From the IMG/VR virus record IMGVR_UViG_3300033144_002182, positions 1-52,663 of that record: DNA of 52,663 nt. The stretch is one strand, 5' to 3'. Below, piece by piece: positions 1 through 52,663 of the stretch. The stretch is from a virus (taxonomy: Duplodnaviria; Caudoviricetes). The position numbers and the translations under genes are program-made. A model generated the notes under the pieces. That model ran no database searches. It was not told the origin of the DNA and worked only from the letters and a program-made list of their open reading frames with translations. Position 1 is the stretch's first letter; each line of letters starts with the position of its first letter.

Positions 1-266
1 GAGTAGGTGATAACATTCTTGATTGCCGAATGCACTATGCACGAAATTCCGCTATACTGTTCAACGTCAGTTCCCATTTGTGAGCATGACTGATAAACAC
101 TTACCGCCGCATCGCCGTTTTCATATACCACCCCGTATGTTGTGCATTCGTGTGGTTCGCTGGCGTTCATATCTTCTTTCATTATCCACCTGTTAGAAGA
201 CCAACTATCTTCCCAGTCGATTCTAACCAGTTGTCCTATTTCTAATTTCCAGCGTTGTTTACTCAT
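1..266 (-). CDS. Hypothetical phage protein; continues across the junction to a TAG at 52633-52635 if circular (98 aa, MSKQRWKLEIGQLVRIDWEDSW...APTTE)
   Basis: Manual translation from ATG at 266 is open to position 1 and stays in frame into the window end; absent from the ORF track. Confidence 0.7.
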   Translation of the reverse strand, partial: MSKQRWKLEIGQLVRIDWEDSWSSNRWIMKEDMNASEPHECTTYGVVYENGDAAVSVYQSCSQMGTDVEQYSGISCIVHSAIKNVITY

Positions 267-268
267 CG

Positions 269-583
269 TCATTGGGTTTTCAGTGTGAATGCGTCTCGCC
301 TGTTGTCAATGGCCGCGTATCCAAGCCGGATCATTTGACTGTAATTATCTTCGTGCGTGTTGACCATTCCTTCGATCTTATTATGGCCGCAGCAGCTTCC
401 GTATGTGGTTATTCCCTGTGCCCATAAGTAGTTTATTTCAGGCAGGATGCAGCGATCTATACAGATCATTCCTGAAAGACCAACAAGCATTCGCCGCTCT
501 TTGTACCCGCTCATGTGGGTCGGAATATCCACAGTCACCTGATTATCGTAACTGCCCATTTCTACATTCGCGCAATCACACAT
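269..583 (-). CDS. Cys-rich hypothetical phage protein (TxGSCCGH motif)
   Basis: ORF track; tightly packed in the minus-strand operon. Confidence 0.7.
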   Translation of the reverse strand: MCDCANVEMGSYDNQVTVDIPTHMSGYKERRMLVGLSGMICIDRCILPEINYLWAQGITTYGSCCGHNKIEGMVNTHEDNYSQMIRLGYAAIDNRRDAFTLKTQ

Positions 584-591
584 CGTCCCCT

Positions 592-837
592 CTATCCCGT
601 TTTGTTTGCTTCTAGGAAGGCGGCTATGTCTTTTTCTCTTTCCTCCTGCTCTCCCGCAGCCATTGCAACTCCAATAATGACTTCGTAGAAGCCCAAAAGA
701 ATCCCCGGCATGGCTTCCTCTACTAATTGGATACAGAAGTCGCGAACAATAGGCCCGTTTGCGTTGCCCATGCTCGGCGTAACGGTGCCTTCTTGCTTCA
801 TCTTCTCAATCAGCCTGTCTACTTTATTCATTGTCAC
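592..837 (-). CDS. Hypothetical protein
   Basis: ORF track; operon packing. Confidence 0.6.
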   Translation of the reverse strand: MTMNKVDRLIEKMKQEGTVTPSMGNANGPIVRDFCIQLVEEAMPGILLGFYEVIIGVAMAAGEQEEREKDIAAFLEANKTG

Positions 838-1063
838 TGAGGTATTCGTCGACCGTTTCCTGCCAGTAGTCGAGCCCGTGATCTTCTCCCTGATTGATTG
901 GCCGGAACCATTTTATGAACGTCTCGATTGTCTCTCGCTGGACATACGGTGCTGTATCGTCGAGCTTCTTAATGAATGTCCGGTAGTGTAAGTACCCCAG
1001 ACAATACCCGGCGAAAAGACCGATCGTACAGCTTACCAGAGCCACTATAATTGGGCTGACCAT
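824..1063 (-). CDS. Small membrane protein (N-terminal TM helix)
   Basis: Hydrophobic segment IIVALVSCTIGLFAGYCLGYL; abuts neighbouring genes. Confidence 0.6.
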   Translation of the reverse strand: MVSPIIVALVSCTIGLFAGYCLGYLHYRTFIKKLDDTAPYVQRETIETFIKWFRPINQGEDHGLDYWQETVDEYLSDNE

Positions 1064-1624
1064 TTACAATTCCCCCCTTTCGTCCATTGCTTCTTTGAAT
1101 AATTTCATGGCGTGTTCCGCCTTCGAGAAGGCTTCGTTTTGGCTGTCCAGTACGTTAGCCAGAGAAAGGATCTCGTCCGCCAGCCGCCTTAGTTGTGCCG
1201 CTACCGAGTGGTCGAGCGGGTCGCGCGGGTCGCGCTCCACGGGCAGATCAGGAACATGGACAACCTCGCCCACCGCTAGGGCATTGCCCAGTGATACAAC
1301 ATCAATCGTCCCGCCGAGCCCGTCCTGTATTGTTTCGGGCTTTTCCTCGAACCCTTTTGGCTTCTTGTCGAATCTTCCGTTTTTGAGCCACGTCTTGAAT
1401 CCGTCGTCGACATTCAGCGTGTCGTTTTCATAGTCGATAACTCCGCGCTGGATTGCCCCGTAGATCGTGCCCTCTCCTATCAAGAATCTTTCTGCCGCTG
1501 CCGGTACGTCCATTGCGCCGTAGGAATACTGGCTGAGTCGGTGCATCTGTCTCGCGGCCTTCCACTGGGGCGAGTAGGGCTTCATGTGAGCCCACGGCTC
1601 ACGCCCCTTCGTTGGGCTTTGCAT
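1064..1624 (-). CDS. Hypothetical protein, possible N-terminal HTH
   Basis: DVPAAAERFLIGEGTIYGAIQRG resembles an excisionase/MerR-type HTH; C-terminal coiled coil. Confidence 0.6.
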   Translation of the reverse strand: MQSPTKGREPWAHMKPYSPQWKAARQMHRLSQYSYGAMDVPAAAERFLIGEGTIYGAIQRGVIDYENDTLNVDDGFKTWLKNGRFDKKPKGFEEKPETIQDGLGGTIDVVSLGNALAVGEVVHVPDLPVERDPRDPLDHSVAAQLRRLADEILSLANVLDSQNEAFSKAEHAMKLFKEAMDERGEL

Positions 1625-1626
1625 GA

Positions 1627-1878
1627 TTACACCTCAATGCTTCCGGTGTACTCAAAATCAATGCTTTGATCCGTGCTATCGTTGGGGGTGGTTGTAGCCC
1701 GGAGGACGTATACCTCTTTCACCGTCCCGCCCAAGTACCGCTCTGCCGCTGGCTTGAAGGATTTCGCTAGTTGTTTCAGGTAGGCGGTGTCATATTCGTC
1801 GTCGAACGTGACCCGGATTGTGCCGGTTAGGAGTTTGTTGGTTTTCTGCCCGAAAAAGTCCAGTGCTGATCGTGCCAT
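1627..1878 (-). CDS. Hypothetical protein
   Basis: ORF track; starts with the ACGACAATG motif. Confidence 0.7.
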   Translation of the reverse strand: MARSALDFFGQKTNKLLTGTIRVTFDDEYDTAYLKQLAKSFKPAAERYLGGTVKEVYVLRATTTPNDSTDQSIDFEYTGSIEV

Positions 1879-1912
1879 TGTCGTTGCCTCTTTTGTTCAT
1901 TGTCGTAGTTGA

Positions 1913-1941
1913 AACTTAATCTAAGAAGTTGGTTTTGTCAA
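1913..1941 (-). promoter_or_regulatory. Sigma70-type promoter TTGACA-N17-TAAGTT
   Basis: -35 at 1936-1941, -10 at 1913-1918, 17-nt spacer, upstream of gene 1878. Confidence 0.6.
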
Positions 1942-2372
1942 ATTACTTGCTTCCGCCATGCTTCGATTTCTAGGCCCTCGCGGTCTTTCTGGCAATAGGC
2001 GTTGATACAGGCTATTGCCTCCATCGAGCCGTAACAGACCGTGGCGTAATAGCCGCACTTCCGCAGCCGTTCTAGCCACTGTTTCTGTGCTGCCGTTGAC
2101 CGCCCCCGCTGTTGTTTTAGGGCCGTGTTTCTCGGCCTCTTCATTTCGATAGCCAGCCCGTGATACCACACGCACCTTGCAAGCTCCACCGGGGCCAAGA
2201 CGAAGAAGTCTGGTACGCCGGCTTTTAGCCCCTCGTCTTTCATGTACTTGCCTTGTCTCGGTGTGCGCTTGAAGGCGTTAGGCACGGCGAAAAAGTTTTC
2301 CAGTTCAGGAAATCTCCACTCGTTCGCCGCGCACCAAATCTTCACCGCAACCTGTGCGGAATGTTCGCTCAT
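1938..2372 (-). CDS. VRR-NUC domain nuclease / Holliday junction resolvase-like
   Basis: SEH..Q, FAVPN, EGLKAGVPD, IEMK, Q..WL..L...GY motifs; start at 2372 overlaps the upstream stop (ATGA). Confidence 0.85.
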   Translation of the reverse strand: MSEHSAQVAVKIWCAANEWRFPELENFFAVPNAFKRTPRQGKYMKDEGLKAGVPDFFVLAPVELARCVWYHGLAIEMKRPRNTALKQQRGRSTAAQKQWLERLRKCGYYATVCYGSMEAIACINAYCQKDREGLEIEAWRKQVI

Positions 2373-2767
2373 GCTTGGGCCTCCGGTTTTTCGGGGTTCC
2401 CGCCGGTCGTGTCTGCTAGGGCGGCGTCTAATAAGTGCTGCGCCGTTTCCGACACGGGTGGTAATTCGCGTTTCAGCCACGCCTTAATATCCAGCAAAAC
2501 GCTCCGTAGAATCTGGTCTTTCAGCGTCTCATCGTAAGGAAGAAAGGCTATACTGAGCGTGAGCATTTTGCGGAAATCATATAGCCGCTCATAAAACTGC
2601 TTGTGGCCCGCCATGTTTTGCGGCGGCGGGTTTAGCTCTTGTGTTAGGATTCTGGCAAGCACCGCCTGAATAAACGGGAGCATCCCCTCCGTAAGGGCCT
2701 CTGTCATAACCTCGGTGGTTAGCCCTAGCCCCACGGCTTCTTCTAAATAATGGCTATCTACTAGCAT
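2369..2767 (-). CDS. Hypothetical protein
   Basis: ORF track with start trimmed to the ATG just after the Gp157 stop. Confidence 0.6.
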   Translation of the reverse strand: MLVDSHYLEEAVGLGLTTEVMTEALTEGMLPFIQAVLARILTQELNPPPQNMAGHKQFYERLYDFRKMLTLSIAFLPYDETLKDQILRSVLLDIKAWLKRELPPVSETAQHLLDAALADTTGGNPEKPEAQA

Positions 2768-2768
2768 A

Positions 2769-3278
2769 TCAATATACCCGTATATGCCCGTGCCTCGAAA
2801 TCCCGGCAATCTTTTGTGCCGCTCTCCGGGTACTGGCGTTGTCTGATTTGAGGGCGTCCGTTATCGCCTTCTTGTCTGCCGAGAATGCGATCTTCTTGAC
2901 CCGGAACCGCGATGGCAATTCCTCTTCCTTCACGTCAACGTGGACGCGCTCAGAGAATTGGAGCTTCACTTTCCCAAGAGGCGTTTCGATCTCCTGCACC
3001 TCTCGGAGCGACAGATGCTCGACCAGCCTAGCCTCCATTCTGGCTACGGCGTTTGTTGCTGCCCGAGCCTTTGCCGTCAGCCGGTCGGCCTCCTTCTTCG
3101 TGGCCTCGGCCTTTGCTTTCAGATTGGCCCGAACCATGATATAGCCCTTCATCTTCGATTCTTCGGCCACCATGAATTCGTCCAGCTTCTTTTCCGTTTC
3201 CTCGTCCAGTTCCCCTTCGGAATCCAAGAGGGCGTTTTGAAGCCCAAGCCATTCTTCTCCTAGTTCGTAAATGTTCAT
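2769..3278 (-). CDS. Siphovirus Gp157 family protein
   Basis: MNIYEL N-terminus, long coiled coil, C-terminal DKKAI..ALK motif. Confidence 0.85.
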   Translation of the reverse strand: MNIYELGEEWLGLQNALLDSEGELDEETEKKLDEFMVAEESKMKGYIMVRANLKAKAEATKKEADRLTAKARAATNAVARMEARLVEHLSLREVQEIETPLGKVKLQFSERVHVDVKEEELPSRFRVKKIAFSADKKAITDALKSDNASTRRAAQKIAGISRHGHIRVY

Positions 3279-3427
3279 TTCCTCGCCTCCATGCGTTTGA
3301 TATAAAAGTAACGGGCGAACCGCTCTGACCCGTGAGGGTAGCTCGATCCGCCCGTTGACGACAATGGAACACTCTTATCAGAGGTGCCATTTTTAAGATA
3401 GTCGGTATTCCTGATTGTAGCAATCAC
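3275..3427 (-). CDS. 50-aa hypothetical protein (MIATIRNTDYLK...RMEARK)
   Basis: Manual translation; GTG overlaps the dnaB stop (GTGA) and its TGA overlaps the Gp157 start (ATGA). Confidence 0.5.
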   Translation of the reverse strand: MIATIRNTDYLKNGTSDKSVPLSSTGGSSYPHGSERFARYFYIKRMEARK

Positions 3428-4815
3428 AATCCGCCTCTCGCTTCCGTGAAGTCTGCCGGTGTGCCGTAGGGCTCCGCTAATTTTGATAGCGTCGCGAACG
3501 TGCCGTGCCGCTTGTCGAACGACATATCAACCGTCCCCAGTGGGCCATTCCGCTGCTTAGAAAGAATAAACTCACAGACGCCTTCCAGAGAGTTCCCCGT
3601 TTCGTCGTACTTCATCCCGTAGTATTCAGGCCGGTAAAGGAACGCAACCAGATCCGCGTCCTGCTCGATACTTCCCGAGTCTCTGAGGTCAGAAAGGATC
3701 GGCCTTTTTTCGCCCCTCTTCTCAACTTCTCTCGACAACTGCGAAAGAGCCATGACTGGAATTTCCAGTTCTCTCGCCAGTGCTTTCAGGCTTCGGCTTA
3801 TGCTTGACACCTCCTGTTCGCGGTTGCTGTTCCTGTTCGATTCGCCCCGGATCAGTTGGAGATAGTCCACCACAACAAACGCCAAATCTTGTTCTGAATG
3901 CAGCCGCCGAACGCGGCTTCTCAGTTCCATCACGTTCATGGCCGGGTTGTCGTCGATAAAGATTGGAAGCTCTGATAGTTGGCCTTGCGCTCGAGCTATC
4001 CGAACCCATTCCTCCTGAGACATCCTTCCCGTCCGGGCCTTCTGAGAGTCGACTTTTGCCGCCGAGCAGATGAGTCTCAGGCTGATTTGCTGGACAGACA
4101 TTTCTAGTGAATAGAACCCTACCGCTTTACCAGACATTGATGCAGAGACGGCGCACCGGGCGGCGAATGCTGACTTGCCCATCGACGGACGTGCCGCCAG
4201 AATAATCAAATCACCGTTTTGCCAACCCGTCGTCATTTCGTCAATCTTGGATATGTGGGTCGGAATCCCCGTGACTCCACCTTCCGTATTGTGGATCTTT
4301 TCGAGCCATGCAGACAAGGCTTGCATCGCGCCAGATAGCGGCTTCGCTTTCCCCCGGCGTATACCAGAACCAATATCGTACAGGCGTTGCTCTGCCTTGT
4401 CCAGAATATCGAACGCGTCTGCCGCACCATCGAGGGCTTCCGAACGAACGGAGGTTGTCATTTCGACCACTTCTCTCAGAATCGCTTTCTCTTTGATGAT
4501 CGCGACGTATGCGCGGGTGTTCCCCGCTGTCGAGGTTCCCCGAATGGTTTCGGTCACTTCTGCCAAATAGCTTGCACCGCCAGCCTGTTTTAGGGTGCCC
4601 CGCTTCGAGAGTTTCTCCGAGACGGTTATCATATCCACCGGCTGACCGTCTGCTGTCAGTTCGAGTATTGATTGGTAGATCATGGCGTGGCGCGAATCGA
4701 ACAGGTCGTCCGGTCTTATCGTGTCCATTGCTGCCCAGATCGTTTCGCTTGAAATAAGCATAGATCCCAATACTGCTTTTTCGATCTGCTGGACGTGAGG
4801 GAGTGTTGTTTCCAT
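3424..4815 (-). CDS. dnaB: Replicative DNA helicase DnaB, full-length bacterial type
   Basis: Walker A AARPSMGKS, VVDYLQL, ALSQLSR, DLRDSGSIEQDAD, KQRNGP; N-terminal E.AVLG domain. Confidence 0.97.
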   Translation of the reverse strand: METTLPHVQQIEKAVLGSMLISSETIWAAMDTIRPDDLFDSRHAMIYQSILELTADGQPVDMITVSEKLSKRGTLKQAGGASYLAEVTETIRGTSTAGNTRAYVAIIKEKAILREVVEMTTSVRSEALDGAADAFDILDKAEQRLYDIGSGIRRGKAKPLSGAMQALSAWLEKIHNTEGGVTGIPTHISKIDEMTTGWQNGDLIILAARPSMGKSAFAARCAVSASMSGKAVGFYSLEMSVQQISLRLICSAAKVDSQKARTGRMSQEEWVRIARAQGQLSELPIFIDDNPAMNVMELRSRVRRLHSEQDLAFVVVDYLQLIRGESNRNSNREQEVSSISRSLKALARELEIPVMALSQLSREVEKRGEKRPILSDLRDSGSIEQDADLVAFLYRPEYYGMKYDETGNSLEGVCEFILSKQRNGPLGTVDMSFDKRHGTFATLSKLAEPYGTPADFTEARGGL

Positions 4816-4856
4816 GTGTCGTCATTTTGTTGGGCTTTTAGCCCCTTCCTCAACGG

Positions 4857-5001
4857 TGTTTTTATTTATTAAAAAGGTAAAGGAATAAGCGTTGTAGTAG
4901 TAGGTTTGTGGATAAATCCCTGTTTTCGGGCTAACCCCATGTAGGGGATCTTATTACCTATGGTACGGAACGGTGGATAAGTTGTTAATTAGTGTGGATA
5001 A
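4857..5001. other. oriC-like replication origin (DnaA boxes, DnaA-trios, AT-rich tract)
   Basis: Perfect TTATCCACA on the minus strand at 4907-4915 and 4993-5001, one-mismatch box at 4972-4980, TAG repeats at 4895-4903, AT tract at ~4859-4875. Confidence 0.8.
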
Positions 5002-5003
5002 GT

Positions 5004-5333
5004 TCACCTCCAGCCTTCCGCCATTTCGTCGGCTTCGTAACAGGTTTTTCTAAACCTTTCAACCTGTTCTGGTGATAGAACGAACCACTCCCGCCCAACG
5101 TGGTGCGCTCTGTAAAGACCGTGTAACATTTTTTCTACGCCCACGGGACGGCTTACGGTTACATCACAAACTAGGGTGACATCGCCGGGGCAGTGTGTTT
5201 TTATGTCACGCGCCCTCCTGTCAGGATTGCGGGAGATACCAACCTTATGAGCGATTACGCCACCGAACTCCATGACGATTAGGTAAACCCGAAAAGGCGC
5301 AACCTCTGGGCGAACACGTTTGATTTTTGTCAC
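5004..5333 (-). CDS. GIY-YIG / T5orf172-like nuclease domain protein
   Basis: VYLI...KVGIS..P..R, E..LH, GREWF motifs. Confidence 0.8.
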   Translation of the reverse strand: MTKIKRVRPEVAPFRVYLIVMEFGGVIAHKVGISRNPDRRARDIKTHCPGDVTLVCDVTVSRPVGVEKMLHGLYRAHHVGREWFVLSPEQVERFRKTCYEADEMAEGWR

Positions 5334-5626
5334 GGGTCTATTACGTCAATTCGGATCAAAGACGCCGCTGGATAGGCCATGCTCTCGAACAAAAAGAACC
5401 CTCCTTCGTGCGCAGCTTCGAGCATTTTCAAATAGGCGAACCCTGTCATGGCACCCAGATTGATCGTGATTAGATCGGGCACGATAACGGTCGGCTGACC
5501 GATCCCCTGTCGCTGCCAGCCCACGTCGCGGAATATGGCGTGATATACCCTCACATTCGGCGTCTCGGGATCCGGGGATTCGTACACATCCCCATCGAGT
5601 AAGGGGCTGTCTATTGCGTTTTTCAT
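5330..5626 (-). CDS. Hypothetical protein
   Basis: 4-nt overlaps with both neighbours. Confidence 0.65.
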   Translation of the reverse strand: MKNAIDSPLLDGDVYESPDPETPNVRVYHAIFRDVGWQRQGIGQPTVIVPDLITINLGAMTGFAYLKMLEAAHEGGFFLFESMAYPAASLIRIDVIDP

Positions 5627-5865
5627 TCGTCCACGTGTTTGAGGACTAGCCGGTATTCGGCTGTCCGGGTTTCCAGTTCCGTTATCGGAAAGTCTCCGAG
5701 TATGGAACGCCCTGCCAGATAGCCGCGAAGCGCAGCGTGGGCAAGGTGAATAATTTTCTGCTCGTCCTCCATTGTCTCAGCATCGTAATTCACCGGGACG
5801 TAGCCCGATGCCGTCGCGTGAGGGAATCCCTCGGGACTGACGTATGCAACTACCAATCGTCTCAT
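5623..5865 (-). CDS. Hypothetical protein
   Basis: ATGA overlaps on both sides. Confidence 0.65.
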   Translation of the reverse strand: MRRLVVAYVSPEGFPHATASGYVPVNYDAETMEDEQKIIHLAHAALRGYLAGRSILGDFPITELETRTAEYRLVLKHVDE

Positions 5866-6071
5866 ACCGCCACCTCCTCAAGTTTGCCGACTGACGTGTA
5901 TGTATAATTAACTGGATCGTCCGAAACTTCAGCCGCGACGCGGTCGCAACCCGTCCAGCGCATCCAAAGATTATAGCCGTATCGGTCGGCCTCATCTTCG
6001 GTCGCAAATCGAATTGCGTTGTAAGACGGTTTCACTTGGTTAGGAACGTATACCGCTACTTTATAGCTCAT
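5862..6071 (-). CDS. Hypothetical protein
   Basis: ATGA overlaps on both sides. Confidence 0.65.
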   Translation of the reverse strand: MSYKVAVYVPNQVKPSYNAIRFATEDEADRYGYNLWMRWTGCDRVAAEVSDDPVNYTYTSVGKLEEVAV

Positions 6072-6931
6072 GCCTCCACCTCTTCTTTTTCGGTCATTAA
6101 GAAATCAACCGCCGCCCGCGCTTGGCTTGCGGCCTTGAAGATATACTTCTTGTCGTTTTTGAGTGCGCCCAACCAGCCCTTGACGTATGCGCCGTGATTC
6201 TCGTCCATCGCATCCCCGACGATACCCAGTCTGGCGAGCATCATCGCCGCGCCGATCTCAGCTACCAATTCCTCAAAAGCGTATTTCGCTGTGTCCTTCG
6301 TCGTGATCGTTCGGCCCAGTCTCGGGGCTGTCCAGTGGATCAATTCGTGGCAGAGCGTCCCGGCGTACTCCAAATCGGAATCGAAGCTGGTCGTGGACGG
6401 CAAACTCACTACATCCGTATCGGGCCTGTAACAAGCGCGTCCGGGGTTGAGGGTAAGTGTAAGGTCGTGCCGGGAGCGGAGCGTATCGACTATGCTGGCG
6501 AGTTGTGGCGGCTCCTGAACACCGTTCTGGATGTCGATGTCCGTTTGCTCGATATTGAATACCCGGTAGTAGCGCAAAACCAGATACGTGTCGTCCGAAT
6601 TCTCGACTCCGTTCTTGCGCTCTTTCTCTTTCCAAGCCTCGCTTTTCGTGCTTTGCTTCCAAAACAGGATCATCGTTGACTTGCTGCCTTTCTTAACCGT
6701 GGCTTTCAGCTTCCGGGCCTGATTAAAAGTGAGCCAGTAATTCGATCCGAACTCGTGCTTCTCTCCTGAGAGCCAGCACTGTAAAACATTGATGCCGCTG
6801 TACGGCTTCTTGGTCGTGTAATTGGTCGGTGCCGCAGCCCAACCCTTCTTCCACGGAACGTCTTTGCCCGATTCCAAATGTTCTATCATCTGGTCGGTGA
6901 CGTGCTGATATATGTCGAAGTCTCGTGCCAT
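6068..6931 (-). CDS. ardC: ArdC-like antirestriction protein (ssDNA-binding domain plus zincin-like domain)
   Basis: PW.K.W, Y.GIN, W.TF.QA, V.KG.K, Y.VFN.EQ, HELIHWT, YAFEELVAE motifs. Confidence 0.92.
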   Translation of the reverse strand: MARDFDIYQHVTDQMIEHLESGKDVPWKKGWAAAPTNYTTKKPYSGINVLQCWLSGEKHEFGSNYWLTFNQARKLKATVKKGSKSTMILFWKQSTKSEAWKEKERKNGVENSDDTYLVLRYYRVFNIEQTDIDIQNGVQEPPQLASIVDTLRSRHDLTLTLNPGRACYRPDTDVVSLPSTTSFDSDLEYAGTLCHELIHWTAPRLGRTITTKDTAKYAFEELVAEIGAAMMLARLGIVGDAMDENHGAYVKGWLGALKNDKKYIFKAASQARAAVDFLMTEKEEVEA

Positions 6932-6944
6932 TGTCGTTTTGGTT

Positions 6945-6998
6945 TATCTGTTTTTTATCTGATCTCTATCTGTTTTTTGGCGTTTTATCTGTTTTTTT
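6945..6998. repeat. Intergenic TATCTG(TTTTTT) repeats upstream of ardC
   Basis: TATCTG at 6945, 6956, 6967 (11-bp period) and 6986; three copies extend to TATCTGTTTTTT. Confidence 0.7.
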
Positions 6999-7331
6999 CT
7001 AACAGTCGTTCGCTTTGCAGAAGGCATCTTCGAAGTCGTCGTCTGCTGCCTTGTTGATTTCAAACCGACTTCCGATTCCGATACCGGAAATGAGTGCTTG
7101 CATCCGTTCGTACAAACCGCGCTTCGTGTCGAGTGTCAGGACAATCGTGTCGCCCCGGTCTGTTTTCTGGTAGACACCCACGCTGCTGTATGCTGAGTAG
7201 ATGTAGAACGTACCGACATTCGTTACGTGCTTGTCACCGACGCGGGTGTAGGGCGCGTGAGCAAACCCGAACAAATCGTTCAGGTGGTTGCAAAGGTTTT
7301 CGAGATTGGAGTCTGTTATCCGCTGTGTCAT
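6999..7331 (-). CDS. Hypothetical protein
   Basis: ORF track. Confidence 0.7.
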   Translation of the reverse strand: MTQRITDSNLENLCNHLNDLFGFAHAPYTRVGDKHVTNVGTFYIYSAYSSVGVYQKTDRGDTIVLTLDTKRGLYERMQALISGIGIGSRFEINKAADDDFEDAFCKANDC

Positions 7332-7405
7332 TACAGGGCACCTAATAAAGTTTGAATGAATCGGAGTAGCGTGTAAGCCTGATCCGGTGTGAGTAAAAGT
7401 GTCAT
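7331..7405 (-). CDS. 24-aa hydrophobic microprotein (MTLLLTPDQAYTLLRFIQTLLGAL)
   Basis: ACGACAATG start motif; TAATG coupling to the next gene; first ORF after a promoter. Confidence 0.55.
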   Translation of the reverse strand: MTLLLTPDQAYTLLRFIQTLLGAL

Positions 7406-7440
7406 TGTCGTATAAGAGAGTTTCTTTGTCGTCTGGTAGT

Positions 7441-7513
7441 AATCTAGGGAATTACCAGAGGTTTGTCAAGTAAATTGACAGGAATAAGCAAAGAAATGTC
7501 AATTATTTTGACA
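7441..7513 (-). promoter_or_regulatory. Sigma70 promoter TTGACA-N17-TAGATT with two TGTCAA-N5-TTGACA palindromes
   Basis: -10 at 7441-7446, -35 at 7464-7469; palindromes at 7464-7480 and 7497-7513. Confidence 0.8.
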
Positions 7514-8197
7514 CTATTTCTCCAAAAGGGCCTCTAACCGCTGGATCATTGCCATAACCGTCGCATACGTGGGGCTGTTGTCCAGTATGTCGAGAGAGGA
7601 TGTTCGCTTCGCGTCGTCCAGTTCGCCTTTCTCGATTGTCTCGATAAGCAGGTCTTTGGCCGTGTCGATCAGGCCCGCAGACGCCGGGGCCTTCAAGTCG
7701 GGTTTCGGCTTGGGTTTTGGTTTCGAGGCGGTCTGCCGCTTTCTGCTCGCAGGCTGGATGTCTGACCGGGTTTCGTCGCCGTCAGCCGTGATCAGCATAA
7801 ATGCGAAAACAGCCGCGTACTTTTTGGCGTAGCTCATGGCCTTGCCAGAATGCTTGTCCTGTGCATCGAGCCCAGTGCCAATCGTTCGGATAATCTCGAA
7901 CTCTTCCGGCTTGTCGGCATTCGTGATCTTCGTCGCCATGTGGACCGTCACCATAAAGGCCGTGCCGCCAGAACTCGTGGTAACCTCGTGTTCCTCGTAG
8001 GACTCCACCGAGGGCAGGAGTGTAACGCCCCACTCTTGGCACAAGCCACTGATCGTATCAATCACCGCGTCGTGAGAGATTCCCTTGTAGCTGACATTCC
8101 CGAACCTGACCGCCGTGTCTTTAATGACCGGCCCCGCCGCCTTCGATATGGCAAGTAGCTTCTGGTGCAGATTCATCGTCGTTCGTTGTGTTTCCAT
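7514..8197 (-). CDS. erf: ERF-family single-strand annealing protein
   Basis: L.QKL, F..Y, G.G.D..DK..GKAMSYAKKYA motif. Confidence 0.85.
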   Translation of the reverse strand: METQRTTMNLHQKLLAISKAAGPVIKDTAVRFGNVSYKGISHDAVIDTISGLCQEWGVTLLPSVESYEEHEVTTSSGGTAFMVTVHMATKITNADKPEEFEIIRTIGTGLDAQDKHSGKAMSYAKKYAAVFAFMLITADGDETRSDIQPASRKRQTASKPKPKPKPDLKAPASAGLIDTAKDLLIETIEKGELDDAKRTSSLDILDNSPTYATVMAMIQRLEALLEK

Positions 8198-8210
8198 TGT
8201 CGTTCTCGTT

Positions 8211-8471
8211 TTATGGCAACTCCTTGTATGTCGCCGTGTATTTTTCTAACACCGATAGGTGGATCATTACAGATCGCGGAATCGTCGTGAGCCCACTGCG
8301 CCAACTGTGTACCGACTGCCGCGATACTCCGAGCCAGCTAGCAAAGTCAATATCACGGACCGGCCTGTTCAGGCTTCGCGCTATATGTTCCGTCAACTCG
8401 ACAAACCGCTCCTTTGAGAGTTTGTATACCGTCAGCGCGTCCGCCAATTCTGCTTTCTTAATTATTTTCAT
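8211..8471 (-). CDS. Cro/CI-like HTH DNA-binding protein
   Basis: FASWLGVSRQSVHSWRSG...IP; start trimmed to MKIIKK. Confidence 0.75.
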   Translation of the reverse strand: MKIIKKAELADALTVYKLSKERFVELTEHIARSLNRPVRDIDFASWLGVSRQSVHSWRSGLTTIPRSVMIHLSVLEKYTATYKELP

Positions 8472-8796
8472 TCCACTCCCCCGCTGGGATAAATATGTAG
8501 GCCCATGCCAGCACCCGCGCCAGCAGCCCCCGGACGAACCATAGATCGTCGTTGTCTTTTCTGATAAGCTCCTTGTCCGCGTCGTCAATCCGGCGTTCGA
8601 GCCAAAGATGGAAAGCCACCTCGCCCGAGAATGCGCCATACGTCATTTTATCCGCCCGAGAAGAAAACCACTCCGCCGCATAAACAGACCGAGAGGCTAG
8701 CACCTCCTGACCGTCAGCCCGGAGTTTCCGGGCCTGACGCTCTTGGGTGTCTCTCATGTACCGCAGGGCGCGAACCCCTTGTTCCTTAAACAGCAT
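8458..8796 (-). CDS. Hypothetical protein
   Basis: ORF track; overlaps neighbouring genes. Confidence 0.6.
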   Translation of the reverse strand: MLFKEQGVRALRYMRDTQERQARKLRADGQEVLASRSVYAAEWFSSRADKMTYGAFSGEVAFHLWLERRIDDADKELIRKDNDDLWFVRGLLARVLAWAYIFIPAGEWNENN

Positions 8797-9025
8797 CTTC
8801 GGTCACCTCCGTTTTCATAATGTGGAGCAAGTCAGCCCCTGCTGCCATTAAGTCTCTCGCGAACCCCTCGACATGATCTACGCCGAGAAAGAAAGTGCAT
8901 CCCCCCTCACCGGACTGGCTTATTTCGAACAGGACAAAAGAACTGGCCCCGCCGCGAAAATCCTCTGTGCGCAATCTGATAGGCTGCGCGTTTTCGTCTC
9001 GTTCAAAGTGTATGGCTGATGTCAT
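8786..9025 (-). CDS. Hypothetical protein
   Basis: ACGACAATG start motif. Confidence 0.65.
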   Translation of the reverse strand: MTSAIHFERDENAQPIRLRTEDFRGGASSFVLFEISQSGEGGCTFFLGVDHVEGFARDLMAAGADLLHIMKTEVTEDAV

Positions 9026-9030
9026 TGTCG

Positions 9031-9282
9031 TTACCTCCTTACGGCTTCCGCCGCTGCTATTGTGATCTGTTTTGAAAATGCGTCGAACACGCTGTCCTCG
9101 ATTTCTTTGCCTGAATCGACGTATAGAATTTCTGTTACCTCGTACTCTTCCGTTACCGGAGTCCAGTTATCGGGATGTCCTTTACTGCCGCCGGATTCGG
9201 TGACTTCGATACTGATTAGGACTTCTCGCTCTGAACCGCCGTTGAAGTCAAGCGTGATTTCGGTTTCAATTAGGTGCCTCAT
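9031..9282 (-). CDS. Hypothetical acidic protein
   Basis: TAATG coupling to the upstream gene. Confidence 0.65.
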   Translation of the reverse strand: MRHLIETEITLDFNGGSEREVLISIEVTESGGSKGHPDNWTPVTEEYEVTEILYVDSGKEIEDSVFDAFSKQITIAAAEAVRR

Positions 9283-9473
9283 TAGCTGGCCTCCTTGTCG
9301 TCTTTCTTATTATCCCAGTATTCGTCCTCGGGGGAATTGCGGGGATCCTGTGACTGCAAGAGCAACTCGCGCTCGCTATCTTCTCCCTGTGATTCTGAGT
9401 GGCGGAGCCAAGCACCCTCGGCCTCTATCTGTGCTGCTATTGCCCAGTCTGGTTCTTCGTAAAAATCGTTCAT
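9282..9473 (-). CDS. Hypothetical acidic protein
   Basis: TAATG coupling on both sides. Confidence 0.6.
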   Translation of the reverse strand: MNDFYEEPDWAIAAQIEAEGAWLRHSESQGEDSERELLLQSQDPRNSPEDEYWDNKKDDKEAS

Positions 9474-9733
9474 TAGCTGACCTCCTTATCGACTGTATCG
9501 GCTTCGTCTATCGTCTGGAACTCGTCGTCCACCCAGTTATCGTAGGAGCGCAGCAGGTGACACAGGACTGAAAAATGATGCGAGTCTCGGCCCGTTTCTT
9601 CGCGAGCGTGTTTGGTGCGGAGCGAAAGCTCGTCGCTCACAGCGGTTAGAATCGTTTCGATTCCGTTGTTTGAAAGGCTCTCCATTAAGTCGCGGAGGTG
9701 AGCTTCTGTCTTATTGGCTGGTAGAGTTTCCAT
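9473..9733 (-). CDS. Hypothetical protein
   Basis: Start trimmed to METLPAN, which has a TCGACAATG context. Confidence 0.6.
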   Translation of the reverse strand: METLPANKTEAHLRDLMESLSNNGIETILTAVSDELSLRTKHAREETGRDSHHFSVLCHLLRSYDNWVDDEFQTIDEADTVDKEVS

Positions 9734-9761
9734 TGTCGAGTGTGGATTAAAAGGTGAATAA

Positions 9762-9968
9762 CTAGGCGTAGTTACCGAAGCAGCCGCCGGGGTCTTGATC
9801 TTCATATTCTTGCTGGGTGACATCCGGGGCGGCGAGAGAAAAGTTGATTAGCTCTGGCTCGCTAAACTGGAAACTGTCGTAGTAGCTTAATACTTCAAAC
9901 TCTGAACCGTCTGGGTGTACGTCGTAACCTTTTGATTTGAGAGTCTTAATTGCAGATTGAGTATTCAT
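9762..9968 (-). CDS. Hypothetical protein
   Basis: First ORF downstream of the promoter at 10001-10029. Confidence 0.6.
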   Translation of the reverse strand: MNTQSAIKTLKSKGYDVHPDGSEFEVLSYYDSFQFSEPELINFSLAAPDVTQQEYEDQDPGGCFGNYA

Positions 9969-10000
9969 CGCGGGAGAGTGTTTTTGTTGTCGTTGTCTGT

Positions 10001-10073
10001 AATCTAAGGCAGAAAAGGGGAGTTGTCAAGTAAATTGACAGAGAAATGCAAAAAAGATGCAAGTATTTTGACA
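10001..10073 (-). promoter_or_regulatory. Second copy of the sigma70 promoter/operator element
   Basis: -10 TAGATT at 10001-10006, -35 at 10024-10029, palindrome at 10024-10040, degenerate palindrome at 10057-10073; collinear with 7441-7513. Confidence 0.8.
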
Positions 10074-10112
10074 AATAGTGCTCGATCGAACACGGAAACT
10101 TGCTTTTCTCGA

Positions 10113-10544
10113 CTATAAGCCCAAGTTTAGCTGCGTGTGCTTGGCTGCATACTTAGCGTAACGCGGAGGCAAATGGACAACTTCCATGCTTGGATCATCC
10201 ATTTTGAAACGGATCATATCGGCGACATCCTTGCGGTGGCATTCTGACCACTTCCAACAAGCGCAAAGGAGAATGATCGGGCCGTCTTTCAGGAGCGGTC
10301 GAACGATCCGCATTCCCGCTTCCACGTCTTTGAGTTTTGTCGGCCCACCACGGTAGTTCTCGTTTCCGAAATCTCCAACGTGGCGATACCTGTGAGAAAG
10401 GACGTTTTGAAGAGACTCTTTCGTAAACCGTTCGTCCTTAGACCACGGTTTCAGGCGCACGTCCACTACGATTGCGCCGAGCTTATGGGCGTAATGGGAA
10501 ATGTCCGAAGGGGTGCTGGAAGCGTAGCCGAGGGTGTAAATCAT
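10113..10544 (-). CDS. DUF488 family protein
   Basis: IYTLGY, VDVR..P.S, LLC.....CHR motifs. Confidence 0.8.
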   Translation of the reverse strand: MIYTLGYASSTPSDISHYAHKLGAIVVDVRLKPWSKDERFTKESLQNVLSHRYRHVGDFGNENYRGGPTKLKDVEAGMRIVRPLLKDGPIILLCACWKWSECHRKDVADMIRFKMDDPSMEVVHLPPRYAKYAAKHTQLNLGL

Positions 10545-10594
10545 TGTCGTCTGATTTGGTTAAAACAATCTAAGGCGGGAACCGGATAGATGCC

Positions 10595-11935
10595 ATGTTT
10601 TTAGGAACGATACACGAAAATGTGCGCCTGTTTGTGGCGTCACTGGCCGCAGAAAACCGAGGCAAGAAGATCATTGCCGGATGCTCTGACAACCTGACCG
10701 TCGAGCGGCTATTCTCACGCTTTGGCGTACCCGCCGAGATTCATTCCAATGACGTAACGCTCCACACGTATCTGCTGACCAGTGCCGTCCGTCAGACTCC
10801 GGTTAAGCTGGAACTCATGGATTCCGACTTCGCATTCGTGGCCCCCTTTCTGGGTGCCTCCGACCCGTGGATTGCTTGCTCCGCCGTAATGATCGTTTTT
10901 CGGATGCTCCAATACGAGAATCAGGGCAACGCGCACAACCGCCGAATGTGGCGGCACCACATAGCCAACTTCGAAGGACTCGTCTATCAGTCGGCAGCGA
11001 AAATGTCCTACGGGCTACCCCCAGAGATAACGTCGTACCACAACGGCGACGTATTCGACCACTTCAAGCGATTCGCCGACGACAAGGACGCCATCTTCAC
11101 CGCCTCCTTCCCGTTCTTCACTGGCGGCTACGAGAAAATGTTCAAGCGCATGGACGAAATCTTCTCATGGCCGAAGCCAGAATACCCGATGCTGGACGAC
11201 AAGCGTCGAGAGGAAATCATCAAATGGATGCGCGAGCGGAAACACTTCTTCCTTCTGTACGAGCCCCTGTCCAGAATCAAGCCTTCACTCGTAGCCAACA
11301 AACACCGGGACGTGTGGGTCTACTGCTACACGAACCTGACGAAAGACAAAGCCGTATTCCGGCGCAAACGAAGCGAAGAGGATCCGAAGTACCCGATCCT
11401 GCCAGCGGATTACGAATTCACCCGGCAGACACAAATCTCCCTCACCAAAGTACCGTCGGCGAACTCAGCCTTTTACAAAGGACAGTACCTCGCTAAGAAC
11501 ATCGACTACTCAAACGCAATGTGGGCCTTCGCGGTTATGGCCGACGATTACGTAATTGGATTCCTCGAATACTCGCTCACGTCGAGAGCCTTCGGAGCGC
11601 GAGACTCCATTTACATGATGGGAGATTTTGTCGTAGGCCAGAACAAAACGGCCAAGCTATCGAAACTGGTTGTCATGTTGTCGTGCTGCGCCGACATCCG
11701 AAAGGAGATCCGGCGGCTGACCGTGCAGGACATAAAAAAGGTTCTCACAACGGCCTTCACCGACCGAGCCGTTTCGATGAAATATCGAGGCGTATACAGA
11801 CTCGTTAAGCGAGGCGAAAACAACGGAAAGAAGTTCCTCAACTACGAAGCCCTCTTGGGCGGACGAAGGTCTAAACAGACGTACCAACAATGGTTCAGAA
11901 AAACTCAACGCCAGAAGCCCTCGTCGAACAGCTAA
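10595..11935 (+). CDS. Putative DNA base-modification enzyme: degenerate adenine-MTase-like N-terminus plus GNAT/Mom-like C-terminus
   Basis: GCSDN, HSNDV, SFPFF..GYEK; C-terminal QYL, FAV..D.VIG, SKLV, TTAFT..VSMKYRG; located just upstream of ParB-TerS-TerL. Confidence 0.6.
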   Translation: MFLGTIHENVRLFVASLAAENRGKKIIAGCSDNLTVERLFSRFGVPAEIHSNDVTLHTYLLTSAVRQTPVKLELMDSDFAFVAPFLGASDPWIACSAVMIVFRMLQYENQGNAHNRRMWRHHIANFEGLVYQSAAKMSYGLPPEITSYHNGDVFDHFKRFADDKDAIFTASFPFFTGGYEKMFKRMDEIFSWPKPEYPMLDDKRREEIIKWMRERKHFFLLYEPLSRIKPSLVANKHRDVWVYCYTNLTKDKAVFRRKRSEEDPKYPILPADYEFTRQTQISLTKVPSANSAFYKGQYLAKNIDYSNAMWAFAVMADDYVIGFLEYSLTSRAFGARDSIYMMGDFVVGQNKTAKLSKLVVMLSCCADIRKEIRRLTVQDIKKVLTTAFTDRAVSMKYRGVYRLVKRGENNGKKFLNYEALLGGRRSKQTYQQWFRKTQRQKPSSNS

Positions 11936-12711
11936 ACGACGCGCTGATTGCCGACGAACTCACGCCTTACCGCATAGGTATAGCCGACCCGAAGCTGCTT
12001 GCTCCGCAGGACGTAAACGCTCACTTCATGCCGAAGAACGTCTACGACCAACTGGTAGCGAACGTCCAACGAGACGGGAATCTCTCGTCGATGCCTTTCT
12101 GCTGGAAGAAACCAACGGGCGAAATGTCGATCCTCTCTGGACACCACCGAGTCGAGGCGGCAATTCAGGCAGGAGCGCAAAAGGTTCTCTTTCTCTACAC
12201 AGACGCCAAGCTCAACGAACAACAACGCATCGCCATACAGCTATCCCACAACTCACTCGTCGGGCTCGACGACACGGCGATATTGAAGGAACAGTGGGCG
12301 AAGCTCCGAGACGTATCACTGAAACTATACTCAGGACTGGACGACCGGGCACTCAAAACATTCAACCCCGTTCTCTATTCCTCGTACAACGAAGCCTCTC
12401 TACGGGTGCAGACCATAGAACTCCAATTCCTGTCAACAGAACTCGAGGCCATAAAAACCACGTTCGAGAAATTAAACAAGTCAGCACGGCACCACTTCGC
12501 GGCGAGAATGGAGGACTTTGAACCATTCCTCGAAGCATTCATAAGACTTAAAGAATCATCAACGATCTATAACTCATCAACAGCCTTCCTCATGCTTATC
12601 CGTGCTGCTGAACTGATTGCAGACTTCATGGACGATTACAAGCGTGAGCCAACAGGAGAGGAACTGGAAGTGATACACGACAAGCTGAACGACGAGGGAT
12701 TGATTGACTGA
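11890..12711 (+). CDS. ParB/Srx-like N-terminal domain protein
   Basis: NAHFM, L..N...DG, ILSGHHRVEAA motifs. Confidence 0.8.
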   Translation: MVQKNSTPEALVEQLNDALIADELTPYRIGIADPKLLAPQDVNAHFMPKNVYDQLVANVQRDGNLSSMPFCWKKPTGEMSILSGHHRVEAAIQAGAQKVLFLYTDAKLNEQQRIAIQLSHNSLVGLDDTAILKEQWAKLRDVSLKLYSGLDDRALKTFNPVLYSSYNEASLRVQTIELQFLSTELEAIKTTFEKLNKSARHHFAARMEDFEPFLEAFIRLKESSTIYNSSTAFLMLIRAAELIADFMDDYKREPTGEELEVIHDKLNDEGLID

Positions 12712-12729
12712 ACATATAGAGGCTGAACA

Positions 12730-13155
12730 ATGGGAAGGAAACCAAGCGAGTCCGAAAAGAAGAAAATCGCTGCCAGACGTGCGAAGGTGGCTGCGAATAT
12801 CGTTGCTGGCGTGGATTACCGAACGATGTCTGCGGCTCTTGTGCAAGAGGGCTATTCGGCATCACTCGGCACGATTGCTTCTGACGCGAAATGGTTACTC
12901 GCAGATTGGCAAAAACGATCTGTTGAGGAAATGGACAACTTCGTCCGCGTGGAGCTACGAAGGCTCGACATTGCACTGAATTCAATCTGGGACAAGGTGA
13001 CCGACGGAAATGACCGATCTATTGAAACCATGCTCAAACTCATGGAGAGACGGGCTAAGTACCTGGGATTAGATGCAGCCACTACCATCGAACACGGACT
13101 CCCCGACGACTTCAAAATTAGCGGAATCAAGTTCTCTCCACGTCCCGCTGAATGA
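12730..13155 (+). CDS. terS: Terminase small subunit (putative)
   Basis: HTH-like N-terminus, RRAKYLGLD motif; immediately upstream of TerL. Confidence 0.7.
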   Translation: MGRKPSESEKKKIAARRAKVAANIVAGVDYRTMSAALVQEGYSASLGTIASDAKWLLADWQKRSVEEMDNFVRVELRRLDIALNSIWDKVTDGNDRSIETMLKLMERRAKYLGLDAATTIEHGLPDDFKISGIKFSPRPAE

Positions 13156-14446
13156 CGTATTCTTCAAGGACGCAGACAACGAACTAGACTTTGCTTACCA
13201 TCCGGGCCAACTAGCGGCACACGGTTCTGATGCCAGAACGATACTTGTGCTTGCCGGTACGCAGTCGGGCAAAACCGTCTATGGCCCGTGGTGGCTCTTG
13301 CGTGAGATTATGCACCGTGGCCCCGGAGACTATCTGTTTGCCACGCCGACCTATCCGCTTCTCGAAGTCAAGGCCCTTCCGTCGTTTCGATTCCTCTTCC
13401 AAACGATCCTGAAACTGGGCACCTACAAAACCGCACCCGTCCGGGCGTTCACGTTCAACAAGAACGGAGAGGACTTGCTACGCAAAAACGGCTGGAAAAT
13501 AACCGAACCGACGCGGATCGTGTTCGGCCATGCGTCGAGTCCAGAATCTCTCGAATCAGCAACGTACAAAGCTGCCGTACTGGATGAGGCTGGACAGAAG
13601 CAATTCAAAGTCGACTCGAAGCAAGCCATCGACCGGCGACTCTCTATCCACCGGGGCCGGATGCTGATTACCACAACACCGTACCACATCGGCTGGCTCA
13701 AGCTCGACATATACGACAAGGCAGCAAACCGGAAGGGCTCAGAGAAGGACATCGAAGTCATTCAGTTTGAATCAATAATGAACCCGACGTTTCCCGTAGA
13801 CGAATACGAACGGGCTCAAAGACTCCTACCCCCGTGGAAATTCAATCTCTTCTATCGGGCCATGTGGGAGCGGCCTATCGGTCAAATCTATTCGTCATTC
13901 GACGAAGAACGCGACGTGGTTGACCCCTTCCCGATACCCGAAAACTGGTTGCGGTTCCTCGGCATGGACTTTGGCGGCGTGAATACCGCTGGGGTCTATT
14001 TCGCCGTCGATCCTGACTACAAACAAATGGTCGTCTACCGCGAATACCATGCTGGCGACAAGTCAGCGGCGGAACACACAAAGGATCTCTTGAAAGGTGA
14101 AGCGATCATTCCGACGTGCTTTGGCGGGGCGGCTTCGGAAAAACAGTGGCGTGTCGAGTTTACGAACTCAGGACTGCCGATCTCACGTCCTCCAATAGGT
14201 GATGTAGAGGTAGGAATCAATCGCGTCTTTGCGATGCACGTGGAGGGCCGGATCAAGGTGTTCCGTAATTGTTTGAAATATATCGACGAAAAGCTGCGAT
14301 ACTCCCGCAAACTCAACGATATGGACGAGCCTACCGAGGACATCGAGGACAAGGCCACGTTTCACTTGATGGATGCCGAACGCTATATCATCGCTCACCT
14401 TTGGACTGGTGCCGGAGATTTGGGCGGCGAGGTTATTGGATTCTAG
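13073..14446 (+). CDS. terL: Terminase large subunit
   Basis: Q motif HPGQ, Walker A AGTQSGKT, Walker B AAVLDEAG, TTTP, nuclease GMDFG and HLMDAERY; exact start uncertain. Confidence 0.93.
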   Translation: MQPLPSNTDSPTTSKLAESSSLHVPLNDVFFKDADNELDFAYHPGQLAAHGSDARTILVLAGTQSGKTVYGPWWLLREIMHRGPGDYLFATPTYPLLEVKALPSFRFLFQTILKLGTYKTAPVRAFTFNKNGEDLLRKNGWKITEPTRIVFGHASSPESLESATYKAAVLDEAGQKQFKVDSKQAIDRRLSIHRGRMLITTTPYHIGWLKLDIYDKAANRKGSEKDIEVIQFESIMNPTFPVDEYERAQRLLPPWKFNLFYRAMWERPIGQIYSSFDEERDVVDPFPIPENWLRFLGMDFGGVNTAGVYFAVDPDYKQMVVYREYHAGDKSAAEHTKDLLKGEAIIPTCFGGAASEKQWRVEFTNSGLPISRPPIGDVEVGINRVFAMHVEGRIKVFRNCLKYIDEKLRYSRKLNDMDEPTEDIEDKATFHLMDAERYIIAHLWTGAGDLGGEVIGF

Positions 14447-14476
14447 CTAACTGCTCTCGTATCTTCTCCGCATCAA

Positions 14477-14549
14477 GCGCGGGTAACCTAATGTAGGGTG
14501 CCTTGCTCCCGGTGAGGATGTGGAGGTTCAAATCCTTCCCCGCGCTCAA
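14477..14549 (+). tRNA. Atypical tRNA-Gly (anticodon CCC)
   Basis: Acceptor GCGCGGG/CCCGCGC, U73, D arm ACCT/GGGT, anticodon arm CCTTG-CTCCCGG-TGAGG, T arm GGAGG-TTCAAAT-CCTTC; ends in CAA. Confidence 0.8.
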
Positions 14550-14565
14550 CTATTCAATCGGAGCC

Positions 14566-16242
14566 ATGCCACGCACAGAAGCCACTCAGTTCTTCTCAGA
14601 TCGTCAGGGCTTGGAGGGTTCAACAGGAACCACCATCCAAAAAACCCCTCTCGTTTGGTCAAGCACGAATGATCCGCTTGACAGTATTCCCAACGGCTGG
14701 GTTCTGTACGAACACCCCGAATTCGCGGCGATGTACCAAGACTGGGAGTATTGCTGGGATATGTATACCGGCGATGCAGCACGGCCCGAAAAGGTCGAAG
14801 CCTATCTGCTTCAACGCGCCCTCGGTGAATCGGACGAAGATTACAACGAACGAAAACGCAACGCTTCTCTTTCTCCGCATTATGCTTTCGCTCTCGATGC
14901 GCTGGCTGGATTACTGGCGACAGCCGAAACCGAAACGAAGCGGCAGTTTCAGGACGAAGAGTCGTCGAAAGGATTGGGCGACAAGGACGAGGCCGGCACT
15001 CCTGCTCATTCGCTCTGGAATAACGCCGACGGCGAAGGAACCAACTATCTCCCTTTCTGGCAGCAAGTCGCAATCCGCCTCCTGATCTTCAAACGCCTCT
15101 GGATATTAGCGCAGGGCGTAAAACGCCAGACTATCGTACTGGAAGATGGCACTACGAAAGAGATCCCAGTAAAAGAACCTCATTGGCGGCACCTGACCCC
15201 AATGGCTGTCACGAACTGGAAACATAATGAGCAGAATGGACGGCTTGAAACCGTCGTGGTTCATACGAAGATCGACACCCGGAACTCCATCGAATCAACG
15301 CCCCAAGTCTCAGACGTGTATACTGTTTATGAGATCGGGGGCTGGACAGCATACCAGAAGATTGTTCGGAACGGCAAGCTCATAATACTGCCCTACGATA
15401 CAGGCACTTATGAGTATAGCGAGCGCATGGGAGCGGAGTTGATCCCAGCGTTGCCGATATTCATGGCGGAGCTACCGATGGCTCGCAACGTGTCTCTCAA
15501 CGCTGCCACTCGCGCTAATGCGAACTGGAACATGGAGTCTGAGCGGGATGCACTTCTCCGTAACGGAAACATACCCCGCTTCGTCCTCGTGGCGCACGAA
15601 GGCGCGTACAAAACAATGGTACAGCGTTTAGTTAAAGGCTGGAAGTTGCTTCGCCATGATCCCGAACAAGACAAACAGCATTACTATGTCAGTCCTCCGG
15701 CAGAAGCGGCAAAGCTCTCGACTGAGGTACTGAAAGAGCGTATACCGGAATTTTATGCTACAACCTTCCGAGATTTTGGCGATGCGGCAAAAGAGCGCAC
15801 AGCTACCGAGGTTCGAAGCAGACAAAAGTCCGGTATCGAGGCGGCATTGGCTCTAACCGTAGGAACTCTGGAAGAAGCCGAAAACCGTGGACTATTCCTC
15901 CAAGAACAAATCAACTTCCCAGACGATCGGGATGCGTGGGGGCAAGCCACAGCGACCTATTCCAGAAACTTCCTGCCTTTGGAGCCGGGTGCCATTGCCG
16001 ATTTGATTATGACCTCATTCTTCCCGACAGATTCTCTACCGGCTGGCCCAGAGGCGACGAAAAACGCCGTGATCTATATGCTTGACTATCTCGGGCTCCA
16101 ATACGACGAAGCCGAAGTAGAACAGGCGGTTGAGGAACGCGAGTCAGCCAATGACCGGGACAATCTTGCTTTTGGCACCGACCTAGCATTCTCGCCAGAA
16201 GAACTCGAAGGCCCCGCCGAGGATGAAATCCAAGAGGGATGA
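14566..16242 (+). CDS. Portal protein
   Basis: Position after TerL; HPEF...W....D.Y.G, YL....E....Y..R, ERTATE motifs; start trimmed because the longer ORF overlaps the tRNA. Confidence 0.85.
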   Translation: MPRTEATQFFSDRQGLEGSTGTTIQKTPLVWSSTNDPLDSIPNGWVLYEHPEFAAMYQDWEYCWDMYTGDAARPEKVEAYLLQRALGESDEDYNERKRNASLSPHYAFALDALAGLLATAETETKRQFQDEESSKGLGDKDEAGTPAHSLWNNADGEGTNYLPFWQQVAIRLLIFKRLWILAQGVKRQTIVLEDGTTKEIPVKEPHWRHLTPMAVTNWKHNEQNGRLETVVVHTKIDTRNSIESTPQVSDVYTVYEIGGWTAYQKIVRNGKLIILPYDTGTYEYSERMGAELIPALPIFMAELPMARNVSLNAATRANANWNMESERDALLRNGNIPRFVLVAHEGAYKTMVQRLVKGWKLLRHDPEQDKQHYYVSPPAEAAKLSTEVLKERIPEFYATTFRDFGDAAKERTATEVRSRQKSGIEAALALTVGTLEEAENRGLFLQEQINFPDDRDAWGQATATYSRNFLPLEPGAIADLIMTSFFPTDSLPAGPEATKNAVIYMLDYLGLQYDEAEVEQAVEERESANDRDNLAFGTDLAFSPEELEGPAEDEIQEG

Positions 16243-16499
16243 GCTTTACCATTACTCAGGCCAAAAACGGGTACATCGTTCGTGACGGCGATGAAAAGAT
16301 TGGTATTCTCTACGTACATCCTACACTAGACGCGGCATTTTCCCAGATCCGCAAGGCGTTTGGCGATCCCGAAACCATTACCTTAGTTCCCATGCCGGAG
16401 GCTGACGAGCGGAAAAAGAGAACGCTACGAATAGGTGAACCAAATGGACTGGGCTCTAATAATTCAGACGGTGCAGGAAACGGCAGGGATTCTCGGTGA
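16239..16499 (+). CDS. Hypothetical protein
   Basis: ATGA overlap with the portal stop. Confidence 0.55.
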   Translation: MSFTITQAKNGYIVRDGDEKIGILYVHPTLDAAFSQIRKAFGDPETITLVPMPEADERKKRTLRIGEPNGLGSNNSDGAGNGRDSR

Positions 16500-16728
16500 G
16501 GGTCATATTCTTGACTATATCGGCATCGGTGGCCCCGGCGCACTGGCTGTTCATTTCTACTGGTGGCAACGCGAACAAAAGGCCGAAAAGAAGCGCAGGA
16601 GCGAACGTCTCGACGAATACACTGATCGACTAGCCGAGAAGGACGCGGAAATAGAAAAGCTCTGTGGCGAATGCCAGAAATATCAAGACAAGTGGATCGA
16701 GGCCATGACACCCGTTGCCACCGACTAA
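16444..16728 (+). CDS. Small membrane and coiled-coil protein (possible holin-like)
   Basis: Hydrophobic IGIGGPGALAVHFYWW followed by a charged coiled coil. Confidence 0.5.
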   Translation: MDWALIIQTVQETAGILGEGHILDYIGIGGPGALAVHFYWWQREQKAEKKRRSERLDEYTDRLAEKDAEIEKLCGECQKYQDKWIEAMTPVATD

Positions 16729-17902
16729 CGCACAAATATATCACCGCGCGATAGCACGAGCCCGACAGAATGCGGCTCGCATATCCGCCGCCGCCGCCGA
16801 GGACACGCTAAGGATTTACGTTCGGATGATAGCCCGAATCTTGCTGGACGTAAGAAGTGGTCGCCTCACCGACGAACGAGCCAAGTTACTTGCCCGGTCG
16901 ATGCGTGAGCAGATGGCCCGGTTCGGTAACGAATACAGCCGCCGGATGTTGGTGCATATCCGTCTCGCAGCGAACGAGGGGGCCTTCGGTCACCTCAACG
17001 GAATTAAAGCCGTATCAAGCAATACAGGGATTGCTCTTAGCGCGGCGATGAATCCCGATTTTGTCCGCGTCCCTATCGAGGCGTTAAACGCTCTTATGCG
17101 CCGCAGGGGGATCGCGATGGAGCGGGGGTTGTTAGGGTATTCAGCACAGTTCAGGACGCTTGTGGAGCGGAATTTGAAGCTCGCTGCGGCTCAAATCGAC
17201 GACTTGTTGATGGAGGCCGTAGGACGGGGTTTCTCGTGGACACAAACAACCCAAGAACTAGGAGTTCAGCTTGCACAGAACAGTCCCGAGGTGCAAGACA
17301 TGATGAGGCGCATTGGCCCGAGAGGTGGATTCAAGCGATCTACATTCAAAGCCATTCGCGAGGGTGCTAAATTGGACGCAACGACACTCTCTCAGGCCCG
17401 GAAGTTGATGAAACGGGCGCAACTCATAGCGATCCATGAAACGAACTCTGCATACGACGAGGCTAACAAATTCGGGGCTGTCAAATCCCCTATGGTCGAG
17501 GCACTCCAATGGGAATTATCCGGGGCGCATCCTGCGGCCCATTCAACACCGGATGAATGCGACGTTATCTCGTATTCCGACCTCTACGGACTGGGGGCTG
17601 GCGTCTATCCGCCTGAAACGGTTCCTGCCCTTCCTCACGCTCGTTGCAAGTGTTGGACTAGCTCAATACTACGTCCGCCGTCACAATGGGGTGAAAAAAG
17701 AGAGGATCCGGGCGAGCCTAAAGCCATGACAAAACGTGACGCTCGAGTAGTTTTGGAGGCACGAAAAACGTCCACTGGACGCGCAGTGACCGATTCCGTG
17801 GTGCGACGCGCAACCATTTCGACGAACCGTGTAGTACGTGCTGCGAAAGCAAATCCAATCCCTGCACCAGATTTCCTTGAAACCGTCGATGCGACGCCGT
17901 AG
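16715..17902 (+). CDS. Minor head protein (Mu gpF / SPP1 gp7-like)
   Basis: RA.LIA.HET, H....CD, G.GVYP, P.PH..C.C motifs; basic protein. Confidence 0.8.
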   Translation: MPPTNAQIYHRAIARARQNAARISAAAAEDTLRIYVRMIARILLDVRSGRLTDERAKLLARSMREQMARFGNEYSRRMLVHIRLAANEGAFGHLNGIKAVSSNTGIALSAAMNPDFVRVPIEALNALMRRRGIAMERGLLGYSAQFRTLVERNLKLAAAQIDDLLMEAVGRGFSWTQTTQELGVQLAQNSPEVQDMMRRIGPRGGFKRSTFKAIREGAKLDATTLSQARKLMKRAQLIAIHETNSAYDEANKFGAVKSPMVEALQWELSGAHPAAHSTPDECDVISYSDLYGLGAGVYPPETVPALPHARCKCWTSSILRPPSQWGEKREDPGEPKAMTKRDARVVLEARKTSTGRAVTDSVVRRATISTNRVVRAAKANPIPAPDFLETVDATP

Positions 17903-18018
17903 CTTTGCGTTGCATGGTCACATCTGTTTGGAAACGACGCGCCATCGAAAACGTCGGTTCGGAAGAAGGCTCGGCCCGTGCCAGCCGCGATCCGTAAAAC
18001 GCAAAACATACTGATTCT

Positions 18019-18789
18019 ATGACTCCCGAAGAATTGTCAGCCGCTATTGATGCGCTGAAAGAAGTAGATCCCAAGACATTCTCCGAAGCATTACTGAAAG
18101 GGGCCTCGACGTTGTACCAAAACGTGTACAATGCGGGTCACAAAACAGCGACGGGAAACCTGAAAGAAAAGCTGGACGGGAATACTACTGAGATCACAGA
18201 CCTCAAGGCACAACTAACGGCTAAAGACGAGCAAATCGTGAAGCTAGGCGAGAACAACCCGGATTCTGCAAAAGTGATAGCAGATTACGAGGCTTCCGTC
18301 CAAAAGAAAGACGATCGCATCATTGAACTTGAATCCAAGATCGACGAAAACGATACCGAGTGGACAGACCGCTTTAAGCGCAACTCCACCGACGTTACTC
18401 TTGAAAAGCTGATCGGCAATCTTGTCAGGGAACATGGCGTGGATCCCCGATATGCCAAAGCTATCGTGAAAGACCCGGACGTAATTGTCCGACTCCGACA
18501 CGACGACGATGGCTTAGTCTCTGGGGCAGTCCAGCTAGACGGTGTAGCTCCGCTACCCGTGCCTGATGGTCAAACCGTTGTTGATGTATTGTCAACCGAA
18601 CTGGCTGGCGGCGTCCCCGGTAAATTCAAGGAAGATCGTAGACAGAACGAGTCCAAACTGGGCGGCGAAGGCGGCAAGAAAAAATCGTTTACGGAATCAG
18701 AAATTGAGTCCATGAGCGATACCGAATTTGAAACCCAACAGGACGCGATAGACGAAGCACTTGCGGCGGGACGTGTAACCGCGGGTTGA
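18019..18789 (+). CDS. Capsid scaffolding protein
   Basis: Acidic coiled coil immediately before the MCP; C-terminal I..MS..EF......I..A...GR. Confidence 0.75.
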   Translation: MTPEELSAAIDALKEVDPKTFSEALLKGASTLYQNVYNAGHKTATGNLKEKLDGNTTEITDLKAQLTAKDEQIVKLGENNPDSAKVIADYEASVQKKDDRIIELESKIDENDTEWTDRFKRNSTDVTLEKLIGNLVREHGVDPRYAKAIVKDPDVIVRLRHDDDGLVSGAVQLDGVAPLPVPDGQTVVDVLSTELAGGVPGKFKEDRRQNESKLGGEGGKKKSFTESEIESMSDTEFETQQDAIDEALAAGRVTAG

Positions 18790-18854
18790 CATCACATCAA
18801 CGCGCCCCCCGGATGCTTTTATCGTTTTGATTGTTGAACCAATGGGGGTGCAAA

Positions 18855-19691
18855 ATGGCACTTACTAACTTTGTCCCAACGATTTGGTCGCGGAGGCTGA
18901 ATGTCAGTCTCAGGCGTGATTTGGTTGGAATGTCTGTCGTCAATGAGGATTATATCGGAGAAGTCCGGGCCGCTGGCGACACACTGAAAATCAATCGCCC
19001 TGCCGCTATCAATGTTGGCGATTACAATGTTGGTTCCGACATCACGATCCAGACCCCAACGTCTTCCCAACTCGAACTAAATATCGACCAGTTTAAGTAT
19101 GTTGCTTTTTCTGTCGATGATGTTCGAAAGGTACAGGCGAACGTCGAGCTTATGGCTCCCTACGTGAACGAAGCGAACTACGCTCTGCGGAAAACCGTGG
19201 ACGAATTTATCTTCGGACACTATACGGGCGTTGATGCAAGTAATGTAGTAGCGAAAACGGTACTCGCTGCTGATACTGTCTACGGCAAGATTGCCGAGGC
19301 TGCTCGTCGTCTGGATGCAAATGATGTCCCAACAGATGGTCGCTTCCTCGCACTGTCACCACTGATAGTCGAATTCCTACGTACTTCTACGCAGTTCACC
19401 GCAGCCTCTGAGCTTGGTGATAACGTGAAGAAAACCGGACTTGTTGGCGAAATTCTCGGCTTCAATATCTATCGGTCAAACTCTTTAACGAGTGCCGCCG
19501 ATGGATCTGATACCGTGCAACATTGCCTGTTCGGTCACACGTCGGCCTTGACCTTCGGTATGCAGTTCACGAAAATGGAATCTGCCCGCATGGAGAAGCA
19601 ATTCTCCGATCTCGTGAAGGGCCTTTTGATTTACGGCGCACAAACCGTAAAGGCGAAGGCACTTGGCGATTTGAGGCATATTACCTCATAG
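18855..19691 (+). CDS. Major capsid protein (HK97 fold)
   Basis: FVPTIWS, GDTLKI, L.IDQ.KY..F.VDD, LD.NDVP.DGR, G.I.GF.IY.SN, GL..YG motifs. Confidence 0.92.
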   Translation: MALTNFVPTIWSRRLNVSLRRDLVGMSVVNEDYIGEVRAAGDTLKINRPAAINVGDYNVGSDITIQTPTSSQLELNIDQFKYVAFSVDDVRKVQANVELMAPYVNEANYALRKTVDEFIFGHYTGVDASNVVAKTVLAADTVYGKIAEAARRLDANDVPTDGRFLALSPLIVEFLRTSTQFTAASELGDNVKKTGLVGEILGFNIYRSNSLTSAADGSDTVQHCLFGHTSALTFGMQFTKMESARMEKQFSDLVKGLLIYGAQTVKAKALGDLRHITS

Positions 19692-19710
19692 CCTGTACTG
19701 GCTGACCTAT

Positions 19711-19748
19711 GGGTCTGGCGCGTAGTGATATGTCTGCGCGTCCGACCC
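19711..19748 (+). other. Stable hairpin after the MCP gene
   Basis: GGGTCTGGCGCGTAG / CTGCGCGTCCGACCC, 15-bp stem with one mismatch; no U-tail. Confidence 0.5.
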
Positions 19749-19773
19749 GGCGGTATTTCACGCGAGGATAACA

Positions 19774-19962
19774 ATGGCGAATAAAAAAGATTTTTTCGTG
19801 GTGCGGAATCTCGACACCGGAGTCGTTTGCGGAGTCACCGAGGATCGGTATAAAAGCCTGATAAAACGGGATGATTTCGAGGACGCTGCACCGGCAAAAG
19901 CCAAGTCACGAACTCGAACCGCGAAAACAAAAACCACGACAGGCAAGGCCGTTAAGAAATAA
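19774..19962 (+). CDS. Small basic virion-associated protein
   Basis: K/T/A-rich tail; located between MCP and adaptor. Confidence 0.65.
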   Translation: MANKKDFFVVRNLDTGVVCGVTEDRYKSLIKRDDFEDAAPAKAKSRTRTAKTKTTTGKAVKK

Positions 19963-20357
19963 TGGCAAGCTACTTTGACTGGACAGCCACGCCGGATAAA
20001 AACATCCTGCATGATTCCGTCAGAGCGCACTACGACTTGGAGGCCGTTGCTGCGAATGCTGAACGGGACACAATAGCCATGTTCACCTATGGATATGGCG
20101 AAACGACCGTTGTGGCCTTAGAGGGTTACGACGACGACGCAGACAGCGCAGAGGCAACACTAAAAGAAGCCATGCGCCTGACTGTCGGAGAGGTTGCTAA
20201 TCACCGGCTCTTGCATTACGACACTAAGCCGGGGGTCACGTCCGAATCCCGAGGGGCGCGGAGTGAAACCCGTAAGCAAGTAGATCCTCTGTGGCCTGAT
20301 GGCTGGCAATGGCGACTAGGAGATTTCGAATACGCTCCCGTTGGCTGGATCACATGA
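19962..20357 (+). CDS. Head-tail adaptor (putative)
   Basis: Position; SES.G..S motif typical of gp15/gp6-like connectors. Confidence 0.6.
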   Translation: MASYFDWTATPDKNILHDSVRAHYDLEAVAANAERDTIAMFTYGYGETTVVALEGYDDDADSAEATLKEAMRLTVGEVANHRLLHYDTKPGVTSESRGARSETRKQVDPLWPDGWQWRLGDFEYAPVGWIT

Positions 20358-20743
20358 GATACAACGAACAAATAGTAGTCACGATGCAGACTGGCGGCTC
20401 CCAAGACCCCGACGGGTCATGGAATGTCGGAAGCGAGAAGATCAAGTACGATGGTCATGGCGACGCACAGGAATTGTCTTATATGCGGCGTCTCGGCTTC
20501 GACTCAGAGCTTCAAAACGTGGCTGATATTAAGTGTTTCATTCCGAAGCCGCAGACCGTAGAGGGCTTTCTTGTGGGCGATGAATGCTCAATTATCTACG
20601 CCTCTGGTACGATACGACGCGGCACAGTGCGCGATATGTCGATTATCGACGACAGTTTTTATGTCCACACTTACGGCCCACTCGACCTGTTCTCAGGATA
20701 TGTTCTCATTGACGACGAAGGCGATTGCCTGATACTAGCATAA
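20354..20743 (+). CDS. Head closure protein (putative)
   Basis: Position; beta-rich; D.DG.W motif; ATGA coupling. Confidence 0.5.
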   Translation: MRYNEQIVVTMQTGGSQDPDGSWNVGSEKIKYDGHGDAQELSYMRRLGFDSELQNVADIKCFIPKPQTVEGFLVGDECSIIYASGTIRRGTVRDMSIIDDSFYVHTYGPLDLFSGYVLIDDEGDCLILA

Positions 20744-21057
20744 TGGGACACCAAGACGGAAAAAAATGGACTGAACTGAACTTCGGAGTGCCCGTTGGCT
20801 CCGACGTGGTGGTTTATCGCCAAGCCAACACTGGATCATGGTTGCGAGCCCAAGTAACAAACATTCCGGCCACAGGCGGTATGTCGGCTTCTCTCTTCGA
20901 TCCGTATACTATACTTGCAGCCGTCGTAGACGATACGCCGGTTGCCGTGGCTGTCGGTTCTAAGAAAATGGTTGGCCGAAACACGGGCAGCATCAAAGGA
21001 ATGACATCGGCGGAGGTTTTGGACATACTCGATCCGATTGACCTCGGCTTCTATTAA
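20743..21057 (+). CDS. Virion protein, fibre-related
   Basis: Shares the A(V)xDDTPV...GR..G segment with gene 21074. Confidence 0.6.
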   Translation: MGHQDGKKWTELNFGVPVGSDVVVYRQANTGSWLRAQVTNIPATGGMSASLFDPYTILAAVVDDTPVAVAVGSKKMVGRNTGSIKGMTSAEVLDILDPIDLGFY

Positions 21058-21073
21058 ACCCGGTACATAAAAA

Positions 21074-22105
21074 ATGGCAAACGTACTTCAACTTAAAAGG
21101 AGCATCACTGTTGATGTTGCTCCTACCACTCTTGTTGAAGGTGAACTTGCAGCCAACGTCGATGCGGCAACGGTTGTCGGTAACCTTTGGCTCGGCATAG
21201 AGGGCGCAGTGGAGATTCTGGTAGCAACCCAGAACCTCAATACACTTGCAGCCTTCGCGTTCTTCCTCGATACGGACGCTTTTACAGAGGACAGCGCAAC
21301 ACAGGTAGCCTCGCAGCAATCCATTAAGGCGTATGCTGACGGGAAGGTTGCGGCAGCACTTTATGACGCGAACTCAACCGTCGTAGCAGTAACCGACGAC
21401 ACACCCGTTGTCCAAGCCTTTGCTGCCTCGACGGTTCTTGGTCGTAGGGCCGCTGGTGACGTTACGGCGATCACTTATGCGAACCTCTCGACCGATCTCG
21501 GAATTGCAGAGCTTGGCGGCGTGACGCATAACTTCGCTGCTGCTGTTGCTCCGACGGTGAACGACGATGTGACTTCTGGCTACGGCCCCGGCTCTATCTG
21601 GATCGACACAACCGCAGACAAGGCATATATCTGTCTCGACGGCACCGATACATTGGCAGTCTGGACAGAAACAACGCAGGCTGGCGGAGGCGTTGACGTG
21701 AACGGCACTCCTGCCTCGAACGAAATTACGATGTGGTTTGACGTTGACACAATCAAGTCATTCGCCGGATGGAAGTTCGACGGAAGTGATATGACGATCT
21801 ACGAAGAGGTGAACGACGGGAACCCGTCTATTGCACTCGGAAAAGATGCCGCAGAAGTGCTTCTCGTCCAAGCGGTCTATGACGGCGGGTTACAGACGCT
21901 CGACCGTGTGGATTTCATCACGAAAGCGGCTTCGGTCACGACAGACAAAGGGCTCTACCGATTCAGCGTAGACGAAGTGGCTATCCTCGACATCAACGAT
22001 GCTGGTATCGACCTCGTGTCCAGCATGGGTTATTACATTAACGGAACACTGGTTCTCTCTGGTACAAACTTAGACAACGTGATCGTCGACGGCGGCACTT
22101 ACTAA
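21074..22105 (+). CDS. Fibre/decoration protein 1
   Basis: N-terminal LQLKRS..P..L.EGEL anchor-type motif; ends DGGTY. Confidence 0.7.
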   Translation: MANVLQLKRSITVDVAPTTLVEGELAANVDAATVVGNLWLGIEGAVEILVATQNLNTLAAFAFFLDTDAFTEDSATQVASQQSIKAYADGKVAAALYDANSTVVAVTDDTPVVQAFAASTVLGRRAAGDVTAITYANLSTDLGIAELGGVTHNFAAAVAPTVNDDVTSGYGPGSIWIDTTADKAYICLDGTDTLAVWTETTQAGGGVDVNGTPASNEITMWFDVDTIKSFAGWKFDGSDMTIYEEVNDGNPSIALGKDAAEVLLVQAVYDGGLQTLDRVDFITKAASVTTDKGLYRFSVDEVAILDINDAGIDLVSSMGYYINGTLVLSGTNLDNVIVDGGTY

Positions 22106-22129
22106 ACACCACGCTTTTACTAAGAGCTA

Positions 22130-22756
22130 ATGGCTAATACCTTACAGGTTAAACGCTCCGGCACTGCGGACGCGGTGCCATCCTCGTTGGCCGAAGGTGA
22201 ACTTGGGGCTAACGTAGACGCCGCGACAGTTGTTGGGAATCTATGGCTCGGTATCGAAGGCGGTGCCGAGATCAAGATTCTTACCGAGAATCAGAACACC
22301 CTTGTCGGGTTTGGGGTGTTCGTTGATACGGATTCGATGTCGGAGAACAGCGCACTACGGGTTCCGAGTCAGCAATCCGTGAAGGCTTACGTTGATTCTG
22401 GCACCGTCACTATGACGAATAAGCGTGTCACGAAACGCAGGACTGCGGTAGCGTCCAGCACAACTCCCACGCCTGATTGCGACGACGAGGACTTCTACGA
22501 GCTTACAGCCCTTGCAGTGAACGCTACTTTTGGAGCGATCACAGGCACTGGAACCGACGGGCAACCCATGTATATTCGGATCGAGGACAATGGGACTACC
22601 CGGACGCTTGCCTTCAACTCAGGGACAGGTGGCTACCGAGCGATCGGTGTCACACTCCCGACCGCTACGACGGCGAACAAACTCATTTACCTCGCTCTCG
22701 TTTACCACGCAACCGACGACAAATGGGACGTTATCGGCGTCTCGGAAGAAGCATAA
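22130..22756 (+). CDS. Fibre/decoration protein 2 (paralogous N-terminus)
   Basis: First ~88 aa similar to gene 21074 (ANVDAATVVGNLWLGIEG identical). Confidence 0.7.
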   Translation: MANTLQVKRSGTADAVPSSLAEGELGANVDAATVVGNLWLGIEGGAEIKILTENQNTLVGFGVFVDTDSMSENSALRVPSQQSVKAYVDSGTVTMTNKRVTKRRTAVASSTTPTPDCDDEDFYELTALAVNATFGAITGTGTDGQPMYIRIEDNGTTRTLAFNSGTGGYRAIGVTLPTATTANKLIYLALVYHATDDKWDVIGVSEEA

Positions 22757-22757
22757 C

Positions 22758-23069
22758 ATGGCACTTTATGACAGGATTGCCCGAACCGATCCTCCAACAT
22801 TTGGCAAGATCAACACACACGGCCTTTCCGCTGCAATGAGACTGGCAGCAAGCGGTAGCGCGACGATTTCGAGAGCGGGGATAATCAATCAGTTCAATAT
22901 GAGCGTGGTCGATGAAATAGAACTCGACGAAATCATAGCCGCGTATGGGACGAAATCCAACAACACAGCCCGTCTTCTTTACATGGCGAAAATCCATGAT
23001 GCGAACCTACTCGCTGAGTTTAAGCAGTACACCCATGCTCAATGGAGAACGGAATTAGAATTACCATAA
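22758..23069 (+). CDS. Hypothetical protein (possible fibre chaperone)
   Basis: Start trimmed to MALYDR directly after the upstream stop. Confidence 0.55.
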   Translation: MALYDRIARTDPPTFGKINTHGLSAAMRLAASGSATISRAGIINQFNMSVVDEIELDEIIAAYGTKSNNTARLLYMAKIHDANLLAEFKQYTHAQWRTELELP

Positions 23070-23072
23070 GTC

Positions 23073-24389
23073 ATGGCTGTTAAAATAGTCTGCGGAACCC
23101 ATGTTGGACCGGGGGCGTCGGGGGCTTTCAACGTAACGAATTCCGACCTCGGCGGCGATACGCCAGACGCGGTGGTTATGTGGTGTACGCACAACACTTC
23201 CGACGGGGCCTCGATTGCGAATTGGGGCCTTGCAATCGGGTTGAATAGTGCGGCGACAGGAGTAGCAAATTCTCAATACGCATACGCGAATGAGGAAGAT
23301 GGGGTGGCGCGGTCGGATTCGATAAATACAGGACTTATCGACAGCATCAATTTCTTAGTGGGCGAAGATACATACGGCGGCGGCTCGGGAAGCCCGTACG
23401 TATTTAGGCTTACCGCCTATATCGCCAACGGAGTGACGCTGGATAATCTTGCGAGTGTCACGTGGCCGGCAAATATCCAGATCCATTATATGTTTATTTC
23501 AGGCGTTGACGACTCTCACGCGGGGGCGTTTACGCCTACCGACACGGTGGACTCGTCCGTCGATATAACCGCTCCCGGTTTCCGCGCCGACGTTGTAATA
23601 TCGGTGCTTGGAGAGGACCCGTACGACGGGGGAAAAGACACGGACGGCCCGGTCGGGATCGGGTTCTATGCGTACGACGGCTCGGTCTATCAATCGGCGG
23701 CTTTCTTTTTCTCGGATGACAACTCGGCAAATATGACCAACGGCGTAGGCGTCTACGGGAGTTCGGGAGGGCGAACGCCACACACTGGAAATCAAGGGCG
23801 GTACGAATACGCTTCTCACGCTAACGGCTTTTCCGCGACAACGCGAAATGCCTTTAATGTTTCCGATGTCCTCTACCTTGCGTTAAAACTTCCGTCGGGG
23901 GTATCGGCTCACGCAGGGACGTTCCAAAGCCCTGCGAGCGCGACAACAAAAGCCGTTACAGGACTCGGCTTTAAGCCGCAAGCGGTAATGCTCGTCCAAA
24001 CAAAATCGGCAACCTCACAGGGAGCCAACGGCGTAGACAATTCTGGACCGGGAGCCGACGGAATATCTATCGGAGCGACATCAGGACCGGCGGCGGCAAA
24101 AAACACAAGCGCAGGAATAGCCTCGGAGGACGGGGCGGCGAATGGAAATTGTGGGCAACGCTCGGCGGACGACGCTTGCGTTTTACTCATGCAGGACGAC
24201 TACGCAGGGGGCTTGGACGCGGTTGCGGTTCTGGACTCGTTCGATATTGGTGGGTTTACGCTCGACTATACTACTTGCGGCTCGGACTGCCAATCGAAAT
24301 ACGGGATCTACCTCGCGATTGAAGAGGACGGCGGGGCTCCACCAGCGGCAGAGCCAGAAGCGGGAATTATGGTCCCGTATTATATGTAA
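23073..24389 (+). CDS. Beta-rich virion/fibre protein with internal repeats
   Basis: G/S/T/D-rich; repeats SHAGAF..I..PGFRADVV / AHAGTF..V..LGFKPQAV; NGVTL/NGFS/GGFTL. Confidence 0.65.
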   Translation: MAVKIVCGTHVGPGASGAFNVTNSDLGGDTPDAVVMWCTHNTSDGASIANWGLAIGLNSAATGVANSQYAYANEEDGVARSDSINTGLIDSINFLVGEDTYGGGSGSPYVFRLTAYIANGVTLDNLASVTWPANIQIHYMFISGVDDSHAGAFTPTDTVDSSVDITAPGFRADVVISVLGEDPYDGGKDTDGPVGIGFYAYDGSVYQSAAFFFSDDNSANMTNGVGVYGSSGGRTPHTGNQGRYEYASHANGFSATTRNAFNVSDVLYLALKLPSGVSAHAGTFQSPASATTKAVTGLGFKPQAVMLVQTKSATSQGANGVDNSGPGADGISIGATSGPAAAKNTSAGIASEDGAANGNCGQRSADDACVLLMQDDYAGGLDAVAVLDSFDIGGFTLDYTTCGSDCQSKYGIYLAIEEDGGAPPAAEPEAGIMVPYYM

Positions 24390-24415
24390 CAACGAAAACG
24401 CATGGAGGCGTTACA

Positions 24416-24934
24416 ATGAAAACAGAACTTAAATTCTCACAGATAGCGGAGGCTATTCAGGCTTTCGATGCTCTGGCAAAAATGCAAGTAACCCCAGAAC
24501 TCGTAATGGTCATTCGCCATAATCGACGAGAACTGGAACCGCTGACCGCAGACTTCCGGGCCGCGATGCGGGAGAACCTCGAAGAACACGGGCGCAAGGA
24601 TCGCAAGACGGGTCAGTTTATGACCAAGCGCGATTCCGGTGACGTGGTGGTATTCGAATACAAGTCGATAGCCGCACGGTCACGGTATATCGTGGAGTCG
24701 AATCGCCTAGCCGCCCAAACACGAACCCGGAATCTGGCTGTTGTTCCGTGGAAGGAATTTTCCAAGATGGACTTCGTTTCCGAAGCGGTTATATCCGCGC
24801 TTGAGTGGATGATTAAAGAGATGCGCACAGACTGGCTCGCCCGTCAGCGAGAGGAGAATAAGGCCACGGCTGAACGCGAACGATTATTGAATGCCACAAC
24901 GAATGGTCGCGCCCGCACGAAAAAAACAAAATAG
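24416..24934 (+). CDS. Hypothetical helical protein
   Basis: ORF track; GGAGG upstream. Confidence 0.65.
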   Translation: MKTELKFSQIAEAIQAFDALAKMQVTPELVMVIRHNRRELEPLTADFRAAMRENLEEHGRKDRKTGQFMTKRDSGDVVVFEYKSIAARSRYIVESNRLAAQTRTRNLAVVPWKEFSKMDFVSEAVISALEWMIKEMRTDWLARQREENKATAERERLLNATTNGRARTKKTK

Positions 24935-25350
24935 TGTATACGTTCCGCACGGACTTATCGGACTTCTACCGACAAATCGGGGAAGAAAAGCGAAAGGTCG
25001 AAAGGGTCATTCCTGCCGTCATGGAAGTCGTGGGCATCCGTATTGTCGAGTGGCTCCGTTCGACCGATCCGTCTTTCGGGATTCAAAGCGGAGGGCGCGT
25101 TGCTCACCCCGGTCACTGGGCCGACGATTCATCGAACCTGTCTCGTGGCTATGCCTACGAAGTCATTCCTACGAATCAGGGTTTCACGCTGCGTTTTTCA
25201 AACAACATTGAATACGCTGCCGAACTTGACGAAAAAGAAGGCTATTTTGTACTCTCTGGCGTAGCGGATCACATGATGGCCCCGGCTATTGTGGAATTGA
25301 AACGTGCGCTACGCTCTGCCCTGCCTCATTATCAAATTGAAATAGGATGA
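24934..25350 (+). CDS. Neck/tail completion protein (HK97 gp10-like)
   Basis: D.S.NL..G, N.IEYA..L motifs; position. Confidence 0.7.
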   Translation: MYTFRTDLSDFYRQIGEEKRKVERVIPAVMEVVGIRIVEWLRSTDPSFGIQSGGRVAHPGHWADDSSNLSRGYAYEVIPTNQGFTLRFSNNIEYAAELDEKEGYFVLSGVADHMMAPAIVELKRALRSALPHYQIEIG

Positions 25351-25826
25351 GCTTCACTACCGCCACACCGCCACGTCTCTCTGAACTCGCGTCGGACATT
25401 GTTACAACGCTCGACGTAGCCTCCATGCAAGCCAAGCTCGGCGGGACGGGTTTAGTTGTGGCGGGACTTATTACCGAAACCCCTGTCTTTGCCGCTGGCA
25501 GTGGGAAAATCGGACGCATTATTGTTATCCGGCGCGACGGGCCTTTTCCCGGTTCAAACACCGACCTTACCCGAGTATATTCGCCCCAGTTCAATCTCCG
25601 CGTCGATTGCCTGAAACCAACGCCCACTTTTGACCCGGATCTATTCCTGTCGAATCTCCACGCGGAAATCTTCACCCTCCTTGAAGGCTATTCGCCAACG
25701 ATCACTTACGGAAAGGTCACACACCCGTTCCGTCGTATCGGCCCCCCTTCGACTCCGCGTGAGGACAAGCCCGGAAAGTATTTCTACTCGCGCTCTCTTT
25801 TCAAGATTATCGTTGAACCGGCATAA
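25347..25826 (+). CDS. Tail terminator (putative)
   Basis: Size and position before the tube genes. Confidence 0.55.
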   Translation: MSFTTATPPRLSELASDIVTTLDVASMQAKLGGTGLVVAGLITETPVFAAGSGKIGRIIVIRRDGPFPGSNTDLTRVYSPQFNLRVDCLKPTPTFDPDLFLSNLHAEIFTLLEGYSPTITYGKVTHPFRRIGPPSTPREDKPGKYFYSRSLFKIIVEPA

Positions 25827-28800
25827 TGGCACGTTCCTACCGAGTTGGCCCGGCTGTAATCCTGATTGCAGACAATCTCTCTGATCCTTCCTCAGAGTGG
25901 ACAGAACTCGCGTACATGAAAGAGGGAGTACGGGTAGGAAGATTCCATAGCCGAGCAGCACGGGGCCGTGTGGATCAATACGGGCCTGTGGCGACCGCCG
26001 AGGGGATAGCCTATGCACCAGCCCCAATCACCGTCTCCGCAAGCTGTACCGAACACGAAGCCCAGCGTATCGCCCTTCTCCTTCAAGGCGATTACACGAG
26101 CCAATGGGTTCGGGCGGCGGGGAATCTGATAACGGAGCCCGAAGAGTTTGACCACGCTAACTGGTCGAAAAACCAATGCTCTATTTCAGCCGACGTGCTT
26201 ATTGCCCCCGATGGAGTATTGCTGGCCGACAAACTAGCCCAGACATCCGGCATAGATCACTATATGCTGCATTCGTTCTCGATGGCTACCGGCGATCTTG
26301 TTGCCAGTTGCTTCGGGCGTTGGGTTGAAGGAAACAACGAATGGCTCGACATGAGCATTGCTGGCGACGGTGGCTCGAACGGATTCAAGGGCTGGTTTAA
26401 TATCCGAACGGGCAAGGTCGGGACGGCCACAACATTCGGTGCCGGATATTCGACCCCTACACTTTCGATAGAGCATTATGGAGAGGGCTGGTTTCGCTGC
26501 ATTATGCAAGGCGATATGACGGCCAATTCCAGTCCAGTTATTGTTCTTCGGACAACGGACGCCGATGCGGTAACCACTTCTCCTATCGGTGGCTCGATGT
26601 ATTTCTTCGGAGCCCACGTGAAGGCAGGAACGGTTACACCAGACTACTTCGTTGGCGATCAGTTACGTGAAGCCGTAGCCCTTCCGTCGAAAGTCAGAGC
26701 CAAGTCTATCAAGGCCATTGCCGTCGTTCCGTTTATGGAATATGAACTGGGGTCTAAATCGTGGGCCGGAGCGGAACACCCGCTCTTTATGAGTCACGCC
26801 TATATCACGATTCAGCAACTTCGCGTCAGCAACGTAATCGACGCGCAAGGCGATTTACATACGTACCAGATCGTAATTCGTCGTGCCATGAAAAACGACG
26901 ACTCTTCGATTGCAGGTTACGGCCAACCGTCAATGCTCGGCGTCGAAAGCCAGAGCATTCAATTCGATTGGAAACCTTTGTGGGACGGCATCGAACCCGC
27001 GATATGCGCGGGGCGTGACGTGGCAGTATTCAACCGTAATTTTTCGGGCCGTTATCACGATCAGTCTGGAATCGTTCGCAGCAAGGGCGATGATGTATTG
27101 AGGATTCACCAGTACGGTGTTCCGGTTGTGACTGCGGGGCATAATACCTGTATGCAATCCTCGATCTTCGACGATGCGGTATGGAATAAATACGAATGCT
27201 CCGTGGCAGGCGGGTATACAAGTCCTGTTGGCGGGTCTAATGGGTTCAAGATTACCGAGTCTGGCACCACGGACGCCCACGGCGTAGTAGACGGTATTTC
27301 GGGCCGCTATATGGCTGGCAAGTTAATGACGCACTCCTGCTACGCCAAAGCGGGCACCCGTAACCTTGTTTTTCTCCAATTCAATGATAATAGCAGCAAT
27401 TCAATAAATACATGGTTCGACCTTACCGCTGGCACCGTGTTGACAGAAGCGTCCGGCGGCGGAGTTACAGATCGTGCCTCTGGAATCGTGGATGTTGGAA
27501 ATGGCTGGTATCGAATCTGGCACCAATGCAGATACCCCAAAGACGCTGGCGTTGAGCAGTGGCACAAAGTCTATTTAACGGACACCGATGGCGTAATCTC
27601 CTACAATGGCGATGGCGTGTCCTATGCGTATATCGCCGGAATGCAAGTAGAAGAAAGCGGTGTTCTGGGGCCGTATGTGGATGTGCCTGATTCGTCGCCG
27701 CCGGTACTTATGGCCGAACCCACTTGGGTTGATGGTCAATGCGGGGCTCTCATGGAGCAAGGCAGGACAAATCTCTCCCTATGGAATATCACTCCGGGGG
27801 CTAACTCCAACTGGTCTACAACTACCTCTCGCGGCTCGTTTGATGTGGGCACAACGGGCGTAGCCATTGCCCCCGATGGAGCAATGGAAGGATCGAAACT
27901 CGTTGCAGATGCTACGGCGGCAGATACCCACGGATCGACACACAACAGAATTACCGCCACCGTTGCTGAGAAGTATTACACGTTCTCGATTTATGCTAAA
28001 CAAGCTGAAATCCGATACTTCGGGATCCGAATAAACAACGAGGCGGTGTCTGTAACCGAGGGGGCAGAAGCGATATTCGACTTAGAGCTTGGTATTGTCG
28101 AAAAATCTCGCGTGGTATGGGCTGGCGGTGGGTGTTCTCTTGTTCAAACGCAGATCGAAGAGTGCGCCTTTGGCTGGTATCGGTGCCAGATAACAATTCT
28201 CTTTTCTGCTACGTCGGACGCGGATTTGTTCACGGCATTATATCTGTATGACGGGCCTGAATATGCCGACATAAACTGGGACGGCGACTCAGAAAGCGGC
28301 CTGTTCTTGTGGGGCGCACAGGCCGAAGAGGGCTCCCCGGCAACCTCGATGATTACTACTGGCGCAAGCACCGTTCTCCGGAATAACGATATTATCCAGA
28401 TGGCTCACCAGTGGGCGTATTCAGCCGAGCAAGGCTTCACGCTCTTGGTCCAGATCCACCGTCTTTGGGAGGACTTAAACGTCGACCCCTCTGGATGGGT
28501 AATTGTGTACGGAGATTATCCGAATACCGCTGCGGGAGAGTGGGCGATAGCTATGACGTACAACTCTGACCGAAGGGCCGGTATCAATATGGAAGTCGAC
28601 GGGGCTGCTGCTATACAGTTAGTGGGCGGGATTAGGTACGAGGATATTGATGCCGTGAATCCACGCGACATTGAATTGATGGTGACCTTTGACGAGGACG
28701 AACCCGCGTGGCGCGGCCATGTTCAACACAAAGATGGAGAGCTTGCTTTTACAACGGCTGCACAAGAGTTAGAAGATGGCGACTTGCTTGCTCTCACGCC

Positions 28801-28912
28801 CGGCGGCTTCGGATTCCAGACCATTTCCAATCCCCCCTCGATTGTGATTAGGCAAATCATCGCCGTTAAAGGCGTTCTTACGTGGGATCAGATGCAAAAT
28901 CTGAAACGGTAG
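25826..28912 (+). CDS. Tail-tube paralogue carrying three inserted or appended GW(Y/F)R beta-sandwich modules
   Basis: MARSYRVGPA...ARGRVDQYGP matches gene 29023; three ~175-aa modules. Confidence 0.75.
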   Translation: MARSYRVGPAVILIADNLSDPSSEWTELAYMKEGVRVGRFHSRAARGRVDQYGPVATAEGIAYAPAPITVSASCTEHEAQRIALLLQGDYTSQWVRAAGNLITEPEEFDHANWSKNQCSISADVLIAPDGVLLADKLAQTSGIDHYMLHSFSMATGDLVASCFGRWVEGNNEWLDMSIAGDGGSNGFKGWFNIRTGKVGTATTFGAGYSTPTLSIEHYGEGWFRCIMQGDMTANSSPVIVLRTTDADAVTTSPIGGSMYFFGAHVKAGTVTPDYFVGDQLREAVALPSKVRAKSIKAIAVVPFMEYELGSKSWAGAEHPLFMSHAYITIQQLRVSNVIDAQGDLHTYQIVIRRAMKNDDSSIAGYGQPSMLGVESQSIQFDWKPLWDGIEPAICAGRDVAVFNRNFSGRYHDQSGIVRSKGDDVLRIHQYGVPVVTAGHNTCMQSSIFDDAVWNKYECSVAGGYTSPVGGSNGFKITESGTTDAHGVVDGISGRYMAGKLMTHSCYAKAGTRNLVFLQFNDNSSNSINTWFDLTAGTVLTEASGGGVTDRASGIVDVGNGWYRIWHQCRYPKDAGVEQWHKVYLTDTDGVISYNGDGVSYAYIAGMQVEESGVLGPYVDVPDSSPPVLMAEPTWVDGQCGALMEQGRTNLSLWNITPGANSNWSTTTSRGSFDVGTTGVAIAPDGAMEGSKLVADATAADTHGSTHNRITATVAEKYYTFSIYAKQAEIRYFGIRINNEAVSVTEGAEAIFDLELGIVEKSRVVWAGGGCSLVQTQIEECAFGWYRCQITILFSATSDADLFTALYLYDGPEYADINWDGDSESGLFLWGAQAEEGSPATSMITTGASTVLRNNDIIQMAHQWAYSAEQGFTLLVQIHRLWEDLNVDPSGWVIVYGDYPNTAAGEWAIAMTYNSDRRAGINMEVDGAAAIQLVGGIRYEDIDAVNPRDIELMVTFDEDEPAWRGHVQHKDGELAFTTAAQELEDGDLLALTPGGFGFQTISNPPSIVIRQIIAVKGVLTWDQMQNLKR

Positions 28913-29022
28913 CGACCCCGCTGATTCCTCGACTCAACCTCGTATCTTATTCGCAAGCGAGTCCACCCGCATGGATTCGTGTGACCAAGCACGACCCGCT
29001 TCATCAATAACGTGAAAATAAA

Positions 29023-29709
29023 ATGGCAAAAGTCTATCGAATAGGACCTGCTTACTGCTTTTGGGGTGACTTCCAAGACAGTACCGGGTCTTTTACCGAT
29101 GTGACCTTTCTTGGTCAAACACGTGGGGATGTGGTCGTGCGGCTGAATCCGCAGATTGCACGTGGGCGAGTTGACCAGTTTGGACCGATTCCGATGGCGG
29201 GAGCAATATGGCTAGGTGCTATGGCACCAGAAGTCGTACTGCCGCTCGTTGACGAGGATTACACCAAGCTCTCGAAAGTCATTCTCGGTTCAAGTGTAGT
29301 TACGAATGGGAGCCGCAAGGCACTCAAATTCCCATCCAAACCGCAGCAGTACACCAATGCAGAAATCGGTATGCTTGCGATCATCCCAGTACGGAATACT
29401 TACGCGAACTACGGTTCGGGCGAGAATCCGTGGGGCGATCCTGACGCATGGTATTTCTCCGGCGTTGTGCCTCGCGATATGGGTGATTTCGTGTATCAAG
29501 AAATTGCAGAATCCGACGATGCGTTCAATCCTCATACCGTGACCTTCATTGGCACACGGCGCGAGAATTGGGCAGACGGCTCTACCGCCGTTGTCGCTGG
29601 TCTGGAAATCGGCTGGCGTGGTTCGCCACGTGCTGCCGGACTTACTGAGGCTGACTTCCCGTTCGCGGCAGAAGGCATCACTAAGTTCAATGCCTTGATT
29701 GCGACCTAA
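29023..29709 (+). CDS. Major tail tube protein
   Basis: IGPA, LGQTRGDV, VDQFG motifs; position before chaperone and TMP. Confidence 0.75.
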   Translation: MAKVYRIGPAYCFWGDFQDSTGSFTDVTFLGQTRGDVVVRLNPQIARGRVDQFGPIPMAGAIWLGAMAPEVVLPLVDEDYTKLSKVILGSSVVTNGSRKALKFPSKPQQYTNAEIGMLAIIPVRNTYANYGSGENPWGDPDAWYFSGVVPRDMGDFVYQEIAESDDAFNPHTVTFIGTRRENWADGSTAVVAGLEIGWRGSPRAAGLTEADFPFAAEGITKFNALIAT

Positions 29710-30389
29710 TGCCTATCCGCGGACTTGATATTGTCCGTGCTGCATTACCGCGTCGAGTACCGTTCGGCGACCGGGTGCTTCAAGTGCCCCCGCCGACGGT
29801 GCAAGATGCGTTGGAAGTTCTGTATGGATTGCAGCACCGTGAAGATGAAACCGACGACGAGATTGTCCTAATGGCCCTCTCGCGTTGGCTTCCCGATACG
29901 GTGACTCACCACATTATGAGGCTACCGCTTTTGGATCGTCTTGAAGTCATACGCGATCTCGTACTGGACGGTGCGCCCGAGGCACCGCCATCGCCTCCGC
30001 CACGGCGCAAGCGTGACGCCGCTGGGAATTTCGTGGACGAAGAACCCGAAGAAAAAGAAAAACCCGCCGGTCGCCAGATTACATGGGCTGATCTATTTGT
30101 TTCCTACTGCCACGAATTCCGCTGCGACATTTGGGAATCGTATATCAAGCTACCCTTCCCGGTACTCGTGGCTGCATCCCCACAGATCGACACGCTTCGG
30201 GCTCTCGAAACCATGCGCCAGCTTGAAGTCGTGGCCTTCCCGAACCTGAAAAAGAAAGCCCGCCAGAAATACCAGGGTGCATTGTTGCGCCGGATTTATG
30301 GCGACTACCAAGAAATGCCGCAGATCAGCGAGAAGCAAAAAGCAAAGGAAATGGACGCACTTGAAGCAACACTATTTGGAGGGGGTTAA
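29709..30389 (+). CDS. Tail assembly chaperone
   Basis: Position between tube and TMP; two domains joined by a Pro/Glu linker. Confidence 0.6.
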   Translation: MPIRGLDIVRAALPRRVPFGDRVLQVPPPTVQDALEVLYGLQHREDETDDEIVLMALSRWLPDTVTHHIMRLPLLDRLEVIRDLVLDGAPEAPPSPPPRRKRDAAGNFVDEEPEEKEKPAGRQITWADLFVSYCHEFRCDIWESYIKLPFPVLVAASPQIDTLRALETMRQLEVVAFPNLKKKARQKYQGALLRRIYGDYQEMPQISEKQKAKEMDALEATLFGGG

Positions 30390-33300
30390 ATGTCCATTCG
30401 CACCGACGTAGACATTCGTATCGACAAGGCCAAGAAGCGACTTCAAGCCCTGACGGCGGAAACGAAGCGGCAATTCCGTAGACAGAGAACGGCGGTTACC
30501 GGCGAGACTCGCAAAATGGAGGGGGCATACAAACGAGCCTTCACCAATATGGGTATGTGGGCCAAGCGGTTTATTGGTGGCATGGCCGTAGCTGCTGTAT
30601 ACGCGCTAGGCCGAGCATTCGTCGGCACGATACGGTCAGCCGCCGCATTTGAAAAACAGATGGCCGAGGTAGCCACACTGGTTGATACGACAGTTGTGAG
30701 TATTGACCGATTGGCTGATGGGCTCAAACGTATTTCCAAAGAGGCCCCGGTTGCACTCGACGATTTAACACAGGCACTCTATCAGACTATCTCCGCTGGC
30801 ATCGACGCTGGCGATGCGCTGGAAGTTTTGGAGGTTGCAGCGAAAGCCGCCGTAGGCGGAGTTACCGATACCCGTACTGCCGTAGACGGCCTGACGAATA
30901 TCATCAACGGTTTCGGCATGGAGGCGTCCGACGCCACCCGGATCGCTGACCTAATGTTCGTTGCCGTCAAGCGTGGTAAAACCACCTTCGGCGAACTATC
31001 CACTTCTATTGGTCAGGTTGCAGCACAGGCCAATTCGTACAACGTCTCTCTCGAAGATGTATTGTCGGCCACGGCAGCGATCACGCTGACGGGGCTTACC
31101 ACGTCGGAAGCCATAACGCAAATCTCGGCGATCTTTACGGCTGCGGCACGTAAGGGCGCAGACTTCGCGAAAATCGGAATCGACATTACGGAGTCGCTCG
31201 GAACGAAGGGATTACAGCAAACCCTGATCGACGTAGCTGCTGCTGCTGAGAGAACCGACACGGAACTCGTCAAGTTATTCGGGCGCGTTGAAGGAGCGAA
31301 AGCCGTTGTAACACTGACCTCGGTTGCAGCCGACAAATTCTCGAGTATTCTTGACGACATGGGCGATGCTGCCGGGGCATCTCACGAGGCGTTTGTTAAA
31401 ATGATGGGTACGCTCACAAATATGTGGCAGGTGGTTAAGAATAAGCTGAACGTCGCAATGGAAGAGTTTGGATCCAAAATTCTGCCGGGGATCGTGACTA
31501 TGCTCGAACGTATCGACGATATGTTCACCCGCGCCGAGGATAATCCATATACAAAGCTCATCAAGCTGTTTTCTTCCGTCGGAATACCGATTACGCCTCA
31601 CTTAAAAATGGGTGAAGTTCGTTTTGAGTTACAAAAATCGTTCAACGAATTGACGAGAGAGATTGCTGAAACAGAAATCTTTCTTCCTACCGATGCGATC
31701 CGGTCCATTCTGGATAATCCGCTTGATCCGTTTAAGGCTATTGGCCCTGCGCTTACTCAGCCTCTCACTATGGGCATTGATGAGATCGACCGACTATTGC
31801 AGTCGCTCCGAGACTCTGCTATCATTGTTGGCATGGACTTCGAGCGGATAGCACAGAAGTTTCCCGAGGGCGTATCTGGACTCGATGCCATTGGGTTGTT
31901 TGGCACGAAAAAAGACGAATCCGAATATCTCCGACTACAAGAATTATTGATTGCGATTACGGACCAATCCGACGCGCTAGTAAACCTGAAAGCACAGCGG
32001 CAAGCATTAACAGAAGTCACAGCCGGACTAAACATGGAGGACGAAGAACTGCTCGAAAACCTCAAAAGTCTGGAATCTGTTGACATTCCCGAACCCGTTC
32101 TTCACCACGAGAAGTTTATTGATCCTGCGTCTCTCTTCGTCCCGAAGGCTTTGGGCCTAGATCCTGTGTCAGTGAAAGCCGCCGAGACGGCTATGGAAGC
32201 ACTCATGGCAAAAGTAGGCTCTACACTGGCGTTTACTGCCGTGAACATAGCTCGATTCAACGAAGAGGAGGCGGTTATTAAAATGCAATTCCGTGATGAA
32301 CCGGAGTTGATGGAGAAGGCGTTGGATAAGCTGCGTCAGCGTATAGCGAATACCGCCGAAAAGCTGGCTGCGGATTTTGAGGGATCACTAGACTTTCTTC
32401 CGCCGGAACAACGAGCCCGCGTCTTGGCATTTTATAACAAGCTGCGAGAAATGTCCGGGGATATGGAAGAGGACACCAAGAAGATCAAGGCCAGTTTCGC
32501 CGACATTGCTCGTTCTGCCCGAGCCCTTCTGAATCTGGGCGATGTATTCGGAGATATGTCGGATAGCGTTCGTCAACTCGCCACGGGGGTTATTGACGTA
32601 ATCGACAATCTTGGCGCATTGAAGGATGCACAAGAGGCGGGGGCGGGATTACTGGGCACGGCTGCACCGATTATTGGGATCGGTGCCGGGCTACTATCGG
32701 GTATCGGCAGCCTGCTTGGTGGCGGAAGCGATTTCGACAAGATGCAAGCCGAACAGCGCGAAGCCATTCAAGAAAACTCTAAGGCTCTCAGGGATAACGC
32801 AAGGGACATTTCTCGCGCAATAGACAGCTGGATTGCCAGTGCCCGTATCGGGCCGGGTGTTACTGGACAAACCTCCGACGAAGCAATAGCCGCTGCCTCC
32901 CGCCTTTCCGCCATAGGTATTGAGGATAGGGATTTGGCTGCGCAGGATCAGCTACTTCGGAATCTGGGGAGGCCCGTTGTGAATACGGCCCGCCGTGCGG
33001 AGTTGGCTGCGGAGGCGGACGCGCTATTCCAAGCACTGGAAGATACCGGCATCTCTGCATTTGGGGATCTCATGGACCTGTGGGGAAGCATCCTCATGGA
33101 CGAAAGCAATGTTCTTTTCGATGCTATCACACGGATATTTGCCGGTGACGACAATTTCGTGGGAATACAGGGCGTATTGGATCTTCTCGATACCGAGCTT
33201 GGTGGTTTTGGAGATACTGTTGCGGGGCAGATTGCCGAGGCCCAATTCGGTGCGACCTTTGGCGGCTTTTCGGAACAAGAAAAATTCGACCGCTTGCTTG

Positions 33301-34067
33301 AGGGGATGCTGAGTTTGGAGGGGATAAGTCCAAACCTGTTTAGTATGCTCGACATTCTCAGCGGGATAGAGGTCGAAACAAAAGAAGGTCAGGAGGCAAT
33401 CCAGAGTTTCAATGAGACTATCGGGCGATTCCTGCTCGACCCGGAAGAGTTCCTCGGAGCCCTCGGAGAATCCAAGTCGGGCATAGCTCCTGACAAGGCT
33501 TCTTTTCTCGGTGAATTAAGCAGCGAAGAAGTTGAGGCATTGCTGAGTTTCTTGCAGGGATTTCTCACGGGTGACTTTGACGGCGGTGCTGGCGGATCAA
33601 GCACCAGTGCCACTTTTGCCCGGTCGATTACTGAGGTTCAGGCTAATCTCATTGCGGCATTGATGCAGACCGACGTATTCCACAACGAGCGCACGGCCAA
33701 TGCAGCGGAAGCGATCCTTCGGACACTGGATCCAAATGCTGTTATAGGCCCAACGACTGGCGGACTGCCTCCGCCAAATATCCCGTCCGGCGACGGCGGT
33801 ATTCCAACTGGTGCGCCCGGTTCATCACTGGCTGATATTGACTGGCCGGGAGGCTATCCGGGGCCGATCCTCATTAACCCAGACGACGTGCCAGTTCCCG
33901 GCGGTTCTGGCGGAACGAACTCTGGCGACTTCAATGTTTACGTCGGCGGCGTCCTCGTGAACACCGGATTCACCCGAAAGGATATTATCGAGGAAACTAC
34001 CGAGGCTTTAATGCGAGAAATGGAGGACACGTTGGACTCACAAGACTCGCGTATATTCGGCCTGTAA
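30390..34067 (+). CDS. Tail tape measure protein
   Basis: FEKQMAEV.TL, ALYQ.ISAG, AVGG.TD, GKTTFGEL core; long Ala-rich helical sequence. Confidence 0.93.
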   Translation: MSIRTDVDIRIDKAKKRLQALTAETKRQFRRQRTAVTGETRKMEGAYKRAFTNMGMWAKRFIGGMAVAAVYALGRAFVGTIRSAAAFEKQMAEVATLVDTTVVSIDRLADGLKRISKEAPVALDDLTQALYQTISAGIDAGDALEVLEVAAKAAVGGVTDTRTAVDGLTNIINGFGMEASDATRIADLMFVAVKRGKTTFGELSTSIGQVAAQANSYNVSLEDVLSATAAITLTGLTTSEAITQISAIFTAAARKGADFAKIGIDITESLGTKGLQQTLIDVAAAAERTDTELVKLFGRVEGAKAVVTLTSVAADKFSSILDDMGDAAGASHEAFVKMMGTLTNMWQVVKNKLNVAMEEFGSKILPGIVTMLERIDDMFTRAEDNPYTKLIKLFSSVGIPITPHLKMGEVRFELQKSFNELTREIAETEIFLPTDAIRSILDNPLDPFKAIGPALTQPLTMGIDEIDRLLQSLRDSAIIVGMDFERIAQKFPEGVSGLDAIGLFGTKKDESEYLRLQELLIAITDQSDALVNLKAQRQALTEVTAGLNMEDEELLENLKSLESVDIPEPVLHHEKFIDPASLFVPKALGLDPVSVKAAETAMEALMAKVGSTLAFTAVNIARFNEEEAVIKMQFRDEPELMEKALDKLRQRIANTAEKLAADFEGSLDFLPPEQRARVLAFYNKLREMSGDMEEDTKKIKASFADIARSARALLNLGDVFGDMSDSVRQLATGVIDVIDNLGALKDAQEAGAGLLGTAAPIIGIGAGLLSGIGSLLGGGSDFDKMQAEQREAIQENSKALRDNARDISRAIDSWIASARIGPGVTGQTSDEAIAAASRLSAIGIEDRDLAAQDQLLRNLGRPVVNTARRAELAAEADALFQALEDTGISAFGDLMDLWGSILMDESNVLFDAITRIFAGDDNFVGIQGVLDLLDTELGGFGDTVAGQIAEAQFGATFGGFSEQEKFDRLLEGMLSLEGISPNLFSMLDILSGIEVETKEGQEAIQSFNETIGRFLLDPEEFLGALGESKSGIAPDKASFLGELSSEEVEALLSFLQGFLTGDFDGGAGGSSTSATFARSITEVQANLIAALMQTDVFHNERTANAAEAILRTLDPNAVIGPTTGGLPPPNIPSGDGGIPTGAPGSSLADIDWPGGYPGPILINPDDVPVPGGSGGTNSGDFNVYVGGVLVNTGFTRKDIIEETTEALMREMEDTLDSQDSRIFGL

Positions 34068-34143
34068 CGAACGATCGGTTTTTGAATAGTAGTGTAAGGG
34101 TATAAGACAGAGCGGCTCGTGACGGGTCAACGGTGCAGCGAAA

Positions 34144-37100
34144 ATGGCTAAGATCAATGCAGTAAAGTTATATGACTCAGACCGGATTTTGGTCGGTGAC
34201 CCCGGAGGGGTTTCGATCCTGTCATGTGTCAAGGGAAACATACTTCGCTCACAGAAAATGGGCGAAGCGGAAAGCCTGTCGATAACCTTCAATGCGTGGA
34301 CGGCTGCTGCCACTACCATTGAGGCTGACGGCAAAATGGCGATGCGTCGTCGTCGAATCATCCGTCTCGAATACGACGATGCCTCTTTCCGCGAATACCG
34401 CATTCGGGAATTCACTCGCGATGTGTCGGGCGATGCTGATGCGGTACTGAGGGGCGTTCATCTCCCGAACGAAGAACTACGTCGGCTCCACCCAAAACAA
34501 CACCTTACGGGCGGCTTCACACTTGTTCAGATGCGCCTCATTGGGCTATCTCCGCAAGTAGCTCTCGACGGTCTTTTTGGCGCGACGTGGAACGGCCCCT
34601 CACTCATTAAGGCTGGAACCGTGAATGGTTCGATTACCGTATCTGAGGTGAACCTGTTCACCGACGGCACCCAGTCTTTCGCAGACGTATTGAAGGATCT
34701 CGCTGTCCAGTGTGAAGGCGAAGTCGAACTCAATTATCATTCCGGCTCGGACAAGTACGTCGTAGACATATACCCACAGATCGGGCTCACCTCTGGCGAG
34801 CGTTCTGGCGGCATTGAGCCTGAGAACCGGCCTATTGAAATCGGTGATCTAACGGGCGTTCTGTCAGCGAATAACCGTATGAAAAACCGGCGTCGTTCTG
34901 ACAGCCGCTCGTACTTCTCACGGATCATGCCGCTCGGCGGTGGTGCAGACGACACCGTGACTATTGGCGCAGCCGAATGGACGGTTAACTCCGGTTCTTT
35001 CAATGTCGGTAGCGGGTACACCAAGCTGACGCTTTCCGATGATCCGGTCTATCTCGACGAAGGACAAACAGGCGAGTATTTCGGCAACGGCTCCGAAGGC
35101 TTTGCGCTGATTACGAAATCAACCAGCCCTGATCTGGTTTATGTCTCCGGTAACGAAACGGGTATCGTAGGACAGAAGGGGCTCTTCGCCGATAATTCTG
35201 GTGGCGACGAACTGGTACACATGAACAATCCCGCGGCTCTCGATGGGATATTCGAAAAGGTGCAGCGGTTCTCCAACGTAGGCCCGTTCAAGAACCATGT
35301 ACCCAACGCAGATATTTCGGACTGGTCTGCTGGGCTCCCGGTGAGTTGGTCGAAGATCGTCGGGCCCGAGACGGTCACCGAAAACACCGACGCCCGGTAC
35401 ACTCAGGTCGGAACCAAGAGCGCAAAGATTGTCTGCGGCACCGACGAGGGTTTGCAGGTTGGCATAACCGTCGATGCCGATTCTAATTCATACTGGTCGT
35501 GTTGGGTTTATCTCCGCGTTACGGCTGGCGGCGTGAAATTAGAGTTCCATGACTTCGATGGAATCATCGAGCCTGTCGAGGGAGAAGCCGGATCTACCGA
35601 CAACAATCTACTGGCTATCGTCATTCAGGGACTCGAACCGGCGAAAGGTGCGGGGGCCTTGAAGGTTATTGCTACCGAGCCCGGAACGACGTTCTATCTG
35701 GATGCGGCCACCATGACCAACTCCACGGCGGCCTACGAATTTGTGCCGCACATGGGGCCAACGGGTTTATGGCACGAAACCGCCCGGTTCATACGCGAGA
35801 AAGACGAATACGAGGATGCTTACGAAACGTCGTTTTTGGACGTGTCTTTCAATAACGGCTCGCTCCACGAAGTTGATATTGGCTCATGGGTACGCGTCAA
35901 GGACGTTCCGAATCAAGGCAGCGCATCACACGACATTCAATTCGATGCCCGCGTAATCGAGATTCGCAGTGAAGAGGATCATCATACCGGAGCCTTCAAG
36001 AAGGCGGTCAAAGTATCTCGACGAACGCGCAACTTCACGGATCGTTTTCGAGAGAGGTTACCACAGTACCCCGGAGCCTTTCAGGTAGGCGCAGACATTT
36101 CTCCGTCTAATAATCTTGACGTAGAATGGTTGGCGTTTCAGAGGGGCAGCGGCTCAGACGAATACGGCTATCTCCGAGGCATCCCCGGATATATTGGCGA
36201 GGTACTAGATGTGGAATTTCGTTCCGCCGAAGGAGCGAATGTTCTCTTCGCCGATTCGTGGGGCAACGTCACATACAACGCCGCCTCTGGCTGGTATCAG
36301 CAAGGCGTAAAGCTCCATGCCCGTCGAGACTCTGAATTGCAGATGCGATTCAACTGGGTTGACACGACCAAGAAATCAAATTTCGTAGCGCACCTGTTCG
36401 ACCACGACCTACTTCCTGAGCCGCCGTTCGTTTTGGATTGGTGGTGGAATACAGGTTCTGATCTCTGGGAGCTATTCGCGTCGATCACTCAGGACGAGGA
36501 TTCTCTGTCTACCCAGATATACCTCGACGCCGACGCCGCCGGTTCTCAGATTGTCAATCTGGACTCGTACCTCAAGCGGGTGAACCTCTCTCGCCTCATG
36601 GCCCCGGATGTCACGTGGTCTGCCGGCTCCTCTGACGTGGGCGTTGACGTGAGCGTGAAGGGTTGGTCTGAAACTGGGGCCACAGGAATCGAAGGCACGT
36701 ACAAACAAATCTCAACCAATGTCCCGAGGGAGATCGTAACGGGCAGTGCTACATTTCTGGAATACGAGAACTTCCAGTATGACAATGCTGGATCTATGAC
36801 GGGTCGCGTCGAGCTTCGCCCCGTTCCATATGCTCAGACCGATATGGGTAGCGCATTCTTCCGGTTTGCGCAGGGCTCGCACGTAGCTACCGCCGACGCA
36901 TGGACAGTGCTTGCTTGGGAAGCCGAAGGCGTAGGCACCGGCTGGACTGCCGAAGGTGTTCTGGATAACATTCGCCAAAGTCACCTTCAAACACGTGTCC
37001 TCTGGGCCGACGGATCTCGCGCCGAAGAGAAGCGGGATTTCATCCTCGACCCCGACCGGGTGCCCGAGCCGAAGTTTACGCTCGACTGGTACTGGAACGA

Positions 37101-40100
37101 CGCGAACGATGAATGGGAGATTCGTGCATGGGTTATCCGTGACGAAGATTCCAAATCGGTTCAGATATACATAAATACCGACGCCGTTGGATCTAAGGTG
37201 GTCAATCTCACCGACTATCTGGAAGAGGTTAATATCTCGACGCTCATGGCCCCGGATCGGGTGTGGAGTGCCGGTAGCGAGTTTGACCAAGTGGACGTGA
37301 ACGTAAAAGGCTGGTCTGGTCTTAGCGCGACAGGAATTGAGGGTGCGTACAAAGAACTCACAACAACCGTTCCGCCCGCGCTGAGTGTTGAAAAGCAACC
37401 AGAAGGAGAGCCGTTCAAGGTCACCCCGTCGTCGCTCGATTATCAGCCGTTCCAATACGACAATTCCGGCTCCGAGACGGGGCGCGTTGAGATCCGGCCC
37501 GTTCCGTACAGTGTAAGCAATACGTTCCAGAACGACCCGGAGGATTTCACCACATGGACAGCGGAAAACGCGTCGGTGACCGCTGACGCGGCGGTTGCCC
37601 CGGACGGCACCTTGACGGCTGACAAGTTGAAGGAGAACGGAGCCGTTTCCGCCCATGATATTTTTCAGCAGCGAACCATTAACAGTGGCTCACAATACAC
37701 TATATCGGTATTTGCAAAGGCTGCTGAACGGTCGTTGTTGCGGGTATATCTTGGCGATGGTGGATTTCCGGCGGCGTGTGGCGTGTGGTTTGATCTTTTG
37801 TCGGGAACGGTGGGCTCAGAGGGGTCTAGTATAGACAGTTCTGGCATCACCTACGTTGGCAATGGCTGGTATCGCTGTTGGGCAACCGATACGGCTGATG
37901 CTTCCGGTACTAATTATGCAGCGTTGTTTGTCTGTTTGGAAGATGGGCTCACGGTATATGACGGCGACGGTTCTTCCGGTTTGTATTTGTGGGGTGCGCA
38001 ATTCGAAGAAGCACCCTTGTCGGATTACAGCAAGGCCAACGTCGGATCAGTGTTCTTCCGCTTTGCGCAAGGCGCACAGGTCGGCTCTGGGGCCGCATGG
38101 TCTGAATTAACCTACGAAGCGGAAGGCGCAGGTACGGGCTGGACGGCGGAAGGTGTGCTCCATGAAACACGGAATTCACACCTTCAAACGAAAGTTCAGT
38201 GGCTCGACGCGGACCGCGCTGATGAAATCAACGATTTCACGATTGATCCCGATTTAATCCCAGAGCCGCCATTCACGCTGCAATGGAAGTGGGACAGTGC
38301 CCAAAACGAATGGGAAATCCATGCTACCGTTACTCGCGACGACGACTCGCTTTCAGGCAAAGCATACATAACATCCTCGGCCACGGGCTCCGTTCTTTTC
38401 ACGATGGACGACCACATCAACGAGATTAACGTCTCGGTTCTTATGGCTCCTGATCGTGCGTGGCCTTCCGGCAGCGAAGGAACCGTGGCTACCGTAGGAA
38501 TCAGAGGGTATTCCGGGCTTGCCGGTGCTGGAACCGCTGGGCCGTGGGCAGAATTGACGGCTGCGATTCCTCAAAAAGCAGGGGTTCAGTCAGAAGGTGC
38601 AGCCGTTTCGGTGCCTCCGACAACGCTCGATTATCAGAACTTCCAGTACGACGATGGCGGAACGAATACTGGGCGCGTTGAGATTCTCCCCGTGCCGTAC
38701 AGCGTTGTTAATCTCCATTTGTCTCCCGAGGCTTTCGACGACGCGGCATGGGTAAAGACACGCGTGGATATTGCGGCGAATGATTTTGTTGCTCCGAATG
38801 GCACCCTGACGGCGGACAGAATGACGCCTCAGAACACGGCTGGCGGAACGTACTATATGTACGACGGCATCCCGGTCACTTCGGGTCAGGACGCTACATT
38901 TTCTATCTACGTTCGTGCTGCTGGGTATCAGTGGATCTATATGTCGTTTTCAGGAACGGGCGGGGCGTTCGCTGACGACAAGGTGTGGTTCGATCTCCTG
39001 TCCGGCACGATTGGGACGATTGACGCCGACATAACGGCATCCATAGAACACGTCGGCGATGGCTGGTATCGGATAGTAGCCACGCGGGAGGCTCTGGCAA
39101 CCACGTCTGGAACAATCGTATATCTTGCATCCGAGGCTGACGGCGACACGTCTCATTCGCCCGACGGAATAGCTGGTTACCATTTCTGGGGCGCACAAGG
39201 CGAGATAGCTTCTGCGGCCACAGAGTACAATAAGACTCAAACCGGCAGTGCGTTTTTCCGATACGCAGGGGGCGCACAGGTTGGATCCGGCACGGCATGG
39301 ACTGAGCTAGTCTGGGAAGCCGAGGGCGGCGGAACAGGCTGGACTGCCGAAGGCATTTTGCACGAGGTTCGCAATTCTCATATCCAAACGCTCGTTCAGT
39401 TTGTCGATGCTAACCGCGCCGACGAATTTAAGGACTTCACGATTGATCCAGACCTAATACCAGAACCTACGTTTACGCTGTACTGGGTCTGGGTAGTACC
39501 GGGAGCCACCTATGCGCAGGGACAGTGGGAGATTCATGCGCTCATAACCCGAGACGATGATTCTCTTTCGGGCAAGATTTACATGGGTTCTCCTGCCGGG
39601 GGCTCTGTCGTATTTAATATGGCGAATCTGCTTACCGATCTGAACGCATCCGTTTTGATGGTTCCAGACGAAGTATACACGGCGGGTAGCGAGGGTGTAG
39701 TTGTTACCGTGGGCGTGAAGGGATATTCCGAAACTGCTGCCGGTGGGATTGCGGGCGTATGGAACGAGGTTACTGCCGTGGTGCCCCCGAAATCAACCGC
39801 GATTCAACCGGACGCCAGATCGTTTGCCGAATCACTTCAAACACTCGATTACCAGCCGTTCCAATATGACGACGGCGGCAATGAAACAGGGCGGGTTGAA
39901 GTGCGCCCAGTGCCATACGATCCGGCAAACCTGTATCTAAAATCAGAAGAACTCGACGACGCTTACTGGAACAAGACTGAGTGTACGATAGACGCCAACG
40001 CGACGACGGCACCAAACGGAAAGCTGGTTGCCGACCAACTGGTCGAATCCGTGACCGCTTCCACGGCGCACTACGTACATCGCGCACTAACCGTCTCATC

Positions 40101-42630
40101 GGGACTGCCGTATACGTTCTCGTTTTATGCGAAAGCTGCGGGACGTGCATGGATGCGGATTGCCATTCCTTCTGGGACAAGCGTTTTTGAGCCCTCCATT
40201 CTCTTCTGGTTTAACCTAGAAACCGGAGAATTCGGTACTGTCGCCGGAGACGTAGAGGATCACGGCGCGGAGTATGTCGGAAATGGCTGGTATCGAATGT
40301 GGGTCATGGCAACATCCATTGGAGCCGGAAGCGTGAATCCGACGGTTCTTATGGGAGAACTGAACGGACAAAATAATTACACGGGTGACGGTGTTTCTGG
40401 GGCTTACGTGTGGGGCATTCAGGCAGAACAAGCCCTCTCGCCTACGCCTCATAGCCAGATCAACTACGGAAGCGCATTCTTCCGGTTCGCGCAGGGTGCG
40501 CAAGTCGGCTCGGGCCTTGCGTGGACGGAATTAACATGGGAAGCCGAAGGTGCGGGCACGGGCTGGACGGCGGAAGGGGTTCTCCATGAAACAAGAAATT
40601 CTCATATCCAGACTCGGGTTCAGTGGCTCGATGCTGACAGGGCCGACGAGATAGTAGACTTTACGATAGACCCTGACCTGATCCCCGAGCCGCCATTCAC
40701 GCTTTCATGGGAATGGAACACAGGCTCGGATCTCTGGGAGATTCATGCCATTGTGACTCGAGACGACGACTCGTTATCCGGGGCACATTATCTCTCGCCC
40801 GGAGTCGGCAGCGACCAGTTTGAAATGACGGATTATGTCAACGACGTGAATCTTTCTCGTACTGCTACCCCGGTTCATACGTACCCTGCTGGCAGCGCAA
40901 ATACGGCGGTTACCGTAGGAATCAGGGGCTATTCAGAAGCCTCCGGCGGCGGACTTACGGGAGCGTACAAGGAACTGGTTACAAACGTCCCGCAGGAAAC
41001 GCCAGTAGCGACCCTTGACACACAGATTCAGTATACCCCGTGGCAAGAGGATCGCGGCGGTGGCGAAGGTGGTTATCTACGGATAAGGCGCGTTCCGGTC
41101 GGCAGTGCGGGAATATCAAATGTTCGGTACAAAATCAAATCGGGCGGCAACATCGGTGACGCACAAGCCTTTGAAACTGATCCTACGTTTGATGGCGGTG
41201 GTGCGGGATCGGGCTGGCTGATGGCCGTGGCCCTGCACCCGGAGAGAAACTCCCAAGTAGAAACCCATGTTCTCTGGACAGATGGCTCTCGCGCTACGGA
41301 CGTGCGGTTATGGTCATTTGACCACGACAGGAACCCACTTCCAAAGGCTACGACCGAATGGGTTTGGTCGACAGGATCTGGCAAGTGGGATCTGTATATG
41401 ATTATCGTACGGGACGAGGATTCGCTTTCATGGGAGGCCGATTTAACTGGTGCGACCGGATCCGTATGGTCGAATTTCGTGGCGTCGATTTCACGAATCA
41501 ATTTGTCCAGTGCTACATGGGCCGGTGATAACAGGAGGTGGAATCCCGGCAGCGCAGGAACCCCCGCGACTATCGGGATCAAAGGGTGGTCAGCGGCGGG
41601 TGCCACAGGATCAGCGGGTACGCGCTTCACGCTCTCGACGGTGGTTCCTGAACTCAAAGAGTCAGATCATATTCAGAACAGCGCGATTGGTAGTGCTAAG
41701 ATCCAAACGGGCGCGGTTGTTGCTGGAAAGATTAGTGACGAGGCGGTTGATTGGGCGCAGCTTAAATCGACAATCTCGCCGATCTTTGTGGCTGCTGCAT
41801 TGCCGGGTGTGGGCAGCGGGTACGCCGTCGTTTACCTGACGGCGAATGACGGCTCGAACGATGCGCTACATCTATATCGAAACACGGGCGCGGCATGGCA
41901 GATCGTCCGGGCGGAAGTGCTGGCGGATCGCGTGATTGCGGCGACCTTGTCCGCGATCGTGGGCTCTATGGGTGCGCTTCTTATCGACAACAAGATTTCA
42001 GTCGATGCGAATGGTTATATCACAATGGGCGGGCACACCGGTAACGGCTCGATCATAACAGGCGTTCAGGTTGGGTACTTGAACAGGGATCTCTCGATCA
42101 CGGACTACGGACTCGCGGCGGCGATCAGTGGCGCGGAAGTGATTCGCTTGACGGCGGGCGAGGGGCTCGTATATCAGGCTGGCGGTGCGGGCGTTTACCG
42201 AACGACGTGGGAGAATGCGAGCGGCGAAACGACCGCTGCTATCGCAGGACTCACGACACAAGCTGGCTTATATATGTACGCACAGGCGGGATCGGGTGAC
42301 GATCCGATGCGCGTCTCGCTCAACTCAGTGTCCGAGGACAGCTTCGGCCAATGTGCCCTTGATGTTCACGCGGACGACCATTTCACGACGGGCAATACTC
42401 ACGATCCGTTTACGAGTATTTACGGCATTCCGGGCACCGCTCGGCTTCACGTGGGGCTCGCGGGCGTTGGCACCAACCGGCCAAAGGCGACGGGATCAAC
42501 CGGCGTCTTGTGGGTCAATGGCGATTTCCGGCTTGACACGACGGTGGCCGCATCGAAAACAGCCACAGGCTCGTATTTGAAGGTGATCGTTGGAACAAGA
42601 ACGGATTATTTTTTACAATTATACAAGTAA
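34144..42630 (+). CDS. Giant tail tip / baseplate hub-central fibre protein (2828 aa)
   Basis: Follows the TMP; hub-like N-terminus (SRIMPLGG, IGSWVRV.D...ARV); six tandem units, three carrying GWYR modules. Confidence 0.85.
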   Translation: MAKINAVKLYDSDRILVGDPGGVSILSCVKGNILRSQKMGEAESLSITFNAWTAAATTIEADGKMAMRRRRIIRLEYDDASFREYRIREFTRDVSGDADAVLRGVHLPNEELRRLHPKQHLTGGFTLVQMRLIGLSPQVALDGLFGATWNGPSLIKAGTVNGSITVSEVNLFTDGTQSFADVLKDLAVQCEGEVELNYHSGSDKYVVDIYPQIGLTSGERSGGIEPENRPIEIGDLTGVLSANNRMKNRRRSDSRSYFSRIMPLGGGADDTVTIGAAEWTVNSGSFNVGSGYTKLTLSDDPVYLDEGQTGEYFGNGSEGFALITKSTSPDLVYVSGNETGIVGQKGLFADNSGGDELVHMNNPAALDGIFEKVQRFSNVGPFKNHVPNADISDWSAGLPVSWSKIVGPETVTENTDARYTQVGTKSAKIVCGTDEGLQVGITVDADSNSYWSCWVYLRVTAGGVKLEFHDFDGIIEPVEGEAGSTDNNLLAIVIQGLEPAKGAGALKVIATEPGTTFYLDAATMTNSTAAYEFVPHMGPTGLWHETARFIREKDEYEDAYETSFLDVSFNNGSLHEVDIGSWVRVKDVPNQGSASHDIQFDARVIEIRSEEDHHTGAFKKAVKVSRRTRNFTDRFRERLPQYPGAFQVGADISPSNNLDVEWLAFQRGSGSDEYGYLRGIPGYIGEVLDVEFRSAEGANVLFADSWGNVTYNAASGWYQQGVKLHARRDSELQMRFNWVDTTKKSNFVAHLFDHDLLPEPPFVLDWWWNTGSDLWELFASITQDEDSLSTQIYLDADAAGSQIVNLDSYLKRVNLSRLMAPDVTWSAGSSDVGVDVSVKGWSETGATGIEGTYKQISTNVPREIVTGSATFLEYENFQYDNAGSMTGRVELRPVPYAQTDMGSAFFRFAQGSHVATADAWTVLAWEAEGVGTGWTAEGVLDNIRQSHLQTRVLWADGSRAEEKRDFILDPDRVPEPKFTLDWYWNDANDEWEIRAWVIRDEDSKSVQIYINTDAVGSKVVNLTDYLEEVNISTLMAPDRVWSAGSEFDQVDVNVKGWSGLSATGIEGAYKELTTTVPPALSVEKQPEGEPFKVTPSSLDYQPFQYDNSGSETGRVEIRPVPYSVSNTFQNDPEDFTTWTAENASVTADAAVAPDGTLTADKLKENGAVSAHDIFQQRTINSGSQYTISVFAKAAERSLLRVYLGDGGFPAACGVWFDLLSGTVGSEGSSIDSSGITYVGNGWYRCWATDTADASGTNYAALFVCLEDGLTVYDGDGSSGLYLWGAQFEEAPLSDYSKANVGSVFFRFAQGAQVGSGAAWSELTYEAEGAGTGWTAEGVLHETRNSHLQTKVQWLDADRADEINDFTIDPDLIPEPPFTLQWKWDSAQNEWEIHATVTRDDDSLSGKAYITSSATGSVLFTMDDHINEINVSVLMAPDRAWPSGSEGTVATVGIRGYSGLAGAGTAGPWAELTAAIPQKAGVQSEGAAVSVPPTTLDYQNFQYDDGGTNTGRVEILPVPYSVVNLHLSPEAFDDAAWVKTRVDIAANDFVAPNGTLTADRMTPQNTAGGTYYMYDGIPVTSGQDATFSIYVRAAGYQWIYMSFSGTGGAFADDKVWFDLLSGTIGTIDADITASIEHVGDGWYRIVATREALATTSGTIVYLASEADGDTSHSPDGIAGYHFWGAQGEIASAATEYNKTQTGSAFFRYAGGAQVGSGTAWTELVWEAEGGGTGWTAEGILHEVRNSHIQTLVQFVDANRADEFKDFTIDPDLIPEPTFTLYWVWVVPGATYAQGQWEIHALITRDDDSLSGKIYMGSPAGGSVVFNMANLLTDLNASVLMVPDEVYTAGSEGVVVTVGVKGYSETAAGGIAGVWNEVTAVVPPKSTAIQPDARSFAESLQTLDYQPFQYDDGGNETGRVEVRPVPYDPANLYLKSEELDDAYWNKTECTIDANATTAPNGKLVADQLVESVTASTAHYVHRALTVSSGLPYTFSFYAKAAGRAWMRIAIPSGTSVFEPSILFWFNLETGEFGTVAGDVEDHGAEYVGNGWYRMWVMATSIGAGSVNPTVLMGELNGQNNYTGDGVSGAYVWGIQAEQALSPTPHSQINYGSAFFRFAQGAQVGSGLAWTELTWEAEGAGTGWTAEGVLHETRNSHIQTRVQWLDADRADEIVDFTIDPDLIPEPPFTLSWEWNTGSDLWEIHAIVTRDDDSLSGAHYLSPGVGSDQFEMTDYVNDVNLSRTATPVHTYPAGSANTAVTVGIRGYSEASGGGLTGAYKELVTNVPQETPVATLDTQIQYTPWQEDRGGGEGGYLRIRRVPVGSAGISNVRYKIKSGGNIGDAQAFETDPTFDGGGAGSGWLMAVALHPERNSQVETHVLWTDGSRATDVRLWSFDHDRNPLPKATTEWVWSTGSGKWDLYMIIVRDEDSLSWEADLTGATGSVWSNFVASISRINLSSATWAGDNRRWNPGSAGTPATIGIKGWSAAGATGSAGTRFTLSTVVPELKESDHIQNSAIGSAKIQTGAVVAGKISDEAVDWAQLKSTISPIFVAAALPGVGSGYAVVYLTANDGSNDALHLYRNTGAAWQIVRAEVLADRVIAATLSAIVGSMGALLIDNKISVDANGYITMGGHTGNGSIITGVQVGYLNRDLSITDYGLAAAISGAEVIRLTAGEGLVYQAGGAGVYRTTWENASGETTAAIAGLTTQAGLYMYAQAGSGDDPMRVSLNSVSEDSFGQCALDVHADDHFTTGNTHDPFTSIYGIPGTARLHVGLAGVGTNRPKATGSTGVLWVNGDFRLDTTVAASKTATGSYLKVIVGTRTDYFLQLYK

Positions 42631-42891
42631 ATGGCACAAGATATTGTCATTAGAAAGGCCGAAGATGTGGACACGGACACGTTCACGCGCAAACGCAACC
42701 CGTTGGGGGGTGCGCCCTTGGTCACAAAGAAAGTCAAAAAGATTCGGATTTACGACGTTACCTTCTCTTACGAAGATCCGCCGGGAACGCTTCTGTTGAC
42801 CAAGACATTCCAGATCGTTCTCGAACGCGGTGCTACATACATGGACAGATTGGAGGCAATCAGACAACAATGGATAACAGAGAACACGTGA
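42631..42891 (+). CDS. Hypothetical protein
   Basis: Starts immediately after the tip gene stop. Confidence 0.6.
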   Translation: MAQDIVIRKAEDVDTDTFTRKRNPLGGAPLVTKKVKKIRIYDVTFSYEDPPGTLLLTKTFQIVLERGATYMDRLEAIRQQWITENT

Positions 42892-43412
42892 ACGGCGTAG
42901 CAGAAGAAAACGTAGCCGCCGAAATCACGGCTGGCGAATTACAGCGGGCACTTGCACAACATGGCGAGAGCCCCACCCCCGAGGCCGTAGCGGTTTTGGC
43001 ACGGCCCGTTGGCCCCCCGTCGCCAGACAGTAAACCGACTATTGAACTCTCTCGCGACCAGCGTAACGAGGTTCGCTCGGGTATCTTGCGCCGTGCGCTG
43101 GAAACTATGTTAGCGGCCCCGGCACAAACAGAAGCGACCACGCTTACAAAAGTGATGAACGCCACCTCTGGGCTGCTTCTCACTGAGCAATTACAAATCT
43201 TTTTAGCGTGTCGCGATCTCGCGCATGGGGTTGAGGATAAAACGGTGCGGGAGAATTTCATCGGACAAATAGGTCTTGCCGTTGCCCATGCAAAGGTTAA
43301 GCTATTCGAAGGCGGCAACATGGGGCTGGCGGACGCCGAACAAGCGATTGCAGACGTGGAGGATGCAGGAGAAAAGGCAGCACTATACCTTCAACTGACA
43401 AAGAGGCTGTGA
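42870..43412 (+). CDS. Hypothetical protein
   Basis: ORF track; operon packing. Confidence 0.6.
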   Translation: MDNREHVNGVAEENVAAEITAGELQRALAQHGESPTPEAVAVLARPVGPPSPDSKPTIELSRDQRNEVRSGILRRALETMLAAPAQTEATTLTKVMNATSGLLLTEQLQIFLACRDLAHGVEDKTVRENFIGQIGLAVAHAKVKLFEGGNMGLADAEQAIADVEDAGEKAALYLQLTKRL

Positions 43413-43864
43413 TGTATACCAATGGTCATTTCAACGATGTTGTAAAATACAACCTCCGGGCGAGCGGCGAGAACTTCAAGCTCTCAGAGAACTTTACTCT
43501 GGGCGAAGTGGCCTGTAAAAGCGGATCTCCGATTGTTCTTATGCACCCGCTCGCGGTAGCGATGGCGCAGGAAATCCGCGACATTATCTCGAAGAAAAAG
43601 AAAAAGAGCATCCCCGTAAGCGTGAACTCTGGCTACCGGGAATGGCTGCACCACAAGGCCACTTACAAGAAGATCAAAAAACCCGTCAAGAAGGGCTCTG
43701 CTCATTTATTCGGGATGGGCCTCGACCTCTCCGTAACCCCCAAGTTACACAAGCTACTTATTGAAGTGGCCGAGAGCCTGAACCCCGGCGGTCTAGGATT
43801 ATACGACACCTTTATTCATGTTGACCTGATCGGCGAGAATCGCCGCTGGGACAACAGAACGTGA
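43409..43864 (+). CDS. Endolysin, peptidase M15A family
   Basis: LSENF.L.E..C, NSGYR, S.H..G..LD, G.G.Y..FIHVD motifs. Confidence 0.9.
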   Translation: MMYTNGHFNDVVKYNLRASGENFKLSENFTLGEVACKSGSPIVLMHPLAVAMAQEIRDIISKKKKKSIPVSVNSGYREWLHHKATYKKIKKPVKKGSAHLFGMGLDLSVTPKLHKLLIEVAESLNPGGLGLYDTFIHVDLIGENRRWDNRT

Positions 43865-44196
43865 CCCGTGTTATGGAACGCAAAACGTCCGAGGATCACG
43901 ACATTAAAATGAATAGCAACAGCAACGGGACGAGGGATTTCGTCAATTCAGCCGTTAAGGGTTTGGTGTATTTATTCGTCACGGCAGCACTGGCACTTCT
44001 GGTTACCGCCGTCTCGGTGAACGGGGCTCAAAACACACGCATCGCCCTCATCGAGAGTTACATTGTTACAGAATCAGACAAAAACAACAAACTTGAGGAC
44101 ACTCACGATCTGATTTTGAAGAAACTGACTGAGATTCAAGTCTGCCTACGCATACAAACTGTCGCGACCGGCGCGACTTGCGAGTTCGCCAACTGA
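43861..44196 (+). CDS. Single-TM coiled-coil lysis-region protein (holin/antiholin-like)
   Basis: TM segment GLVYLFVTAALALLVTAV; next to the endolysin. Confidence 0.55.
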   Translation: MTRVMERKTSEDHDIKMNSNSNGTRDFVNSAVKGLVYLFVTAALALLVTAVSVNGAQNTRIALIESYIVTESDKNNKLEDTHDLILKKLTEIQVCLRIQTVATGATCEFAN

Positions 44197-44234
44197 CCGC
44201 TACCTTCTTTGAAATCCAACAGGAGGCTATTGCT

Positions 44235-44465
44235 ATGGCGAAGAAATGGTTTTTGAAATCGCGGACGTTCTGGGGCATTCTCGTAATGTTATTGACCACG
44301 GTTCTTGGCGACAACGGCGTTCTCAACGTCCCGTTAGTCACTGAGTTTCTGAGCGGCATCGCGCAAGATGGAGCCTTTACCGTGGGTGGTCTTTTGGCCC
44401 TCGTGGGCATGGGGCTTCGAAGCACATCGGTCACCCTCTGGAAGAGTGAGGACACAACCGGATGA
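44235..44465 (+). CDS. Holin (two TM helices)
   Basis: MAKKWFLKSRTFWG N-terminus; AGGAGG at 44221-44226. Confidence 0.7.
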   Translation: MAKKWFLKSRTFWGILVMLLTTVLGDNGVLNVPLVTEFLSGIAQDGAFTVGGLLALVGMGLRSTSVTLWKSEDTTG

Positions 44466-45001
44466 ACAAGGCTCTGCGAACGATCGGTCTGATCGTCGTA
44501 GTTGCTCTCATCGCTGGCGTGACCGGGTACTTTATCACCAAGCGATATTTTCCGACGACAATCAGAGACACAGAGGTTCGTTATGTTGACCGCGAAATCA
44601 CGCGGCGGGACACAGTTACCATTGTTCGGCCAGAAGTCCGAACCGTCTACCGAACCGTCCGAGATACCGTCACGATTCGAGTTAAGGTGCCTGTTGGCTT
44701 CGGTGTCGCGGGAGTTATTGGAGCTAGTCCGATACTATTCCGTCGCGGAGACATCATCCTCACATATTTTTCGGACTCGACCTTCGTTCAGGACAGATTC
44801 CGAATACCTCGCCCGAATTGGGGTTACGGATTAGCTGCGTACGCGGCGGCTCGTGTATCTCGGTTCGAGGTTTCAGAAGTGGGGTTTGAGACGTGGTTGC
44901 GATACCGGAGATTTACCGTGTTCTCACGCCTATTTGTTGACGACGGGGTAGAGACGGGTTTCTCGATAGGCTTGCGAATGCGCTTAATTGGAACGGACTA
45001 A
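44462..45001 (+). CDS. Spanin-like membrane protein
   Basis: N-terminal TM, DT(V)-rich linker, C-terminal amphipathic beta strands; lysis cassette. Confidence 0.5.
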   Translation: MNKALRTIGLIVVVALIAGVTGYFITKRYFPTTIRDTEVRYVDREITRRDTVTIVRPEVRTVYRTVRDTVTIRVKVPVGFGVAGVIGASPILFRRGDIILTYFSDSTFVQDRFRIPRPNWGYGLAAYAAARVSRFEVSEVGFETWLRYRRFTVFSRLFVDDGVETGFSIGLRMRLIGTD

Positions 45002-45002
45002 T

Positions 45003-45212
45003 ATGCCAGCAAAAACAAGTAGGGCCAAAAGAGATCGGGTTGCGCTTACGCCGCTTCCGTTCCCGGCAGTGAAAAGGGAGATGCCAATAAAAGAAGTCCC
45101 TCGACCCAAGAAGGTGGCCGATCATAAAGGGCTTCGCCATATCTGGCAAAAACTATTCGCCCGAGAACACGCCAGTCTACATCGTATTATGATTATTCAA
45201 TACACGAGGTAA
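45003..45212 (+). CDS. Small basic hypothetical protein
   Basis: ORF track with start trimmed to just after the upstream stop. Confidence 0.45.
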   Translation: MPAKTSRAKRDRVALTPLPFPAVKREMPIKEVPRPKKVADHKGLRHIWQKLFAREHASLHRIMIIQYTR

Positions 45213-45216
45213 CACC

Positions 45217-45294
45217 ATGCCACTTGAAGCTATTTTTGTCCTTGCCGGAATCGCCGGTATTATCGGTCTGTACTATTTCAAAACAAGAAAATGA
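45217..45294 (+). CDS. 25-aa single-TM microprotein (MPLEAIFVLAGIAGIIGLYYFKTRK)
   Basis: Manual translation; GAGG upstream; ATGA coupling to the first glycosyltransferase. Confidence 0.55.
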   Translation: MPLEAIFVLAGIAGIIGLYYFKTRK

Positions 45295-45947
45295 CCTTTG
45301 ACCCGATTTATTCTTCGATGGCTACCATACCCGGAAGGGAAAAGGAATGCGCGAACACAACGGAATCTATCGTTTCCCAGTGTGACCGCGTTGTCGTTAT
45401 GCGAGGGCCGCTCGGCCCTGATGGGCGAACCGACGATGCACGTAAATTCTTTGGTGTAAATGACGCTCCCTGTTATCGTTTCATCTGCGACGATGATCTT
45501 ATTTTCCCTCCGGGTTGCCTCGAATGGATGCGTGAGTGGGTCGAAGAGTATGACCGCAAATGCGTAATCGTTTTGGGCGGCGGCATAATGAACGAAACGC
45601 CTGTCGGGTCCTATTACAGAGGCGGTAGAAGAGTTCGTTATGGGGCTCTGAATCAAGTAGATGAGGCGGTCTGGGTGAACGTGCCCCTGACGTGTGGGCT
45701 CATGTACCATACTGACACTATCCAGCCGCGTCTCGAAGATTTCCCGGCGCACAATATGGGCGACATCCTTTTCGGCATCCTCTGTCAAGCCGAAGAGGTG
45801 CCCATTATCTGTCTGCCACACAAGGCGGACTATATCACATATCAGGATTCCGTCGGAACGGACACGATCTGGGATCGAGAACACAGCGACGATCCAATCC
45901 AGACCCAGTACACAAACTCTATCCAGTGGAATCTTCTTACCCTGTAA
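45291..45947 (+). CDS. Glycosyltransferase (GT-A fold)
   Basis: MATIPGR, ICDDDLIFP (DxD), NMGD motifs. Confidence 0.75.
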   Translation: MTFDPIYSSMATIPGREKECANTTESIVSQCDRVVVMRGPLGPDGRTDDARKFFGVNDAPCYRFICDDDLIFPPGCLEWMREWVEEYDRKCVIVLGGGIMNETPVGSYYRGGRRVRYGALNQVDEAVWVNVPLTCGLMYHTDTIQPRLEDFPAHNMGDILFGILCQAEEVPIICLPHKADYITYQDSVGTDTIWDREHSDDPIQTQYTNSIQWNLLTL

Positions 45948-46648
45948 CCAATATCAGATACGGCCCTACTGCTCAAGAAGTAGTGGTTGAGATTCGTGAC
46001 CCCGAAGAACACATCCAAAAACACTGGCTGGCTGGCTGTTTTTACGAATCCCGTGGCGGCGGGTTGCTCCCGTATATCCGGCACCTCAACGCCCTCGCTG
46101 GGCCATTCCGGGTTTGTTACGATATTGGTGCCTCTATCGGTAACCATACCCTTTTCATGTCCCAGATACTCGGCGCGAATTACGTGCTGGCTATTGAACC
46201 ATACTTGCCCTCCTACGACCACCTCGTTTCCAACCTCGCTCACAACCACGTGTCGAAAGACCGGGTCTGGACGCTGAACATGGCCCTATCAGACGAGCAG
46301 GTCTGGGGCGATGCCGAACTATACGGTCAGGAGAGCGGAAACAACGTCGGCATGGTTCATTTCACGAAATCCCAATTTGGCAGTCCTGTTTATTGTGATA
46401 CGCTCGACACGATGGTTTCTAAGTATGGCTGTCCGCTCCCCGACTACGTGAAGATCGACGTGGAGCATATGGAGGAACAGGTCGTCGCCGGGATGCTGAA
46501 TACGATCAGGGCTTGCTCTCCAATTCTATCCATCGAGCTTGAACGAGGAACCGAGGTAATGGATAGTATATTATCCCCGCTCGGGTATCGCCGCGATCCC
46601 GTTGTGCTGAATCACACGCCAACGTATGTTTACAAGCCGGACAAATGA
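45926..46648 (+). CDS. FkbM family methyltransferase
   Basis: DIGASIGNHT, IEP, ALSD, TLD, VKIDVE.ME motifs. Confidence 0.9.
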   Translation: MESSYPVTNIRYGPTAQEVVVEIRDPEEHIQKHWLAGCFYESRGGGLLPYIRHLNALAGPFRVCYDIGASIGNHTLFMSQILGANYVLAIEPYLPSYDHLVSNLAHNHVSKDRVWTLNMALSDEQVWGDAELYGQESGNNVGMVHFTKSQFGSPVYCDTLDTMVSKYGCPLPDYVKIDVEHMEEQVVAGMLNTIRACSPILSIELERGTEVMDSILSPLGYRRDPVVLNHTPTYVYKPDK

Positions 46649-47352
46649 ACCGTGTCATTACTATCGTTTCATACAACAGGCCGTTACTATTAGAGCGGCT
46701 TCTGGTATCGCTCAAGCCTCATGTCTCTGACTCTGATTACATAGTCGTTTTTGACGATTGCTCCAAAACAAAAACGGCGGACGTTCTCCGCCGCTATTCT
46801 CCGGCTGACTGGACATTGCACCGCTTCGTTCGGCACCAAGGGCGGCTGAATCACTGGCGGCTCTGGAATACGATCGTCCATGTTCTCGACCGCATGAACT
46901 GGGATCACTGGCTTGCTGTCCCTGACGACGTGTGGTTCCCGGCTCAGTACAGGCACCTCCACCGCCTCGCGCACACATGGGCTCGTTTAATCAAGCATGA
47001 CCCCTTCGCCGTTACACTCAATCTCTGCGTCGATTCTCGTGGGCACGATAAATGCTGGACCGGCCAAGATCCTGTCGTGGTTAGGATCGGGAATACTGTT
47101 CTGCACCGCACTCAATGGGTCGATATGTGCTTCTACACAGACCGCCGTTTTCTCGAAGCCGTGGATTGGTTTATCCGTCCTACTCTGGAATATATGTTCG
47201 AAGAAACCCGCGGCTCCGGCGTTGGCCGCAGCGTATCGACGCTGCTTTATTACAAGGATTTGAATATGTACCAAGTCGATAAAACTGCCGTGTTCCACGG
47301 TTCTCACACATCCGTCATGCACCCAGAATACCGAAAAGACAACCCTCTCTAA
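46645..47352 (+). CDS. Glycosyltransferase family 2-like
   Basis: IVSYNRP..L..LL.SL, VFDDCS, PDDV motifs. Confidence 0.8.
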   Translation: MNRVITIVSYNRPLLLERLLVSLKPHVSDSDYIVVFDDCSKTKTADVLRRYSPADWTLHRFVRHQGRLNHWRLWNTIVHVLDRMNWDHWLAVPDDVWFPAQYRHLHRLAHTWARLIKHDPFAVTLNLCVDSRGHDKCWTGQDPVVVRIGNTVLHRTQWVDMCFYTDRRFLEAVDWFIRPTLEYMFEETRGSGVGRSVSTLLYYKDLNMYQVDKTAVFHGSHTSVMHPEYRKDNPL

Positions 47353-47353
47353 T

Positions 47354-48259
47354 ATGCAACCCGCTCCGGCCAAACTGATCTACAACATGGCGACCGGAAC
47401 GCTCTCGGGCGTTACCCCGGAAGAACACGCTCGCCTTCTCGCCTCTGGAAACCACTTCCAAGACGCTTCGCCGCACCAACTCCCCCTCCACGAGCCGTTC
47501 CGTGTCATTAAGCGGATTGCTCTGATTATGACGGCGTGGCAACGAGCCTTCCTCACGCAGAAGATTTGCGAATACTACGGGTCGCTCAAGATCGAAGGGT
47601 ACGACGTGCGCCTGTTCGTTGCCGTGAGTCCAGACGAGGATCCTGCGAATGCCAATCTAACCGAATACACGAACGTCGTCTATGCGCCGAACTACCCGCT
47701 GAACCGCAAGTGGAATTTCGCTGCCCGTCGAGCCATCGCCGCCCATGATCCCGACTGCATAATTATTGTGGGTTCGGACGATCTTATCAATGCAGATTAC
47801 ATAAAAACGTGCGCTCGTTATGCCGAGTTCGGTTGTGACCGTTTGGATAGTTGTGTCTGTTGGTTTTACGGACTCAAGGAACGCCGTAGCAGCTTACTAC
47901 GAGCCGCGAGAGTCGGTGCGGGTAGGATGATAAGTCGGGAAGGAATTGAGAGGCTTAGAGGGCAGTTATGGCCGTCCGACGATAAGTGGCACGGCAAGGC
48001 CAAGACCGATCAGGGGCAGGACGCCCACTGGGACGAGGCGGGGCTGAAACACATTTTCTTCGACCCCACACGAAAGCCCTTCGGCTTCTCCCCGCGTCTC
48101 GTTGACATCAAGACTCCGGGGATTAACCGTTGGGCATGGTCAGAATTTGAACCGGGCAAGAACCCCCTCTGCGAGCCGTGGGATAATCGCGATTTGATTA
48201 CTCACTTTCCGACGATATTTGAGGTGGTAGAGAATACGGACGTTCGAAAACTAGCTTAA
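47354..48259 (+). CDS. Glycosyltransferase (GT-A fold)
   Basis: TAWQR, N.PL.RKWN, GSDDLI, GAGR motifs. Confidence 0.7.
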   Translation: MQPAPAKLIYNMATGTLSGVTPEEHARLLASGNHFQDASPHQLPLHEPFRVIKRIALIMTAWQRAFLTQKICEYYGSLKIEGYDVRLFVAVSPDEDPANANLTEYTNVVYAPNYPLNRKWNFAARRAIAAHDPDCIIIVGSDDLINADYIKTCARYAEFGCDRLDSCVCWFYGLKERRSSLLRAARVGAGRMISREGIERLRGQLWPSDDKWHGKAKTDQGQDAHWDEAGLKHIFFDPTRKPFGFSPRLVDIKTPGINRWAWSEFEPGKNPLCEPWDNRDLITHFPTIFEVVENTDVRKLA

Positions 48260-48410
48260 CGAAGTTGACACTCCGCTTCGACTGTTTCATTCGCTCGACC
48301 TTATAGCTTGTCCATCCTTCGAGGATCAGCAAGGTCATTATCTCGGCCCAAGCCTCATCTTTCGTGCAGTAGTACGTGGCGCGTTCCACGAGTTGTCGTC
48401 GCTTTATCAT
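48198..48410 (-). CDS. Hypothetical protein (last gene of the early arm)
   Basis: ORF track; converges with and overlaps the GT gene. Confidence 0.45.
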   Translation of the reverse strand: MIKRRQLVERATYYCTKDEAWAEIMTLLILEGWTSYKVERMKQSKRSVNFVKLVFERPYSLPPQISSESE

Positions 48411-48414
48411 TGTT

Positions 48415-49005
48415 TCAGGCGTGTTGGACTTCTGAGTCCGAGGACATTTTCAACACGTCTCTGCTCAGTTGCAGTTTGAAGTCGACGACCTCGGTCATGT
48501 ACATGGCAATCTCCGGCCCCTCGAAATGGAGCGTACACAATAGCTCGGAATCTTCGTTGCCGTCTTCGCGCCCATCGACTGCGCCGAGGCTCGACGTAAA
48601 TGCGCCGACAAGCCCTTCTTTGGGGTGGCCGTCTTTCGCCTGAACGCCAAAGAAAAAGTTTTCTATAAGCTCTCCTTCTGTCGCGCCAATAAAATCAACT
48701 CCTGTCGGGAAGTCTGCTTTTAACTGTACCGAGTTGAAGTGCCCCGCTCTATGCAGGTCCGTAAGCCACACGTGGATGTTGAACCCGCTGGGCTCTGCCT
48801 CGCGCACAAGAGTTACCTTGTAGGCGTCTATCTCGCTTGGCGAATCAACGTATGGCGTCGGCTCAAAGCCATCTGCAATCGCCGCCCCCATGAGTTCGCC
48901 GACATTGTGCCGGTTCGCTACCGTTAGGCCGATTATGTCAGCCATGGTCAGCGCAGAGTCTCCGCTTCCGAAAACAGTCGTTTCTAGTGTCAAGGGCTTT
49001 CCCAT
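48415..49005 (-). CDS. Hypothetical protein, possible cohesin-like beta-sandwich
   Basis: AGGAGG upstream; alternating beta pattern, L.TL.F motif. Confidence 0.6.
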   Translation of the reverse strand: MGKPLTLETTVFGSGDSALTMADIIGLTVANRHNVGELMGAAIADGFEPTPYVDSPSEIDAYKVTLVREAEPSGFNIHVWLTDLHRAGHFNSVQLKADFPTGVDFIGATEGELIENFFFGVQAKDGHPKEGLVGAFTSSLGAVDGREDGNEDSELLCTLHFEGPEIAMYMTEVVDFKLQLSRDVLKMSSDSEVQHA

Positions 49006-49015
49006 TTGGTGCCTC

Positions 49016-49717
49016 CTATTTAGGTGTTCCAGTAAGACTCAGGCTGATTCCCAGTGCAAGCCGGGGCCGCCGGAGCCGTGTTTCTATTGCAAGCGGCGTT
49101 GGCACTCTGCCATACCGAACAAACAAGATCCGATATGCTGCTTGAATTTCAAAAATATCCGGGTAGTGCGTTTTCCATGGGACGATCCACGGCCCCTTGA
49201 ACGAGGCCGACAAGTGAACGAGCCAGACACTCGCCATTCCTTTGACCCCCAAAAGCGGATAGCCCAGAGTGGACGTCCGTTTGATAAGCGGGAAAAAGAG
49301 CTCAAAATTATTGTGCCGGACATACGGCCTGACCCCCTCGTAATACCCGACGGTCGGGACTTCCGATATTTCCCGCCTGTGGTGATTGTCGTACCAGAAT
49401 TGCCATCGGTGATTGAACATGGCTGCGCTCACCTTCTCGTATCTGAGGCCGATTTCGACGTACCGGCCACCGTAGAATATCTCAACGCCGTGCCGCCGCG
49501 TCAGCACTGACCCGTTCTCGGCATTGAGCAAGTGAATGGCGTTCTCTTTGGTCTTTCGGTGCATCTGCAAATGGAACCCTATCAGGACTCGAACCGGCCC
49601 GTATTCAACGTACCCCGCGCCGTGAGACGCATGGATCCAGTCGTCTACGGGCCACGGCCAAGCCTCCACGTCAGCCGATAGTCCGAATATCAGTTGGGCT
49701 AAGATCAGAAACGCCAT
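49016..49717 (-). CDS. Predicted exported beta-rich protein
   Basis: Signal-like N-terminus; aromatic-rich alternating strands. Confidence 0.55.
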   Translation of the reverse strand: MAFLILAQLIFGLSADVEAWPWPVDDWIHASHGAGYVEYGPVRVLIGFHLQMHRKTKENAIHLLNAENGSVLTRRHGVEIFYGGRYVEIGLRYEKVSAAMFNHRWQFWYDNHHRREISEVPTVGYYEGVRPYVRHNNFELFFPLIKRTSTLGYPLLGVKGMASVWLVHLSASFKGPWIVPWKTHYPDIFEIQAAYRILFVRYGRVPTPLAIETRLRRPRLALGISLSLTGTPK

Positions 49718-49722
49718 CGGTG

Positions 49723-50193
49723 TTATTTTATACTGCTGAACAGGGTCGGCGGCTCTATGATTGTTGCTGGAAGCATAAGTTCGTCATAGTCAAACTGGTC
49801 GCCAAGCGCGTCTTGTATTCCTATTTTGGGTCCGCGATAGCTCAATACCTTTTTGTGGTACGTGAGATAGCTCCGCCTGACTTTTAGTTTATTCAAAACA
49901 AACAGTGCGCCGTGTTCGCTGACCCGGTAGACGCCGACTTCCTCCGGGTGTTTTTCTAGCAAATACCAGTGTCTCAGCTTCGGGAAGTCGCCCACAACAG
50001 CATTGGGCAGATTCGATTCCTTCATTTCAGTTAAAACCTTCACCCAGTTCGTCCCGTGAACACGCCAGAGCCATATCAACACCCACGCCATAGATGAATT
50101 TAGTGGCCGGTCGTATACTTTGGCGAAGCGGTCGCAGCATGGACAGTCGAGAGACTTGCCGGCCATTAGCTCCGCGTAAAACTCATTTCTCAT
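49723..50193 (-). CDS. Hypothetical DNA-binding protein (CPCC motif plus winged-helix-like)
   Basis: CPCC...KVY.R, KLRHW.L.E, G.Y.V motifs; ACGACAATG start. Confidence 0.65.
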   Translation of the reverse strand: MRNEFYAELMAGKSLDCPCCDRFAKVYDRPLNSSMAWVLIWLWRVHGTNWVKVLTEMKESNLPNAVVGDFPKLRHWYLLEKHPEEVGVYRVSEHGALFVLNKLKVRRSYLTYHKKVLSYRGPKIGIQDALGDQFDYDELMLPATIIEPPTLFSSIK

Positions 50194-50208
50194 TGTCGTC
50201 TGAGGTGT

Positions 50209-50427
50209 TTATTGGATAGGTTCGTCTCCTGTGATATAGCCAGAATATGATATGTGCCCGGACGGGTAGATGAAAAACCAGACGTTCGATTTAACGCCTC
50301 TCACCTCGTAGCCCTTCTCCTTTTTGAGCTTTGTTACTTCCGACTTGCCCATGTTGAATTTGTTGGCTAACTGCTCGGCTCTCTTACGGAGTACGGGCTC
50401 TTTGATTTTCCGAAGTACCGTTTCCAT
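50209..50427 (-). CDS. Hypothetical protein
   Basis: GGAGG upstream; ORF track. Confidence 0.6.
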   Translation of the reverse strand: METVLRKIKEPVLRKRAEQLANKFNMGKSEVTKLKKEKGYEVRGVKSNVWFFIYPSGHISYSGYITGDEPIQ

Positions 50428-50429
50428 TG

Positions 50430-51170
50430 CTACCTCCGTCCGCGCTGTTTCATAGACCTGATCGCGGTCAAGAGCCCGACTAGCCGGACTCCTGCCGTTT
50501 GTAGATTCGCCTCAAGCTCAACAACCCGATTATCAGCATCAATAACCCGCTGTTGCAGATCGGCGATTTCGGCGGAGCTTGGAAAGTTATCTATGACCGA
50601 TTGGAGAGAGTCGGCCCTAGCTACCTCCGAAGCGTATAGTGTGGTTAATGCACTGTTCGCGTCTGAAATGCTCCGTATCTGGTTTGCCTGTGCCGCTATC
50701 GTTAGGGAGTCTGCGGCGTAGGTGGAGTCCATGACAGCCGCCAGTACTACGATCTCGTTCGTTAGGGAATCGAGTAAGGCGGAAAGCGTTGTGTCTGCTG
50801 CCGTCGCTTTAACAATGTATATCGCGTCGTTTATGTACGTCAGCCCTGTGATGAAGAAGGGCTCACCTTCATATAGCCCGTCCTTTTGTGCTGTAATCGG
50901 ATCGTCTCCATGAACTGCAAAGGCGAGGTTTTGCCCAAGAGGTACCGCATCGACGCTTTCCCCAAAGCATCTCGTATCTGTCGATCCAGTGTATCGGGTG
51001 TCGGTTTCGCTTCTGATTGATTCATGGATTATCACCGTCGCGTTGAAGATGTTGCCCGTGCCGTCGGCGCATTGCCCGTAGGCCACTGTCAGGGCGTAAA
51101 GTCCAAAGAGCGTTGCCACAAGAAAAAATGCCGCGCCTAATATCCAGAAGTTTCTAGGTGTGTTTTTCAT
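50430..51170 (-). CDS. Membrane-anchored or exported coiled-coil protein
   Basis: TM segment FWILGAAFFLVATLFGLYALTV; heptad C-terminus; start trimmed to MKNT with AAGGAG upstream. Confidence 0.65.
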   Translation of the reverse strand: MKNTPRNFWILGAAFFLVATLFGLYALTVAYGQCADGTGNIFNATVIIHESIRSETDTRYTGSTDTRCFGESVDAVPLGQNLAFAVHGDDPITAQKDGLYEGEPFFITGLTYINDAIYIVKATAADTTLSALLDSLTNEIVVLAAVMDSTYAADSLTIAAQANQIRSISDANSALTTLYASEVARADSLQSVIDNFPSSAEIADLQQRVIDADNRVVELEANLQTAGVRLVGLLTAIRSMKQRGRR

Positions 51171-51321
51171 CACAATGCTCCTTTTGGTTTTCGTCGGTAA
51201 GAACAGTATCAAAATCGCCTCTTTCATGTTTCCTCCTGATTTCTCGTGCCAGCCACGCCGTCGATACCATGTGGGGCAGCGTGTTAATCCAGATGGCTAT
51301 TTCCTCAATCGTTTCATCCAC
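51154..51321 (-). CDS. 55-aa hypothetical protein
   Basis: Manual translation from GTG (MDETIEEIAIWIN...); fills the gap after the HNH gene. Confidence 0.4.
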   Translation of the reverse strand: MDETIEEIAIWINTLPHMVSTAWLAREIRRKHERGDFDTVLTDENQKEHCDEKHT

Positions 51322-51333
51322 GGAAGTTAGCTG

Positions 51334-51627
51334 TTATCGGCCTAGTCGTTGTTGGCATTCGTGCGCAAGGTCGTGATACTCCCACGCGCGAAGCAAGTCT
51401 ATCATTTCCGGCGTGATCTGGGCTGCTTTGGCTACATTCTCTGTCCACGGAACGACGTTGAGGTTAGCGGCAGAGCCGATACGTTCTGGTGGGAGGTCAT
51501 GTTTGAATCCCCACGACACGGGGACGATATGATCGACCGTGTGCCCGAGCCGCTTCCGGGGCGCATTCTGGGCCGTTATTTTCCTAACGTCTGCGTAGTA
51601 TTTGCGGCGGCGGTCGGTTCTTTTCAT
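51334..51627 (-). CDS. HNH endonuclease-like protein
   Basis: VDHIVP, NL......N motifs; ATGA coupling at 51627. Confidence 0.7.
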   Translation of the reverse strand: MKRTDRRRKYYADVRKITAQNAPRKRLGHTVDHIVPVSWGFKHDLPPERIGSAANLNVVPWTENVAKAAQITPEMIDLLRAWEYHDLAHECQQRLGR

Positions 51628-51938
51628 GGCCTGTCTGTTGGCGGGGCGGGTAGGGGCATCCAGTGGGTAGCCTCGTATGGTAACGTCGTGTTGTTGCCAA
51701 CAAACCCCATTGTTTTTGACCAATAGCCAGAGATGATTACCCAGGAGTAAATTAGTACATCCTTCGCATCTTCCGGCATCTCGCACCCGTCCTCTATCTT
51801 GATCCAAGGGGATTGTAGCTCTTTGATTGCCCACTCTAGCGACGGAATAGTCCTGTCAAGGCCGGGGTGTTCTTCGGCCAGCCAGTTCCTGCATATTTGC
51901 AGGGATTGTATCTTCCGCTCTCTCGTTAGATTTTCCAT
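51624..51938 (-). CDS. DUF551 domain protein
   Basis: WI......MP...THWMPLP.PP motif. Confidence 0.8.
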   Translation of the reverse strand: MENLTRERKIQSLQICRNWLAEEHPGLDRTIPSLEWAIKELQSPWIKIEDGCEMPEDAKDVLIYSWVIISGYWSKTMGFVGNNTTLPYEATHWMPLPAPPTDRP

Positions 51939-51940
51939 TT

Positions 51941-51988
51941 CATATCAGTTTGTGGTAACAATTCTTATCATGGTAACAATTCTTATCA
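51941..51988. repeat. Boundary repeat B copy 1, including an 18-bp tandem duplication
   Basis: 51941-51970 matches 52311-52340 at 24/30; TGGTAACAATTCTTATCA at 51953 and 51971. Confidence 0.8.
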
Positions 51989-52147
51989 CACTTCGGATTT
52001 CAGATCGTGTATAATGTCGTCTTTCGCGGACTCCCACGACTCTGCCCTGCTGTCGTAGTTGGAATCATTGGCCTGTTCGCGACCCGTATCGTGGGCGATT
52101 TCTAACCACCACATCAATTCGCTGTATGTGTAAGTCTTTTCTTCCAT
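51986..52147 (-). CDS. 53-aa hypothetical protein (MEEKTYTY...)
   Basis: Start trimmed to the ATG inside repeat A. Confidence 0.55.
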   Translation of the reverse strand: MEEKTYTYSELMWWLEIAHDTGREQANDSNYDSRAESWESAKDDIIHDLKSEV

Positions 52148-52170
52148 GTCTTCACTCGGTTGTGGGGGCT
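52139..52170. repeat. Boundary repeat A copy 1
   Basis: 30/32 identical to 52620-52651. Confidence 0.9.
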
Positions 52171-52313
52171 TTCTTTTTGTATGTGGCGACGGAAAACATT
52201 GCTGCTGCCCATGCGGCGTTGTATGTAGCCGTCGAAACGTCTTCCACGAAGTACATATTGTATACTGCAAGACAGAGTTGAATGAATCCTAAAAAAAAAA
52301 AAAACTGGCTCAT
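52152..52313 (-). CDS. 53-aa membrane microprotein with a T14 tract (MSQFFFFLGFIQLCLAVY...APTTE)
   Basis: Manual translation; open with 14 T; bounded by repeats B and A. Confidence 0.6.
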   Translation of the reverse strand: MSQFFFFLGFIQLCLAVYNMYFVEDVSTATYNAAWAAAMFSVATYKKKAPTTE

Positions 52314-52340
52314 TTCAGTTTGTGGTAATTGCTATTATCA
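52311..52340. repeat. Boundary repeat B copy 2
   Basis: Shared core TCAGTTTGTGGTAA and terminal TTATCA. Confidence 0.75.
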
Positions 52341-52628
52341 AAGGTTGAGAATTATTAGTTTCTCTGCCGGAATCAGGTTAATGATTTCCTCTATTGTTGG
52401 AGGGGGTTTATCTCCGTTTAGTTCTTCGCGTAGCCCCCCGCCAGAACCGAACTCATGGGTATAAACTGGCCGCCCTAACGCAGACTCGACTGCGCGGTGT
52501 AGTTCGCCAAAGGGCATACAGAGCAGCTTGGTATTCAGTTGAAAGGTTGCAATTTCTAAATCAGTTGCATTTTCCCACCAGCCGCTTTCGCCTAGTGCGA
52601 TCGCTTGCTCTTTTGTTAATTCTTCCAT
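52338..52628 (-). CDS. Hypothetical phage protein
   Basis: ORF track; LGRPVYTHEF motif. Confidence 0.75.
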   Translation of the reverse strand: MEELTKEQAIALGESGWWENATDLEIATFQLNTKLLCMPFGELHRAVESALGRPVYTHEFGSGGGLREELNGDKPPPTIEEIINLIPAEKLIILNL

Positions 52629-52651
52629 GTCTCTACTCGGTTGTGGGGGCT
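52620..52651. repeat. Boundary repeat A copy 2
   Basis: 30/32 identical to 52139-52170. Confidence 0.9.
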
Positions 52652-52663
52652 AGAACATCCTGC

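Follow-up and report, generated by a model that had tools for sequence, protein, structure and literature searches.

The 188-bp intergenic gap that precedes the replicative helicase gene dnaB in an uncultured tailed phage carries DnaA boxes, a short spacer, a run of 3'-GAT-5' DnaA-trios and an A/T tract, laid out in the same order and orientation as the parts of bacterial chromosome origins. Origins of phages and plasmids, as presented in textbooks, depend on an initiator encoded by the element itself, with DnaA acting at most as a helper. On balance, we lean towards reading this gap as a compact chromosome-type unwinding module that serves as a DnaA-dependent origin of phage replication, with the phage DnaB being loaded there.

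The phage is represented by a linear IMG/VR virus record of 52,663 bp, which was analysed over its whole length (hereafter the window) and is rated 59% complete by CheckV. Its encoded genes identify it as an uncultured tailed phage: besides the large terminase, the portal and the major head protein (Table 1), the plus strand codes for a head morphogenesis protein and for long tail genes, and the early genes occupy the minus strand towards the two contig ends. In transcription order, the left early block comprises a DUF488 protein, several small unknown ORFs, an ERF-type annealing protein, ArdC, three small ORFs, a T5orf172/MUG113 (GIY-YIG-like) protein, the 188-bp gap, DnaB, a Gp157/Gam-like protein, a VRR-NUC nuclease and further unknown ORFs. 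Genes overlap by 4 nt from 6931 down to 5004, and only five gaps of this block exceed 40 bp, that before dnaB among them. The contig ends (1-272 and 52629-52663) have no terminal overlap; if they were adjacent, the minus-strand ORF that is cut at the left end (1-272) would stop at 52633-52635, 5 nt before the start of the next ORF, which hints weakly that less of the genome may be missing than the 59% rating implies. Protein searches of IMG/VR with DnaB and with a 446-aa ORF (10595-11935) returned no relatives, and blastn of positions 3400-6000 against GenBank phages gave short matches to dnaB alone, at 68-71% identity.

Several signals of gene expression can be recognized elsewhere on the contig. 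The start context ACGACAATG is common to several genes (for example, the ORFs starting at 6931, 8197, 9025, 10544 and 1878), that of dnaB being ACGACACATG, and a Shine-Dalgarno-like 4-mer is found upstream of only 16 of 48 ORFs; these start contexts suggest an unusual conserved signal for translation initiation. The gap upstream of erf (7464-7513) holds two 17-bp palindromes 16 nt apart, each including a TTGACA, with TAGATT 17 nt after the second. This arrangement is probably a repressor-controlled early promoter, from which the phage appears to use sigma-70-like signals. A 31-nt repeat, in copies 74-81% identical, occupies two intergenic gaps of the right-hand early block (51940-51988 and 52310-52340) and may represent a repeated promoter or operator. 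A ParB-like match at 11890-12711 fits nuclease/methyltransferase families as well as partition-protein families, and does not demonstrate a partition system.

The boxes, the trios and the neighbouring dnaB gene all lie on the minus-strand positions at which the first-pass annotation had placed them, and all boxes point in one direction, as it had reported (Table 1). The starts of the distal boxes are 10 and 11 bp apart, forming a strong-weak-strong head-to-tail array, and the centre of the proximal box is 65 and 86 bp away from the centres of the distal boxes, i.e. ~6.2 and ~8.2 helical turns. The trios read as CTA triplets on the minus strand, and their plus-strand complement is presumably the track on which DnaA binds single-stranded DNA; the next two triplets, GTT and GCG, depart from the trio pattern, and 19 nt of mixed sequence separate the last trio from the A/T tract. 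In nearest-neighbour calculations, this tract is the least stable 17-mer of the 52.7-kb window (in a tie) and starts its least stable 30-mer, and it ranks second at 20 and 50 bp. The other top-ranking unstable windows are also intergenic, phage intergenic regions being generally A/T-rich, so that such a tract ahead of a gene is no specific mark of an origin. A GC-rich hairpin between the proximal and distal boxes has no T-run after it and was not called a terminator, nor was any other terminator called in the 188-bp gap.

Table 1. Coordinates of the dnaB gap, its candidate elements and selected phage genes in the window
Feature	Position	Strand	Remarks
VRR-NUC nuclease	1938-2480	-	
Gp157/Gam-like protein	2769-3278	-	
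dnaB, 463-aa replicative helicase	3424-4815	-	start at 4815; Pfam
17-bp pure A/T tract, candidate DNA unwinding element	4859-4875	.	nearest-neighbour stability
Three DnaA-trios (3'-GAT-5' x3)	4895-4903	+	CTA triplets on minus strand; plus strand TAGTAGTAG
Spacer AAC, 3 nt, proximal box to trios	4904-4906	-	sequence
Proximal DnaA box, perfect consensus	4907-4915	-	sequence
GC hairpin, 4-bp stem, 5-nt loop	4935-4947	-	preceded by the gap's only GATC
Sigma-70-like promoter-like site, TTAACA-17 nt-TACCAT, toward dnaB	4960-4988	-	consensus match only
Distal DnaA box 2, 1 mismatch (last base C)	4972-4980	-	sequence
Degenerate box between distal boxes, 3 mismatches	4983-4991	-	sequence
Distal DnaA box 1, perfect consensus 9-mer	4993-5001	-	sequence
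T5orf172/MUG113 (GIY-YIG-like) domain gene, 109 aa	5004-5333	-	stop codon 2 nt before distal box 1
ArdC	6068-6931	-	
ERF-type annealing protein	7514-8197	-	
Large terminase	13073-14446	+	
Portal	14503-16242	+	
Major head protein	18831-19691	+	

Boxes with at most one mismatch are found 15 times in the window against 8.7 expected, and its only two perfect boxes are both in the dnaB gap, 86 bp apart. None of 600 first-order Markov simulations of the window produced at least three same-strand boxes within 100 bp, and none produced a perfect box followed by three CTA within 0-16 nt. Given the box cluster, its orientation, the A/T tract and the intergenic position combined, the box-trio module is unlikely to be a product of chance. 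A GC-skew inflection, which had been suggested as a further check, is absent at 4.9 kb, where the skew follows gene orientation.

How closely does this module resemble the basal unwinding system (BUS) of bacterial origins? In the available text of Pelliciari et al. 2021 (PMC8287927), a BUS is searched for as a box that departs from the consensus at no more than two positions, followed after 0-16 bp by three or more trios whose central base is adenine. GAT is the trio seen most often, and spacers most frequently measure 10-13 bp when taken from whichever box of a tandem pair matches better. In Bacillus subtilis, the available text of Richardson 2019 (PMC6669920) describes two box subregions in incC, the distal one being required. 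The phage gap has a perfect proximal box, a spacer of 3 bp (spacers of this length also occur at bacterial loci beside dnaA), and exactly three trios, the minimum, on the correct strand and on the correct side of the box. The least stable 30-mer starts at 4859, although it lies 19 nt past the last trio, and the distal boxes, 65-86 bp upstream of the proximal one, form a second subregion roughly in helical phase, as in B. subtilis incC. The location differs: bacterial modules sit by dnaA/dnaN or by a phosphoglucose isomerase-universal stress protein (pgi-usp) locus, whereas this one is on a phage contig, between dnaB and a GIY-YIG-like gene, and coincides with no skew switch.

Comparison with bacterial origins supports the structural reading of the first-pass annotation, which had recognized a BUS-type succession of box, short spacer, 3'-GAT-5' trios and A/T tract. 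A perfect box followed by any 3 nt and CTACTACTAC (22 bp altogether) was found at 22 loci in 185,579 species genomes (one genome per species), most of them between ORFs of ~450 aa and ~370 aa and with A/T-rich DNA after the motif. Flanking ORFs could be typed for 21 of these loci (one being too short): of 41 ORFs, 18 are DnaA, as recognized by its ATPase domain, and 14 are DnaN, with three beta-clamp domains. A single locus (L007) is inside an ORF and is probably due to chance. Because the flanking genes are mostly dnaA and dnaN, the 22-bp box-trio motif is nearly diagnostic of true origins, and its orientation in the phage is the correct one. Judged by its sequence, the phage module would thus be a new instance of the known BUS architecture, smaller and less redundant than its bacterial counterparts.

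The helicase gene provides an indication of the host. The claim that the phage supplies its own DnaB was borne out by Pfam (DnaB_C, 9e-101; DnaB N-terminal domain, 6e-26), and, when aligned with 33 cellular homologues, the protein agrees with them at all invariant columns, so the gene appears to be intact. In a collection of 5.8 billion proteins, its best matches come from cellular organisms and share 49-50% identity with it, the named ones belonging to Rhodothermales, Balneolales and Bacteroidia, and its best genome loci are in Rhodothermales and Balneolia, while the best viral DnaB is only 44% identical. The Rhodothermales/Balneolales are therefore the probable host clade. Five genomes of this group have clusters of perfect consensus boxes upstream of dnaA, from which the DnaA of the host group would be expected to read the consensus box. 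Two of the candidate host genomes (G001 and G002) each have two separate DnaA-family genes above the Pfam cut-off (L258, L259, L263 and L264).

Within the order of G001 (Rhodothermales), a perfect box followed by three CTA within 16 nt was found in 4 of 201 genomes, against none for the reversed control, and three of these four loci are dense clusters, with 5-15 boxes in ~400 bp. Similarly, a search of this order with the end of the proximal box and the CTACTACTACAAC trio-run pattern recovered 9 of 285 genomes, while the control recovered 2. Eight of the nine loci look like origins, with a tandem box pair, a GC-rich spacer of 3-4 nt, three or four CTA, CAAC and A/T-rich DNA, and with 4 to 17 boxes within 400 bp. 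The 13-base run of the phage, CTACTACTACAAC, is present in six of these eight; in the two others, CAAC is preceded by one more CTA, making four. The trio run of the phage module is thus common to these loci, from which the module differs in being reduced: a single proximal box instead of a tandem pair, an AAC spacer instead of a GC-rich one, three trios, an A/T tract set back by 19 nt instead of following at once, and 3-4 boxes instead of 4-17. In the same order, box clusters with trios (L345-L347 and L350-L357) are located near phosphoglucose isomerase and universal stress protein genes, away from dnaA, and this neighbourhood is likely the position of oriC in the Rhodothermales-type order.

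Similar modules are found in other viruses. A perfect box followed by three CTA within 0-16 nt occurs at 88 IMG/VR loci (92 matches), a raw count little different from those of the controls with wrong-strand trios (66 loci) or an inverted box (59 loci). The difference appears when two or more additional boxes are required in the 200 bp to either side: of 72 distinct contexts, 39 are retained, against 4 of 35 for wrong-strand trios and 3 of 38 for the inverted box, and a correctly oriented trio run beside a box cluster would therefore rarely arise by chance. None of the 64 ORFs that flank 37 distinct viral modules is DnaA or DnaN, and the flanking genes include ERF, major capsid protein, terminase, holin and a GIY-YIG protein, which rules out that these modules are mis-binned bacterial dnaA-dnaN fragments. 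Modules made of a box cluster and a trio run thus recur across phage contigs, and that of the present phage is not an isolated oddity. Their association with dnaB is another matter: a DnaB gene is present within the fetched stretch at only one of 37 other viral BUS-like loci, and, in the 400 bp upstream of dnaB at the 80 nearest viral loci (35-44% identity), perfect boxes are lacking altogether and a box with one mismatch is present at only 7 of the 80. The adjacency to dnaB therefore looks particular to this phage rather than a general rule. One further viral locus (L002, 1790-1905), on a high-GC contig, consists of a low-GC insert of ~75 bp, bracketed by a 20-nt direct repeat, in which a perfect box is accompanied by five CTA, a stretch of A/T and two boxes in inverted orientation; it has the appearance of an inserted cassette that carries a BUS-like module.

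If the gap functions as an origin, host DnaA would bind the distal strong-weak-strong array (5001-4972) and the perfect proximal box (4915-4907), and DnaA-ATP would oligomerise from the latter onto the three plus-strand 3'-GAT-5' trios (4895-4903). Strand separation would then spread into the A/T tract (4875-4859), and the phage DnaB would be loaded, host primase and polymerase being used thereafter. A consensus scan found no promoter-like site on the A/T tract, in agreement with this role. Against it, the trios are at the minimum number, the spacer contains A/T instead of being GC-rich, the tract is 19 nt off, and, at 59% completeness, replication genes may be located off the contig.

Would host DnaA be sufficient, a phage initiator being dispensable? 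The first-pass annotation had noted that no phage initiator, primase or polymerase is recognizable, and this holds for the 32 early ORFs scanned with Pfam, PHROGs and NCBIfam, in which no helicase loader was found either, most of the ORFs having no match at all. Rep, O, DnaD or primase-type families remained absent at Pfam E-values up to 5, and NCBIfam gave nothing usable at E-values up to 0.1. The proposal that the phage relies on host DnaA alone is consistent with the absence of any known initiator family among these ORFs, but it is not established by it, considering the 59% rating of the contig, the unannotated ORFs, iteron-like repeats elsewhere and the lack of a skew inflection. These repeats lie in the 67-bp gap upstream of ardC (6943-6997), where three to four A-rich 14-nt units are spaced by 19-22 bp and an inner 6-mer recurs at intervals of ~11 bp. 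The units may act as iterons, as operators or as a leader element, in connection with another origin or with a regulator.

An origin that needs an unrecognised phage initiator, encoded by an unannotated ORF or off the contig, with DnaA as a helper in the style of P1 oriR or of iteron plasmids, is in our opinion quite unlikely. Such systems (P1 oriR, RK2, F, pSC101, R6K) do recruit host DnaA through consensus boxes next to an A/T-rich element, but, in the available text of a 2024 review (PMC10797057), DnaA assists the plasmid Rep, which acts through iterons as the main initiator, and no trios are reported. About 20 early ORFs of the phage are unannotated and could include an initiator, among them a 186-aa ORF (1064-1624) that has no homologue in the protein collection searched and for which the ESM Atlas gave sub-threshold helix-turn-helix leads only; another of 265 aa (50430-51227) gave nothing there. 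The repeats upstream of ardC could be the binding sites of such a protein, and the completeness rating would leave room for it off the contig. Set against this, the dnaB gap (4816-5003) has trios and is devoid of iterons or direct repeats other than the boxes, and no Rep family was detected in the scanned ORFs, though on a possibly incomplete contig. Moreover, trios bind DnaA in single-stranded form, whereas the published data, as far as given in PMC10797057, do not indicate DnaA on the single-stranded unwinding element of plasmids. The main rival to an origin function is of a different kind: the gap would be a DnaA-controlled dnaB promoter, in which the boxes are operators and the trios and A/T tract are incidental. 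We regard it as unlikely, although several features speak for it. On the dnaB strand, the gap has a single promoter-like site, whose -35 hexamer falls between distal boxes 1 and 2 and whose spacer contains box 2, phage intergenic regions are generally A/T-rich anyway, and 7 of the 36 closest cellular dnaB loci (in Cytophagales, Sphingobacteriales and related groups) have 2-4 consensus boxes within ~270 bp upstream, some in the same orientation as in the phage (L046, L054). These cellular clusters are more likely regulatory, and control of dnaB by DnaA appears to be a real theme in Bacteroidota, but one that does not account for the trios: a CTA trio run is present in none of the seven, and no cluster precedes dnaB within 600 bp at the 10 loci closest to that of the phage (Rhodothermales, Balneolales and neighbours), one of which has a single box with one mismatch. 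In addition, a run of three trios 3 nt from a perfect box is ~10 times rarer in the orientation controls, and its bacterial cases are nearly always at the origin. For similar reasons, the capture from the host of a dnaB gene together with its DnaA-box promoter was rejected as the source of the whole module, since the 10 closest loci are without a cluster and the distant ones without trios. The two functions are compatible, and the distal boxes may in addition control transcription of dnaB, in which case transcription would cross the unwinding module.

It is very improbable that the boxes bind DnaA for a non-replicative purpose, whether to draw DnaA away from the host origin by titration or, as has been suggested for T5, to tether the phage DNA to DnaA at the membrane. 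There is a precedent in T5-like phages, whose eight conserved consensus boxes at the injection-stop region are argued not to serve replication (bioRxiv 10.1101/866236); in the available text of that work, they are paired in inverted repeats of the terminal repeat, and no trios are described. Three boxes would be few for titration, and neither titration nor tethering explains oriented trios beside the least stable DNA. Chance co-occurrence without function is scarcely credible: among ~250,000 windows surveyed, a lone perfect box with three CTA is expected a few times (by estimate), but both perfect boxes that the window contains are in one non-coding gap, at a distance of 86 bp, and none of the 600 simulations gave either the cluster or the pattern. 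The nearest published likenesses to a DnaA-dependent phage origin are Ori-Finder 'oriC' calls in phage G (PMC12484599) and in the Pseudomonas phage PseuGes_254 (PMC11512268), both with boxes and the former also with a spacer and a trio. As presented in the available text, these calls are default output of a bacterial predictor, with no controls or comparison. Beyond such automatic calls, the main texts available describe no phage origin composed of DnaA boxes and trios, although supplements may hold more.

A stronger version of the origin reading would make the phage a DnaA-only replicon, equipped with a pared-down origin module of the host clade and a host-like DnaB, and with its start of replication gated by host DnaA-ATP and the cell cycle. 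This we consider possible but doubtful, and the cell-cycle coupling, plasmid-like state and DnaA titration that the first-pass annotation had envisaged are speculation. If the phage origin does consist of boxes and DnaA-trios, it would mean that a virus is started by the cell-cycle initiator of its own host, which bears on how an infection senses host physiology and on its competition with the chromosome for DnaA-ATP. It may also assist host prediction, as the trio run and box layout match the clade of the closest DnaB. With one proximal box and three trios, the module would offer a very small natural test case for minimal DnaA-driven unwinding. The 39 viral contexts, against 3-4 in the controls and with none of 64 flanking ORFs being DnaA or DnaN, suggest that the phenomenon is general and can be searched for. 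If the DnaA-only reading is true, these IMG/VR contexts would point to a widespread and undescribed class of phage origins that mimic those of chromosomes.
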